From positions 15,883,208 through 15,947,207 of the forward strand of contig OU015568.1 in NCBI GenBank assembly GCA_907165135.1: a stretch of DNA of 64,000 nucleotides, in the 5' to 3' direction. Source of the DNA: Oikopleura dioica. Lineage: Eukaryota; Animalia; Chordata. Made by a program: the position numbers and the translations under genes. Each line of letters begins with the position of its first letter. The first letter of the stretch is position 1. Shown here piece by piece: positions 1-64,000 of the stretch. The notes under the pieces were generated by a model that was not told the DNA's origin, did no database searches, and saw only the letters and a list, made by a program, of their open reading frames with translations.

Positions 1-403
1 CATACTCATTACATCCTTGCTATCGACATCCGGTTTTCGACGGCCCCAGAGGCCAATCACTTGAGTTGGTAACCACCTGTCGTTGCTAAATATCATGTGA
101 CTTTCTCATCAATAGGATCATCCTATAATAGGATGGTCAGATACACCTAATTAATCAAGAATTAACTATCGAGTTAATCTAAGCTGTTAAAACAATGATT
201 CAATGGCAATCGAGATGCTAGCACCAAATGTTATATTTAGCGTTTATACCTGCAGTTCATATTTGCGTCACTAGAAAAAGTATTAAAACCAGATAATGAT
301 ACGTACCAGGAAGGAAAGGTGACAAGGGAAAGAGGGAGGATGAATATGACGGACACCAGAATGAATGAATTCTTTTTGCAGTCAACCGATCGACCCGATG
401 TAC

Positions 404-3400
404 TTACGTTTCCGTCACTCTGCGATAGAATTTTATATCAGACTTTCTAATTCTATCTTCGCTGAGAAGCAACACATGTGATTTCTTGATAGTGACAGTT
501 TTCATGAAGTCAGCGTCGAGATAGACGACTTTTATGTTCGCGCTAGAATTGGAGGTTAGAATCTGGGAATCAGCATTTGATACCTTCTTTGATCGAGTAT
601 TTGCTTGATAAGCGCGGGGTAGAAAAGTTCTTCTTCTTGTTCTTTCGGAGCGTCGCCGATGAACTTGGCCCAAACGAGAGAGCCAACACTCAAATCGACC
701 ATGGCATCACAAGACATAGACGTGCTCGTCGACGACGGGGAGTTCTGAAAGGACGAGCAGGAACCAAAGAAGTTGTAGTCGGTGCCGTTGCTGTTTTGGT
801 TTGAAAACTGGTTCGAAATGGTGCTGGTCGGGGTCGGATCGTCGTCGATTTCTTGCTTCACTTCGTTGCAGTAATCTTGCGCTGTTTCCATCACTGGTTG
901 CGGTAGATTTTCGCTGGTTTCTGCAGAATGCATCGTTAGCTCGTCCATCGTCGGCGGGGTATTTATATAATCGGAAATGCTCATCTACGAAAAAACGATA
1001 GAAAAAAATAACAAAATTGCCAATTTACCTTCGATCGAAAATTTGAGACTGGCAAATTGTCATCTTCTTCATCCGCCGGTTCCGATTTAACTTTCTCTAG
1101 CTCCATTTGCTGTTCTCTAAGAGCAATAAGATCCGAAAGTCTCTCATCGTCATGTGCGTCGTTTTCTCTATTTTTAATAATACGCAGGCTGCTTTGCACT
1201 TGCGTCTCTATCTGATTTTGCTCTGACTCGGCTTCAACGACTTTTGGCTTCTTTTTTGCTCCGGGCTGACTTTCCATTCTGCTCGCCGGAACTCGCCGTT
1301 TCGAAAATAGCTTCGCGTGGAGATGGCTGGCCAGAGTTGGAAGACCAGGATTGAATGTTTTTGACGCGCTGTTGCATTCGAATATTAGTTGATCAAGGGA
1401 AATCTTCTTTTCTACAAGAAAACTCAGTTAGATCTACCGAAATTGCCGAATTTACCTTCGGTGTGAATATCTTCAAGCCTGACATCTTCTTCCTCTCGGT
1501 GATAAAGAAGCCCGTCAGAGCTCGAAGTGTCCCTGAGAACGAGGTATTTCTCCTTGACCTCGACGATCTTTCTCCGATGAATCGTTCGAACGCGGACGTA
1601 CTCATTCAATTCTTCATCAGAAATACTCGGAGGGGTAAGAACTTCTTGGGGAGGCGTCAAAGTCTCCTCGGCGATGGTTTCCATTTTTTAAATACCGAAT
1701 ATCGACTTAAAGTATCTGAAACAGGGCCAGTCAGTTTCGAATTTATTCCATTTTGAGTCGTCTTGATAATTGAAAGTGTGAATACTTTTTTCAAAGTGTT
1801 AAAAGTTTTCAGTGGTGTTGCACTGTTGTTGAAAGCAATAAAGCAGGTATGGGGATATAAAAACTGACATCGATAAAGAGAAAAAAAGATGAAGAGGAGG
1901 GACATAGAACGAAACATCGAAAACCTAAATTGGGGAAAAAAAAAGAAATAAAAAATTCATCATAAGTTTCGACTGGTTGGACCAGAATTCTTTTTGATAT
2001 CAAGCTTGAACTAAAAAGCAGAACGCCTTATCACAATGAAATTTTCTTAATTGAAAAATGAAATTTCTTTAGAGGGTCAATCGTAAACATAAAGGAAAAG
2101 TAAGGAGAATAAAATTTGAAAAGACTAAAAGAGCTTATTTACAAAATGTAATAAAATAAAGTAGTGTAACTTCATTATGAAGTTTTTGAAGCTCGCGGGT
2201 GTTAAGATTTGAAGATATATCGCGCTTTTGACGTATATGCGTTCCGGACCATTTTCTTAAATTCAAAAATAAAAATCCGTTTTTCAGATGAGAAAAGCCA
2301 ACCAGATTGTGACGCTGCGCCAGGTGGATTTTGAGCCCGTGCTGGGAGGAAGAAACTGCGCCGCAGATTGGGCAGTTTGTGCACGAATCGCAGCGGCAGA
2401 GCATTTGATGCCCAGTTTCAAGGCCTCCGATTCCGTGCTCGTTTTGCATGTGAACCACGCGCATTATCTGAAAGTAACTTTCATCCCTTTTCGGAGGGTT
2501 TGATTTATGCCCGCTGGCTATTTAGTATCGATTCTTGAAGCTTGCCGTGAGAGTTATCGATTGACTGTAAAAGTTGCTCTCTAGGTCGGTAGAACTCACC
2601 TTCGAAACGGTCATTTGGCCGCAAATGTGACACTGGCAGCATTTTGCACATGTGCAGTTCGGGTTAACTCCACTGCATGTTTCGTTCAACGTTCGGTGCA
2701 TGCCACTTTTGGGCTCTATCTTTATCTGCTGCGTTGAGTTTCTAGGGACATTTATTTTCTTGAATGGAGGAGGGAAAGTGTACCTATTAAGATCGTGACG
2801 CTTCTTGTTATGAATTGCTAGCCCAGTTTTATTTTTGAAGGTGTCATTGCAAATACTACAAGTTCGACATGTTTCACACGAACAGTCGTACGAATGCTGA
2901 AGCGCAATGTTTTCGGCATTTGTCGGTTGGCGACTGTTTGTCGCTCCTACCGAGTTCGCCGAAAACATTGATCCATTCTGCTTGATGACTACGGAGTACA
3001 CATTAACACCCAGCGATCTTACCTAGCCAAACCTGAGACCGGAATGCTAAAGTCACTCATCGTCGTAGAGGGGCAGTTTATTTCTATGATTTCATCGCTG
3101 TTTTCCGCTTCGGCTTCGTTTATCTCAGCCTCCGTCAGAGTTATGCGTCTCGTTCTGTATTAAAATTAATGTCTGGAAAACGACAAGTCCGAGGGGACCC
3201 CTCGAAGGGTTAATTACCTTCTTGGAATTATTTCTGTAGGCTGCGGGGAATCATATCCGGGTGGATGCCCTGGACAGACAACTTTGTGATCTTTTAGTTC
3301 ACCAATATTTTTAAACCTTAAAACTTCTGGTTGAACGACTTAGTTTAGTATCTTTAGAACCTCTGAAAACAGCGCTCGCAAACTGTCGGAACATAGTTGC

Positions 3401-4544
3401 TATGCCACAGTAGTTTGTGATTCTCAAGCTCAGGCATTGTCCCAAACTCCTTACAGTACGGCCCATCGTATTCACATTTCTTTGACACCTTTGCCGGTAA
3501 TGGGGCTTTTATCAACGCTAGAGCAGCACTACTCGTAGTTGGTGTGTTCAAAGAATTGCTCATGCTCATTGAAACGGCTGGTTTCTTTTCGGGCGAGCTT
3601 GGAAGAGGAGGCAAATTAAGCACCATCGGACCTTCATTTTTGAAATTTTCTGGCGGCTCCAATTTTATCGACTAATTATGCGATTAAAAATCGTTTAACG
3701 CTACGGATCTTACTGAGCTTGAGCGCTCCGAAACGGACTGTCTCAATGTGGAACGGCGAACGCGTTTGGGCTTAGGAGAAGAATCCTCAGATTCATTTTC
3801 AAAGAGCCTCGTCGGAAGAACTCGATTACAAGATTTTACATGCTGTTTGAGAATAGTTTGGTTTTCAAATCTTCTAAGGCAGTGTTTACAATCAGACGTC
3901 ACATAATTACTGAAAGAACAAACGTCGTCTCCATCATGCAATCAAGGAAGAGTACCTGTGCCAGAGCTTGAGATGGAGCTCCAGCTCTCGCTCACTATTA
4001 AACTGCTCGCTGCAATAAGGGCCGATCGCCTCTTTATCACAAGTATAAACGGGGTCATTATCAACAACGATTTCCTCGTCTGAGTCGATGGCATCCATGA
4101 AGTGCTCCGCGCAGTCGTACTTTTCCGGGGCCAAATAACTCGCTTCTCCTGTGTTTCTGTCGTTGAAAAACGTCGCCGTCACCGCCTCCTGGTCTCTGTG
4201 AAGCTGATCAATCATCGCTTGCTGGATTTGGTGGGAGTTGTACTGGCGCTGATAACGTTATGGGAAAACTGTCAAATCGCTTACTTCGATAGTTTTGTGC
4301 TTTCGCAGCGCGCTGAGATCGAGATTTTTGAATTGGAAGATTTTATGCAGAGCTGTCATTTAGGTTTTAATGTGAGTGTTCTCGTGCTAGGGCAATTGCG
4401 ATAAGTGGAAACCTTGTTGCCTGAGTAGACGCCTAAACAACTCGATGTATCAACGTGGTTCATCAGCTTGGAAACAAGAAAAAGCTGGACCAGCTCCATT
4501 GAAGTCAAACTTGAAAGCCATTCGGAGTCTAGCACAGTTGCCAT
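404..4544 (-). CDS. Multi-exon C2H2 zinc-finger protein with a C-terminal Tudor/PWWP-like domain; 3' end uncertain
   Basis: Exon ORFs carry repeated CxxC...HxxxH motifs (CSICNDTFKNKTGLAIHNKKRH, CPICGAVSSSQHGLKIHLAQRH, CKHCLRRFENQTILKQHVKSC). Splicing a 41-nt GT-AG intron gives LSVGSLVWAKF...FYPALIKQILDQRSANIKVVYLD. ATG at 4544 follows a TTGTAG acceptor. Confidence 0.65.
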
Positions 4545-4780
4545 CTACAATAAACAAAGCTTCAAAAACATATCAGTAGTTCATGTATCCTTAACGAATT
4601 GTATCACTTGTAAGCACTTGTATCACATGTCAGGTCTCAAGAACAATACGAAGAAAAATGTTTATTGAAAGGGTAGAAGGAAGGGGTGATCAATTATGCT
4701 GGCGGGCTGGCCAACCAGAGGAGCGGGATAATTTGTTGAGTACAGTGTGAACTAGTTTTGGAATGGGTGGAGTTGAGCAT

Positions 4781-5573
4781 TCAACTCTGGCTCGGGTCCG
4801 GGGTCAAGCGGATGTATCCTTTTCCAGATGGAAGAGAGGCCTTTTCGAAGCCCTTTGCGAATCGCTTCGTCGCTTGCTCATCGGTCAACGATGGAACAAC
4901 CATGCACCTGAACACGGGTCAGAAAGGGAAATGAGACTGGAAATTTACTTGTCGCCTGACTTCCAGTTCTGAGGTGTGGCTACTTTGTGGAGGGCAGTTA
5001 ATTGAAGAGATTTAACAACGCGAATAATTTCGTCAAAGTTTCGACCAGTGGTGGCAGGGTAGAGGAGAGAGAGTTTGAGTTTTCTGTCTGGTCCAATGAC
5101 AAATACAGCTCTGGCGGTCAAAGGAGTTCCCTGGAAATATTGAAATGACGCACTGGGTAAGAAGGACTTACAGTGGAGTCAAGCTCGTCGGGGTCAAGCA
5201 TGCCAAGTTGGGTGGCGATTGTTCGGTCGTCTGAGATAAGAGGGAAGGGAAAGCCGCCTTCGAGTTTGTTGTAGTCTTGGATATCTTTGATCCATCCTTC
5301 GTGATCGGCCATGGTATCAATAGAGAGCCCAATCAACTTTGTGTTGAGCTCTTTGAACTCTGGCGCGTACTTGGCGGCGGCTCCAAGTTCGGTGGTGCAA
5401 ACTGGAGTGTAATCAGCTGGATGCGAAAAAAGAATACCCTAAACGTAAATTTTCTTTTACAAAAATTGTGAAACTCTTACCCAAGACTCTCCGAGGTAGT
5501 CATAAAGATTCAAGTTTCCCCATGTCGTCTTCATCGACAAGTTTGGGAAGGTATCGCCGAGCTTCAAAGACAT
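4781..5573 (-). CDS. PRDX6: 1-Cys peroxiredoxin (peroxiredoxin-6), 4 exons
   Basis: Spliced translation [12 protein letters not shown]...[19 protein letters not shown]...IGLSID...FPFPLISD...[39 protein letters not shown]...[11 protein letters not shown]. Contains the PVCTTE active-site motif. Confidence 0.95.
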
Positions 5574-5578
5574 CTTTT

Positions 5579-5584
5579 CTGAAA
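5579..5584 (-). promoter_or_regulatory. Putative spliced-leader trans-splice acceptor (TTTCAG) 5 nt upstream of the PRDX6 ATG
   Basis: Minus strand reads AAAATTTCAG|AAAAG ATG, about 200 nt downstream of the stop of the upstream same-strand gene. Similar acceptors precede ATGs at 48254 and 53849. Confidence 0.55.
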
Positions 5585-5786
5585 TTTTGAGGAAGGTGAT
5601 TATTGAGTTTTTCTTTTTAATTTAGTTAATTTTTCAGTGAGATAGTTTTTTGGTAGTGATAATGAGTTTTTGTTTGCTGCTTTTAAAAATAAATAAAATT
5701 GCTAAAGGCAGTGGTGAATATAAACGTCAATAAAATGCTAAAAAAGGTGAGGTGTGAGTTTGAAGAAATTTGAAAATTTTCCATTT

Positions 5787-8041
5787 TCAGTAAAACAATT
5801 CTTTTAAATTTTTTGGATCTGCCAGAGACGATACCATGTACGGTATTCCCGCAGAAGTGAAGAAGACTGGTTCTCCACGGCCGTATTCGAATGCGTTTAC
5901 TTCTCTCCTGAACATACCGGTACTTAGAGAACTCAAGCGGAAAGAAGTAGATGCTCAAGGGCGTTTTACTTACGGATTGTTACTTATTACGCTTCCCGAC
6001 AGATAGCTTTTCCAGCCTGTTGCTCTCTGGATGAGCACTTTCTTTGCGTTCTCGTTTCCTCTCCTGGCCTGAATGGATAGCAAGTGCCACACTTCCGCCA
6101 ACGCCGTCCGGTTGTTTTGCTCGATTTCGATGATCGGGCCGACTCCAAGTCGAAGCACTTGCGTGGCGATGCGAACATTGCTCGGCGATGGGGTATTTAT
6201 AAGAGTGAGCAAGAGCGACGGCAGAAGCTTTGAGAAGATCTGTATTCTCGCTGGCTTGCCGTTCTCAATGCTCGGAATGAGGAAATTCACCAGAAGCTCC
6301 GCGATGAACATCGTCAGTGTTTGAAGCCTCTAAAATTGGAAAACTGAGGACGAAACAGGGAACTCTGAGGCTACCTCTCTTTCGGATATTTCCATTGATT
6401 TGGCGAACTCGTCTTTCTTCCTGAACTCTTTCTGGAGCATCATCAGCAAAATCGTCCTGAAGCCTTTCTCGTTCTCTCCTTTTTTGATCTTGAGACAGAT
6501 TTCTGCGACTAATTTCGACGCGATGTGGCAGAATGGAATATCGCAGACACTAAAATACACAATTAAGGGTATAGTCGTCGATTTGGCCGATTTCAGAGGG
6601 TTATAACTCGGGACTTGGAATATGTGAGAGGCTCTAAAATAGCTCAAATAAAATATCTATCCTAGATCTCACTTTTCTCACAGCCTTTTACGTATTTTCC
6701 AAGGAAATATTTGTTTGCTGATCGCTCAAAGTTGAGCTTTCGGCCAAATAACGCCAAAATAGCCTCTTTTCAAGGCGTTATAAGTCCGAAGTTTCTAAAT
6801 AGACCTATTGATTCTATATAATTTTCTTAAAATATAGACCCATATCTTAAAAATGACACAGCCTTATACTGTAATCATAAAATTTTCTTTGAAAAATTTT
6901 TAAAAGAACCAAGGTACCAATTTTTGACCTTTCAGATTGATAATGTGCCCTGCGGGCATAGCCCAAACTTATCCTAAGGGGTCCCAAATAAATGCTCTGA
7001 ATATAAGCTTTCAAAAAATGTATCATATGGCACCCTTACAATGCCCCTAAAAATGGTCAAAATTTCAAATTATTCGGCTTATGGCAAAATACACTAAATT
7101 TTGCCACTTTCAAACGCAATTTGCCGCCAAATGGGTTGAGATAGCCAAAATAATCATGAGGGGTTTTTTGCTCAGAATTTTATGGGGATTCTAAAAATAT
7201 GCTCAGATTACAAATTGGAGACCCTACCAAAATCGATGACTATACCCTAGGATCGACAAATGCCCCCGAAATCCGGATCGGGTTTTCATCGGATTTTCTT
7301 GAGCTCTGATTTTTCCGATCGGGTTTTTGTCGGGTTTTCGTCGGGTTTTTGTCGGGTTTTTTATCGGGTTTTTGTAGGATTTTTTTCGGGTTTTTGTCGG
7401 GTATTTTTCGGGTTTTCATCGGGTCTTTGTCGGGTTCTCGTCGGGTTTTCACAACACTGAAGTTAAATCAAATAAATTGAACCCAAATCGGCGAAAATAG
7501 ACATAATTTTTGGCTAACAGAAGTTTTGGTGCCCTCTTTAAAGAAACTGATGAGGAGATACGATGAGAAACCCGACAAAAATACCCTACAAAAACCCGAT
7601 AAATGACCCTACAAAAATCCGATTTTGTAGGGTCGTCAAAATTTCAACGTCGGGTTTTTGTAGGGTAGGCAGAATCCAACAAAAACCCGACAAAAACGTC
7701 GGTTTTCGATCGGGTGTCGGGTGGGACTTGTCGATCCTAGACTATACCCTTAAAACATCATAAAGGTTTGTAAAGGTCCTTTTCAGCGGTCAAAGCAAGA
7801 CTTACCATGTATTATAAATTGTTTCCGCGACATATTCCATGAATTCGTCGCCGAATCCATTCGCGCCCATGATAATCGTGCTTATCAAGCAATCGAGCAT
7901 ACTGTCGAAATCGGCTGGGTACTTGAGGAGACGATAAATCGCCTCGTTGAGGATATTCTTCATGTTGAAAAGTCTCTGCGCATCTTCTAAAAAATATCTC
8001 AATTTTGAAAAAAAAAGAAAGAAGTTAGGAGCGAAAGGCAA
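5787..8041 (-). CDS. PAIP1: MIF4G-domain protein, PAIP1-like; start uncertain
   Basis: MIF4G-type helices (FRTILLMMLQKEF, MFIAELLVNF). The last exon reads EPVFFTSAGIPYMVSSLADPKNLKELFY*, resembling the PAIP1 C-terminal EPTFYTSDGVPF motif recalled from memory. Confidence 0.7.
6567..7749. mobile_element. Non-autonomous DNA transposon with TTAA target duplication (Kolobok-like), inside a PAIP1-like intron
   Basis: Left end TTAA|GGGTATAGTCGTCGATTTGG (6563-6586). Right end CCAAAATCGATGACTATACCC|TTAA, seen once the nested MITE is removed. Confidence 0.8.
7247..7740. mobile_element. Foldback-type MITE with 8-bp TSD (hAT-like), inserted in the right TIR of the TTAA element
   Basis: TIR CTAGGATCGACAA / TTGTCGATCCTAG. 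TSD ACTATACC at 7239-7246 and 7741-7748. Inverted subterminal arrays of GTCGGGTTTTT / AAAAACCCGAC. Confidence 0.9.
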
Positions 8042-8296
8042 ATAAAGAAACGCGACTTTGCAAATACACTAGATCGCAATTTTGAAATTTCTTGAAAAGA
8101 GAGAAAATAAAGAAGAAAATCTAAAAGTTTGTGCTCGTTTCGAGTATTTATACAACCTCAGTAAGACTCGAAAATCAACTTTATCTCAAGATAAACAGAA
8201 ATAATCTCTTGATGAAACGTATGGGCTAGAGCCAACAGGTATTACTCCAGCTCAAGCAGGATTGAATAACTAATAGAGCCTTCCTATTTTCATATT

Positions 8297-8788
8297 TTAT
8301 GAACAACAAAAGTAAATCTTGGAATTACCTGTTTGAAGATTTGCTTCGGGCACCGTGCATTTCAAATGCACGGGTCTATTCTGCAAATAATCGATGCTTT
8401 CGGGATTCTTGATTTGCTTCTTGAGCCATTTTGCGTATCTGGAATCGGAAAGCTCGTCATCTTGCAGCTTCATAAAGAGTATCTCGGGCAGCGTCGCATC
8501 GCTCGGCAGGTTATCGATAAGAGACGGCAAGCTGGAGCACTGGACGACCCTGTCCGAGTTGGAAATGTTCGGCAAGTCGAAGGCACTGCGCGGAATGTTC
8601 TTGGCCGTGGAGAGGAGCTTTATACTTTGAGGTTTGGCAACTTTTCGAGGCGGTCGTATCGTTTTCTCGTCGTTTTCTTTTTCTTCTTTCTCGCAGGGAG
8701 TCAGCCAAGGATCAGTGCTCGGAAGATCTTCAAAGCTTGAGTCGGAAACTGCCCACGGGTTGTCATTCAAGTCGATCATTTTCATCAT
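8297..8788 (-). CDS. Uncharacterised protein exon; separate gene or N-terminal extension of the PAIP1-like gene
   Basis: 163-aa ORF with protein-like composition and a GTAATT donor near its end. No recognised motif. Confidence 0.45.
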   Translation of the reverse strand: MMKMIDLNDNPWAVSDSSFEDLPSTDPWLTPCEKEEKENDEKTIRPPRKVAKPQSIKLLSTAKNIPRSAFDLPNISNSDRVVQCSSLPSLIDNLPSDATLPEILFMKLQDDELSDSRYAKWLKKQIKNPESIDYLQNRPVHLKCTVPEANLQTGNSKIYFCCS

Positions 8789-8892
8789 TCCGTTCTATCT
8801 GAAAAATTACATATAAATTGATTTCCGTTCTCGATGAAAAAAAGAAGATACAAAAAATGAGAAGCACTGGTATTAAATGAAGGATAAGTGTG

Positions 8893-9771
8893 TCAAGCTG
8901 CTGATGGAAACATTCCGCGCGATCGAGGATGAAGATACTTGGTGTGCTGCCCAATGGCAAACAGCTCTGCCCCGTCAGATGAAGTGATTCGTGTCTCTAG
9001 AAAGGCGATTTTTTCCTGCTCCTGGAGAAAAGTGCTCTCCAAGCGAAGCTCTGTCGTCGATTGTTCAACTGGCTTGAGTGTCGTCTGAACAAAGTTTTCG
9101 ATTATTTTTTTTCTGCTCAATTGGGCTGGTCAATCGACTTTTAAATTATTCGCTTTAGACTTTGAATTATCCGAATTTCTCATGAAAACGCTTGAATAAA
9201 TAGGATTTATGCCTTGGCTCAGAAACCTGCGAAGAAGACCTGAGTCAAGGGTCTAAAAGAGCTTTAATGAAAGCCGCGTAGCGGCTTTTTCCACAACGAA
9301 GCCGCAGAGCGGCTTCGCCAGAAAAAAGTAGAATAGATTTGATAAGAATTTCATAAAAGTAACCCTGACTCAGGTCCTCTACACAGTTTGTTGAGTCCAC
9401 ATTTCTGCTTACCAGGGATAGTTTGGTAGAAACACCGGCTAGTCTTGCATCCCCTGTCATGCATAAAATTGTAGTGGTAGAATCGACGATGGATGTAAGA
9501 GTTCCAGGAGAAAGTTGACCTTTGAAATTCAGCTCGTTTTCGTCGATTTTATAGGATGAAATCAGCTTCCCAGGTTGAAAATCGAGAATCTTTGACTTTC
9601 TCTAACACGAGTTGAAAACAAATTAACCTTGTCTCGAATTGAAACTTTAAAAAAATCAACTTTCTTCGACTTCGAAACTCGCGCCTGAAAAGCTCTTTCA
9701 ACTGGACCAAGATTTTTCGCAGCTTTTGCCAAAATTCCATTTATCTTCGAAGCATTCAAAAGATGCGTCAT
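8893..9771 (-). CDS. Hotdog-fold acyl-CoA thioesterase, ACOT13/THEM2-like
   Basis: Exons give IVDSTTTILCMTGDARLAGVSTKLSL and KIAFLETRITSSDGAELFAIGQHTKYL, matching the ACOT13 family pattern (GVSxxMN...TLAF...IAQGRHTK). Confidence 0.75.
9213..9400. mobile_element. hAT-type MITE family 1 copy (intronic)
   Basis: Degenerate TIR of consensus CTGGGCTCGGCAACCTGTGTAGAAAACCTGAGTCAGGG. TSD ATTTATGC/ATTTCTGC. Internal AAGCCGC-nnn-GCGGCTT palindromes. Confidence 0.8.
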
Positions 9772-10163
9772 TCCAGGAAAATTTATTCTTCTCTAGAGAA
9801 ATGCTCGAAAAAGGTTCCGTAATGTCCCAAAATGATAACTTTGTGAATTTTTCTCATCTTTCCGCCTATCACGCGTGCGCGCCCAGGAAACTAACGGCCA
9901 ATGACGGCTTGAATCAAGAAACTCGGAGAGTTCATCGTTAACCTCGCTAGCCATTTTGATATTTTGAAGTCTTTACATTGCTAAATTTCACATTTGCCGA
10001 ATCCTGAAAACTTTCATTCTGGGAATACGTTTATTTTTCAAACAAAAAGAGTGAGAATCAGTTGGGTACAGTAGGAACAAGCTTTGGTAACACTGTTACC
10101 GTAACAGTACATACAGAAGTTTAGTTCTTAGCAGGTCTCTTTGGCGGCTTTCGTTGATCAATT

Positions 10164-10660
10164 TCAGAAGTCTTCTTCCTCCTCTTCTTCTCGAGTGAGC
10201 AGTTTCAACCAGCGCACTTGTAGGAGAATATCGTGTTGCCTGGACAAGACCTTCTCTTTGAAAGCAGCAGTCGCGTCAATCATGATCTCTCTAAGACCCT
10301 CTCTTCGTTTCTTGATGATGTCGATAATGCGGGAACCTTGTTCGTCATCTTTGTCGCAAAAGACGTGAGAAGTTCGTTTGAAGTCCGGATTGTTCCAGTA
10401 CGATTGTTCCTTCCTGACGTCGATCCCTTTGTGGAAAGCTACCATGAAATTTACCAGCTCGATGAATTCGTAGCGGATATAAGCAAGCACGTGAAAGTCG
10501 CAGCCGCAGGAGAACTCGAAACAGAAATCGGTACCGCCGACTTTAAATTAAAGTGATTAAATGATTTATACAGTGCATGTGCCAAAAAGAGGGCGTCGTA
10601 TGCGAATGAGTTAGGAATTGGAAGCAGCTGGGTTTTGGCGGCGCAGGTGACTATTATCAC
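10164..10660 (-). CDS. Orphan protein, paralogue 1 of a tandem pair; start uncertain
   Basis: GGTDFCFEFSCGCDF...KEQSYWNNPDFKRTSHVFCDKDDEQGSRIIDIIKKRRE is clearly homologous to 10927-11543. Confidence 0.6.
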
Positions 10661-10926
10661 TGATTATCGGCAAGATTCTACAGCGGTTTTCGGTGGTCTT
10701 TGTTACAAACACTTTGTAGTTTTCGCCATTTCGATATTTTAAAGTGCTTATATTGCTTAGATTCAAATTTGACAAATCAAAAAAATATTAATAGTAGTAA
10801 TAGTTTATTTTGTTCAATTTGTGGATTGGTTAACAGGAAATACCAAGAGGTGCACGCAGTGATTTGGCAACAGTAGCCTAAAATTAAAGAAACAACACAT
10901 TGCAGTTGGATTTAGAGGAAAACTTT

Positions 10927-11543
10927 TTACTTCTTCGTTGGCTTCTTCGGCTTTCGTTGATTGTTCTTCTTGGTCTTCTTGTTTTTCTTCTGTTCGGTCG
11001 CAGGATCGTTGAATAGTTTGACAAGCTCATCATCGTTCATCAGGGGCTTCTCGATGAGTGTATTGGTCGTCTTCTGTTTCGACCTTTGGGACTTCTTGGA
11101 TTCTGGAAAGCGGGGTTCTTTCTCGTGAGTGAGGAGAGTCTTGTAGCAGATTTGAAGGAGACGATCGTGGTGCATCGAAATTTCCTTGTCTTTCAGGACA
11201 TCGGGATATTTGTTGTCGGTCGCGAGGCGCTGTCTTCGTTTCTTGATGAGATCGAGGATGCGGAAGTCTTGTTCGCCATCTTTGTCGCAGAAGACGTGAG
11301 AAGTTCGTTTGAAGTGCGGATCGTTCCAGTTAGACTGTTCTTTTTCCACATCTACTCCTTCGTAGAATTTGAGCATCCAACCGGACAGGTCAGCGAAGTA
11401 AAGGTGGTCGATAGTGGGCACGAGGAAGCCGCAGCCGCAGGAGAACTCGAAGTCGTAGTCGGCAGTGCCGAATCGGTTGATTTTCATCTGGAAATCTTGA
11501 TGTCCTTTGACATCGTCGAATTTCAAAAAGACTGGCTGTGACA
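10927..11543 (-). CDS. Orphan protein, paralogue 2 (intronless, Lys-rich tail)
   Basis: ORF MSQPVFLKFDD...DFEFSCGCGF...KEQSNWNDPHFKRTSHVFCDKDGEQDFRILDLIKKRRQ...KKNKKTKKNNQRKPKKPTKK. Confidence 0.7.
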
Positions 11544-11602
11544 TTCTTGTTATGTTTTGATTGATTGTAGTGATGTCTTTCAAACGTTCTGCGATGTTTT
11601 AT

Positions 11603-12004
11603 AAAATAGGTGGTGGTCTAAACTTTGAAGTTGTTATGTGCGATAAGAATTTCGTGTGGCCTAAACTTTGATCGTTCTCATGTGTGATTCCTTGAGAAAG
11701 TGGCCTAAACTTTGATTCTTCCTATGTGTGAAAGTGGTCTAAACTTTGAATTTCCCCCTAGGCACTCTGACTAGTACCATGTGTGTCATCACCTTGAATG
11801 AAAAACGTTATCTTTATTGGTCTGCATAAAGCGTAGTGGCCTTAGCGGGCAGTGCTCTAGTCACCGATGGCAGAACCGCCTCCGGGGAAATTCAAAGTTT
11901 AGGCCATTTTCTCAAAGAGTCACACATGGAAACGATCAAAGTTTAGGCCACCCGAAGTTCTAATCACACATATGACCTTCAAAGTTTAGACCACCCCCTA
12001 TTTT
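11603..12004. mobile_element. Foldback/MITE element with multiple subterminal repeats
   Basis: TIR AAAATAGGTGGTGGTCTAAACTTTGAAG / CTTCAAAGTTTAGACCACCCCCTATTTT. Four GTGG(C/T)CTAAACTTTGA units on the left and three inverted units on the right. Possible TA TSD. Confidence 0.85.
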
Positions 12005-12205
12005 AAACGGGATGTGCCCCACGTGCGAATGGGTTTCGAGTCGAAATCAGCGGGAGACTGGACGATTTTTGGCGGCGCGGGTGATTATCGGAAAGATCGG
12101 AACTAGCGCTTCGTTGAAAAGAATCGATATTGATAAGAAGGGGACCACTTCCATTGGGTTGAATAACCTGATCAGCAATTTTTTTGCTGATAAAAAGCAA
12201 ATGCT

Positions 12206-12276
12206 TGCAACGTCCGGGAATCGAACCCGGGCCTCCCGCGTGGCAGGCGAGAATTCTACCACTGAACCAACGTTGC
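12206..12276 (-). tRNA. trnG-GCC: tRNA-Gly (GCC)
   Basis: GCAACGTTGGTTCAGTGGTAGAATTCTCGCCTGCCACGCGGGAGGCCCGGGTTCGATTCCCGGACGTTGCA. Paired acceptor stem, A and B boxes, GCC anticodon. Confidence 0.97.
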
Positions 12277-12559
12277 TTGGAAGTTTCTCAAAATGAACAA
12301 TATATCAACTGTATATTTAGATATAAAGATTGCTAAAGGTGGGAGCCGACCATATGGAAACACTCATCTCTCTGATAAATTTTCCCACAAGGGTCATTTT
12401 TTCGTTATTCAAGCAAGAAAAATGAGAGTTGATATGATCTTACCAGTCGCTGAGCGCATCAGGAAATCGGTTCTATCGATAGAGTACGAACTAGTTTAAA
12501 CTTTGAAATAATGATATTTTAAATATCGGGAACTCGAATTTCTAAAAAAAGAAACCGAA

Positions 12560-14538
12560 AAAAGCGGTGGAAGCTCTACCTCAATAATGAGCGTTCCGCA
12601 CGTCGCGAGTGTATTCTACAAGGGTAAAAAAAAGCCAACCGCAATCCGTTGTAGTAACATTAAATTAACATTTTAGGCGCTTACAAATGCGGAGCAAGTG
12701 TACTCACGACCACGAGTGCCCTGACCGCCGCTCACTGGTAAGCCATCGTTAATAGTTCAGCCAGAATCCTAAATTTCCAATTCCAATTCAAGCGATTACA
12801 GAAAAACTGGAGATTCCGCGGGAACTCTCAAAGTTCGCGCTGGTATGCAATCTACGACTTCTGTAAGTAACTACCGTTTCAGGTTCTTCGACGGGTTAGG
12901 GTTAGGTACTCGCTAACCTGAGTAGAAAACCTGAGTCAGGGTCTGAAGCTGCTTCGACATACGGTAGTTCAATATCTTTAAATTCTGGCGAATTAAGTCG
13001 TTTCTTGTGCAAACAGGTTTACAAAGTATTTCTCTGTTGTCAGCCCTAGAAAACTCTTTTGGACATTTTATGTATTTGTTTTTAGTCAAAATATTTATGA
13101 ACACTAAATTAGACGAAATAAGGAAAAACATTGTTTTGAGAAAAGTTCTCTGAATGACCGTTCAAATGAGTTTAATTATTTTTATTTTAAGATGGTGAAC
13201 GTACAGGAAAGAGCAACAACAACGGTAAGCGATTAATATTTTGCAAAAAATGTAATTAGGTTTGACCAATGAACATTAATTGGATCAAAATAATTTAGAT
13301 CAGAAAACACCCCTCTTACTCCGCAGCTTCGATGAAGAATGATATCATGATCCTCAAATGGCAAAGTTGAGATATAATTAGACAATTTTACTAAGAGACC
13401 CTTAAGGGTTACTAAAGTAAGAGCAATAAAAGTAACTCAATAATAAGAGCAACGCGATAACATTTAATAATTACGTGCGGCCTGTTAACCTTCCATCGGC
13501 AGGGATCAGCTATAAACAAAGTTTGGGGTGACCTACGTAAACAGCTGATCCTTAATAAGTCTTCCACAAGTACAGCTTCGTCCTTTACCACATGTGCTTA
13601 TGGATACGACAGCAACAGTCGAGACACAAAGGAGCTAAATTGCTTCACAGGATCGACGAAAACACATTCGACGTGCAATTCTAGCACCGGCTGGAACGGA
13701 CTCGTTTACTCACCGCAGCAATTCTGCATTGAAGGAAATCCCAGTTCGAGTGGAGCTTGTTTCCACGACGGAGGAGCGCCAGGTTTGTAGTTATTGTCAA
13801 TAACTTATTGAGCGCTGGATCCGTTGTAATTAACGACAGTACTTGGCGATTGATATGAAAACACTTATTTGACGCTGGAGCAAGCGAATTTGAATTAATT
13901 TGATATAATTAATTCTCTCTTGGATCGCGTTTTCGACAAGTTGAACATATAAAAGAAACGTTTTCCAAAATATAAATGTCTCTTTTGATAAAAAAAAAGC
14001 TTTCGCTAGGTGTAAATGGTAATTTGGGCGAAGCCGCATCGCGGCTTCGATTCGAAAAAAGCCGCTACGTGACTTTTATGAAAGTTCTTATAGAAACTTT
14101 TTCCAGCTCGCAAAATTCAACTCATCTATTTTAGCGGTTCATAACAACATCATTTACGGAATCTACAGCTTCCCTGATCTTCAATACAAGTAAGTCATAG
14201 GCAGGTTTTACATGAACAGGCAATTTCGCACCCCTAATTGCTTATTTTTGCGGCAACAACTCCGCAAGGATTCCTAAGTTCTGCGGTACGTGTTAATAAA
14301 CGTGCTCATCGTCTTTTAGCGGATCGACTTATCCGCGCTCCGCCAAATGCAATGCAACTGGCAAGCCTGGCGTTTTCACTCAAGAATATGGTTCAAAGAG
14401 CGAGAACTTATTTTGCAAGTAAATAGACCAAGGGGAAAGTTTAAACTTTGTCTTGATACTATCCTAAGGTCAGCGGAACTCTCTTTGAACCAAAATAAAG
14501 TAAACCAGTATTTGAGCTGGATTAACTCAAACAAGTGA
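12560..14538 (+). CDS. Trypsin-like serine protease homologue, predicted inactive; start uncertain
   Basis: Exons give LTAAH, IRKHPSYSAASMKNDIMILKW, ACFHDGGAP (in place of GDSGGP), KPGVF and QYLSWINSNK*. Confidence 0.75.
12909..12946. mobile_element. MITE family 1 left-end fragment; an inverted internal fragment lies at about 14000-14075
   Basis: AACCTGAGTAGAAAACCTGAGTCAGGGTCTGAA matches the family TIR. GAAGCCGCATCGCGGCTTCG near 14030 matches the internal palindrome. Confidence 0.6.
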
Positions 14539-14667
14539 AAAGGAAAATATACAATCTCAGTTTTCTTGCAATAAAAAAATTATTCACAAAGCTTGTTTTA
14601 ATGTCTTTATTTCCAATAAATTATTGGTAGTCATGAATATACAGATACAATGATAAATTTCAGATTT

Positions 14668-15476
14668 CTAAATCTTAGGAACACAGTTCGAAAATCCTTC
14701 TGTCGTATTCGTCACAACATCGTCGCAACAAAACTGATTCGGACTTGCATTGTTGAAGACAACGGCAGCATTGGTGATTCCGCCGCAGCACATTCGATCA
14801 GCGTCGGCGTCCTTGCCGCCTCGAATGCACATGTCGAGTATTTCTTGCGCATCAGCGTTGTAAAGCATATCGTGATGTTCGGGAACGTACAATTTCTAAG
14901 AAAGAGTTATTTTTGGCGTCATTTTTTCTCAGAAACTTACCGCTACTTTCGCGTGCTCCTTGCTGAAATGAAGGTCGCATTCGCACAAGGCTCGCTCGCA
15001 TGTATCTGGCGTGTCTCTGCAAATCTTGTGTTCCTCGCCTCCGATAGTTCTGGTTCCTGGGTTCAGGTACTGGACGAATTCTCCGATGCACCAGTCGCCG
15101 TATTTTGCTCGGGCGCACTGTTGGCAGAGTTTGTATTCTCGGCATTTTTTGTCCACTCGATCGACTCCTGGCCCGGTTCCCATGTCCGAAAGCGGTCTAT
15201 CCCCGTGAATCATGCAGTTGCAGCCGTTGTTTGTGGCAATGAAGGTTCTTTGGATTCTTACCTTCTCTCTGGCAAATTTCGCGTGTTCAAAAAATCATAC
15301 AGGTCGTATTCTGGCTCTTCTCCTTCGTTCTGCTCGAAAGCTGGATCGTCGGAAAAGTCAGGATTCGGGTCCGGGTTCACATAAGCCTTCAGCGCTTGAT
15401 GAAAGCCAGTGACTTTGAACACATCGGCAGCGCTAACGCTTTCTCCAAAAAGAACAAAAGCTGAAAAGGTTCTCAT
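14668..15476 (-). CDS. Secreted PLA2-fold protein lacking the catalytic HD dyad, copy 1; possibly disrupted
   Basis: Signal peptide, then GCNCMIHG...GPGVDRVDKKCREYKLCQQCA...CERALCECD and a Cys-rich tail (MCCGG...QFCCD). The segment YSQLMELMT...YWNY present in copy 2 is missing here. Confidence 0.7.
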
Positions 15477-15982
15477 TATTAATCCTATTTCGGCGAGCTG
15501 TAAATGTAAATTGTGATGGTTGAGCGGTTTTTCGTTCATTTTATGTAAAAAAACTTGCGACGGGTGGCGCTAAAATTTAGAGAGAGCGCTAGATCTTGAA
15601 CAGAATTCTAGCTATTTGTCTGTTTTGATGACAAATCTCCAAACCGGCGTTCTTTTACGCTATTTTTTCCCGATGATAATAGAAAAATCTAAAGAAAACC
15701 TTCGCCAGGATCATCTTACATTACAATAATTACGGTTTAATGGAATTATTATGGCTATTTATTCGATTAGGTGCTCTGTTTATCAAAAAATAGAACGGGC
15801 TATGTTTGTAACAATAAACGCTATAATTGGGTTGTATTACAACGATGCGATTCTTGATATTTACCCCCTTTAGAAAACACTCAATAAAAGAAAAAGAGAA
15901 ATTTATTGAATCACTTGTAAAAAGTCAGGAATAAATCAAAGAGCTAAATCAATAAGGAATAGATGACAACGAACGAAGTTTA

Positions 15983-16504
15983 TCACCACCAATCGAACAG
16001 GAAGCCAGCAACAGCAACGGCAGCCGCCCCGACAGCTGCTACAGGAGCACTCACAGTTCCAACGACCATCGTGCCGACCATTACTGCTACCTCTCGCTTC
16101 GTTCGTCCAAGTTCAGACTCGTTGAAAATCTCATCAATCATCTCCTGAAGTTCGTTACCGGCAGCCTCGATGTGTGCTCGAAGAATAGAATCGTCGTCAA
16201 GGTCAGAGTTAAGCAGCGCTTCCTTCAAATTTTTTCCAATTTCTTTAGCCCGGGCGAAGAGAGCAGCTGATCCGTCGAGTTGTGGCAATGGATCAGAAAG
16301 CTGGAATGGAGGGACAGAGTCAGCAGCATTAGGTTGTCGGAGAATCATGTAGAGAAAAGCGGTCGCATCGTTTGATGTGGTCGCATTTGATGAGATCTCC
16401 CGAAGGCGGGCGAGTCTCCACTCGCGCTCGTTCGTCCTTGCATTTTCTTCGGGGATCGCAGAGCTGTATGCGGAGACTAACAGAGGAAAAAGGAGCAATT
16501 TCAT
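15983..16504 (-). CDS. Secreted peptide precursor A1 (signal peptide, pro-region, RTKR, 36-aa hydrophobic peptide)
   Basis: Intronless 173-aa ORF with three paralogues in the window. Confidence 0.85.
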   Translation of the reverse strand: MKLLLFPLLVSAYSSAIPEENARTNEREWRLARLREISSNATTSNDATAFLYMILRQPNAADSVPPFQLSDPLPQLDGSAALFARAKEIGKNLKEALLNSDLDDDSILRAHIEAAGNELQEMIDEIFNESELGRTKREVAVMVGTMVVGTVSAPVAAVGAAAVAVAGFLFDWW

Positions 16505-16719
16505 TTTGATTTTTTCGAAAATTAACTGAGAAAGAAAATGGATGACTTGCTTTTATGAAACCAGTTGACCTTGAAAAACCGGGATCGAATTTTCGAAAAT
16601 ATTGGACTTTATCCCAGATCATGAATAAATAAATAATGTGAAGAGCGAGATGATAGCAAACTCGAAAAAAATCGCCTAGTCATGTTTCTGGAATGACGGT
16701 TTCGTAGTTTCTAACTTAA

Positions 16720-16928
16720 TCCTTACCGGCCGAATGCACAATGCATGGTGTATTTTTTGATTTTTTAAAATTTCCTCCATATCTTTTTTTACAGAGTTAC
16801 TCCTATATTAAATCACCCGTTGTTAAAAAAGACTCTCCAGTGCTAACAACATCCTCTGAAACATAGGGTTACACTTTTCAACAAAACCTCAAAAAACGTG
16901 ATTGAAAATTGGCCTTCGCCGGTAAGGG
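16720..16928. mobile_element. piggyBac-like MITE with TTAA TSD
   Basis: TTAA|TCCTTACCGGC...GCCGGTAAGGG|TTAA. The paralogous site at 20746-20749 has a single TTAA (empty site). Confidence 0.85.
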
Positions 16929-17085
16929 TTAAGGGATACCCTCTTTATTTGAAATTTATTATCGAGAGGTTTTCTGTGATATATTTTTGAAATCTCTGTG
17001 ACCTGACAATCACTTTCATGTTTTATGTAAAAAAGAGTACATCACGTGATAAGCCGTGACATAGCTGTTATTATGGCTTATTTAA

Positions 17086-17771
17086 GGGATCCCCCCCGAT
17101 TTCGTCAACTTTGACTTCGAACTACTTTTTTTAGGGGTGAGCTTTTTACAAGTATAAGGGCTCATTTTGAAGCCCGTTTCTTAATGAACAAACTCTAGTA
17201 CAGAAATTAATTTTCATAAGGGCAAACACATTGAAAAGACGGGCTGAAAACATTGATACTCCCGAAAACCCCCATTTTGGGCCATTTTCAAAATCGAACT
17301 AGTTTTTTCTGCTCTTAGATAGAGCCTTAAATCAATAACAACTGTCTTTCTTGATCCCTAATCTACAATCTCTAGTAGAGGCATGTGATTCCGTCAAGGA
17401 TTGTAGAATTTTTCTTAACAAGATGTTTTTAACTGATTTTTGCCATTTTTTTGATTTTCTTTGCTCTCTAGCGCCTTTTAGTGGTTAGATATTTTATTAA
17501 ATCTATTTTTTTCTAGTTCAGTTTTCTCTAAGCTTTCTAAAGAGCCCTTATTCATCTGATTATGTCGACTTTGAAAAGTCGAAAAAATTGCGAATTTTTT
17601 CTAAGTAAAATTTTTCGTTAAAATAAGCCATTTTCAAAGCTGTTTCACGGCTGACCACGTGACGGACTCCCTTTGACATAATATATGAAAATGATCGCCA
17701 GACAACGGAGATTCCAAAAATATATTACATAAAAGCTCTCGATGATATTTATCAAATCGGGAGGGGATCCC
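17086..17771. mobile_element. Kolobok-like non-autonomous element with TTAA TSD
   Basis: TTAA|GGGATCCCCCCCGATTT...AAATCGGGAGGGGATCCC|TTAA. Related ends occur at 16933 and 20750. Confidence 0.8.
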
Positions 17772-18492
17772 TTAAATAAAAAAATTTACTTTGAAAAAAT
17801 TCGTAAACTAAGAAGGAATTGAACTAGAAAGAAATAGATTTAATGAAGAATCTTACCACTGAGAGGCGCAAGAGAGCAGAGAAAGTCATAAAATCAGCTA
17901 AAATAAGTTGGAAAAATTATCGGGAAGAAAAATTCTATAATTCTTTATGGAGTCACATGGCTGTTTCAAAGAGACCATGTTTTCTCGTTAGAGATTTTAA
18001 GCGCAAGTGATTCTCAATTTTATTTTTGGATCTTCGTTAAATCTGCTTAATTGTAAATTTAAAATTGAGGATCGCTCAATTTTTACTTTTGGTGCTCATG
18101 AGATGAGCTTTATCCCAGATCGCTTTCCACTTACTTAGATTCTCAGGGAGTCACTCTCCTAAGAAATTGGGTCAAGCAAATAGAGAATGAGTCTCAAATT
18201 CGCTTTTGTAACACGCAAGTGATCCTTGTTTATTTCAAAAAATAGACACAAACAAAGAGTATTTAGACGAGTACTTTTCCATGGATGAAAACGTTTGAGT
18301 ACGCCCTGTACAGACTCCTAAAAACAGACTCATATTGGGCGTGGTTTTTGTGTCCTTGACCTAGTTTTTTTATTGAACATGGCTCAAAGATGAAATTTTT
18401 CTTTTTCTTTTTTGCTTTCAAGGTCGAGAAGCCTAATAAAAGCAAAAGTTTTTCCCGTAAAACTCACTCATTTTTGAGAAAACAGGAACAAA

Positions 18493-18989
18493 ATGAAATT
18501 GCTTCTTTTTACTTTTCTTTTCTCTTCTTACGGTTCGATAATCGCGACACACGATGCAAGGATGGCCGACCGAGACTGGAGACTAACCCGTCTTCGGGAG
18601 ATCTCAACGAATGCAACAACATCAACTGACGTGGGTGCGATTTTCTACATGATGCTTCGACATTCAAGCATCGGTGCTTCTGAAATTCCATTCAAGCTCA
18701 ATGAGCAGCTGAGGGGATTTGATGGGTCAGCAAATCTCGTCATGCGGGTAAAAGAAATCGGACAAGAGTTGAAAACAACACTGCTGGAATCAGACCTCGA
18801 GGACGAGTCTCTCGTTAAAAACCAAATTCGGTTGACATGTTTGATGAAGACGGACTCGCTAGAACTACAAGAGAAACTGTCGATCCAATTCTTATCGCCG
18901 GTCCAGCTGTTCCAATTATTGCAACAGTCAATCCTCCAGCTGCAGTCGCTGTTGCCGTTGTTGCTGCTATTCTTTCCATATTTTCTTAG
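18493..18989 (+). pseudogene. Peptide precursor B1, frameshifted by a deletion of about 31 nt before the RTTR site
   Basis: Colinear with 21770-22297 until KNQI. After the deletion the alternative frame reads DMFDEDGLARTTR|ETVDPILIAGPAVPIIATVNPPAAVAVAVVAAILSIFS*. Confidence 0.75.
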
Positions 18990-20019
18990 AAGATATCAAA
19001 TTTGCAGAGATCACATCTTTTCACTGATTAAAATTATTTTAAAATTTGCCCTTCTGATTTTATTTTGATTTTTCCAATAAATAGACACTTTTTTATATTA
19101 TCTATTCAAGAAATATTGCAAAGAATCTATCGAATTCAATCTTAGCTAAATCCACATGTTTCTATGCATTTGCTTTTGCTGATTTAAGCAGATAGAAGAC
19201 GCACTCTGAAAGCGCCGAAGCCTAAATGCAATCTGAAGGCCCCTTAACCTGTGAGGAATCAAAACGCCTATCAGTGAATTACCGTGGTTTTCCATCTTAA
19301 GAGCGCCAACTTAAGAGCGTTTTTGGCAATTTTACCATATTTTGTCATCTGCAAAAATCCCAGCTTTAGAGCGTTTTAAGGAATTTTTAATGAATAATCA
19401 GAATAACTTTTATTTCAACCTGAAAAATCATTTCAAAAATTGTTGTTTACGCTTCTTTTTAGGTGAAATCATAGCCTCTGATTCAAAGATCGTAAATTTT
19501 TTATCATATATAGGTAAAAATGACGTCAGATGCATTTTTAGAGTTTTGAAAAAAGCTTGTTTAATGCATTTTTATTCATCATTTTTTTCTCACTCTCATC
19601 CTAGTTTGACCGTAAATTTTTCAACTCAAGAGCGTTTTGATCTACCCATGTCATCTGAAAAATGCTCTTTTTCTGATGCTCTGGTCAAAGAAACGGAGTT
19701 CTGATGCTGATGGTTTTCTATCTTTTCTTGTAGAATTAACGCTTCTGTTTTGCTGCATAAGTTATTCATAGCACTCCGCAAAGCTGCAATAAAATTTGCA
19801 GATCGATAGTGTCAACACCAAAGGCAGCTTTGGACAATGCTCTCTGCAACTTCCGTTCAAATATTGTTCAATTTTTTTAGGAAAGGAGCTTGCTGTTATG
19901 CAGCTATAAAATAAAACTGCTTTTTATTAAAAAGAACAATTTATTAAATCATTTGAAAAAATTCAGGAATAAATCAAAGGCTTAAATTAACAGAAATAGG
20001 CGACAAAGAAAAAAGTGTT

Positions 20020-20535
20020 TCACCACCAATCAAAGACGAAGCCAGCCATGATAAAAGCCCCAGCAGCTACCACAGGAGCACTAACTGTAGCAACAACTGT
20101 GCCCATAATAGTCACAACGAAATCTCGCTCGCTTCTTACGAGTCCAGAGTCAGCGAACATTTCATCAATAATCTCTTGGAGCTCATTTCCAGCAGCATCA
20201 ATCTGTTCTTTGACGTTCAAATCGTCCTCAAAGTCAGAGTTAAGCAGTGCTTCTTTCAAATTTTTTCCGATTTCTTTTGCCCTCGTAATAAAAGCAGCCG
20301 ATCCGTCGAATTCCGCCACTGTATCAGAAAGCTTGAACGGAGGTTCAGAGTTAGCAGCATTAGGTTGTCGGAGAATCATGTAGAGAAAAGCGGTCACATC
20401 GTTTGATGTGGTCGCATTTGATGAGATCTCCCGAAGGCGGGCGAGTCTCCACTCTCGCTCGTTCGTCCTTGCATTTTCTTCGGGGATCGCAGAGCTGTAT
20501 GCGCAGACTAAAAGAGGAAAAAGGAGCAATTTCAT
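20020..20535 (-). CDS. Secreted peptide precursor A2 (RSER, 34-aa hydrophobic peptide)
   Basis: Intronless 171-aa ORF, close paralogue of A1, ending DFVVTIMGTVVATVSAPVVAAGAFIMAGFVFDWW. Confidence 0.85.
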   Translation of the reverse strand: MKLLLFPLLVCAYSSAIPEENARTNEREWRLARLREISSNATTSNDVTAFLYMILRQPNAANSEPPFKLSDTVAEFDGSAAFITRAKEIGKNLKEALLNSDFEDDLNVKEQIDAAGNELQEIIDEMFADSGLVRSERDFVVTIMGTVVATVSAPVVAAGAFIMAGFVFDWW

Positions 20536-20749
20536 TTTGTTTTTTTCGAAAATTAACTGAGAAAAAAAAATGAATGACTTGCTTTTATGAAGCCGGTTGA
20601 CCTTGAAAAACCGGGATCGAATTTTCGAAAATATTGGACCTATCCCAGATCATGAATAAATAAACAATGCGAAGAGCAAGATGATTGCAAACTCAAAGAA
20701 ATCGCCTAGTCATGGTTCTGGAATGACGGTTTTGTAGTTTCTTGCTTAA

Positions 20750-21230
20750 GGGATCCCCTCTCAATTTGAAATTTTTCTTCGAGAGCTTTTTTGTGATATA
20801 TTTTTATGGAGATACATATCAAGAATCGGATTTTCCGTCAGTGTTTTCTCAAATTTTTAACAATGTGACCCCCCTTATTTTTTCTGCTCAAAATTATTTT
20901 CAGGCCATTATCTATTTCCTATCGAAGCCAAAAATTAAGATTTCTTGAGCTTACGAGGTGCTACTATTTTAACTTTTTGTTACTTTCTGCCAAAAATGAC
21001 TTAAAAAATGAAATTTTTGCGAAAATCGCATATTTTCAATGAACAAGAAATTTTTTTCTAAGAAAGTAACCCTTAATTTTCTGGTTTTTAAATTTTTCGA
21101 AAAAAAATTTATTCTTCTACTTGCCGATGAATTCTTTAAACACTTTTCTTGAAGAATTGAATTTTTCCAATAAAATCAGGTTTTCGCGCTTTTTTGTTTT
21201 TGCGTAATGCGAATATTGACGACCCCCCTC
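20750..21230. mobile_element. Degenerate Kolobok-like TTAA element
   Basis: Starts TTAA|GGGATCCCCTC, ends GACCCCCCTC|TTAA. Occupies the same position as the nested elements in the first duplicated unit. Confidence 0.6.
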
Positions 21231-21769
21231 TTAATGAAGAATCTAACCACTTGGAGACGCAAGAGAGCAGAGAAAGTAATTAAATCAGCTTAAATAAGTT
21301 TGGAAAATTATTAGGAAGAAATATTCTATAATTCTTGACGGACATTAAATCTGCTAAATTGTCAATTTAAAATTGAGGATCGCTCAATTTTTACTTTAAC
21401 TGCTGATAAGGTGAGCTTTTTCCCAGATCGCTTACCACTTTTTTAGATTCTGAGAGAGTCACTCTCCTTAACTTAAGGAGTCCTAAGAAATTGGGTCAAG
21501 CAAATAGAGAATGAGTCTCAACTTAGCTTTTGTAACACGCAAGTGATCCTTGTTTATTTCAAAAAATAGACATAAACAATGATTATTTAGACGAGTACTT
21601 TTCCATGGATGAAAACGTTTAAGTACGCCCTGTACAGACTCATATCGGGCGTTGTTTTTGTGTCCTTGACCTAGTTTTTGTATTGAACAAGGCTCAAAGA
21701 TCGAGAAGCCCAATATAAGCAAAAGTTTTTCCCGTAAAACTCACTCAATTTTGAGAAAACAGGAACAAA

Positions 21770-22297
21770 ATGAAATTGCTTCTTTTTACTTTTCTTTTCT
21801 CTTCTTACGGTTCGACCATCGCGACACACGATGCAAGGATGGCCGACCAAGACTGGAGACTAACCCGTCTTCGGGAGATCTCAACGAATGCAACAACATC
21901 AACTGACGTGGGTGCGATTTTCTACATGATGCTTCGACATTCAAGCATCGGTGCTACTGAAATTCCATTCAAGCTCAATGAGCAGCTGAGGGAATTTGAT
22001 GGGTCAGCAAATCTCGTCATGCGGGTGAAAGAAATCGGACAAGAGTTGAAAACAACACTGCTGGAATCAGACCTCGAGGACGAGTCCTTCGTTAAAAACC
22101 AAATTGATCTTGCCCTGGACGAGCTTCAGCAGATGATCGATGGCATATTTGATGATGGCGGACTCGCTAGAATTACAAGAACTGTCGATTATGATATTAC
22201 TATCGTCGGTCCAGCTATTCCAATTCTTGCAACAGTCAGTGCTCCAGTTGCAGCCGCTGTCGCCGTAGCCGTTGGTATCTTTGCCATATTTTCTTAG
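21770..22297 (+). CDS. Secreted peptide precursor B2 (RITR, 38-aa hydrophobic peptide)
   Basis: Intronless 175-aa ORF. Shares MKLLLF and WRLxRLREISxNATTSxD with A1/A2. Confidence 0.85.
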   Translation: MKLLLFTFLFSSYGSTIATHDARMADQDWRLTRLREISTNATTSTDVGAIFYMMLRHSSIGATEIPFKLNEQLREFDGSANLVMRVKEIGQELKTTLLESDLEDESFVKNQIDLALDELQQMIDGIFDDGGLARITRTVDYDITIVGPAIPILATVSAPVAAAVAVAVGIFAIFS

Positions 22298-23397
22298 AAG
22301 ATATCAGATTTGCAGAGCTCACATCTTTTCACTGATTAAAATTATTTTAAAATTTGCCCTTCTGATTTTATTTTGATTTTTCCAATAAATAGATACTTAT
22401 TTTATCTGTTCAAGCTATAAAGCAAAGAATCCTCCGAATTCAATCTAAGCAATAGGCACATGTTTCTATGCATTTGCTCTCGCTGATTTGGGCAGATAAA
22501 AGACGCACTCTGAAAGCGCTGATTCTTTATTGCAATCTGAAGGTCCCTTGACCTTTGAGGAATCAATTCGCCTATCAGTGAATAGTGTGGTTTCAAACCT
22601 GACAGGCAATCGCGGATTTCGAAAATAATTCTCACGCGCAAGCGAGTTTTGAGTGTGTTTTTCCAACTCTGCTTCGTGCATTTATTTGTGTTTAATGATA
22701 GTTGTAAAGTAGGAACCGAAAAAAAATTGTTTGTCCCTAAAAGTCGTTTATTTTGTCCCTATCTTTTTTCCCGTGTCTTCAGACTCCTTAAAAACCTTAA
22801 AAATAGTGGTCGTCTTCAAAATTATAGTCGATTTTCATGAAAAATGCTGTTTTATACCTTAAAATGATTCTCAGCTCGTGTGGTTTCAGAAAAGCCCAAG
22901 AGCGTCTTGTATAAGAAACCCTATCAAAATTATTTTTGAATGGCTTATTATTATCTTAATTACTGTATATGCTCTTTTGGGGTACTACTGTATCAATGTA
23001 ATTTCAAATGACCATAAAATTTTTCCCACTTTTCCCCAGGAGCTTTTATAGCTTATGAATTATTTGTTATAATGATCCTTAAGACATGAGCATTCCGGCA
23101 CACTATAGAACTTTTTTTACAACAGACATGTCTATATGCGAAATCGGATTTTAATATTTTTTGATGAAGCTCGAAAAGTCTCTAGAATGTAGATTGATGT
23201 TTTGAGAAAAATGGAAAATTGATTAGTTCTAAAAAATCAAGTTTCAACCAAAATGTTCGTTTTGAGAAGCGCGCTACGAAGAGGCGCTGCTACAGTTCGT
23301 TTTTATCGCACAAAGCCTAAAATGCTCAGGTGCTCCTTGCTATACTCACTTCAAATTTATTGGAAAATTCAATTTTAGCGAGCTGGCCAAATCCCAC

Positions 23398-23667
23398 GGA
23401 ACCGACAAATTCGCCGTCTACGTCTCCACCTTCATGCTCTCCTACATCGGAATCATGCTCACAGAAGACATGTCTGCCGACGACATCGCCGAAAGTCTCC
23501 ACAGCTTCAAGCTCGCCCTGCGAAAGACCAACTTCGCCGACGAGGTCAGAGAAATCACGAAGCATTCGACAAGCTATCTGGCAGATGAGCATCCGCGAAA
23601 GACCTTTTTGGCCGCGACGCTGGGCATTTATGTTTTGATGACGAAAATAAATTCCATTTCTTTGTAA
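23398..23667 (+). CDS. Uncharacterised exon, possibly a distant relative of the precursor pro-region
   Basis: After a TTTTAG acceptor reads ELAKSHGTDKFAVYVSTFMLSYIGIMLTEDMSADDIAESLHSFKLALRKTNFADE...RKTFLAATLGIYVL. Codon usage looks coding. Confidence 0.45.
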   Translation, partial: GTDKFAVYVSTFMLSYIGIMLTEDMSADDIAESLHSFKLALRKTNFADEVREITKHSTSYLADEHPRKTFLAATLGIYVLMTKINSISL

Positions 23668-23913
23668 CGACAAAAATTTTGAAAATAAAAAAATGACTTT
23701 CATTATTTCGAAAGTATTTTTGAATCAAAGGCGATTGATTATTTTTATCTTTTTTTTTTTGTTTTATAATTTTATTTCACCGATTTTATTTACAGAGCCA
23801 ATAACTAGAACAATCTATTATTGGAGAAAGAACTATTTGCAGGCAGCGTAAAGCAGTTGTCGTCATTTTTTTCAAAGAGACTTTCTTGCAGTCTCTTTTT
23901 CGTTCAGTTCTTT

Positions 23914-24928
23914 TTACTTTGGCACGCAGCTATTGAATCCGTCCGGCGACTCAGTCACTTGCCCGTCGCAGCAGAACTGGTTGGGGCTGGCGTTGTTGAA
24001 GACTCGTGCGGCGTTGTTCACACCGCCACAGCACATTCGATCGGCAGTTGCGCTCTTTGCTCCTCGAACGCACATATCTTGGATTTCCTGATGGTCTGCG
24101 TTGTACAACATGTTATGATGTGCAGGCTCAAAAGCAACAACCTTAAAAAATAATCTCAGTGTTGCGAAAATAGCTGTAAATTTGGCCTAAATAAGATATA
24201 AGAGGCTTAATTATAAGCCCGTTAGGGAGTTCCAATTTTAAACCCGCCCGCCCGCTATGTTTTCGCCCCAAACATACCGACATCTTGGCGTGATCCTTGG
24301 CAAATTGCAGGTCGCACTCGCAAAGGGCCCGCTCGCACGTGTTTGGAGTATCTCTGCAGACCTTGTGAGTTTCTTCTACTCCATCGACGACCAAAACCTT
24401 GGTTCGTGGTCTTCTATAAGCAATAAACTCGCCAATGCACATTTCACCGTGCTGAGCGCGGGCGCATTGCTGGCAGAGCTTGTACTCACGGCACTTTTTA
24501 TCGAGTCTGTCGACTCCCGGTCCTGTGCCCATGTCCGACAGTGGTCGGTCGCCGTGAATCATGCAGTTGCAGCCGTAGTTCCAGTACTTGTCCGCGTCGA
24601 ATTCGGGCTCGATCGAGTAGAATGTCATCAGTTCCATCAATTGAGAGTACCTTAAACACCTGTTAGAGAGCTTCTTCATTCCTTTCTCTGACCTTCTTGT
24701 TTGCATTCGACCCTGAAGGAAGTCAAAAACATTGTAATCTTCTTTGTCTGATTCGAGATCTTCGAAACTCGGATCGAAGGCTGGATCATCGGAGTAGTCC
24801 GCATTCGGGTCGGGATTCGGGTAGGGCTTTAGCAATCGGTGAAAACCGGTCACGTGGCCGTCGAAATCGGAGTTGACGATGGCCGCGTGATTGTTTCCGA
24901 AAAAAACAAAAACTGGGAACAATTTCAT
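23914..24928 (-). CDS. Secreted PLA2-fold protein lacking the catalytic HD dyad, copy 2
   Basis: YWNYGCNCMIHG...GPGVDRLDKKCREYKLCQQCA...CERALCECDLQFAKD, a signal peptide and the same Cys-rich tail as copy 1. Confidence 0.85.
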
Positions 24929-25289
24929 CCTCTTTTTTAGTTTTTTAAAATATGTAAACGTGAAGTGAGATTCTCTTGATATTCCGTAACTAAATTCTAA
25001 CGGGTACCGCTAGAAAATTGGTGGCGCACGAAAGTCAGCTAGCGCGCGAGCACACTACTGATCGCCGCCAATTTACTCGTGTAAGGCGAGAATCGTGTTT
25101 TGAGCATAAATTCTCCACCGTGCCAAACACTGCTTCGCGCTCTTAGAACCGTTGTTTGCAATTTTTTCCGGGATAATCTTGTGGTCAATTCAACAAGCGA
25201 AACCCTAAATGCTTGCATGGTTTCACGAAATTAGGCAGGAATAACCCCTTAGTACGAAAACTCATTTATTGAAATCAGAATTTCAGAAA

Positions 25290-26292
25290 ATTTCGTAAGC
25301 AAATTGAGACACTCAGTAGTTGAATGCATGGCTCAACCATTCGTCGGATATGAAGACTTTCAGTTCTCCTGTGAAAACCTCGTCGAATTCATATTCTTTC
25401 GAATAAATCGTTTTTTCATTAAATTTGATGTCATGGACCATGGTCGAGCTTGCCAGTTGCGTTGTTCATTATTTGTGTGACCTGTTTTTGATGGTTTTCT
25501 TTATTTCACTCTCAATTGTTAGTGTGATCAATGATTTTGAATTTCGGAAGGTGTGTTCGAGGTCCGCACTTGAAGCATTGTTGTTTCATAATTTGGATTA
25601 TAAACGGCGAAGAATCCATCGCCAAAATTATTCTGAGTGCCGGTGTGAATCTTTTACAGGTTTTTGACGAATTACGTGAACAAAAGTCTTTATTCAAAAC
25701 CCTTTCGTGAACCATGTTATACTGACCATAGGCAGCATTTGTAGGAAAATCCACGCCAATGTTTATTTTAAACTGCTGCGAAGCTGTGATAGTTCCATAT
25801 TGTTTTCCTTTGGCTGGCGCTACTGGTTCGTTTCCAACGATTATTCGACAATTTTTGGGAACAGAACATTCAAAAGGACACGGGTTTGTTGGTTCCTGCG
25901 TTGTGCTTGTTAAAGGCACTGATGTAGCTTCCATCGTTTGGGACTCTTTAGAGATTTCTGTGGTTGATTCGATCAGGGAAGCAGTTTTGTTTGTTTGTTG
26001 CTTCATCGATGAGTGCTTGTGTCGTTTCCACCTGGTGACCTTCAGTTGTCAAAATTTTCTGAGAAGTCTTCTCTGTTTTCGATTCAATGGAATTTGAAGT
26101 AGTGAAAATCGGAGCATTTTTTGTTGTTTCGTCGATGTTTGCTGGTGTTGTCTTCGCAATTTCTTCTGTTGTTGAGTTTTTCTCATCTGGTTCTGATGAA
26201 AAAGGAGCAATTTTCAAATATACTGGCGTCAGTATCACTGAAATAAATAACGCTAGTTGAAGAACTGCCAACAAAAATGCAAAAAATCTCAT
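25290..26292 (-). CDS. N-anchored or secreted mucin-stalk protein with a probable beta-sandwich (LamG/lectin-like) domain; one frameshift
   Basis: Hydrophobic N-terminus, S/T/E-rich stalk, then CPFEC...QYGTITASQQFKINIGVDFP...RFTPALRI. The frames join if one AAAC unit near 25990 is removed. The domain call is from pattern only. Confidence 0.5.
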
Positions 26293-27018
26293 AAAAATAT
26301 TACTTTTATTTTCTAATGAAGGGCTCAAATAGCCAAAACACCCATAAATTAGTTGTTCCTGTCTAATTGTAAATATGATACGCTATTGGTTTACGACAAC
26401 TTACAGCTGACAGATTCTGATATCAACTGAACGTCAAATAGACCCCAGTTTCATCCGAAGCGCCCTCCAAACTCCCTGATAGAAACATCAATAATTTGGG
26501 TAGATACTGTAACTCCTTGAAAATAACAACCCCTTCACTAGATGCCTTTACAGTTATTGAATAAATAATGCGTTTCATGTCTCATATGCTCTCGATCTAA
26601 TCATTTCTTCGCAACGCACACGCGAGCCCAGGGAGTATCAGAAACCACAAAGGAGTATAATTCGTACCTGCGGTCACCCGAAGACAGAATAAACGTGGAC
26701 CTTTAAAAAAAGTGCGAATTGAGTGATCAATTATACATTTGAGAATAATATCATCCCGAAACGAAATAAAGAAGTGGAATCGACTCAACTCTATTATAGA
26801 GAATGCTCAGAGAAAAATGTGCTGACTTTGGGAAGGGTCTTTTCTGTCTATTCTTAATTTCAAATTGTAAACATGTGACATGTAGCAACATTGACCGAGC
26901 AATTATAACAAGTCTATTTTTGTTGTTAATACGATCGTTTTTTTAATCCAATAATTATTTAAACATTAATCGATTAAAAAAGATCATATTAAAATGAGCG
27001 AAAATAGTCTTGTTATAA

Positions 27019-27243
27019 TTGCTTGGTCAATGTTGTTACATGTCACTTTTTTGTTCAATTATTAATCATGAAACGTTTATAAACATAGGACCTCATCATA
27101 AAGCGCTATCTTTTATTATAATCGCGTTCATCTGCTCGTTATTGATGATTATGATCCTGTGTGGACATAAATACGAAAACATTGACGAGAAGGTGAGAAA
27201 GGAAGAATATGGAAAATACGACAGCTCAAGCTATCGATCTTGA
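27019..27243 (+). CDS. Possible small single-pass membrane protein
   Basis: Hydrophobic stretch ALSFIIIAFICSLLMIMILC followed by a charged tail. Confidence 0.3.
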   Translation: MLGQCCYMSLFCSIINHETFINIGPHHKALSFIIIAFICSLLMIMILCGHKYENIDEKVRKEEYGKYDSSSYRS

Positions 27244-27463
27244 ATTTTTCTGATTTTGACTATGAAACGTGTTAGAAATGCTATAAATAAAGTCATTAGG
27301 AAAAAAATATATCAACCGTATGTAAGATACGGTATGTTTCCAATACAAACGTGCTCCCACAAGTCATAAAAAGGAAAAAAACTAAGCAGAATTTTTGGCT
27401 TTTATTTAATTATTTCTAAGGAGTACAACAGTTTCAGGAAGAAAAATTTTCACGTGATATTTT

Positions 27464-30449
27464 CTAAAAATCAATTCGAGCAGGAACCTTTTCTGGATGA
27501 AGATATTTGTACGGAACTCTCCACGATTTGTTTCTGAACACATTAAAATATTCAGAAGACTTATAAAACTAGTACCTCTCGTCAATTTTTACTCCGATTT
27601 CTTGAATTTCCTTTGTGAATTGCTCTTGAATTTGCTGAGCGTTTTCTTCTTTGAGCAGTTTCATTGGAAATTCACCGAGATAGACCTTGAAAGTTTCAAG
27701 TTAAAAAAGACTAACCCTAACCCTAACCCTAACACTGTACATAGTTATCTAGAGTTACCTCAGTAGGTGGCGGTGTACTTAATGAGATAGTGACGCCCAT
27801 CTGAAGGACCATTCCGTCTTGATCGGGAAGTGTATTCATGATGTCCTCCATAGTTGCTGATTTATCGGCTGGTGCAGGCTGTCGGAGCAAAAAGGGATGA
27901 TGGGCTGTGTTTCCATAGATGTCGAACATTGGATAGCCGTCTGCGGCATGCTGCACGCTGGAGGAGAAAATGATTCCAGTTAGAAGATGAATCAGGTTAT
28001 CCTTGAAGTGTTTTAGTTAGTGAGAAAGGGAGCTCTTGTCCGTACTCTTGTGTCAATCTCGTTGAGTTTGACATCATCCGCATTTGAAAAGCCATAGTTC
28101 TGAAAAAAAAATGTGAAAAAAACGATGTCGATTTTTATCCTCGCCAACATTTGCTTCTTTGATCCAGTTTTGTAGCTCGCTGTCTTGGGCCAAATCATCG
28201 TCGCTTTTGTAATACAGCTCTATTATGCCACGGACATATTTTTTAATCGCAGCCCAGTAGAGAAGCGAATCGTCACGGTAGCCGAATTCTTTTATCTAAA
28301 AATCATCTCTTATTTACTTGATTCGTGAGTTTGATACTGGGCTCGGAAACTTTTGTAGAAAATCTGAGTCAGGGTCTGAAAGAGCTTAGCTGAAAAGCCG
28401 CGCAGCGGCTTTTAAAAAACCAAGCCGCTAAGCGGCTTCGCGATTATTACCATTACAATCTAGGAAAAATTCCGCGCGGCTTTTTATTTAAGCTCTTTCA
28501 GACCCTGACTCAGGTTTTCTACACAGCTTGCCGAGCCCAGGTTTGGTTACTCCGACCTTGTCGTCGAGAAGACCTCGCTTTTCGAGATTCTTCGGAACAT
28601 CGAAATCGTCGATTGTCCATTTTTTAAGCCCTCTTTGCATTAGTTGAACATGGCCTCCACCACCTTGAAAGAATTTGTCAAATATTTGGAAGAAAGCGTC
28701 CTGTTTTACCAAGTGAAAAGCCCATATCGCTCAAGGCACCAGAAGCGAGTAAACCGTTCCTTCCGTAGACATTGCTGTTGACGACATGCTAGGTAAAAGT
28801 TGACTATTGGCTTTTATCGGAAAAAAATACCAGCAAATGAGGAAACATCAAGCAAAAAAGAGGATGATTTCGCGAAACACAACGTCGGAGAGCAATGGCA
28901 AATGGTTCCGCTGTAAAATGGCAGCCGAGTAGATGCATGTTCAGTTGCTGGAACTGTCCATTGGCACTATTGAAGAATATTTTCGCCAACATCCAGGCAT
29001 TTGGCGGATCCTTTGGTGTAAAGACAGGGTTGTCTTCCGCCTTGTTTGAGAATAGCTGAATGGCGAGGGGCTCAAGATACCCTTCACTGTTGCAGTAAAG
29101 AACAAGCAGGGGCGACGACGTGTATCTTCCCTGCATGCACGGAATGCCTTCGAGAATCGAGTTGTCGACCATGTAAATACGTCCATCAGCTACAGCACTT
29201 TCAAAAGTGACACCCTCTGGCAAGCATTTCTCCAAATCCGCAGTGGGGATGTTGTAGTAGTCTGGAAGACTTTCAAAGACTTTCTCCACCCCTCTCGGGC
29301 TAAATTTTTACTTGAGACTAGTTCAAATAATAATGATTTTTTTACCTGCATCCGTTAATTTGCTGACGGGCAAATTCAGCGTCAGTTCTTAAATACGATT
29401 AAAAATTTTTAAATAATAAAGATAAAATCGTACTGCCATTCATTCCAGCAAGTTGAGCAATCCAACGCTCGCTCTTTCATCCAAGGCATAAGCAAGAGCT
29501 TGTTCACATCGTCCAATGAGTCGAAGTTTCGAAAAACCCCGGTGAATTTAGTCAGAAGAATACTGGAAGTAATGGCGCCCTTCCAGCTTCTGAAAAAGTC
29601 GTCGCGCTCAGCTGACCACTGGGTGTTCCTGTCAAGATCCTCGAATTTATCTGCTGTTAAATGACCAGTCAGCGAGTATTCGATGTTTTCTATTTTTTCC
29701 CATTCATTGATTCGTTGCTGTTCTGCGAGATAGTCTTCGCGAAAGTTTTGCTTGACAAAAGTACTTTCATTTTGGGGCAGAAAAGGTGTGCTCTCGGCTC
29801 TCGTCGATCCGTTTTTAACCCACTCGTAGAAGGGGAAGCAAAATTCGTCCGACTTTTATGGGTTCATCTGGCTTGGGCCCCTTATGAGGGAGCCTTACCT
29901 CGTTGCTGAGCGGTAGGCGTAAAAATTCGTTCTACGCCAATATGTATGCCGTATTTCGAGCCTCAGGGCGTGTCGGAGCAGCGAAACTGCTACGCGCTCA
30001 GCAACGGGTTAAAATCTAATTTCGGCGGTTCAAGGAACCAGTCCTTTGCGATAACGGTAACAAAGTCGACATACCAGTCGGGAGAAATACCTTTATCATC
30101 AATCACTAAACCTCAAATAGAACAAATTTCAAAAACAAGATCTTTTACAAATTTTGCAAAGAAGTGGCTTCCCAATATCCTCCATTTCGACATCGAACTC
30201 GTCTAACTCGCCCTTTTGAAAGTCATTTCTAAGAGACTTATCGATTGTTGTTGGAGTTGTTTGGCCCGTCTCTCCGATGAGCTGAATTTTTATATCCGCA
30301 TCTGTGCCGGCTTTCTTCGTGTTTCCAGTTTTCACGACGATTTTGTAAGGTATTCGTCCAGTGAGAGAAGCCTTTCGCTGCGAAGGTCCCGCGTCGTCGA
30401 CAACACATAATCTTTGGCAGCAGTCTAGTAGTCCATCAGTCGAGTCCAT
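27464..30449 (-). CDS. Animal-type lipoxygenase (PLAT plus catalytic domain)
   Basis: PLAT domain YKIVVKTGNTKKAGTDADIKIQLIGETG. Catalytic motifs YLEPLAIQL, WMLAKIFF, HLLGCHFTAEPF, HPLFCLMFPHL, GGGGHVQLMQR, YRDDSLLLW, QHAA and YKYLHPEKVPARIDF*. Confidence 0.93.
27711..27733. repeat. Interstitial telomeric tract (CCCTAA)n; further tracts at 12893-12906, 30634-30660, 33767-33792, 33861-33877 and 55496-55512
   Basis: Direct reading of 2-4 TTAGGG/CCCTAA units at each site. Confidence 0.9.
28337..28540. mobile_element. MITE family 1 copy in a lipoxygenase intron
   Basis: TIRs CTGGGCTCGGAAAC...CTTGCCGAGCCCAG. Degenerate TSD GTTTGATA/GTTTGGTT. Confidence 0.85.
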
Positions 30450-30519
30450 CTCTCTCTCTCTCGATTATGTGGCTGCTCATTATTGCCTCGTATTTATGGC
30501 AATCAGCTTCCGTTTTATT

Positions 30520-31032
30520 ATGTTTACGAAAACAAGTGCGGTCCCAAGCGTAAAAAATATGTCTAAAAATTATATCTGCGCCGGCAGAAAATTTCAGAAG
30601 ACTCGAAATCTGAGGAATAAGTTGAACCTCGAAGTTAGGGTTAGGTTAGGGTTAGGGTTAAATTTTGTTTCGAGGTTGAAGGCAGGAAATATAAAGACGT
30701 TCAAAAACCCAAGGGAAGAATTCGACGATTGGAGACTGACAAATGCCTACGTGATTATGCGAGGAATCCTCGATGTTTTGCAGCATATCGACAATACCTT
30801 CGAAAAAAATGTTCGAAAAGTTGAAATTGTGAGCTTTTGGGATAAAGACTCTTACGATCACTCCCTGTTTGATCTATCGAGAGATACTATCAAAAAGTAC
30901 GAGGCTGAGTGGGGCGCAAAAGTGACCTACGTCAAGCCAGAAGACTGGAACTCTGAAGAATATGCGGAGTTTTACCTCGAAGTTGAAAATGCTGTGTATA
31001 GAAAAATCGACGCTGAAAACCATGTCAATTAA
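30520..31032 (+). CDS. Uncharacterised protein divergent from the lipoxygenase; start uncertain
   Basis: Protein-like ORF segment FKNPREEFDDWRLTNAYVIMRGILDVLQHID...VENAVYRKIDAENHVN*. Confidence 0.55.
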   Translation: MFTKTSAVPSVKNMSKNYICAGRKFQKTRNLRNKLNLEVRVRLGLGLNFVSRLKAGNIKTFKNPREEFDDWRLTNAYVIMRGILDVLQHIDNTFEKNVRKVEIVSFWDKDSYDHSLFDLSRDTIKKYEAEWGAKVTYVKPEDWNSEEYAEFYLEVENAVYRKIDAENHVN

Positions 31033-31461
31033 TTGACGATCATTATCGACTTAGAAAGTGTACTAGAAAAACTCTAATAAAACAACGTTTCATGTTCAAA
31101 GTTCTGAAAGCAAACATCAATTTTCTTATCAATGGAACCAAAGGTGATCTCAGCAAGAAACGGTCCTTTCTCCTTAGTTGACGAGTTTTTAGCAACAACA
31201 ATTCTGCGTTGTTCCTAACGGAGGCAATACAAAGTGAGTTGAAGTGCCGACAAATAGTTTGATGTTTCATGTGATAACGAAAACGTGCGTTTTATCAACG
31301 GCTATAATTTGGTTTTGCAACACATTGAATTGCAATGTTTGCCCAAATTGAACCTCGCTATGCTCAAGAGTTCATCGTTTCTAGATCAAAAGTATCTTCT
31401 AAGATTTTCAAATTCAAACAAGATTTGCTGCTTCAATCCTCCTTCAACCAGATTCTAACGA

Positions 31462-32330
31462 ATGTTTTCAAACAACGAGTTTGCCGATGATAAGAGATCA
31501 AGCTTTGAGAAATACAGTCGACCTTCTGAAGGTGCTCTAGAATGGAAAAAAATGAATTCAGAATCAATTTTGATCAATTCATCGCCGGAAAAAGAAAGAT
31601 CATCGCAGAAAAAACCGGTTTACATTGCAAGAAAGACATCAAAACTTCCATCAGCTGGGAATTCCGGAATTCATAAAGGAAAATTTTCAAGTCTGAAAAA
31701 TTTTTGAAAAAGAAACTTTTTCTGTGAAAATCATTAAAAGACAGAAAACCGATCTTTGTAAAAGGACTCATCCCCACTTCTTATGATAGCGCTCAACAGC
31801 TGATGATTGATAATGAGGAGAAAAAGAGAAAGAAGAAACTTCTGAAAGAAAAATTTGCTCGATTAGAAGCTCGACGAGCAGAACGGCTCAACCTCAAGCC
31901 GCCAAAATTGGCTCTGGAAAAAAGTCGCAATGGTAAGAAGAAAGCTCTCAGCAACACAAAACCTAACTTTTTAGTCGTGCCAAAAGTCGAAATCATGAGG
32001 TTCGACGAAAGTGGTTTGGTTGAAGCCCCTACGCAAGAAAAACCTAAAATAGAAGAAAAAATATTCACCAAGCCACGAAGCATCATCAGTACCGATCGAG
32101 ATATTCGCGAGATTTTTTCATCGACAGCGATCGCCAAAACAGAAGTCGAAATGAAGCCTTTATGTTCGAAAAGTTTTATGTAAGAAAAACTCTCAAAACA
32201 TACGATTCCAATAAATTTAGCTATCAGAAGAAAGAAAAAGTCAAAAAATTAACTCGCGAGGAGAAAAGAAATTTGATGAGGCTCGACGTAAATCTTTGGA
32301 TTGCAGAAATGCAGTCGGAAATGGAATGAG
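31462..32330 (+). CDS. Uncharacterised Lys/Arg-rich multi-exon protein
   Basis: ORFs 31462-31707 and 31803-32183 are joined by plausible short introns. Confidence 0.45.
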
Positions 32331-32528
32331 TGTTGTGCCTGTTGACCTTCATTCGTTTCTGCAAGATTGATCAAAAAAGCTGTTCAATAATAAATTCGCA
32401 CCCCTTGTCCCTGTGGATCGCCCGAGCGGATATGAGTTTAATTATTCAAAACTGATCCTGAATCTGGAGGCAGCTAGAAAGATGTTCCTTCTTTTGAGAG
32501 TTCCGATTTTTACAGAGAAAACAGCTGT

Positions 32529-33774
32529 ATGAAATTTTTGGTACTAATACAAGTTTTGCTAGGACAAATTTTCGCAAACACAATACAAGTTACGGAAAAA
32601 TTTTGCGATCTAGTTCAGCAGCCAGATTTTGGAGAAGAATACGAAAATGGCAAATATATTGAATATCTTTACGACATCTTTGCGGATTATTTAAACCTAT
32701 ACGACGACCTTCCTGAAGCTCCTGATCCAACGAAGCCATCAAGAAGAACAAGAGAAATTCATCGTTACCAAAGAAGAATCGCATCGGCAGCAGCAGGTAT
32801 GTTCAAAATAAAGACGGGAACACCTGGGTGATCTAAGAACACGCACCCATTTGGCATAACAGTTGCGCCCATGTTTTTCCGAGTTTCGTAAATTTCTGAT
32901 TATTTTGCTTTATAACAAAGATGATTAGCAATTTTATGTCGAACAGAAAATTTGTTCACGTTTTCTTAAATGGCCTTGCTCAATTCTGCAATTTTTTTTA
33001 TAAAAAAGTACAAATCTGCGTTCGACAACCTGAGTCAGGGTTCTTAAAGAGTAAAATGAAAAGCCGCAAAGCGGCTTTTTTCAAAACGAAGCCGCAAAGC
33101 GGCTTCGCAAAAGTTAGTAACTCAATGAATGATTTTAACTAGCGAAGCCGCTTTGCGGCTTCCAAAAGAAAGCCGCTGCGCGGCTTTTAAGTTTTGCCTT
33201 TTAAAACCCTGATTCAGGTTTTCTGCACAGGTTGCCGAGCCCACGACAAATCAACTGATAATTTGTTGAGCTCTAAACTTACTTTTACTTTGTAGAAAGT
33301 GAAAACAAAACGGACCAGCTAATGTTGACAAGCGAAGAAATTGAGCATGGAAAAAACCACGAGTTTCCTGTTTACAACGAAACAATTCCAGCAAAACATA
33401 ATTCTAGCGTGAGCGTTGTTGATACTGGTGAACGCGTAAACAATGCCACAATCGAGGGAAGCAAAGAGAAAAGAACCGTGAGTTGCTTTTTTCCTTCGGC
33501 GAAAAAAACAACAATTTTGATTCAGGAAAAACCGCAACCGCGTGGTTGGAAAAAGAAGTGCGAACTGGACGAATTCAAATATGCACCGCACTGTTTTCGC
33601 TTTCGGACGCGACGCTCAGCCGCTCATCCCGGGATTTTACCAACGAAGATAAACGAAAAACTGCTTCAAGAGCCATCTTACCATTGGGTGCCAGAAATTG
33701 TTCGAGGGATGGCCGTTGATGGGCTCTATAAAGAAAATGGTCAAACCTATAATTTCCTTCACAAATTACCCTAA
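32529..33774 (+). CDS. Uncharacterised secreted protein (multi-exon); end uncertain
   Basis: Signal peptide MKFLVLIQVLLGQIFA, a GTATGT donor at about 32797 and a downstream 150-aa exon. Confidence 0.5.
33016..33244. mobile_element. MITE family 1 copy (intronic)
   Basis: Left TIR has an internal deletion; right TIR CCCTGATTCAGGTTTTCTGCACAGGTTGCCGAGCCCA. Four AAGCCGC/GCGGCTT palindromes. Confidence 0.85.
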
Positions 33775-34146
33775 CCCTAACCCTAACCCTATAGGCTATA
33801 CTTTTCGGGACTAAGCTACAAGATATTCGATCTTAAGGGTGTCAACATCAATTTTTTAAATAACCCTAGCCCTAACCATAAACCATAATTTCAAATCCCG
33901 ATAAGAAGCTAACGTTTGACCCACAAAAAGGAATAGCAGGAGCAATGACAGTTCTAGCAAAAAGAATATTGGAAAAGGAAAATATAGGTAAGGTCTTTTT
34001 TCGATGAAAATAATAATCAAACGCTCAAAATAGAGTCTTAATTGAACTAATTGAACAATAAGCAAAAATCCCTTTTTAGCTTACATCAAAAAATTGGTCG
34101 AGATCGATGTTGTGAACTTCCAAAGGCAGTGCAAGAACCGAACCAA

Positions 34147-35112
34147 TATGATTCAAGAAGGCAAGCTCAATCCTGAAAGACACGCTCGATCGGGCGATGC
34201 TCAAGCGGATGCATTAGAGAAGACGATATCTCGGGGAAAATCAGTTGTGAAAGCTGGTGAGCGAAAAGTACGCTACATACCGGTTGAGCCTGATTCAAGT
34301 CTTGAGAGAGAGGATAGGAATGGTTGATGAAAGATGCTCTGTTTTTATTTTAGAGGAGAGCTCGAATTTTCATACCAGTAAAAGAACTCTTGTGTCAGTT
34401 ATGGGATGCGTGCTTGGCTTCATGGTCTGTGCGACAGTTGGTTTAGGTGAAAAAACTCTTATTGAGCTCGAAAGATGACAATGTTCTCATTTTTTAGTTG
34501 TTCGCCATCATGGTCAAGACATCTCCAACAGCATGAAAGAAGCTGGCATCTCCAAATTCCGTACGCCTTGATCATTTTTAACCCCAATCATTTTCGATCT
34601 TTTTAAGCTCGCCTAGCCACCTCGCGAAAGTGGAAGAAAACATGGAAACCAGTGTTACCAACATTATCGGATTCCGAAGTGCCACAATCGCCTGGTTTTC
34701 GCCCCGCATTAGTGAGATTTAAAACTTGTCGGAACATTTTTTTCACGTTCAACTTTTTTCAGCTCTCATTTCAAAAAATCGCGTCTCGAAAAAATACCCG
34801 GTCGGTAACTCCTATTCCATTGAATAAGGACATTCCTTGGTAAGTAAAGTTGGTTGTTTTTAGATAGGCAAATTTGAAGAAAGTATTTTTGGAAAATCAT
34901 TACGATTATTTCATTCGAGCTTGAAATACAACTTGGAGTTACCAATGACCATTTACATTTCAGCATATCTGTCATTCCCCCGTCTCTTTCCGCGACTCCA
35001 GCAGCCACACCCGCGCTTTCATCGTGCTCAAGATCTCCAAGAAGCTCAAGATCTCCAAGAAGCGAGACTCCGTCGACAAAAGCCATTTCAGTTCCAACCT
35101 GACTCAGCCTAA
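34147..35112 (+). CDS. Uncharacterised single-pass membrane protein (multi-exon)
   Basis: Exons include a TM-like LVSVMGCVLGFMVCATVGLG and a last exon with an AQDLQE duplication. Confidence 0.4.
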
Positions 35113-35485
35113 ATCAATCAATAACTTGATTTAGTTATTGCTTGTTGTATTTAAAAATTGTAAATTCGGAATAAAAGGATAGTTTGAACACAAATGCTTT
35201 GATCAATGTTTAATTTCTACATAAACAAGAAAAGAACGTGCACCGGTTGATGAGGGTTCGCCTCCCTGTTTACGAATTGTTTGAGAAAAATGAGTAATAT
35301 TTAATTGTAAGCTGGACAAACGTTTTGTGAAAAATTTCTTCGTTCGAGAGCTCTTTTTCGGGGATTTAACAAGAAAAAGTAAATGATGATTGTTTGTTTA
35401 CCGATCATTCAAATATCAAGTCTTTTCTAATGACTCGGGGCTCAGAGGGTTACCAAATCAGAGTTTTTATAGAGCAAAAATATAA

Positions 35486-35737
35486 ATGAAAATTTTGGCC
35501 ATTTTATTAGCATCGGCCATTTCTTGGCCGTATATTCCCGATCGGCCACAATTCACACGACTCCCTGACGGTTCGAGAGACTACGAAACCGATTATCAAT
35601 TTTATTCAAAGTACTGTTCTTGTGTCAGATACGATTGTTACTGTGATCTTTCCGATTGGGGCTTGGGAACATTTGGATCTCCTCTTGATTTTGGATCTAC
35701 AACCCTCGTGTTCACGTCAACGTATACACCTGAATAA
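35486..35737 (+). CDS. Small secreted Cys-containing protein (83 aa)
   Basis: Signal peptide MKILAILLASAIS, a CSCVRYDCYC motif, and AATAAA overlapping the stop. Confidence 0.65.
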   Translation: MKILAILLASAISWPYIPDRPQFTRLPDGSRDYETDYQFYSKYCSCVRYDCYCDLSDWGLGTFGSPLDFGSTTLVFTSTYTPE

Positions 35738-35919
35738 ATGGAAAATAAATTTTAACAAACTCGCAATATATTTTCTTGACAGAAAAGGAGTAAAAGTATG
35801 AATTTTCGCGCTTTTATCGGAGAAAGACTTGTAAAGACAACGAAAACTAATGAACGGAAATTTGATATCATGCAATTTGAATGTTTGGGAAGATCACGAA
35901 AAAACGAGTTTATTATTTT

Positions 35920-37066
35920 TCAATGAATTGATGTTTCATGCTCAACTTTTCTTTTCGCCGATGCATTTCGTACTCCATCGGATTCAGGCCAATGCGCTAG
36001 AATGTAAAATAGATAGAGGATGCCAGCAACGCAGCCTCCGATAAACGAGCCGAGGAGAGGAACCCAGAAGAAGAATGATGAGTTTGTGTCATCGAGCCCA
36101 GAAAATGCCGTTTTTCCGTATAGAATTGTGGCAAAGCATCGTGGTGCAAAGTCACGTGCAGCATTAATGGCGCCACTAGATAATACTTTTGCAAGCTTCG
36201 GATTTTATAAACGCCTTACCCAGAATTTGCTCCATACGACAATCCTACTGCAGTAGCACTGAGGCCGATAATCAGAGGGGCCATTCCTTGTGGACCTCCA
36301 TTATTGTGTCGCTTGTCAGTTACTGCTAGCACTGTTGTCGCAAGAATTGAAGATCCAATGATTTGATCAACTAGCATTGTAAGCTAAATATTTTTCTTCA
36401 ATGTCTTTTTTCTACGAACTCTTACGTGAGAGTTCGGCACATCATGTTTTGGACAAGTTGAATATAGACAGCTGAACTCATAATTTTTCTGGCTGAAACG
36501 ATCAATAGCATTTCCGTATTTGTCATTCAGAGCATCCCCGTTGAAATGTTCGTAGGCATCTTTTTCGTTTACCGAATAAACCCAGTAAGAGAGAGCAGCA
36601 GCGACGAACATCCCAAGAAATTGAGCAACCAGATAAACAACTGTTCCTACGAAATTCTGCAAAAATCCGTTTCCCATCTTTTTAAGGTCAAAACATGCAA
36701 AAAAAAATTCTGTGGATTGAAATCAAGGAAGAGAATTCTGAACCTTTCCTTCCCCAGAATAGCGTGCGCCATTGTAACAGTCGGATTCAGATGTCCGCCA
36801 GAAGCACCAGCTGAGAAGAAAATTCCTAGAGCAACGCCAAGTCCCCCACAGAGTGCACCATGAACTGAGCTTGCACCTCCAAATCCAAGCAGAGGAGAGG
36901 TCAGATGCGCAGCGCCAATACCAATGTATGCAAGAATGAAAGATCCTTAGAATTTTTCTTACATCGGAACTGATTTGTTTTACTAACCATGAAATTCGGC
37001 GAGAAACTGTCTCACTCTCGTGCTTCTTATCTTAAGATTTCTTGAGACGATTGATTCCAGCGACAT
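35920..37066 (-). CDS. Aquaglyceroporin (AQP3/7/9/10 class)
   Basis: RQFLAEFHG, SGGHLNPTVTMA, GAINAARDFAPR and FWVPLLGSFIGGCVAGILY. Confidence 0.92.
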
Positions 37067-37622
37067 TTTCTCGAGACTCTTCGACGGCTAAAAAGTAATC
37101 CATCAATAACACCGACAGTTACTATCGGTTTAAACCGATCTTCAAAACGCAGCCCCTATAGCCATGTATGAATATTAATTATTTCTAAAATTATGGGAAA
37201 ATTAATTACTAATCACCTACTGAAATCGGACTGGGCAATGAGCTACTCCTTCGTTTGCTAATTAAAAAGTCAATGGACGATAACCGTGGCCGTTCTGTCA
37301 TTCTGAGCTCTCTCTTTGACTGTAAAAAAAATCCTGCAATTCAATGCACCGCAATCTGATACCAGGCTTTCGCTTGCTTTTGTCTTATTTTTTCGTTGAA
37401 AAGGGCCGAAAATAACGGATAAAATTACCTCTGTTTCAGGAAAGACACTTCTGGACACAAATTTTAACATGACTCCCTGTGCCGAACAAAGCTAACTATC
37501 AATCCCTATCTTAATTGCTTCTGTGAGTCCTTGGATCGCTGCTTTTTGCTTACAAGGCACTCAGGTTCCGCTAGGAAATGGAGAAGTACCTATTGATTGA
37601 TGTCTCTTCTGACGAAAATATT

Positions 37623-40600
37623 TTAGGAAGCGGTTGAACTTTGAACTTGAGATTTATTAAAGAAAGATAAAGAATAAGTTAAACGAAGATATCTAGAATT
37701 TTTTCTTGGTGTCGATGGTGGAGGAGGCGACGACTTCTGAGACCTTGTGAGTGATAGACTGACCAGTGACAAGCGTAAATCGAAGCTCAAAGGAATCCAC
37801 TTGCGGCGCGCCTTTCCAGTAAAAGCTATCGATGGTGCCGAATTCCATGCTTTTCCACGCCCCATCGCCCTTTTTGATCTAATATTGATGCTAAGAAAAG
37901 TATTCGAAAGGAAAATTGTACCTCGATAGACTTCATTTTGTGCTTGTGGTTGAGCGGCATGACGGCCAGCCACCATTTGGAACTTCCTTCTTTGATATGG
38001 AATTCAAAAGTGTCCTTCATCATGAATCTGTCAGGGCACTCGATAAATTTCCAATTCGCCTTGAATCGCGAATGACCAGCGTTTCCTGAGACTTTGTCCC
38101 ATGCCGCGTTGCTCAAGTCCAAGTCGCCTTCGTGGCATTCTGGGCAGCTGTCGACCACCATCGCTACTGTCGTTTTTCCGGCATCGCAGTTGGTCCCGAC
38201 ATTACCAGCTGTACAGTCGATTTCAACGCATCGTCCGCAGTTGGCTCCCTTTTCCCACATTGGCTTTGGCAAAGCAACGAAATATTTTGTCGTCTCGTCG
38301 CTGAATTTGGGGTAGCCGCAGTTGCCACCGTCGGGTTTTTCCGCGTAAACAGTGATATCGCCCTTGTGAAGCTTTCCGCCGCTAGCATTTTGCCAAAGTG
38401 GTGAATTATTACTCCAATTTCGGGCAGTTGTAGCTGTTGGCTTGGTTTTTGGTTTTGTCGTAGTCTTCATCGGTTTTGGGGTTGTTTTCTGAGCTGGACG
38501 AGCAGTCGTTTTTGCTGGCGCTTTTCCTGCATGCACCGATTTCAAAGAAGCTGAGTCAATGACAAACGAACGGCTAGGTGGAGGTCCCTCGATATAGATT
38601 CGAATGTTCTTGACATCCTGAACTTTGTAGTCGAAACTGATGGTACCGGAAAGACGAGTCCATTGTTTAGGTCTTGCTTGAACGCTTGCAATTGGCTTCC
38701 AGACTGGTTTACCGGATTTGAATTCAATATTTGCAGTCATGATGAATCTAAAGGATAGCTTAGGAAGGATTTATGGCTATGAGCTAATTTTGCTAAACTA
38801 TGAATTTTATATTATGATGATAGAATGAGTGAAATCGTGAGTAAATGTACTGTATTGTTAGTTTTGTGTAATAATGAAATGAATACTACAAAAAACTTAC
38901 GAGAAGAAGGACATTTTATTTTCTAAAATCTGATAAATTATCTTTCCCGATATAAAACTTACTTCTCAGCTTTTTGATCATTTCCCTGCGGACGTATGTA
39001 AACTTCCGCAATATAATCATTTCCAGGAAGAAGATCCTTGCCAAAAACAAAATCCTGTGCTGGACCAGCCCAAGCGCCCAGTCTTGATTCGACCTTGTAT
39101 CCAGCTTTTCCACTTTGAGCTGCCCATGGGAAAGCAACTCGACTTCCCTTGCAGCCGTTGCAAATCCATCCGTGGTGACCATTTTCGAAGTCTCCATTTT
39201 TGAATTCTTGAGCGCTAGTATCTTTTGAAGCCGTAGCTTTTGTTGGCAAAGGAGCAGATGATGAGCTAGAACCGTGGCTGCTCTTTGCTGGCGGAAGGGG
39301 CAAGTCAATACTTGGGCGAGCGTAATTTCGAACTGTGCAATCGCCACCAAGTAATTTGCACTTGACTCCAGCTGCTAAGCCCTGGAATGCAGCATTATAG
39401 TCTGTGGCTACTTCATTAGCAATGTAGTCCTTGCGGCTGTCTGTATATCGATCTTGCTCGTTTGGCCCGCCGACAAGTGCTCCAAAAAGAACCCAAGGAG
39501 CGGGGCCACGCCCAGATTGCGCCCAGTCACATGTTTTTGGCTTTGCTGGACAACTTGATCCTCGATGATGAGGCTCTTTTGGTGGACTTTTACCAAAACC
39601 AACGACGTAACTTCTGCCTGTGCTTCCAAGAGCGTAATTTAGCTGTTTCTGGGCAAATTGAAAATATTGGCTGGCTTTTGGAAGCTTTGGTTCCGCCATG
39701 GCAGCTTGTAAAGCCATAAATGCGATGTTAGAAGCGTGTCTCAGTGGGGCCCACTTTTGAACGTAGATCATTCCTTTTGGCGTTTTACGCTGTCGTAAAG
39801 CACTGTCGACGTATTTTGCCAAGTGCGTTGCATATTTTGGATTCTTGGTCGCTTGAAGCATGACTGCCATGGTTCCGGGCTTCTTGGAATCCCAGGTTGA
39901 TTCAACTCCCGAGTACTGGATGCCGAAATTATTATAATCTCGCTCCGCAATAGCCTTCCATTTTGAATCCCCAGAAGCTCTGTAAATCCACGCCGAAGCC
40001 CATGCGATTTCGTCTTTGTAGCCCCAAGATTTGTAAAACTCAGTAATCATCGGAATCGCGCTATTGTAATCTTTTTGGTAGTTCTTGGCGAGTGCGTAGA
40101 GTTCGCGCGCATGAGCTAAATATTCATCAGCCAGTTTTGGGTTACTTTCCCGGAAAAGCAAAGATCCAGCAGCAAGCGCTGCAGCGGATTCGCCGACGAC
40201 ATCGGAGCCGGGATTTTTCGGTGAGATGATGTAGGTTGGTCTGTTCATTCGCATCTCTTCAGCTCTGCCCCAGTATTCGTGGTCTTTTTTCGCATTGCCG
40301 ATTTGAGCAACAAACTGGTCTTTTGCAATGTGACATTTGACGAAGTAATCCAGAGTCCATTTGACTTGAGCAAGAGCGTTTTCATATTCGCCAGCTGCTT
40401 TGTAAGCGTCACCGTATTCGATGATTCCCCAGGTGAGTGTCGTTGTTGACCAAGCCATTGGCAAACCGAACTTAACGTAATCACCAGCGTCGTACCACCC
40501 GCCAGTAAGATCTCTTCCGATGTCACATCCATCGTTGAGGCCGCTATCTCCTCGCCATTTTACTCGATTGTCTTCCGGAAGCTCACCAGATCGCTGAGCT

Positions 40601-42017
40601 TCGTAAAACAGAATCGACTTGGCGATAACTTCGTTCAAGTCGTATTTTGTCTTCGCTACCTCTTCTTTTGAAGCCTTTTTGAAAGTTGGCTTGGTTGCAG
40701 ATTGGGATTTAAGATTTCCTCCGGCTCTAGAGCAATGATCTTTTGAGGCCTTGTTGTAGGAGATTTTTCCAAAATCTACGTCTGAAGACACAGTTTTGGG
40801 GGGATTTGCCGGCTTGGTGCTTGGTGAAGTTGTCGTTTTTTCACTTGTGGGTCTGTTAATTATTGATGGTTTTGGAGCTGGCTTGGTCTGAACATGCTTT
40901 TGAGGGGGTGCTTTAGTTGGTTGGGCTTTTGCAGGCGACGAGGTAGCACTAGATCCACCGTTAATTCCGTCGTGGCACCACCAAGTCGTTGCCTTGACTC
41001 CACCGCTTTCCGCTTTCGCCAAAAAGTCGAAATTGAATTTGCTGTCGAGAACTTTGTTGTAAGACATCGGCAGGAGCTCCCAAGTCTTCCCATCGTCAGA
41101 GATCTTTTTGGCTTTGCTTTCCAGCTTTGGAAGCCACTCACAGCAGTGTTGAACTCAACGATAATCTTCCAATTGGAAACTCTTCCGGAGACAGGCATCC
41201 AGCCAAAAGCGTTGAACTGGTGGGCGCCTTTGTCGAACCATTCTGAGATTTTAGTGAATAAATAACAAAGAAAGAGATTTCTTACGAGCTCGAATAATGA
41301 GTCCAGATTGATTGTCGACGTTCTTGAGCTTCTTACAATTACTTCTGGCGGAATCTTCTGTAGACGCCGCTGATGTTGTTGTTTTAGCTGTAGTTGTCGT
41401 GGCCTTTGTTGTGGTGGTTTTAGCTGTGGTTGTAGTTGTTGTCGCCCTGGTTGTCGTCGTTTTCGTTGTCGTCGATTTCGGTGTGGTTTTTACCGGTTTT
41501 TGAGTTGTTTCCGGCAAAGCCATTTCCGCTGTCTCATTCTGTTTAGAGAGAACAGAAACTTTTCTAAAATTCGCGCAGCGTTTTTTCTTACCCTTCGCGA
41601 AAATTTTCACGACATCGCCTTTCACAGCCTTTTTGCAATTGAACACGATCTTGGGCGCGTTTTCTTTTGCGAGGCGGCGAAGGACTTGGGTAGACAGCTT
41701 TTTTCCACAAGTTTTTCCGTTCACGCTTGCCGTCAGGCCGATGTAGTTCTGAAGATGATATATTAATTTGAATTCAATATTAATATATTCTTGGAGTCTT
41801 TTCTTTCTCTTTCCTTGGCCGCTTTGAGCGTGAAATCTTCCATTTGCAGCTGAATTTCTTCCACTTCCGTCTCATTTTCAAGCTTTATCTCTAGTCCCGA
41901 TCCAATGTTCTCACTATTACAGGGTTTCTCGACAGTGGTACTCTCGAGAGCCGCCTGAGTCGTCTCATTCTGGGCAAAAATCCCCGACGAGCCGAGTAAA
42001 ATCGGAAGAAGTTTCAT
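37623..42017 (-). CDS. Secreted modular cellulase: signal peptide, Thr-rich linker, CBM2-like, GH9, CBM4/22-like, expansin (DPBB plus CBM63)
   Basis: GH9 motifs DLTGGWYDAGDYVKFGLPMA, PHHRGSSCP and NEVATDYNA. CBM-type NGDFENG...W...WAGPAQD...WTRLSGT. Expansin-type GGNCGY...NCGRCVEI...VVDSCPECHEGDLDLS...KEGSSKWWLAV. One 1-nt frameshift near 41110. Confidence 0.88.
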
Positions 42018-43258
42018 CTTTTTCAGATTTTCTTCCGCACTGCTCCTTATCGAAAAAGGGATCGCAGAGAAAATGAGGTGTTATTTTCTGCTTCGTCTAT
42101 CGTCGAAACGTAATTATGCCCGGCGGGGGTCCTAATATTCTTTTTCCATGGAATTGAGTACTAAGTATTTTTTGTAAATAGAACTTCGCGGCTACGAAGA
42201 GTTAGACGGTGTTGAATCAGTCGTAACTAGTTTTTGGCGAAATTGAAGCTGGAAAAATATATACAGAAAATGGAGGAGATTAGCAACAGATGCTCAGAGC
42301 TCTCCCTAACCGGATTTTGTCCTTGAATCGCACTAAAGAGTCTCTTCTTGGTTCTCGATGATGTTTCCGACAGGTGAGGCCCCGAACAAACAGAGAAAGG
42401 CCTCCGGCCGCTCAATGGTAGTTTTCTTTCAGAAGACACGTTCCATAGTGATTTTGGATTAATTTCTTGCTAATAATGCCGCCCGTTCTAATTTCGAGCA
42501 CGCTTGTTCCCACCCCCTTATTTGCTCCTGCTCCTGTGCACTCAGCGCCGTGACACTGTTGATGTTAGTATTGCTTTCAGAGAAAGTGTTATTGCGAGAA
42601 AAATGGTAGTCAACAATTACACGACATCTAAGAAGCTAGAAAGATGGGTAAGCTGAGTGCATGTTCCTCCAGTTTTGAGTTTCATGTTAAAAAGTTTCCA
42701 CAAAGTGAGGGCTGATTTTAGAAAGAATACAGAAAAATAATGACTGTCAGCAACTATCAAGAGTATAAGAAAGCGTTACGATGGGTTTTTTTAATCGTTA
42801 TCAAAAGATTTTTAACAAAAGTATTTTAAGGATCACATGATTCGACACAGTCCTCTAAAACAATCCGCCGGGACAAGAGAACTTCCACTTTTCACCCCAA
42901 AGCCGTACCGAATAACGCCAAAGTCGACGAAAGATATTATGAGAGAGCAGAATTTCATCAACGATTCTGTCAAAGGTAGAACATTAAAAACTGTCCACTA
43001 TCGAAATATGCTTAGCGACAAAGCAAGCTCGAGCAGCACGACAGCCACTTAATCCAGAGTACGACGGGAGCAAAGGTGTGCGCGTAAAACGTCGATTCAA
43101 TTGTTAACTTATCGTTCAGATAAGATGACACGTTCTTTCTCCATGTCTCCTGTCCGGCAGCAACTTCCGAGGTCAGAATCGACTTTTCGAATGTATCAAG
43201 ATTCTACAAGTTCATACAATCCATCTGAGTATTCTCTCCCACCTTCGGTAAGAGATTT

Positions 43259-43885
43259 TCATGATAAGCCTCGATAGAACCTCCCGGTAGCGTTGCGTTT
43301 CTCGTAAATCTTCAAGAAGTACTCCCTCCTGTCGATCAATTCTTTGCTCAAGAAGTTTGGTCTCCCGCGGCGTATTACGGCCCCAAACAGTTCAAGAAAT
43401 CGAGAGCAAGGAACGACTCTATCATAATCGAGCAGTGAAAGATACGAATAGCGTTCGCTGGTGGAATCCAACGGTATATAACTCAATTCTTTCATCGTTG
43501 ATTTCATCATTTTGATAGACTTATCTGATCCAACCGTATGATGCCGTAATGGACCCAAACGCAGGGCGATATTTTTCACGTCCGGAAGTCAAAAAGCTTG
43601 TGAGCAGAACTCGCCTTCTACAAATCTCTTGAATAAACTTTTTACAAACGTTTTAAGAAATCCGTCTCGCATCCGTATCATGGTAATCTTGGAGATTAGT
43701 AAAACTGCTTTGAGGCGCCAAGTTCCGTTTGAGGCACTTGAGAACGTCTCAAGTGATTTTGCGTTACTGTAGTGCCACAAGTTATTATTTGCACATCTGC
43801 AGATTTTTCTCTCGACAGCTTTAGTGGGATATTTATTCGAAGAATCAGTCAGAATCGTTGTCATCGAAAATTGACGAAATATCAA
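43259..43885 (-). CDS. Uncharacterised gene immediately downstream of the RING cluster
   Basis: Two consecutive protein-like ORFs (98 and 106 aa). No motif recognised. Confidence 0.35.
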
Positions 43886-44721
43886 ATTTACATGTAGGGC
43901 ATTCGTGCTTTTCCTTCAGCCATGGATCGATACAGTCTTTGTGCAGAATATGAAGACATGGAAGACGGCGGACTTCGTCGTCTCGTGCGAGATCGTCCAT
44001 GCAAACCGGGCAGCTGTATTCAGTGAAAGCTTCTCTCAACCGCTGAGTTGGTAGAGCCTCTATTTGAGCGGGATGAAGACCTTGAGGTCGCCTAAAAATA
44101 GTTGTTAGTAAAAAATATTCCTCTTGTATTGTTACCCTTGAATGATCATCTGAAGTAGTCCTGCAAATAGTTCGTGGAGTCTTTCATCGACATCAACATC
44201 TTCATCAGAAGACGAAGAGTCTTGATCATTTTCAGAAGAATCTGTCGGTTGAATTTCAATGAGTGAATCGTTGTTTGAAGGAGTAGGTTGTTCGTTTCTC
44301 CCGTCATCGTCAAAAATCATCGATTCTAGGGTATTTGAAGGTGACGCTGACTTATGTTTACTTTACGTCTGACTGGTAGGTCGCTGAATTCAGGGACATT
44401 TGTAATATTTTGAGACTCGGGCTGCGGCATAAACTGTCGCGGCAGTTCTTGTCTGTTAGACAATTCTTCATCCGCTCTTTGGCAAATTCGACGAATTTCT
44501 GTGACATTTGAAATGTCGCTTTCGTTTCTCCTCGTTGTTGGCGGTTGATAGCCGCAAACCGATTGTTCTGGTCTTCTTGTTGGCTCGTGATTCTGTTCGT
44601 CTGTTCCATTCAGCTGCTCGTGAAGTCTTCTTGCCATAGCTTCATCGGACTCATACTGATCCACAAGTCTAATCGCTTCTCTAGTGGTAGCAGTCGGATC
44701 ATAACTCTGCCACGGATCCAT
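43845..44721 (-). CDS. RING-H2 E3 ligase, copy C (divergent)
   Basis: CPVCMDDLARDDEVRRLPCLHILHKDCIDPWLKEKHECPTC. N-terminal SDEAMARRLHEQ. Confidence 0.85.
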
Positions 44722-45012
44722 TTAAAATCTTGAATGTTTTCTCGTCCCTCTTACTGTTCTCTACAACTTATGCTGTTGATAAGAATCTTGTTCGTGACAA
44801 TATTTGCATTTGCCCTGTTTTAACGATTTTGACAGCCAATGCGATTAGCGTTTGGATTATGAAAAGGGAAAGGGGACAAATAGAACGTCTAACATAGAAG
44901 TGGCTTTTGTGCAGTGAATCTATTCGAGTTTATTATCAATATTTTTGCAAAATGTGTGATTTTCAGTGAGTTTTTTCTAGTGATAGTTCTGGCCTATAGA
45001 ACCAGCTTCATT

Positions 45013-46258
45013 TTACATGGCGGAGGAAATGTCGAACTTGCAGATCGGACATTCTTTGCTCTTCTTCAGCCATGGATCGATGCAGCCTTTGTGCAGCACG
45101 TGGAGACATGGAAGACGTCGAATCTCGTTGTTGGTCGCCATATCATCCATGCAAACTGGACAGGTGTCCCCTGCGATTGTCTCGTCTAGCGACTGGGACG
45201 GAAGGCGATTGATCTGGTCTTGACGAAGTCCGAGCCCTACCGCTGAATGCTGAGCAGTTGGCCGTGTGAAAGCAGGAGGACGGAATTGAGATAATGCCGA
45301 GGTAGATGCCCCTGGAGTAGCTCCAATGGAAGACGAAGCTTGACCAACTCGATTGTTCGTTTGCAATGCATTAATGAATGAGTCATCAGAGTCGTACGTC
45401 GATGAAGATGCATTGAGAAGCGCTTCCCCAGTGTCTTCCTCTTCGCTATCCTCTGGCAAATTATCTGGCTGTCTTCGTGGAGGGCTGGACATAGCATTCC
45501 GTCGATGCTCGTTAGCGTTCGAACGAACCTGCAAAATCTTGATTTTCAATCTTTGTCTTTGAAGTTACCTGTCCCGATGTTCCTGGAGCTCTACCCGATA
45601 TTTGAGGATGAATTGAGCGAATCGGGCTTCTATCTCTTTCGTCCTCCTCGTCCATTTCTTGAATCAGTCGCTCGGCATCTCGCACCAGTGCCTGCAAATG
45701 TGCGCGTGACGCAGCAGATTCCGCTGTTGTATTGTGACTTGTGTCCATCGACTCGTTGTTCTCGTCCTCATCTTCTTCGTCGTCGCTTCCTGTCAAATCA
45801 ATGACGTCCTCATCTGAAAAGCGAGTAATTTTTCACCTTTCAAAGTTATTGAGTACTTACTTATCGGTGGCAAATCCGTAGTAATTCGAACGCTCCGTCC
45901 AATAACTGCTGTTGACGAAGTCGGACCTAAACTCGGATCTCACATGTTCTGTAATCATAAAAACGATTTGTTCATTATTTGTTTCTAGCAGTTTTTAGTG
46001 GTAGAAAAGATCCGAGCCTGGAGATTCAAAATCAAATTCTGTGCCATTCTGGAGTTGTCGGGCGAGGGCTTCATCCCTTTCGAACTGCTCGACTAGGCGA
46101 ATCGCATCTTTACGGGGTTGTTTATTTTTTCGAGAAAAAGGTTGGAAAATTAACAGATTTAAGAAGAATTGCCACAAAAATTAATTCATGAAATTTAACA
46201 TTTAGATTCTACCCCTCCCTATAGTCGTATTGAAGTTATCACTAGAGCTTTGACTCAT
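45013..46258 (-). CDS. RING-H2 E3 ligase, copy B
   Basis: Start MSQSSSDNFNTT, then DEALARQLQ, EDVIDLTG and CPVCMDDMATNNEIRRLPCLHVLHKGCIDPWLKKSKECPIC. Confidence 0.85.
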
Positions 46259-46737
46259 CTCTCAAATCTCTCTGCCAAAAGGAGAAAAATCCTGTTTTTC
46301 AAAATAATCGCAGGAAAGTGGCTGACTGATTTACGAAATGAGAGCGCGCGCTTCTGTGATGTCTCCTCAGATTGGCAGATCGCTGTTTTCGACTCCAACG
46401 AATTTCTTCGCAAAGCGGAACGATCCAAATTTTAAAACTAAATGACTCAACCGAAGAAGCGCCTTCGAGATTTGAAGTTCTCGAAACATTTGTTTTTTTG
46501 GTAGTTTATTCAGAACACCTCTGCTGATGCTTCCCCAATTTAGTAACCCTGCTCCTGACTCAGGAATCCTGACAAAGTTCGACTCTGCTGTGTATGACAC
46601 TTTGATAAGAGAGATAAGGTAGATGAATTGACTGTTGTGCGGTGAATCTATTCAAGTTTATTATCATTTTATTTGCAGAATTTGTGATTTTCAGTGAGTT
46701 TTCTAGTGATAATTTTGCCCTAAGGAAGAGCCTCGTT

Positions 46738-48254
46738 TTACATGGCGGAGGAAATGTCGAACTTGCAGATCGGACATTCTTTGCTATTCTTCAGCCATGG
46801 GTCGATGCAGCCTTTGTGTAGCACGTGGAGACATGGAAGACGTCGAACCTCGTTGTTGGTCGCCATTTCGTCCATGCAAACTGGACAGGTGTCGCCTGCG
46901 AGTGTCTCGTCCAGCGACTGGGAGGGGAGGCGATTGATCTGGTCTTGACGAAGTCCGACCCTAAATAGTGATTTGTGAGAATAGATAAAATTACCGTAAA
47001 CGTACTTGTGATCTTGAAGATTCAGGAGGCGCTCATATGAAGATCCTTGCAAGGGAAATCCACTGCCAGGACCTCCTCGGACGATAGACATTGAAGAAGT
47101 TGCAGACCGGTCACCGCCACTTGAAGTGCTCATGGAGAACAGCAAGTTTGACCCGCCACTGGAGCCGCCAGTTCCTCTAGTTAAAGTTTGTCGCGTGAAA
47201 GCAGGAGGACGGAATGGGTTTGATACCGAAGAAGATGGTCCTGCATTATTCGCTCCAGAGTAGGAAGGAGCTTGCCGAACTCGATTGTTCGTTGCGACCA
47301 TCGAGGCATCAGCATCGTTGATGAAAGAGTCTTCAATATCGTAGTCGTTGGACTCGTTGAAAAGCGCTTCCTCAGTGTCTTCCTCTTCTCCAGCCACTGG
47401 CAAATCATCTGGATGTCTTCGAGGAGGGCTGGGAAAAGCATTCCGTCGATGCTCATCTGCGTTCCAACGGAACAAAGTCCGCGAACGACCCTGAAAAATC
47501 TCGATTTTCGATCTTTGTTTTTGAATTTACCTGTCCAGATGTGCCGGAAGCCGTTCTCCGAGGCCGTATATGGCGAATAATTGGGCTTCTATCTCTCTCG
47601 TTCTCTTCCTCGACCATTTCTTGCATCAGTCTTCGGGCCATGGCCTCGTCACTCTCTATCTGTGCGTTGGAAGCAGATGATCCCGCTGTTGTATTGTGAC
47701 TAGTGTCCATCGACTCGTTGCTCTCGTCTTCGTCCTCTTCGTCGCCGCTTACTGTCAAATCAATGACGTCCTCATCTGAAAAGGGAGTAATTTTTCGCCT
47801 TTCAAAATTACTGAATACTCAGACTCAGTATTCAGAATACTCACCTATCGCTGGCAAATCCGTGGTAATTCGAATGCTTCGTCCAATAACGGTCCTTGAC
47901 GAACTGGGACCTGAACTCTGATCTCATTAGCTCGATGATCATTAAGCTATTTGTTCGTTCATTGTTACTATCAATCTGTTCGTCATAAAAGAGATCCGAG
48001 CCTGGAGCTTCAGAATCGGATTCGGCTCCATTTTGAAGTTGTCTGGCGAGGGCTTCATCCCTTTCGTACTGCTCTACCAGACGAATAGCATCTTTACGGG
48101 GTCGTTTATTCTATGTAAGATCTTTCAATAAACATAAATGATAAATTTAAATAAAGAAAAAGTATATTTATTAAATAAAAAATTAGAAAATCAAAATCTA
48201 TATCTGGCCCCTTCCTAGAGTCGAATTGAAGTTATCAGTGGAACTCTGACTCAT
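46738..48254 (-). CDS. RING-H2 E3 ligase, copy A (Arkadia/RNF165/RNF38-like)
   Basis: Start MSQSSTDNFNST, then DEALARQLQ, EDVIDLTV, SDEAMARRL, SYERLLNLQD and a C-terminal RING-H2. Confidence 0.85.
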
Positions 48255-48760
48255 CTCTCAAATTTCTCTGTCTGAAAACAAAAAATATCAAATCTTTTAA
48301 AAACCAGGAAAGTGGCCCGATTTACGAGACGGGAGCGCGTTGACTCACTTCAATTTGACGCGCGCTTTTCTGATTTCTCTGCGGATCGCGGCAGATTGCT
48401 GCTTTCAAGCCTAACGAATTTTTGGAACAATCCAAATTTTGAAACTAAAATGATTCAACGGTTATCGTCGATAATAACTTATCGATGGCCCATCGACGAT
48501 GGGATTGCATCATCAATATTTGAATATTCTCGAAAGACGGTATTTATTTATTGCTTTGGCTATTTATTGGCAATTTGTTATCGTAAATGGACACTAATAA
48601 TATATTTTTAGTGTCCAATACTAGAATTAAAATGAACAGATAATGAATTTTTGCAGTATTTTGACGTAAGGATCACCTTTGAAGTCATTATATAAATCGT
48701 CGATTTAATAATTTATGAATTTAAGAAAGCTATACAAATACCAATAATGCTGTAAGATTC

Positions 48761-50745
48761 TCAAATAGATTCAGTTTTATTCAGTTCATCAAGAAGCAGG
48801 GCTCGGCAACCTGTGTAGAAAACCTGAGTCAAAGTCTGAAACATCTTATCCGGAAGCTACGGGGCCTTTCATTAGAGATCTGTCAGACCCTGACTCAGGT
48901 TTTCTACACAGGTTGCCGAGCCCAGTCAAGAAGTCGTCTTCGTTTACTCAGAACAACTCTGATGATGTTTCCGGAGTTCAGATACGATATCACTAAAGAA
49001 GCCGTCATCGAAGACCAAAAAGAGGCAAACTTACTCATGCCAATAATGAAAAAGTAGCAGGAAATATCAAAATCGCCCTTCGACAAAACGTAATCGTAAA
49101 AAATCGGAACAAACAGAACACACAAAGCAGCAGAAAGCCTGGTAAGTCCGTACAATCGACCGAAATGCTCAGCTGGAAAGGCGAGGTTCATATAAGCAGC
49201 AGTAGCACCAAGGAGGAAAGCCCTGTAAAAAGAAATCGCGATCATTGTTGTAAGCTGCATTTGTAAACTTGGCACGAGCTGAATTATTGATGCAAAGATT
49301 GCAAGGCTGCCGCATAAAAATAAACTTTCGTTTGGTTTCCGAGTACCCTACTTTGTCTGCAAAATCCTCTGCCACTACTGTACATATCAGACAACCATTC
49401 CTGAAAGAACTAGCTGCTAAGCGAATGATTCGGAGTCCTCTTGGGTCTTCTGCGAATTGAGGACTGCATTTTCTTGGCATCTGGGTTCGGCAACCTGTGT
49501 GAAAAACCTGAATCAGGGCCTGAAAGATCTTCTACGCCCTGACTCAGGTTTTCGACACAGTTTGCCGAGCCCAGCTTAGCATAAACTGCGTCCCATCCAA
49601 TATTAGGCCAACAATTGGCGAGAAAAAGACACAGTCCAACACTTGAATCTTGCCATAATAATCTGTGTATTTGCTAACGGCAGCGTCTTGTTCCGTTACA
49701 TTGCTGTATTCTTCCGCAGCAAGACCTCCAATGAAGCCGTTGAAAGTCGCAACGAAGAAATTAAACCGGAACATTTGGAAGCCAAAAGCCAATAAGTTGA
49801 TCCAGAAGAGACTCTTTTTCGCTTGATTGAGGAATTCTTTCAGATCGGATTTTGGTTCTTCCATTTTCATCAGCTCCGTCTTTTCATCTGAGAGCTTTTC
49901 TCTTTCTGTCGGCGTGTTTGCACAGCTTGAGATGCCTTTTTTAGTTTTTTGAAATATACTCGTATGTAGTATTTACGAGTTTCACGAGAAAACATTTCGA
50001 GAGAACGATCCTATTCGGAAGTCCTCGGGAATATTAAATGGAATGATGTTTTTTGGCATCAAGAAAAATGTTCTGAACAAACAAAACAACGTTGCCAACG
50101 TATACCAAAGGAAGATTGCCTTCCAACTCATCCCACTCTCGTATGCATGTTTGAAAACAACGAAGACGATCGACGAGGAGCCAAAGAGTCCATTGATGAC
50201 GGTGATGACGACTGCCCTGACCTTTGGAAAGAGATTGCCAATCGGCATGTTCGTTACTAGAACACCAGCTCCGCCAGTGCATAAAAGGCAGATGCCGTAG
50301 AAAAGAAAGCCTGCTTGCTCAGGGGTCGCTTTTCTCAGATAAATACTTGTGTAAATAAAATCGAGGCAGATTCCACGTGAAACTCTAACGTAAATATAGA
50401 TATCCTTTCTTGAGCGATGAGATAAGAACCGAGCGTCAAAGTTATGGAAGCAAAAGTTCTCGACACCCAGATTCCATACGCATCCATCAAGTAGCCGGAA
50501 AGGAGGCAAGAAACATTTGTCATAAACGCTCCGTAAGCATATAAAGCGGCGAGGCTTGAATCTTGAGAGTCGCAAATGACCTCCAACGGGTCGCATTCAC
50601 TTCTGTAATATCCCTCCTTCTTCAAGACATAAGCAAGGCTTCCGAAGCCGAGAATAACGCCGGAAAAAAGCCCTCCTTCTACAATTGCCGTCAAAAGACT
50701 AAAATTCACTTGCTTTAGGAAGGCTTACAAACCAACCTGAAATAT
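48761..50745 (-). CDS. SLC43-family MFS transporter (LAT3/LAT4/SLC43A3-like) with two MITE insertions in exons; start uncertain
   Basis: EGGLFSGVILGFGSLAYVLKKEGYY, NMPIGNLFPKVRAVVITVINGLFGSSSIVF, FRFNFFVATFN and AFPAEHFGRLYGL. Confidence 0.85.
48797..48925. mobile_element. MITE family 1 copy in the last coding exon of the SLC43 gene
   Basis: CAGGGCTCGGCAAC...GTTGCCGAGCCCAG with a perfect 8-bp TSD TCAAGAAG. Confidence 0.95.
49481..49574. mobile_element. Minimal 94-bp MITE family 1 copy in an internal coding exon of the SLC43 gene
   Basis: CTGGGTTCGGCAAC...TTTGCCGAGCCCAG with TSD CTTGGCAT/CTTAGCAT. Confidence 0.93.
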
Positions 50746-51282
50746 CGCAAACGTTTCCAACTTTCCATTTTTTGTTTCTCTTAAAAAGTTTAAAATCGTT
50801 GCCGGAACTCCCCGAGGCTAGAATATCACGCGTTCCATGAATGGAATGGTGCCATGATAGTATACTCCTGGCAGTCTTTATGCAAATAAATTTCCCACTG
50901 AAGAATCTCGCTGTGTACTAAAGAGTTTGAAGTTTGAAATCGTTGATTATTTTTGCCAAAAAGAGGAGATGGAAAGTTACAATGCCCTTAAGTATTATAC
51001 TTTGTATTTAGCAAATTATGCATTTTTAATAGAATAGTTTTTCAGAAATCAACTTTGTTAAATAAAAAAAATATTGAATTGAATCCACATATGATATAGC
51101 TGGATGTTTTCTTTACAGATGCCCCTCGCTTATTATTTCTAGTGGTGTCTGTAAAATATTTATCGCGGACGGAAAAAGAAGAGACTCAATGAATGATGGA
51201 TCGAACGTGTTACATGTCGGAAGTTACAGTCTATCGCCTTCAGGCAATAAAGAGTTTTATAAATTATATAAAGCAGACGAAT

Positions 51283-53560
51283 TCAGTCAGAAGCTCCTTC
51301 AAACGGCGCGAGCGTGTGCCATTGCGCAATTGGTCGCCTTGGTGATGCCAGCATGTCTGACCAGTGTCGAAGTTCAGTGCCAGAAGCGCCGCAGCCGACA
51401 ACAACTCGGCCGATCGGGTCGTTATTTCCAACCTTGTCGTAGTCCAGCACGGTGAAGATCATTGTGACTTTCTGCACCTGCTCAAAGGGAACTGTACCGC
51501 GGTCGAAAACCCATCTCTCTCAGCATTACGACTAATCTCAGATAATCGACCATTTCCTTCAAATGTAAATCCTTCGTTGTAATACGGGCTTAGTGTATTC
51601 TTCTTTATCGTCGTCTTTTTCTTCTTCAAACGTTTCCCATTCTGCATCAAGCTAATCTTGACATATGGATCAGATAATCCGCCTAGAATGTCATTTTTAA
51701 TTAAATATTCAAAGCAGAGCTGCTAGCTTTTAGCAGACAGCCAGGGCAGCTGATTTCGAAAAATATACTAACCGACATCCATTTTCTTCAAGTTTTTCGC
51801 TTCAAGAACATTTACCGTCAGCTTCCCCGCTGTTGGGACGTATCGAAGGGAGAAGCACAGGTCGCCGAGTCGTTCGTTATTCTTTTGAAAGGCTAAAGAA
51901 ATGGCTCTCCTTTCGTAAAACATGAAATCAAGGATGAAAATTTCAGACGCTGCGGGTAACCACTGGTGCAAAGAGGCACCATGAACTCTGCGTTATTAAT
52001 TCCAAGTGTCTGTAAATTTCGAGAGCGGGCTTGATTCTTGATGCCTCAGTGTGGTTGTCCGTGTTCAACGACGGCTAGGCACACTTTTGCATAATTAAAC
52101 GATTCGCCTGGAAAAAGCAACCATGTCAAACCGCTCGAGTGCATGTCAAATTCAGAGTTTTAAAGAGCACTAAATGAATAATTGCGAACTTCTGACGCTA
52201 CAGCACATGCTTTAGCTCTAGCCCTGCTCTTGTCGTCTTTGGACGGTTCGAGGTCGCGCCATTCTTGATGCACTTGGCCAAAGTCGATGGAGGACAACGG
52301 CACATGTATTTGCCCAAGCATGTCGTGTTTGGAGAATCTGTCGAAATCGTAAAGAGCGAGTAGGAGAGTCTTGCCTCCGATCTCATTGTAATTTACTGAA
52401 TTAGACAATAAGGATTAATTTTTTATCAAGATTTTTACCGTTGAACGTGAATTTTTCATCAAATGTCGGGTTCAGTGTTTTTCTATGAACTTTCGTCTCG
52501 TGCTTCTTTTTTCGATCAGGTAGGAGATAGACTTTTACATACGGATCCGAAGTGCCACCCAGATCCATCGCCGCTAGATCAGCAGCCTGAATAATTAAGT
52601 CTTCTGTAACTTACAAGAATGCATTTTTCCCACCTGAATGACATGAACCGTTAGTTGGCTTTGTTTAAAGTCGTAATCGAGGCTGAATTTGAGTCTTCCG
52701 AGATCTCTCTTCTTTGAACTCGTGTCAGAGTTCGAATTGACATCTGTAATAGACCCGTTATTGTTATGATTCTTGTGATCTACAAACCAATGTCAGTTAT
52801 CACCGGTTGGACGAGTTCTGGTTGCGATAATTTGAGCACTTTATCGACCTCTCCAATGGGCTATCCAAGGTTAAAACAAGAAGAAACTACACATTGAAAA
52901 ACTAATCAGAAGTAGGTGAAAAAATACAGTATGTCTACATTTGACCTTTCCTTCAATTTTGCTTCTTTCTGCTTCTTTCCATTTTGGCACCAAGCTCGGA
53001 ATATACAAGACAGTGTCATCATTGCTGCAAGGAAGGAAATTCCCAGTGCTATTGTGAAAACAGCCCATGGTGGCAAATTTGTAGCTCGCTCGATTTGCGA
53101 GAGCTCAACGCCAATTTTGTTCTTTAGAAGTTTTTAAAAGCCACTCTTTCTCTTTACGAAACCCAGAGGCTCTCGGAAGATAATTTATTAATCTGACCTA
53201 AATATGGTTTCAGTTTAAAAAAACTCTCCTTAGCAGTCTCGTAAGCATCTTCCGAGAAACCTTTCTTTTCCAAATAATGGGACGGCAGCTGTACGATTTC
53301 CCTCCGTGATCTCATTTTTGAACCCTCGTCGATGATTTCGCATCCTTTTATTGCAGACTCTGGGGCGCCGATCACATAAGTACCAGACCGTCGAGCGAGC
53401 CCTCATTTAATATGTTCCGCAAAGCATTTACGCATTATACGCAAAGCCTTACTATCTTAATTTAAGATTCTTAAAAGTTAGGCTTCTGAACTCTTACTCC
53501 TCCATGTCTTCAATTTCTTGAATTTCTTCAAACTTGTGACTTTTCGTTGCCCCTTGATAT
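51283..53560 (-). CDS. SYT1: Synaptotagmin-1-like (TM, C2A, C2B); start uncertain
   Basis: [14 protein letters not shown]; [13 protein letters not shown]; [14 protein letters not shown]; [15 protein letters not shown]; [12 protein letters not shown]; [12 protein letters not shown]; [10 protein letters not shown]. Confidence 0.9.
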
Positions 53561-53848
53561 TTGCACAGAAAATGGGAAGAGTTAATTTTAATAAAAAGAG
53601 TTGGTGTCTATTGTCGATTGAATTCTATTTGATTCCGTCAGAATACAAATAGCGTTTTTTTCATTATTCTGCGAAATCGGGCGTTAAATTTTTTGAAATA
53701 TTTTTTTGCAATATACTTTTAGTAGGTAAATTTCCGTGTCCAAATGGTTCTTGATCGTTATCGCCCAATATCGGGCGTATTTCCGGTCCATTATTTTCGT
53801 AAAAACAGTAAAATAACGATGAAAATTCAGAGAAATAAAGAAGGAAAA

Positions 53849-55711
53849 ATGAAGCTTCACTGGTTTGCTTCAGGACCGTGATATGTAGAGTCAACTGGAG
53901 GCACTTTTGAACTCAGATCCATTTTCTTTTTACATATTACATGAAAAGCAGCTCTTGGAGCATCAATATGCTATCCTCCATTAGGCTGTTTTACAGGAAA
54001 GCGGATGTAGAAGGCTGATAATCCACATTGCTTGTCGATAAAAATGATTAATCGGACAAAAGATAGTAAATTTTAAATGCATGACGCTAATAGCGTATCG
54101 TTAATATCCGTTTTGATTGACGAGCCACCTTACTCAATGGAAGGATATCGGCCCGCTCAGGTAGATTTCAAATTCAGCCACTCTTGATCAGAATCTTTTG
54201 CAGCTTCCTGAATCAATAATGGCAATTCATCCAACCTTGAAGTTGTCAACAAAAGATGGCCTGCGCGACCACAAGATCGACTGGGAAAATCCAGGTACAA
54301 ATTATTCAAGGCCAAGTGTTCCATTGTTTTGGAGGCGCATGAATGTTTAACCAACTAAATGCATGTGTTTAGATATTTCTAAATTCAAGCCAGATGCGCG
54401 CATCACCGTCGTCACACATGGATGGAATGACGGGTATTATGAAGAAGGACTTCTTGGTTTATCTAGGGAGTGGTTAACATTTAATGAATCTCCTATAATA
54501 GGATGTCTTTTGTTAAGCAAAGCTAAAGGCGGGCCTTGATGGAACACACAAATGATGATTACGTCGCTCTTGGTGGGCTTATTAAAGGGTTTATACAGAA
54601 TAGAAAGTTGAATTTTAGATTGGCATCGAGGAGCCTTGAGAATTAACTACAACAAGGCTGCGGCCAACACTCAAGTAGCCGGCCGCGCTCTTGGTCATTT
54701 CTTCGGTAAACTTCGCGCTGCAGGACTCGGCTTCTAAACCTGTGGCAAAGTCAAACGCCCAACGCTGTCTATTTTTGAACTCGAGATACAGGATTCAACG
54801 AGGAGAACTTTTACTGCGCTGGACACTCGCTCGGGGCACATGTGTGCGCATTTGCCGGAAAATGGACTCAGGAAGAATTCGGTTTTACAATCGCCCGTAT
54901 CACTGGACTAGATGCAGCTGGACCACTTTTTGAAAAAGTAGAAGGCGTGGTTAACAAATGTTTCTCCATGCTAAATGATCTCTCTAACCGGCTTTGGCTC
55001 ACTAATTGTAGCGGTTAAATATTTTAACCCCACAAGCGCCCGCTCGACTGGATCATACGGACGCTCGTTTCGTTGATCTGATGCATACTAATGGAGCGCA
55101 AGGTTTGTGATTCTGTGATTCAGAAAATTTGAATGGATAAATTTAACAAATCTTCATTCAAATATAATATGTATCGTGCCCCTTTTCGCCACTTCAAATC
55201 GCTATTTAAAAATTGAAACGGTTTTTTATCTGGTGTTGAGATTTATTGAGTGTCACATGGTTTGTGCGGGCTCAACGAACCCTTTGGACATGCTGACTTC
55301 TATCCAAATGGAGGGAACCATCAACCGGGATGTGGCTTCTTCGACTTGTACTGTAGCCATATGCGCGCAGTTGACTTGTGGATTCATTCGATTAAAATGC
55401 CAAGTTGTGTCTTTGTTACGGCTTTTCAAGTTGTCAAGAGTAGCACTATTTGAACGACAGTAGAACATCTTCAAGATGAAGTTCATGGTTGTACGGTTAC
55501 CCTAACCCTAACTGCTTCCTTGAAATTTTCAATGTAAATAATTCTCTGAAAGTCGAAGAAAGCTCCATGTCAAAACGAAGAAGATTACAAGGATGAAAAA
55601 TGCACCCAATGCTCTGGAGACGGATGCAACATTCTTGGATATTATGCAATTAAACCCTTCGAGAAAACGAGCTATTTTGGCGATACTTCGCAGCGTGAGC
55701 CCTTCTGCTAA
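53849..55711 (+). CDS. Pancreatic-lipase-family enzyme (PLA1-like, short lid, no PLAT domain)
   Basis: ICYPPLGCF, VVTHGW, GHSLGAH (Ser), ITGLDAAGP (Asp), HADFYPNGGNHQPGC, CSHMRA (His); ends EPFC*. Confidence 0.9.
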
Positions 55712-56099
55712 ATAACTGTTATTTATGGTTAAATAAAGATATTCTATTTAAAACACATCTTGCTGATCTTTGCTCTAAAATCTATTTTTAAGTTCATAGA
55801 AGGAGCTAGAATCTCCATCGTCGTGCGCGTCAAAAGAGATATAAACATAGAGTAAATGTTTTATCAGAAAGGCTGAAGTATTGATCCGTCAGCCGGTCCC
55901 ATCGACTTTTTGCGCTGCGTCGCGTTTTTTTTTTCCTTTGCCAAAAGTGTTTCTTCTTTATAGAGCCTTCTTTTCAATCTGTCGTCAAGTAAGAAATTAC
56001 GTGTGCGCTAGAATCATCGTTGAGTAAGAGATTGAGTGACAAGCAAGAAGTTCACGGTTGGTGGCGGCGGTGTAATCGCTGCGGGGCCAAACGCGGAGC

Positions 56100-58978
56100 C
56101 ACCAAAAAAATGAAAAAACTGGCGGCTTTCCAACGGAGCGACTGAACTAAACAGAATGTATGAAACAAATCAGAGGTAAAAAATTTCAGGCAGAAGAACT
56201 TGAAAATTTACAAATTAAATTTTTAAGAGAAACATGCTCACAGTTAACGCAGCCGACAGAAATTCCGGCCGAAGCAGGTGAATAAGTTTTACATAAACGT
56301 TCGTTGCGAGTTCAATTTTAACAAAGAAGAGTGGTTTAAATCGTCCTTTCAGATGGAAATTACGTTGTCGAAGTAATCAAAAATAACAGAAAGAAGCATT
56401 TAATAAAGACCAATTTGTACAGACCCCACAAATCACCTCCAAAACCAGAAAACCTCTTTCCAAAAGTGAGTCTACGGAAATCTTTTTGAAAACGATTAAC
56501 TTTCTCTAATAGGTGCCTGTAATAGTATGCAACACTGCCGAAGAATTCTACTCCCAAGACCTCAAAAATTTTTGCATGCATCCGAAGAACCCCGTCTCTA
56601 TTATCCGAGGTACATTTGAAAGCAGTCATGTCTTGTCTGGTACTCAAGTTCGTGACATAGTGCCTCTCTTTCGACTAACGAGCTTTTAAGGTGGATGCAA
56701 AGCCGCTGGCATAAACCTCGAATATTTCACGACGCGTTCGATGGTAAAACGAGCGCCGAATGCTCCGATTGAAATACGAAAGCAGACAGTCCAGTCGCCA
56801 GATTTCAACGTTAACAATGGAAAAGTGATCTGGCTCTGCTCATCGCCAAGAGAATGGAAACCGCTGAGGACATATGCGCTGTATCAGAGCCGTCTATTCC
56901 GGTAGAAATATGTTTTCCGCTACTGTATTTATTCCGTTCAGAGAAAAGAACGCTCATGAAAATCCAAACGTAATCACTTATGGTGAAGATTTGGACTTTG
57001 GAACGAATCTCGACTTGTCAGATGAAAAGCTTTGGAAAGCAGAGCTAGAAGAGCTTGGAAAACTACCGTATTGGATTCAATACAAGCACGAAAAGAACCT
57101 CCTATCGTACGTCGGGCAGCCTGTTCTCGGTGTGAACACAGTTCAAGGTGAAGAATCTATTTGGATTCTAGCGTTTCATGATCATTTCTTTCTTCAGCTT
57201 ATATAAAAGTGCCCGGAAGTAGGACTCCAGGGCACCAAGAAAATCTATGCACGTGTGCAGTGAACATTAATATTGGACCAGGCGATACCTCGTGGCTAAG
57301 TACGCCAGAAGAGTACTGGCCCGCGCTAGACGAGCTTTGCAAAAAGAATCGTGTCAACTATCTTGAGGACCCTTGGTGGCCGGCGATCGACGAGCTCATC
57401 GACGCTGGAATACCCGTTCATCGCTATATTCAACGACCTGGAGATATTGGTAAGAGACGCGAGAATTTTGCTTTTATAATTTATTTTTTCATGGAATGAT
57501 AGTAAATTAGCAAGTTGTATAGCAACGAAATGAAATGGTAAGAAAAAGAAAGAAAGGAAGAAGAGATGAAAAATTAAGCAGAGAAATCCTAAAGAGTAAA
57601 AAACTTTAAAGTAAAGAAAAACCTCGATAGGAAAAATGAGAGAAAGAAAAAAATCTGAAAGGGGAATTATACAGGTGTTAGTCCACAGCTGACGATTTCT
57701 ACCGTTTCGGCAGGCTTTGAAGTCTTCGCAGTGCTGCCAGTGCAGTTTTCCTCTAAATCGCAGTTGGAATTTCTGAGGTCCTCTTCGAGGCATTCATTTT
57801 GCCGGCGGTATTCGGCGATAAGTTCTTCTCTCAGTTTTGTTATTTTTCCCTGCTTTACCAATTCGAGAAATTCCAGTTCTTCTTTCAATTTTGCAAGATA
57901 CTCTTCTTTAATCAGCTTGGTACTGATAGCGAGCAACCCAAGGCATATTATAATGTCCCAGAAGAAGCTGTAAATGAAACAGTACACAAGTCCGAGAAGC
58001 CATGGAGGACAGCCTCTATGAATTTCTTTGATAACCGATATCATGTCAAATATAACGGGGAAAATGGGAAAGCAGATTTTTTCTTTTTTTGAATTCGTAT
58101 TTTTGAATACTCGAGGCAAAGCTTTCCTCCTTATATGAGGCACTCATACCGAGTTTGCGCATAAACAGCTGCCATAAAATAATTTCCTGCCGCGAAAAAA
58201 TAGCGTAAGATCACCCGGTCAACTAAATATGATTTATTGCCAAAGAAAATAACAGGATGAGATTGAAACATGCCGCTTTCGAGAAATTTTCTCAAGAAAG
58301 CTTTGTCTGAGAGCCACTCATCGACATTGTATTGGGATGCAAACTCTTGATTTCATCGAATAATTTAGTATTTCTGAACGCTGGAACACCGCATTGGGTT
58401 CAAGCAGACGGTTTTTGCAACAACATCGCCTGGAATTGCTTGCCAATGCAGAAATTCCATGTAAGTTCTCCAAAGCTAAGCATCAAATAAATATTCTTTC
58501 TCTAGTTTGATGTGGCTGTCGAACGCTACGAATTAAATTTGCAGCGCAAGTTCCAAAGTCTGGTGCCAATGGAGAGAGTCACGTGGAACCTTGCTGCTGC
58601 TGGACTTGAATTAGACTTCGAGATGTTCGCTTCTGTTCGCTATTTCCTCCAGCGATCCATGTTTACCCTCGCCAATTCAGTAAAGTTCATCAAATCGAAA
58701 GGAATAAAGATAATCCAGCAGGTAAGACGCATAACGAGGTTTCCAAAAATCAAGAAAAAATTTAGGCCGATGATCAGCAGCTTCGCTTTTGTGAGGATTG
58801 CGACTGCGAGCTTTACACACTGCTTTGGATCAAAGACAGCGGAAACTCAGATGAAGTATCAGTGCCTTACTGCAAAGATTGTGCCGAATCAAAAGAGTAC
58901 CAAAGCTGGGTGGTAGTGCAGCAATACACCGTTCGCAAGCTTCAAATAATGTACGACAAGCTCAAGCTAAAATGGTAA
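56100..58978 (+). CDS. KDM6-family JmjC H3K27 demethylase, apparently without TPRs; start uncertain
   Basis: [12 protein letters not shown]...[48 protein letters not shown] and the Zn domain CEDC...CKDC. Fe ligands H-x-E...H are present. Confidence 0.92.
57667..58143 (-). CDS. Nested antisense ORF (TM plus coiled coil) inside a KDM6 intron
   Basis: 158-aa ORF with a hydrophobic segment followed by E/K/L-rich heptads. It lies entirely between a KDM6 donor (about 57450) and acceptor (about 58368). Confidence 0.55.
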   Translation of the reverse strand: MPHIRRKALPRVFKNTNSKKEKICFPIFPVIFDMISVIKEIHRGCPPWLLGLVYCFIYSFFWDIIICLGLLAISTKLIKEEYLAKLKEELEFLELVKQGKITKLREELIAEYRRQNECLEEDLRNSNCDLEENCTGSTAKTSKPAETVEIVSCGLTPV

Positions 58979-59447
58979 CGCCAAAACGAAGAGCCAAAAT
59001 TTGGGTCAAGCCTCAAGCCAATTTTATTTGATTCCACACGCGCTACAGTCAACTCAAACCTGAAACAAAACAGTATACCAACTTCACCAAACAGTTCTTA
59101 AGAAAAGCTGATAAATCCCTGCCGGAATAAATTTCTCTATTATTATTGTTTTACCAGAATTTCTGCCTCAATTATTCAAAAATCGAAAATAAGATTGTTT
59201 ATTTAATCCCTTTATTAAGTATTTCAAACATTTAAATTAGAAGTGATTGAGGTAATTCCCCGCCTCGCACGGTTGTGTGGATTTGGTCAGTTTTAATGGT
59301 TGGTCAGTGGCATGTATAGGTTGAATATTGAAGTAAAATTGAAGCAAATTACTCTTCCTTGATCTGGGCCGACAGGAAATCAAGGAAGACTAACAAAAGA
59401 AGTAAAGTGTTTTTGAGCTGCTGTTTTTATCTTTTCTTCTTAGCAAA

Positions 59448-61660
59448 TTACAAGACTTTCTCGATCACAATGTCGACAATCGGATCAGATTGTGCTTGTA
59501 TTCGTTCGCGCTCATTCTGCGCTTGTTTTTCAAGAGCTGCATCAAGCCCATCGACTTCTAGTTTTCTCGGTTTTCGCGGCTTATCTAGGTCTTCTACTGC
59601 ATCTGGGTCCATTCCTTTGTGAGTGTCCAGAAGGTCGATCAGATTCTAAAGTTGGCTTGAGTATAATTTACATTGCAAATATACTTTGATTTTAATAATA
59701 CAAGATACATATAGTTTTATAATACCAGATGAGATACCTGTACCACGGGCTCGAGGAACTTGATATTCGCGAATTGGCGGAATTCTCCTTCCGAAAAGAA
59801 CATCCTAGAAAATGAATTATGAATAAATTAATGAAACAGATCATCCGTCAGATGGGAGAGTCTCAGACTGGAATTCTCATCAAAAGTCTGGAAATTTTCA
59901 TTTAGCAGCAGATAAGCTAATAAATTATGTCTCGCCATTCCCAAAAAACTTACACAGACAGAATGGAGCTGTACAGAATCCAACTGAGGGCGGAGAATGC
60001 GACGATATTTCGGCAGTAGCACATGATCGGTAGAATTGGAATCGAGAGCATTAGATTGAGCGAAGCGGCGAGCAACTTTTCGGGGCTTTAGTAAAATTTT
60101 CGATCGATAATTAATACTAATGAGTCTCTAAAACCAAGTACCCAAAGCTTTTTGAATCAATAATTCTCACGCGTCATATTCGATAGAAAAAACTATGTTT
60201 CTCGGTGGGAGGTACATTTCCCTTTACATAATATATCATATATTATATATGAATGTGTTCTTCCATCGTAGGAATAACACCCTTTATGACTGTATTATCA
60301 TTATTTGGCGTCATAAATGATTAATTTATGAATTTTCCGTAACTCAAATTTTGAATTTCAAAAACACAAGATGAGCTGGAAAAACTAATTCGTCTGTCAA
60401 TTTCCTTTATAAAAGAGAAAATTTTGATTAAAAATTTTAAAGCCTTTCCTTGAATGCAAGAATTTCGATGTATTTGTGCGCCTTCGGGAGCTGACAGGTA
60501 TATCGGTACCAGACGTAGCGGATAAAAGGAATGACGTCCCAAATTGAGCAAAACAGTAGGAGCGCCATGTTGCCTAGTGCTGATAGCAAGACCAGAGTTA
60601 CAGAAACTTCGGATTTGAATAAACAAGTGCTTTGGCTATGATGACTGCCATCGTCTTCAGGGTCAATTCGGGTAATGATCCAGCCTTGGTTATCGTGTCT
60701 GTCGAAGTATAAAAGATAGAACACCAATCCTCCAAATGCTATAAAAAGGTCGTTACAACGACTGTAAATTTGATTCTCAGCGCGTACCTAAGAATAATGT
60801 GGACGCTACCATAGCTGAAACTGTACTAGCCATCGTAATGATGAAATATTTCAGTGGAGTCTGTCTCAAAGTCCTTGAATTTTCAATGATATGAATGATG
60901 TTTTCGGAAAAACGTACCTGAGGGTGAACATTTGACGGACAAATAGGAGCATATTCACGCCGAAAAATGTAAGAAGAGGATGGAGACATACAGTCAGATA
61001 CGTTAAAACTGGGCAAGGGATAATTTCTTTTGGTAGAAAATTGTCTTTAGCAAGGTTCTTTCATTATTCCTCGATTGCAGTCGTTTTACATTGAAATCAT
61101 GGAAGAGAACCTTTCCTAGAATAACTGTAAAAAGTTGAAATGTCGCGATAATAGCCGTCCCAATTATCGTGATGAACATCGTCACTTTCCTATTTGTAAC
61201 AAGATGAGCACCTTGCTTCGAAAGCGTTTGAATTTGCTTCACCTGAAGTACCTAAATTATTATACTGAAATCTGCTGGTTTAGCTAAATTCAACCCACCC
61301 TCGGAAGAAACAGGTAGCCAAATCTGATCGAAACGAGCACGATGAGGGAGGAGACGCATAGCAGTATCATGTACCACCATTCCATAAAAAGCCCTGGCAT
61401 CGCTCAGCCGTCCCGGTGGCGAAGCGGCCAGGTGAAAGCTTGAGGAGTCCGTCGTGAGGAGGCGTTGAAAACTTCGTGATAAATAAACTCTCAGTTGGGC
61501 TAGGACCCAAAATCACTTTTGGTGAGGACCTCGGTGGTGCTGGACAGAACCGGTGGCGCGAAATGATCGCCGTACGAGTGACTGGCGGAACAGTGATCAC
61601 CATTTCATTTAGAGCGCCGCCACCTAGGGGCTCGTCCTTGTCTCGCAGCGCGTTTACCAT
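59448..61660 (-). CDS. Uncharacterised multi-pass membrane protein (multi-exon)
   Basis: Several hydrophobic exons (VTMFITIIGTAIIATFQLFTVIL; YFIITMASTVSAMVASTLFLG; VSVTLVLLSALGNMALLLFCSIW) and a charged C-terminus ending IEKVL*. Confidence 0.55.
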
Positions 61661-62810
61661 TCTTTTTTTCGTCTATGATTCCGGATGTATCTTTGCGTAA
61701 ATCTTAGAACTAAGGAATTAATGGAAGACTTTTGGCGAGTTGAAACTTTTGGCTGTTAAAAGTAGAGCCGTGTTCGCGCTGTATTTTACTGAAAGCTTTT
61801 TACGGCTAACCTAACGACATTGATATACCAAAAGATGATGATGGTAAAGGTTCTTGAAAATATTGTTTTCTTAGAGTATTTCCTTCAATTTTGAAAATTT
61901 CCAAAAAAAGACTTGTATATATTTTCATCAAATGATACCCCATCTAGTGGAAGTTGGGACTCCAAATTCAGTCAACATAAAGACGTCAGCAAAGTTGAGA
62001 TTGCGTCAATGATCCCAGACAACTCAGGGTGTCGCTTTCTTTAATTCTTGAACTTGGAAGATTATAGCTTGGATTTCCGTGGCAAAGTCGGATTCGATGC
62101 CTTTTTGTCACTGGAAAATGTATACTTCCGACAGATTATCGATGAAAATGGCGAAAAATTCATTCTTGACACAGAAAGCCGGCCCTTATAGTTGAGTTTG
62201 GAATAATGGCAACTTTAATTTCATACTGCAAAATAAGAAAAATAAAGGCAAGTTCTCCATATAGTTTTTAAAACATCAAGACTTTGGAATCATATTCGAA
62301 AGCGATATATAAGTAATCAAAAAGTCGCGAAAAAGAACTAAGGGGAAGTGAAATTCCGTTCGATGTCTCAATTGACGTCAGTTCCGTATTAAAGTAGCAC
62401 TGACTTCATGCCGCTTTAGTAGACTGGCCAAGAAATTGATTGGTTTCTCTCAAAAAGTCGATATATTCGAAAACAGACAACTTATTTCAAATAAAATTTA
62501 TACATAGAAGAACGCTAATGTCCCAAAAGCTAATTATTATTCGGTCTACTAGGCTGGATTACGGAAATAGAGACGTTAAGAATAAATAAATTACCATCAA
62601 ATTTTACGTTTGGCAAAAGGACGAGCACTGAAGAAATCCCAGACAGTTTGTAGCAGGAAATTGTCGGGCAGAATCACGGCTAAAATGATCGGTTAACTGA
62701 TAGACATCGTGGAAATCGCATTATCATCCTCGCATCTTCTCTAGAATGAATGCTCTCTCAGGTGTTTGTTGCCGACCATACAGTCAGTTATAAATTTACA
62801 AGTGTGCGAA

Positions 62811-64000
62811 ATGGGCTTGGCAAGGAAGAAACCTGTGCGGAAAGAAGACGCAGAGCGTCCGAAATGCGTTTTTTGTTTCCAGCCAGGCCTTCTGTAAGTT
62901 CTTGCTATACTGAATTTTAACTCATCGTCAATAAGACCCTCAGAAATGCCGCTCGACGATGCGACTCGGGAAAAGCTAAATGACCTCTGTCGACGAAAGG
63001 AAAACGACGAGGTCGCAGCACTTGAGCTAAAAAGAAACAAGGTCTACAAGCGGCCGCGATACAACAAGCCAGACTTTGAAATAAACCACGGTCAATGGCT
63101 TGTCGATCAACATGCTACTCCCGAGGAGGACATTTCTTGTCATTACAATTGCCTCATCTCAGCTTCGGGCATTTATGTCAAGCCACAAGATGAAGGAGGA
63201 CTTCCACCGAAGCAGTATAAAAAACATACAATTGGAGGTACCGGTTATCTTCGAGCTGACATCATCGAGGAAATCAAACGAGCGAAAAAACTGAAGTGCT
63301 GCATTTGTAAACGATCTGGAGCTAGCATCGGCTGCATGGAAAAGTGCAACAAAAGTGTAAGTTTCCCTTCTTTCGGAAGTCTTATCTGAGGTCATTTTCA
63401 GTTCCACTATCCTTGCGCCAAGCGGGCGGGCTTCACACTCGTGGCTGACAACAACATGTGCCCCGCTTTCTGCTGGAAGCATGCGACCAGACGCTATCGT
63501 TACAACTTGCGTGGCTGCTCTGGACAACCAAAGTACTGTCTAGACGTTTCTTTTAACTTTAAAGGTGAGATTTTTCCACCGTCCCGTCGGTGAATACGTT
63601 TTTTCCATAGGAAACGGTGTTGGACTCGCAGATGCCAACGATCAAAAATATGAAGTCACCAAGGATGATATAACAAAAATGCGCAAGGCGTCGGATTATG
63701 ATTATATGAAGATGGTGGAAACGTTTTTAGAACGCAAAGCAACTCTCACAGAGGAACGACTGATGACGATTGACGATCAAATTCAGTTTATGATCCGCAA
63801 CGAATTCAACCAAGACCAAGCTTTCTTTCAATGTCAATGCTGTCTTGAGTTTTTTGATGATCTGAAAGACATCGTCGTGTCCAAATGCTGCAAGTTCGCA
63901 AACTTCCATCGAGAATGCCTTTCAAAACTCGCTGTTCAAAAAGGACTGTGCAAGATCAAGTGCCCTCTCTGCTTCGGTAAAATTGACAATACAACTAACG
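62811..64000 (+). CDS. PHF7/G2E3-like extended-PHD plus RING protein; runs off the window
   Basis: CVFC...CHYNCLISASG, EIKRAKKLKCCICKRSGASIGC...FHYPC...FCWKH, then CQCC...SKCC...FHRECL...KCPLC. Confidence 0.8.

Follow-up and report, generated by a model that had tools for sequence, protein, structure and literature searches.

A GH9-expansin fusion gene in the larvacean Oikopleura dioica, a candidate remodeller of house cellulose with a tunicate GH9 core

Introduction

To our knowledge, no animals other than tunicates use cellulose as a building material, and the larvacean house is remade many times a day. Plants pair expansin with endoglucanase as separate proteins, and some plant-associated bacteria do so as fusions. 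A locus on the minus strand of Oikopleura dioica contig OU015568.1 raises the question of whether a larvacean joins the two activities in one intact gene, where the parts of such a gene came from, and what its product would do to the animal's own cellulose. We analysed a stretch of 64,000 nucleotides around this locus (positions 15,883,208 to 15,947,207 of the contig, hereafter the window). An original prediction, made from the DNA letters, had read the locus as a single secreted polypeptide carrying CBM2-like, GH9, CBM4/22-like and expansin modules, and had proposed a role for it in the house.

The gene is already known. In the Okinawa O. dioica assembly OKI2018_I69, from which the window comes, model g12962.t2 (P0001; 1232 aa, "Endoglucanase"), on a 17-Mb scaffold, is the window gene and is 100% identical to it, and the UniProt entry E4XG49, a 1223-aa "Endoglucanase", has 83% identity to our expansin model over its last 203 residues. 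An annotated expansin in O. dioica was noted by Chase et al. (bioRxiv 2019, 10.1101/637728), and a "gh9-expansin" is mentioned by Leon et al. (bioRxiv 2026, 10.64898/2026.03.31.715263). Given the public annotation and these two mentions, we do not present the GH9-expansin gene as new. In the excerpted text of Leon et al., it takes up one sentence, which comes without a domain map, CBM_4_9, a phylogeny or other species. Our contributions are a corrected gene model, the conservation of the fusion across larvacean-like lineages, and the origin of the GH9 core as against that of the expansin.

Gene structure

The gene runs from 42017 to 37693 on the minus strand, in five exons with about 1319 codons (Table 1), and all of the modules named in the original prediction were found where it had placed them. 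Its coding sequence comprises 3957 nt plus a stop codon, which is the sole stop if one X is allowed at a single frameshift position. The order of modules is a putative signal peptide (a hydrophobic N-terminus, judged by eye), a small N-terminal module, a Thr-rich linker, the CBM2-like module, a linker, GH9, CBM_4_9, a further linker and a two-domain EXLX-type expansin. The resulting protein of about 1319 residues is probably secreted. Intron 2, not listed in the table, is 43 nt long, and introns 2 to 4 all have GT..AG borders. An AATAAA follows exon 5 at a distance of about 35 nt.

Table 1. Features of the GH9-expansin gene, in window positions.
Feature	Position	Strand	Remarks
Exon 1	41814..42017	-	Start codon at 42017, hydrophobic N-terminus, start of N-terminal module; equals residues 1-68 of P0001
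Intron 1	41749..41813	-	65 nt, non-canonical GA..AG; junction identical in annotated P0001
Exon 2	41286..41748	-	Remainder of N-terminal module, Thr-rich linker, first strand of CBM2-like module (from about 41337)
Thr-rich mucin-like linker	about 41598-41365	-	Omitted from the annotated isoform t2; Pfam Mucin match weak
Exon 3	38963..41242	-	
CBM2-like module, exon 3 part	40975..41242	-	Cys to Cys, Trp-rich
A5 homopolymer, frame break	41105..41109	-	Frames switch; inside CBM2-like module
GH9 catalytic domain	39376..40632	-	Pfam PF00759
CBM_4_9, first part (exon 3 end)	38963..39204	-	Pfam
Intron 3	38748..38962	-	215 nt, GTAAGT..TTTAG, phase 2; interrupts CBM_4_9
Exon 4	37922..38747	-	
CBM_4_9, second part (exon 4 start)	38576..38747	-	Pfam; followed by Thr/Pro/Lys-rich linker
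Expansin domain 1 (DPBB)	38009..38347	-	DPBB_1; six conserved Cys, GDLDLS Asp
Expansin domain 2 (CBM63-like), first part	37922..38008	-	GSSKWW motif
Intron 4	37879..37921	-	43 nt, GT..AG
Exon 5	37693..37878	-	Remainder of expansin domain 2 and stop; Expansin_C spans the junction

Compared with the window gene, g12962.t2 lacks 74 residues of the Thr-rich linker, a frame that is also open in ortholog contig L001, and 13 residues around the frameshift, which the annotated model skips by means of a false intron. The N-terminal module (residues 22-125) matched no Pfam family, and its Atlas scores, none of them above 0.64, are no better than chance, though they point toward CBM_2.

Across 37400-42300, three RNA runs (two bulk, one single-cell) yielded 9-31 partial reads of 90-95% identity and zero joints, and are therefore uninformative on splicing; these runs probably derive from another cryptic lineage. 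Intron 3 splits CBM_4_9, whose second half adjoins expansin domain 1 (D1) in one uninterrupted exon, which supports the placement of GH9, CBM_4_9 and a full expansin on one predicted polypeptide. Contamination was considered as a source of this gene and rejected, given its tiny spliceosomal introns, the even DNA depth over gene and flanks, and its ordinary eukaryotic neighbours on a chromosome-scale scaffold.

Domain content

The GH9 domain matches Pfam PF00759 with E of about 8e-134 to 2.5e-134, over profile positions 3-443 of 444, and termite NtEgl (1KS8) with E=3.5e-138. As predicted, all catalytic motifs (DAGD, HHR and NEVATDYN) are present. The two Asp of DAGD and the Glu of NEVATDYN align with Asp54, Asp57 and Glu412 of 1KS8, its established catalytic residues, the Asp/Asp pair acting as base and the Glu as acid. 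The domain thus has the appearance of a catalytically complete, working endoglucanase.

The C-terminal part, likewise predicted to be a full two-domain expansin, scores 33.9-36.5 bits for DPBB_1 (cut-off 28.8) and 25.1 bits for Expansin_C (cut-off 24.6). Pfam and the AF2 fold agree on the order of a double-psi beta-barrel (D1) followed by a CBM63 beta-sandwich (D2), and the AF2 model (pLDDT 95.5) has two-domain expansins as all of its top 12 PDB matches (TM 0.70-0.79), which bears the prediction out. The best solved relative is Bacillus subtilis YoaJ/EXLX1 (2BH0/3D30; E=5e-15). EXLX1 and the Talaromyces expansin 7WVR have the same two-domain fold (TM 0.75-0.79), at 22-23% identity in structural alignment. 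Unlike these, the larvacean expansin forms one part of an enzyme of 1319 residues, and its D1 has six conserved Cys.

Asp71, Glu75, Asp82, Lys119, Trp125 and Trp126 of EXLX1 are kept in the larvacean protein. Asp82, together with Asp71 and Glu75, makes up the D1 residues needed for loosening in EXLX1; in the HMMER alignment with 2BH0 all three are retained, and Tyr73 is replaced by Cys. On D2, Trp125, Trp126 and Tyr157 form the aromatic cellulose-binding platform of EXLX1. Both Trp are found within GSSKWW, and Tyr157 is replaced by Ile, which precedes Phe-Tyr-Trp by three to five residues.

The CBM4/22-like module had been predicted to be joined in frame between AEK and FIMTANIEF, and the full-length CBM_4_9 match (PF02018) is indeed obtained only on the spliced protein, where it reaches E=7e-15 and 56 bits (cut-off 25.9) over profile positions 4-134 of 136; the two halves alone give E=2.9e-5 and 0.03. 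By sequence, CBM_4_9 has no solved relative. Its Atlas neighbours are bacterial CBM_4_9 clusters, which does not amount to evidence of transfer.

The CBM2-like module is present and Trp-rich, as described, and its assignment to CBM2 is weakly supported: in the intact ortholog, the portion encoded by exon 3, which excludes the first strand, scores 15.9 bits against Pfam CBM_2 (PF00553), below the cut-off of 24 (E=0.017). The AF2 model (pLDDT 87.4) has as its best PDB match the Cellulomonas fimi CBM2 6QFS (TM 0.64, E=1.5e-3), followed by archaeal or bacterial CBM2 chitin-binding domains, none of these matches having E below 1e-3. The module also aligns with the N-terminal modules of ascidian GH9 proteins and with the Pfam-positive CBM_2 modules of P0303.

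Conservation and origin of the parts

Ortholog contig L001 has 76% identity to the window gene and is syntenic upstream, and contig L006 encodes GH9, CBM_4_9 and expansin. Four Tara contigs (L002-L005) carry a CBM2-like module, GH9 and expansin and lack CBM_4_9, and in one of these, L002, a single open exon spans the final GH9 segment, the linker and the expansin. GH9-expansin is conserved, without CBM_4_9, in at least two additional larvacean-like lineages sampled in marine metagenomes, and CBM_4_9 is present only in the O. dioica group. That the architecture might be common across animals was rejected, as P0001 alone among the best 120 GH9 matches has DPBB_1.

In the GH9 tree, the GH9 domains of O. 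dioica and these larvacean-like contigs group together (SH-aLRT 100), with ascidian GH9 as their sister group (97). The ascidian CBM2-like plus GH9 endoglucanases of Styela (P0014), Phallusia (P0018), Clavelina (P0105) and Ciona (P0010) have orthologs of the CBM2-like module, the linker and the GH9 core (36-50% identity), fall with the larvacean proteins in one tunicate clade, and have neither CBM_4_9 nor expansin; the match begins with the CBM2-like module and stops where GH9 ends, not far from their C-terminus. Because the larvacean GH9 is nested in the tunicate clade and the ascidian orthologs end after GH9, the CBM2-like module and GH9 core are read as inherited vertically from the tunicate ancestor, and the expansin as a C-terminal addition made in the larvacean lineage. 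The CBM2-like module had been suggested to be a microbial acquisition, but it is common to the ascidian GH9 orthologs and so is not a fresh one.

The closest named relatives of the expansin come from oomycetes, Archamoebae, a fungus and hemichordates, and these eukaryotic relatives reach 108-163 bits, compared with 59 for B. subtilis EXLX1; closeness to eukaryotes here means bit scores and 14 organism names among 30 matches looked up, the expansin tree being without bacterial rows. A search of bacteria with the expansin, at one genome per species, found no relative, and word-indexed searches with the expansin part returned only close environmental relatives and P0001. Since the closest named relatives are eukaryotic and outscore EXLX1, a direct bacterial donor is not indicated by these comparisons, and the suggestion of a microbial acquisition needs amending to that extent.

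It had also been stated that animal expansin-like genes are known mainly from nematodes. This is too narrow, as tandem expansins occur in the two hemichordates, and bivalves are among the expansin carriers listed by Chase et al. (10.1101/637728). The hemichordate proteins (Ptychodera flava XP_070533744.1; Saccoglossus kowalevskii XP_006812919.2 / APU50764.1) are full deuterostome expansins with D1 and D2, at 36% identity over the matched parts. They differ from the larvacean fusion in being stand-alone tandem expansins without a glycoside hydrolase, and in a quick tree they group with Archamoebae, apart from the larvacean clade.

Bacterial endoglucanase-expansin fusions likewise hold an EXLX-type expansin, an endoglucanase and cellulose-binding modules in one polypeptide; those described by Chase et al. 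are GH5 plus EXLX in Xanthomonadaceae, along with CBM2-EXLX. The larvacean fusion differs from these in having GH9 rather than GH5, GH9 being absent from the text of Chase et al., in its spliceosomal introns, and in its host, a chordate that makes its own cellulose. Its expansin is also nearer to eukaryotic than to bacterial EXLX proteins by bit scores and named relatives.

Discussion

We consider it likely that the locus is one intact nuclear gene for a secreted GH9-expansin that remodels the cellulose of the house, with a frameshift that is artefactual, a GH9 core inherited from tunicates and an expansin added within larvaceans. The house role put forward in the original prediction has gained independent backing from Leon et al. 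(2026), whose excerpted text reports that "gh9-expansin" is enriched in the house-making (oikoplastic) epithelium, in its posterior Fol cells, and suggests "relaxing cellulose fibers". That expression claim comes from a single preprint, with data from a different (Norwegian) O. dioica lineage. In the mechanism we propose, the oikoplastic epithelium, in the posterior Fol cells given by the Leon et al. excerpt, would secrete the protein into the forming house. The CBMs and expansin D2 would dock it on cellulose microfibrils, the expansin would loosen or separate fibrils without hydrolysis, and the tethered GH9 would cleave the exposed beta-1,4-glucan chains. The cellulose scaffold would then be trimmed, thinned or relaxed while the house rudiment is being built and is expanding.

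Leon et al., in the same excerpt, treat GH9 enzymes as controlling polymer length in synthesis, and cellulases aid cellulose production in plants and bacteria (PMC10986139). Both points are in keeping with a GH9 that mainly serves cellulose synthesis, through KORRIGAN-like control of chain length or crystallinity at the synthase, with the expansin and CBMs acting as anchors rather than looseners. Nonetheless, the protein has no transmembrane anchor and terminates with the expansin, and the D1 residues associated with loosening in EXLX1 are retained, so we think such a role unlikely.

Foreign walls are the target of most animal GH9 enzymes, as they are of bacterial expansin-cellulase fusions. 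Among solved GH9 enzymes, the nearest serve digestion in termites, earthworms and polychaetes, and Chase et al. (10.1101/637728) tie bivalve expansins to algal diets, which would fit a fusion secreted into the gut that opens and digests prey with cellulose walls, for instance green algae and thecate dinoflagellates. Leon et al. report its enrichment in the oikoplastic epithelium, specifically in posterior Fol cells, which argues against a digestive enzyme, and we regard such a role as quite improbable.

The original module list was right, but the frame break at the A5 homopolymer inside the CBM2-like module had been overlooked. A contig from DNA run X25 (depth 185.9 of 322.2) carries one extra T behind 41104 relative to the window, the frame is uninterrupted at this site in the orthologs L001 and P0002, and the window assembly is Nanopore-based according to the title of PMC8008620. 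The frameshift is therefore not biological in our reading: it most likely reflects an error of Nanopore sequencing at the homopolymer or, at the most, is confined to one allele. The depth figures at the homopolymer are compatible with some reads carrying the 5-base version. That the gene is truly broken in this individual, a real frameshift uncoupling the signal peptide and N-terminal modules from GH9 and expansin and leaving a pseudogene or truncated product, would agree with the window sequence as given and with a summed depth at the site that exceeds that of the extra-base contig, but is highly improbable given the frame-restoring base in a high-depth contig, the intact orthologs, the Nanopore-based assembly and a coding sequence of roughly 4 kb that is otherwise free of defects.

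In a stepwise scenario that we hold to be possible but doubtful, a chordate would have built up a plant-like wall-loosening tool: an inherited tunicate CBM2-like plus GH9 gene would have captured an expansin exon by eukaryote-to-larvacean (or virus-mediated) transfer before the larvacean lineages split, and CBM_4_9 would have been inserted later between GH9 and expansin in the O. dioica group, making the fusion a lineage-defining innovation for house filters. The eukaryotic donor in this scenario is based on the nearest expansin relatives, which are multi-CBM2 expansin proteins of marine eukaryotes, followed by oomycetes.

Overall, a vertically inherited GH9 core and eukaryotic relatives of the expansin narrow the question of where the expansin module came from. 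A secreted expansin-cellulase is an obvious candidate for shaping and expanding the scaffold of the house, and, as a single gene, it offers a simple handle for knockdown and biochemistry.

Gene model and reading frame

The GH9-expansin gene runs in five exons on the minus strand from window position 42017 to 37693, and all four splice junctions are identical in an automatic annotation. Its coding sequence comprises 1319 codons with the sole stop terminal, given one X at a frameshift. The exon-3 frame (731 residues) is 100% identical to the public protein Oidioi.mRNA.OKI2018_I69.PAR.g12962.t2 (NCBI; P0001), a 1232-aa sequence on a 17.09-Mb scaffold that bears the UniRef name 'Endoglucanase' and precomputed Pfam matches to PF00759, PF02018 and PF03330. 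Another 'Endoglucanase' of 1223 aa, E4XG49, is the top AlphaFold DB match to our expansin model (83% identity across its last 203 residues) and, judging by its accession series, is presumably the Bergen O. dioica protein.

Exons and introns of the GH9-expansin gene (window positions)
Feature	Position	Strand	Remarks
Exon 1	42017-41814	-	
Intron 1	41749-41813	-	65 nt, GA..AG, non-canonical
Exon 2	41748-41286	-	
Intron 2	between exons 2 and 3	-	43 nt, GT..AG
Exon 3	41242-38963	-	
Intron 3	between exons 3 and 4	-	215 nt, GT..AG
Exon 4	38747-37922	-	
Intron 4	between exons 4 and 5	-	43 nt, GT..AG
Exon 5	37878-37693	-	

The frame changes within the CBM2-like module, at an A5 run (41105-41109, minus strand). 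By its identity with g12962.t2 the window belongs to the Okinawa reference assembly, and that assembly is Nanopore-based (PMC8008620). A contig from DNA sequencing run X25, holding 92% of the locus words, has one additional T behind 41104 at a depth of 185.9 of 322.2, and the frame is continuous (...KGKPKKLSDDG...) in P0002, the ortholog at 78% identity encoded on metagenome contig L001; synteny of L001 with the window on the upstream side of the gene marks it as coming from a close relative. The public model g12962.t2 masks the assembly frameshift with an artificial intron, deleting 13 residues. We conclude that the frameshift reflects an error in the homopolymer or, at most, is confined to one allele, and that the gene is no pseudogene. 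The public model also omits a 74-residue Thr-rich linker (41598-41365) that is open in L001.

Tandem genes for RING-H2 fingers sit upstream (44326-47475, minus strand; two copies with zf-RING_2 E about 3e-14), as does a third RING-like stretch near 43850-44090 that is matched by L001. A lipoxygenase fragment occupies 28804-29289.

Modules of a single polypeptide

The GH9 domain covers the entire Pfam profile (E=8e-134), its nearest solved structure is termite endoglucanase 1KS8 (E=3.5e-138), and the residues matching Asp54, Asp57 and Glu412 of that enzyme are retained, in keeping with the catalytic motifs originally read from the sequence. The expansin also bears out as a complete two-domain protein: DPBB_1 and Expansin_C each exceed the gathering score in the C-terminal 233 residues, and the top solved relatives are B. 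subtilis YoaJ/EXLX1 (BsEXLX1; E=5e-15), followed by other microbial expansins. With 88 homologs as input, AlphaFold2 gave a model (pLDDT 95.5, pTM 0.90) whose best 12 PDB matches are without exception two-domain expansins of fungi, bacteria and plants (TM 0.70-0.79). In alignment, the larvacean expansin keeps Asp71, Glu75, Asp82, Lys119, Trp125 and Trp126 of BsEXLX1 but replaces Tyr73 with Cys and Tyr157 with Ile, and six Cys of D1 are invariant or almost so among eukaryotic relatives.

The CBM2-like module extends from an exon-2 Cys to the exon-3 WWC motif. On the intact piece of the ortholog, Pfam CBM_2 stays under its threshold (E=0.017). An AF2 model (pLDDT 87.4) comes closest to the CBM2 of Cellulomonas fimi and to chitin-binding domains of CBM2 type (TM 0.64, E=1.5e-3). 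The module has alignable counterparts at the N-terminus of ascidian GH9 proteins and in P0303, a protein on contig L009 whose CBM_2 modules are Pfam-positive. We use the label CBM2-like, with no claim of CBM2 membership.

Taken separately, the two CBM_4_9 halves flanking the 215-nt intron reach E=2.9e-5 and 0.03; once spliced they reach E=7e-15 (56 bits, profile positions 4-134 of 136). This gain provides sequence-internal evidence for the junction of exons 3 and 4, which the original prediction had proposed for this module. The second half shares a single unbroken exon with a Thr/Pro/Lys-rich linker and expansin D1. Tara contig L002 likewise holds the final GH9 segment, linker and expansin in a single open exon. 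Together with the annotated models, and with Leon et al. (bioRxiv 2026, 10.64898/2026.03.31.715263), whose single-cell analysis handles GH9-expansin as one gene, these features point to the one polypeptide originally predicted. When two bulk RNA-seq runs and a single-cell run labelled as this species were mapped, each yielded just 9-31 partial reads, with 90-95% identity, and none of the reads spans a splice joint; these runs are probably from another cryptic lineage.

Ancestry of the modules

The larvacean-like Tara contigs L002 and L003-L005 (GC 36-37%, expansin part 50-53% identical) encode a CBM2-like module and a multi-exon GH9 (gaps 32-71 nt) that passes directly into linker and expansin, and contain no CBM_4_9 match. 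Contig L006 (Logan SRR7620404) holds the GH9 end, CBM_4_9 and expansin, in two aligned pieces at 80% and 68% identity. In a quick-search GH9 tree of 121 rows, with SH-aLRT as the sole support measure, the window sequence, P0002, L002 and L003 form one clade (100), sister to 13 rows holding all named ascidian sequences but one (enclosing 17-row clade, 97). Ascidian orthologs match P0001 over roughly residues 131-763 and then stop. Tree, contig architectures and the end of the ascidian match show that the CBM2-like and GH9 core was inherited vertically and that the expansin was gained in the larvacean lineage; a recent microbial acquisition of the CBM2-like module, as originally suggested, does not fit its alignment with ascidian modules. 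For CBM_4_9 the alternatives are a later insertion in the O. dioica group and a loss from the other lineage.

An exhaustive HMMER search with 166 expansin residues returned 1095 representatives at E <= 0.001. After larvacean-like sequences, the best organism-named matches are Lagenidium (163 bits), Ptychodera flava (126), Aphanomyces species (103-113), Mastigamoeba (111) and Saccoglossus (94); BsEXLX1 reaches 59 bits, but with a query longer than the 166-residue one. All 14 organism names recovered among 30 matches looked up are eukaryotes. These results argue against a recent bacterial source and single out no donor.

In a quick, unrooted expansin tree of 139 domain rows, built without bacterial rows, six larvacean-like rows group together (98), with 15 environmental marine rows as their sister (86). 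To this sister group belongs P0303 (L009 81-2294; JGI sample 3300018965), a marine eukaryote protein of 737 aa whose N-terminus is hydrophobic. Its three CBM2-like modules (Pfam CBM_2 E=3.6e-16) sit on acidic Thr/Glu linkers and accompany an expansin, and it has faint matches to the arthropod GD_N domain. Hemichordate expansins are placed with Archamoebae in the same quick tree, apart from the larvacean clade. Since both hemichordates carry them, expansins occur in deuterostomes beyond tunicates; genes of Ptychodera flava (P0128) and Saccoglossus kowalevskii (P0152 / P0314) each encode two tandem full expansins.

Other architectures were also encountered. On contig L007 (8.3 kb, 35% GC, also bearing an anillin/PH gene), an expansin exon follows Thr-rich linkers and a set of repeated Cys-rich modules (4900-7371; P0132), and this may be a further larvacean-like multi-module expansin gene without GH9. 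In P0133 (ENA contig, 2129 nt), one ORF runs from the C-terminus of a Cu/Zn superoxide dismutase through a Thr/Gln linker into an expansin, and could be a genuine fusion or a gene-calling artefact. P0131 (Logan contig, 2780 nt; 875 aa) alternates three DPBB/expansin-D1-like modules with Sushi-like modules; it resembles an animal protein, and its branch in the tree is very long. The expansin's feature neighbours include, at Atlas rank 9 (score 0.89), a 53-protein cluster with the label Nucleocytoviricota; as a lead only, giant viruses may carry expansin-like genes.

Novelty and function

The original prediction had left novelty unchecked, and the gene proves to be in NCBI and UniProt already, domain matches included. 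Chase et al. (bioRxiv 2019, 10.1101/637728) state that O. dioica 'contains an annotated expansin gene', leaving contamination possible, and their fusion list has CBM1, CBM2 and GH5, with GH9 absent; Leon et al. name the GH9-expansin fusion. The fusion is real, biologically attractive and already known, and this analysis adds a corrected gene model, a conservation pattern and a mixed ancestry of the modules. Family knowledge predicts a protein that would be secreted and would bind, loosen and cut cellulose, and we consider a role in remodelling the cellulose of the house more likely than a digestive one.
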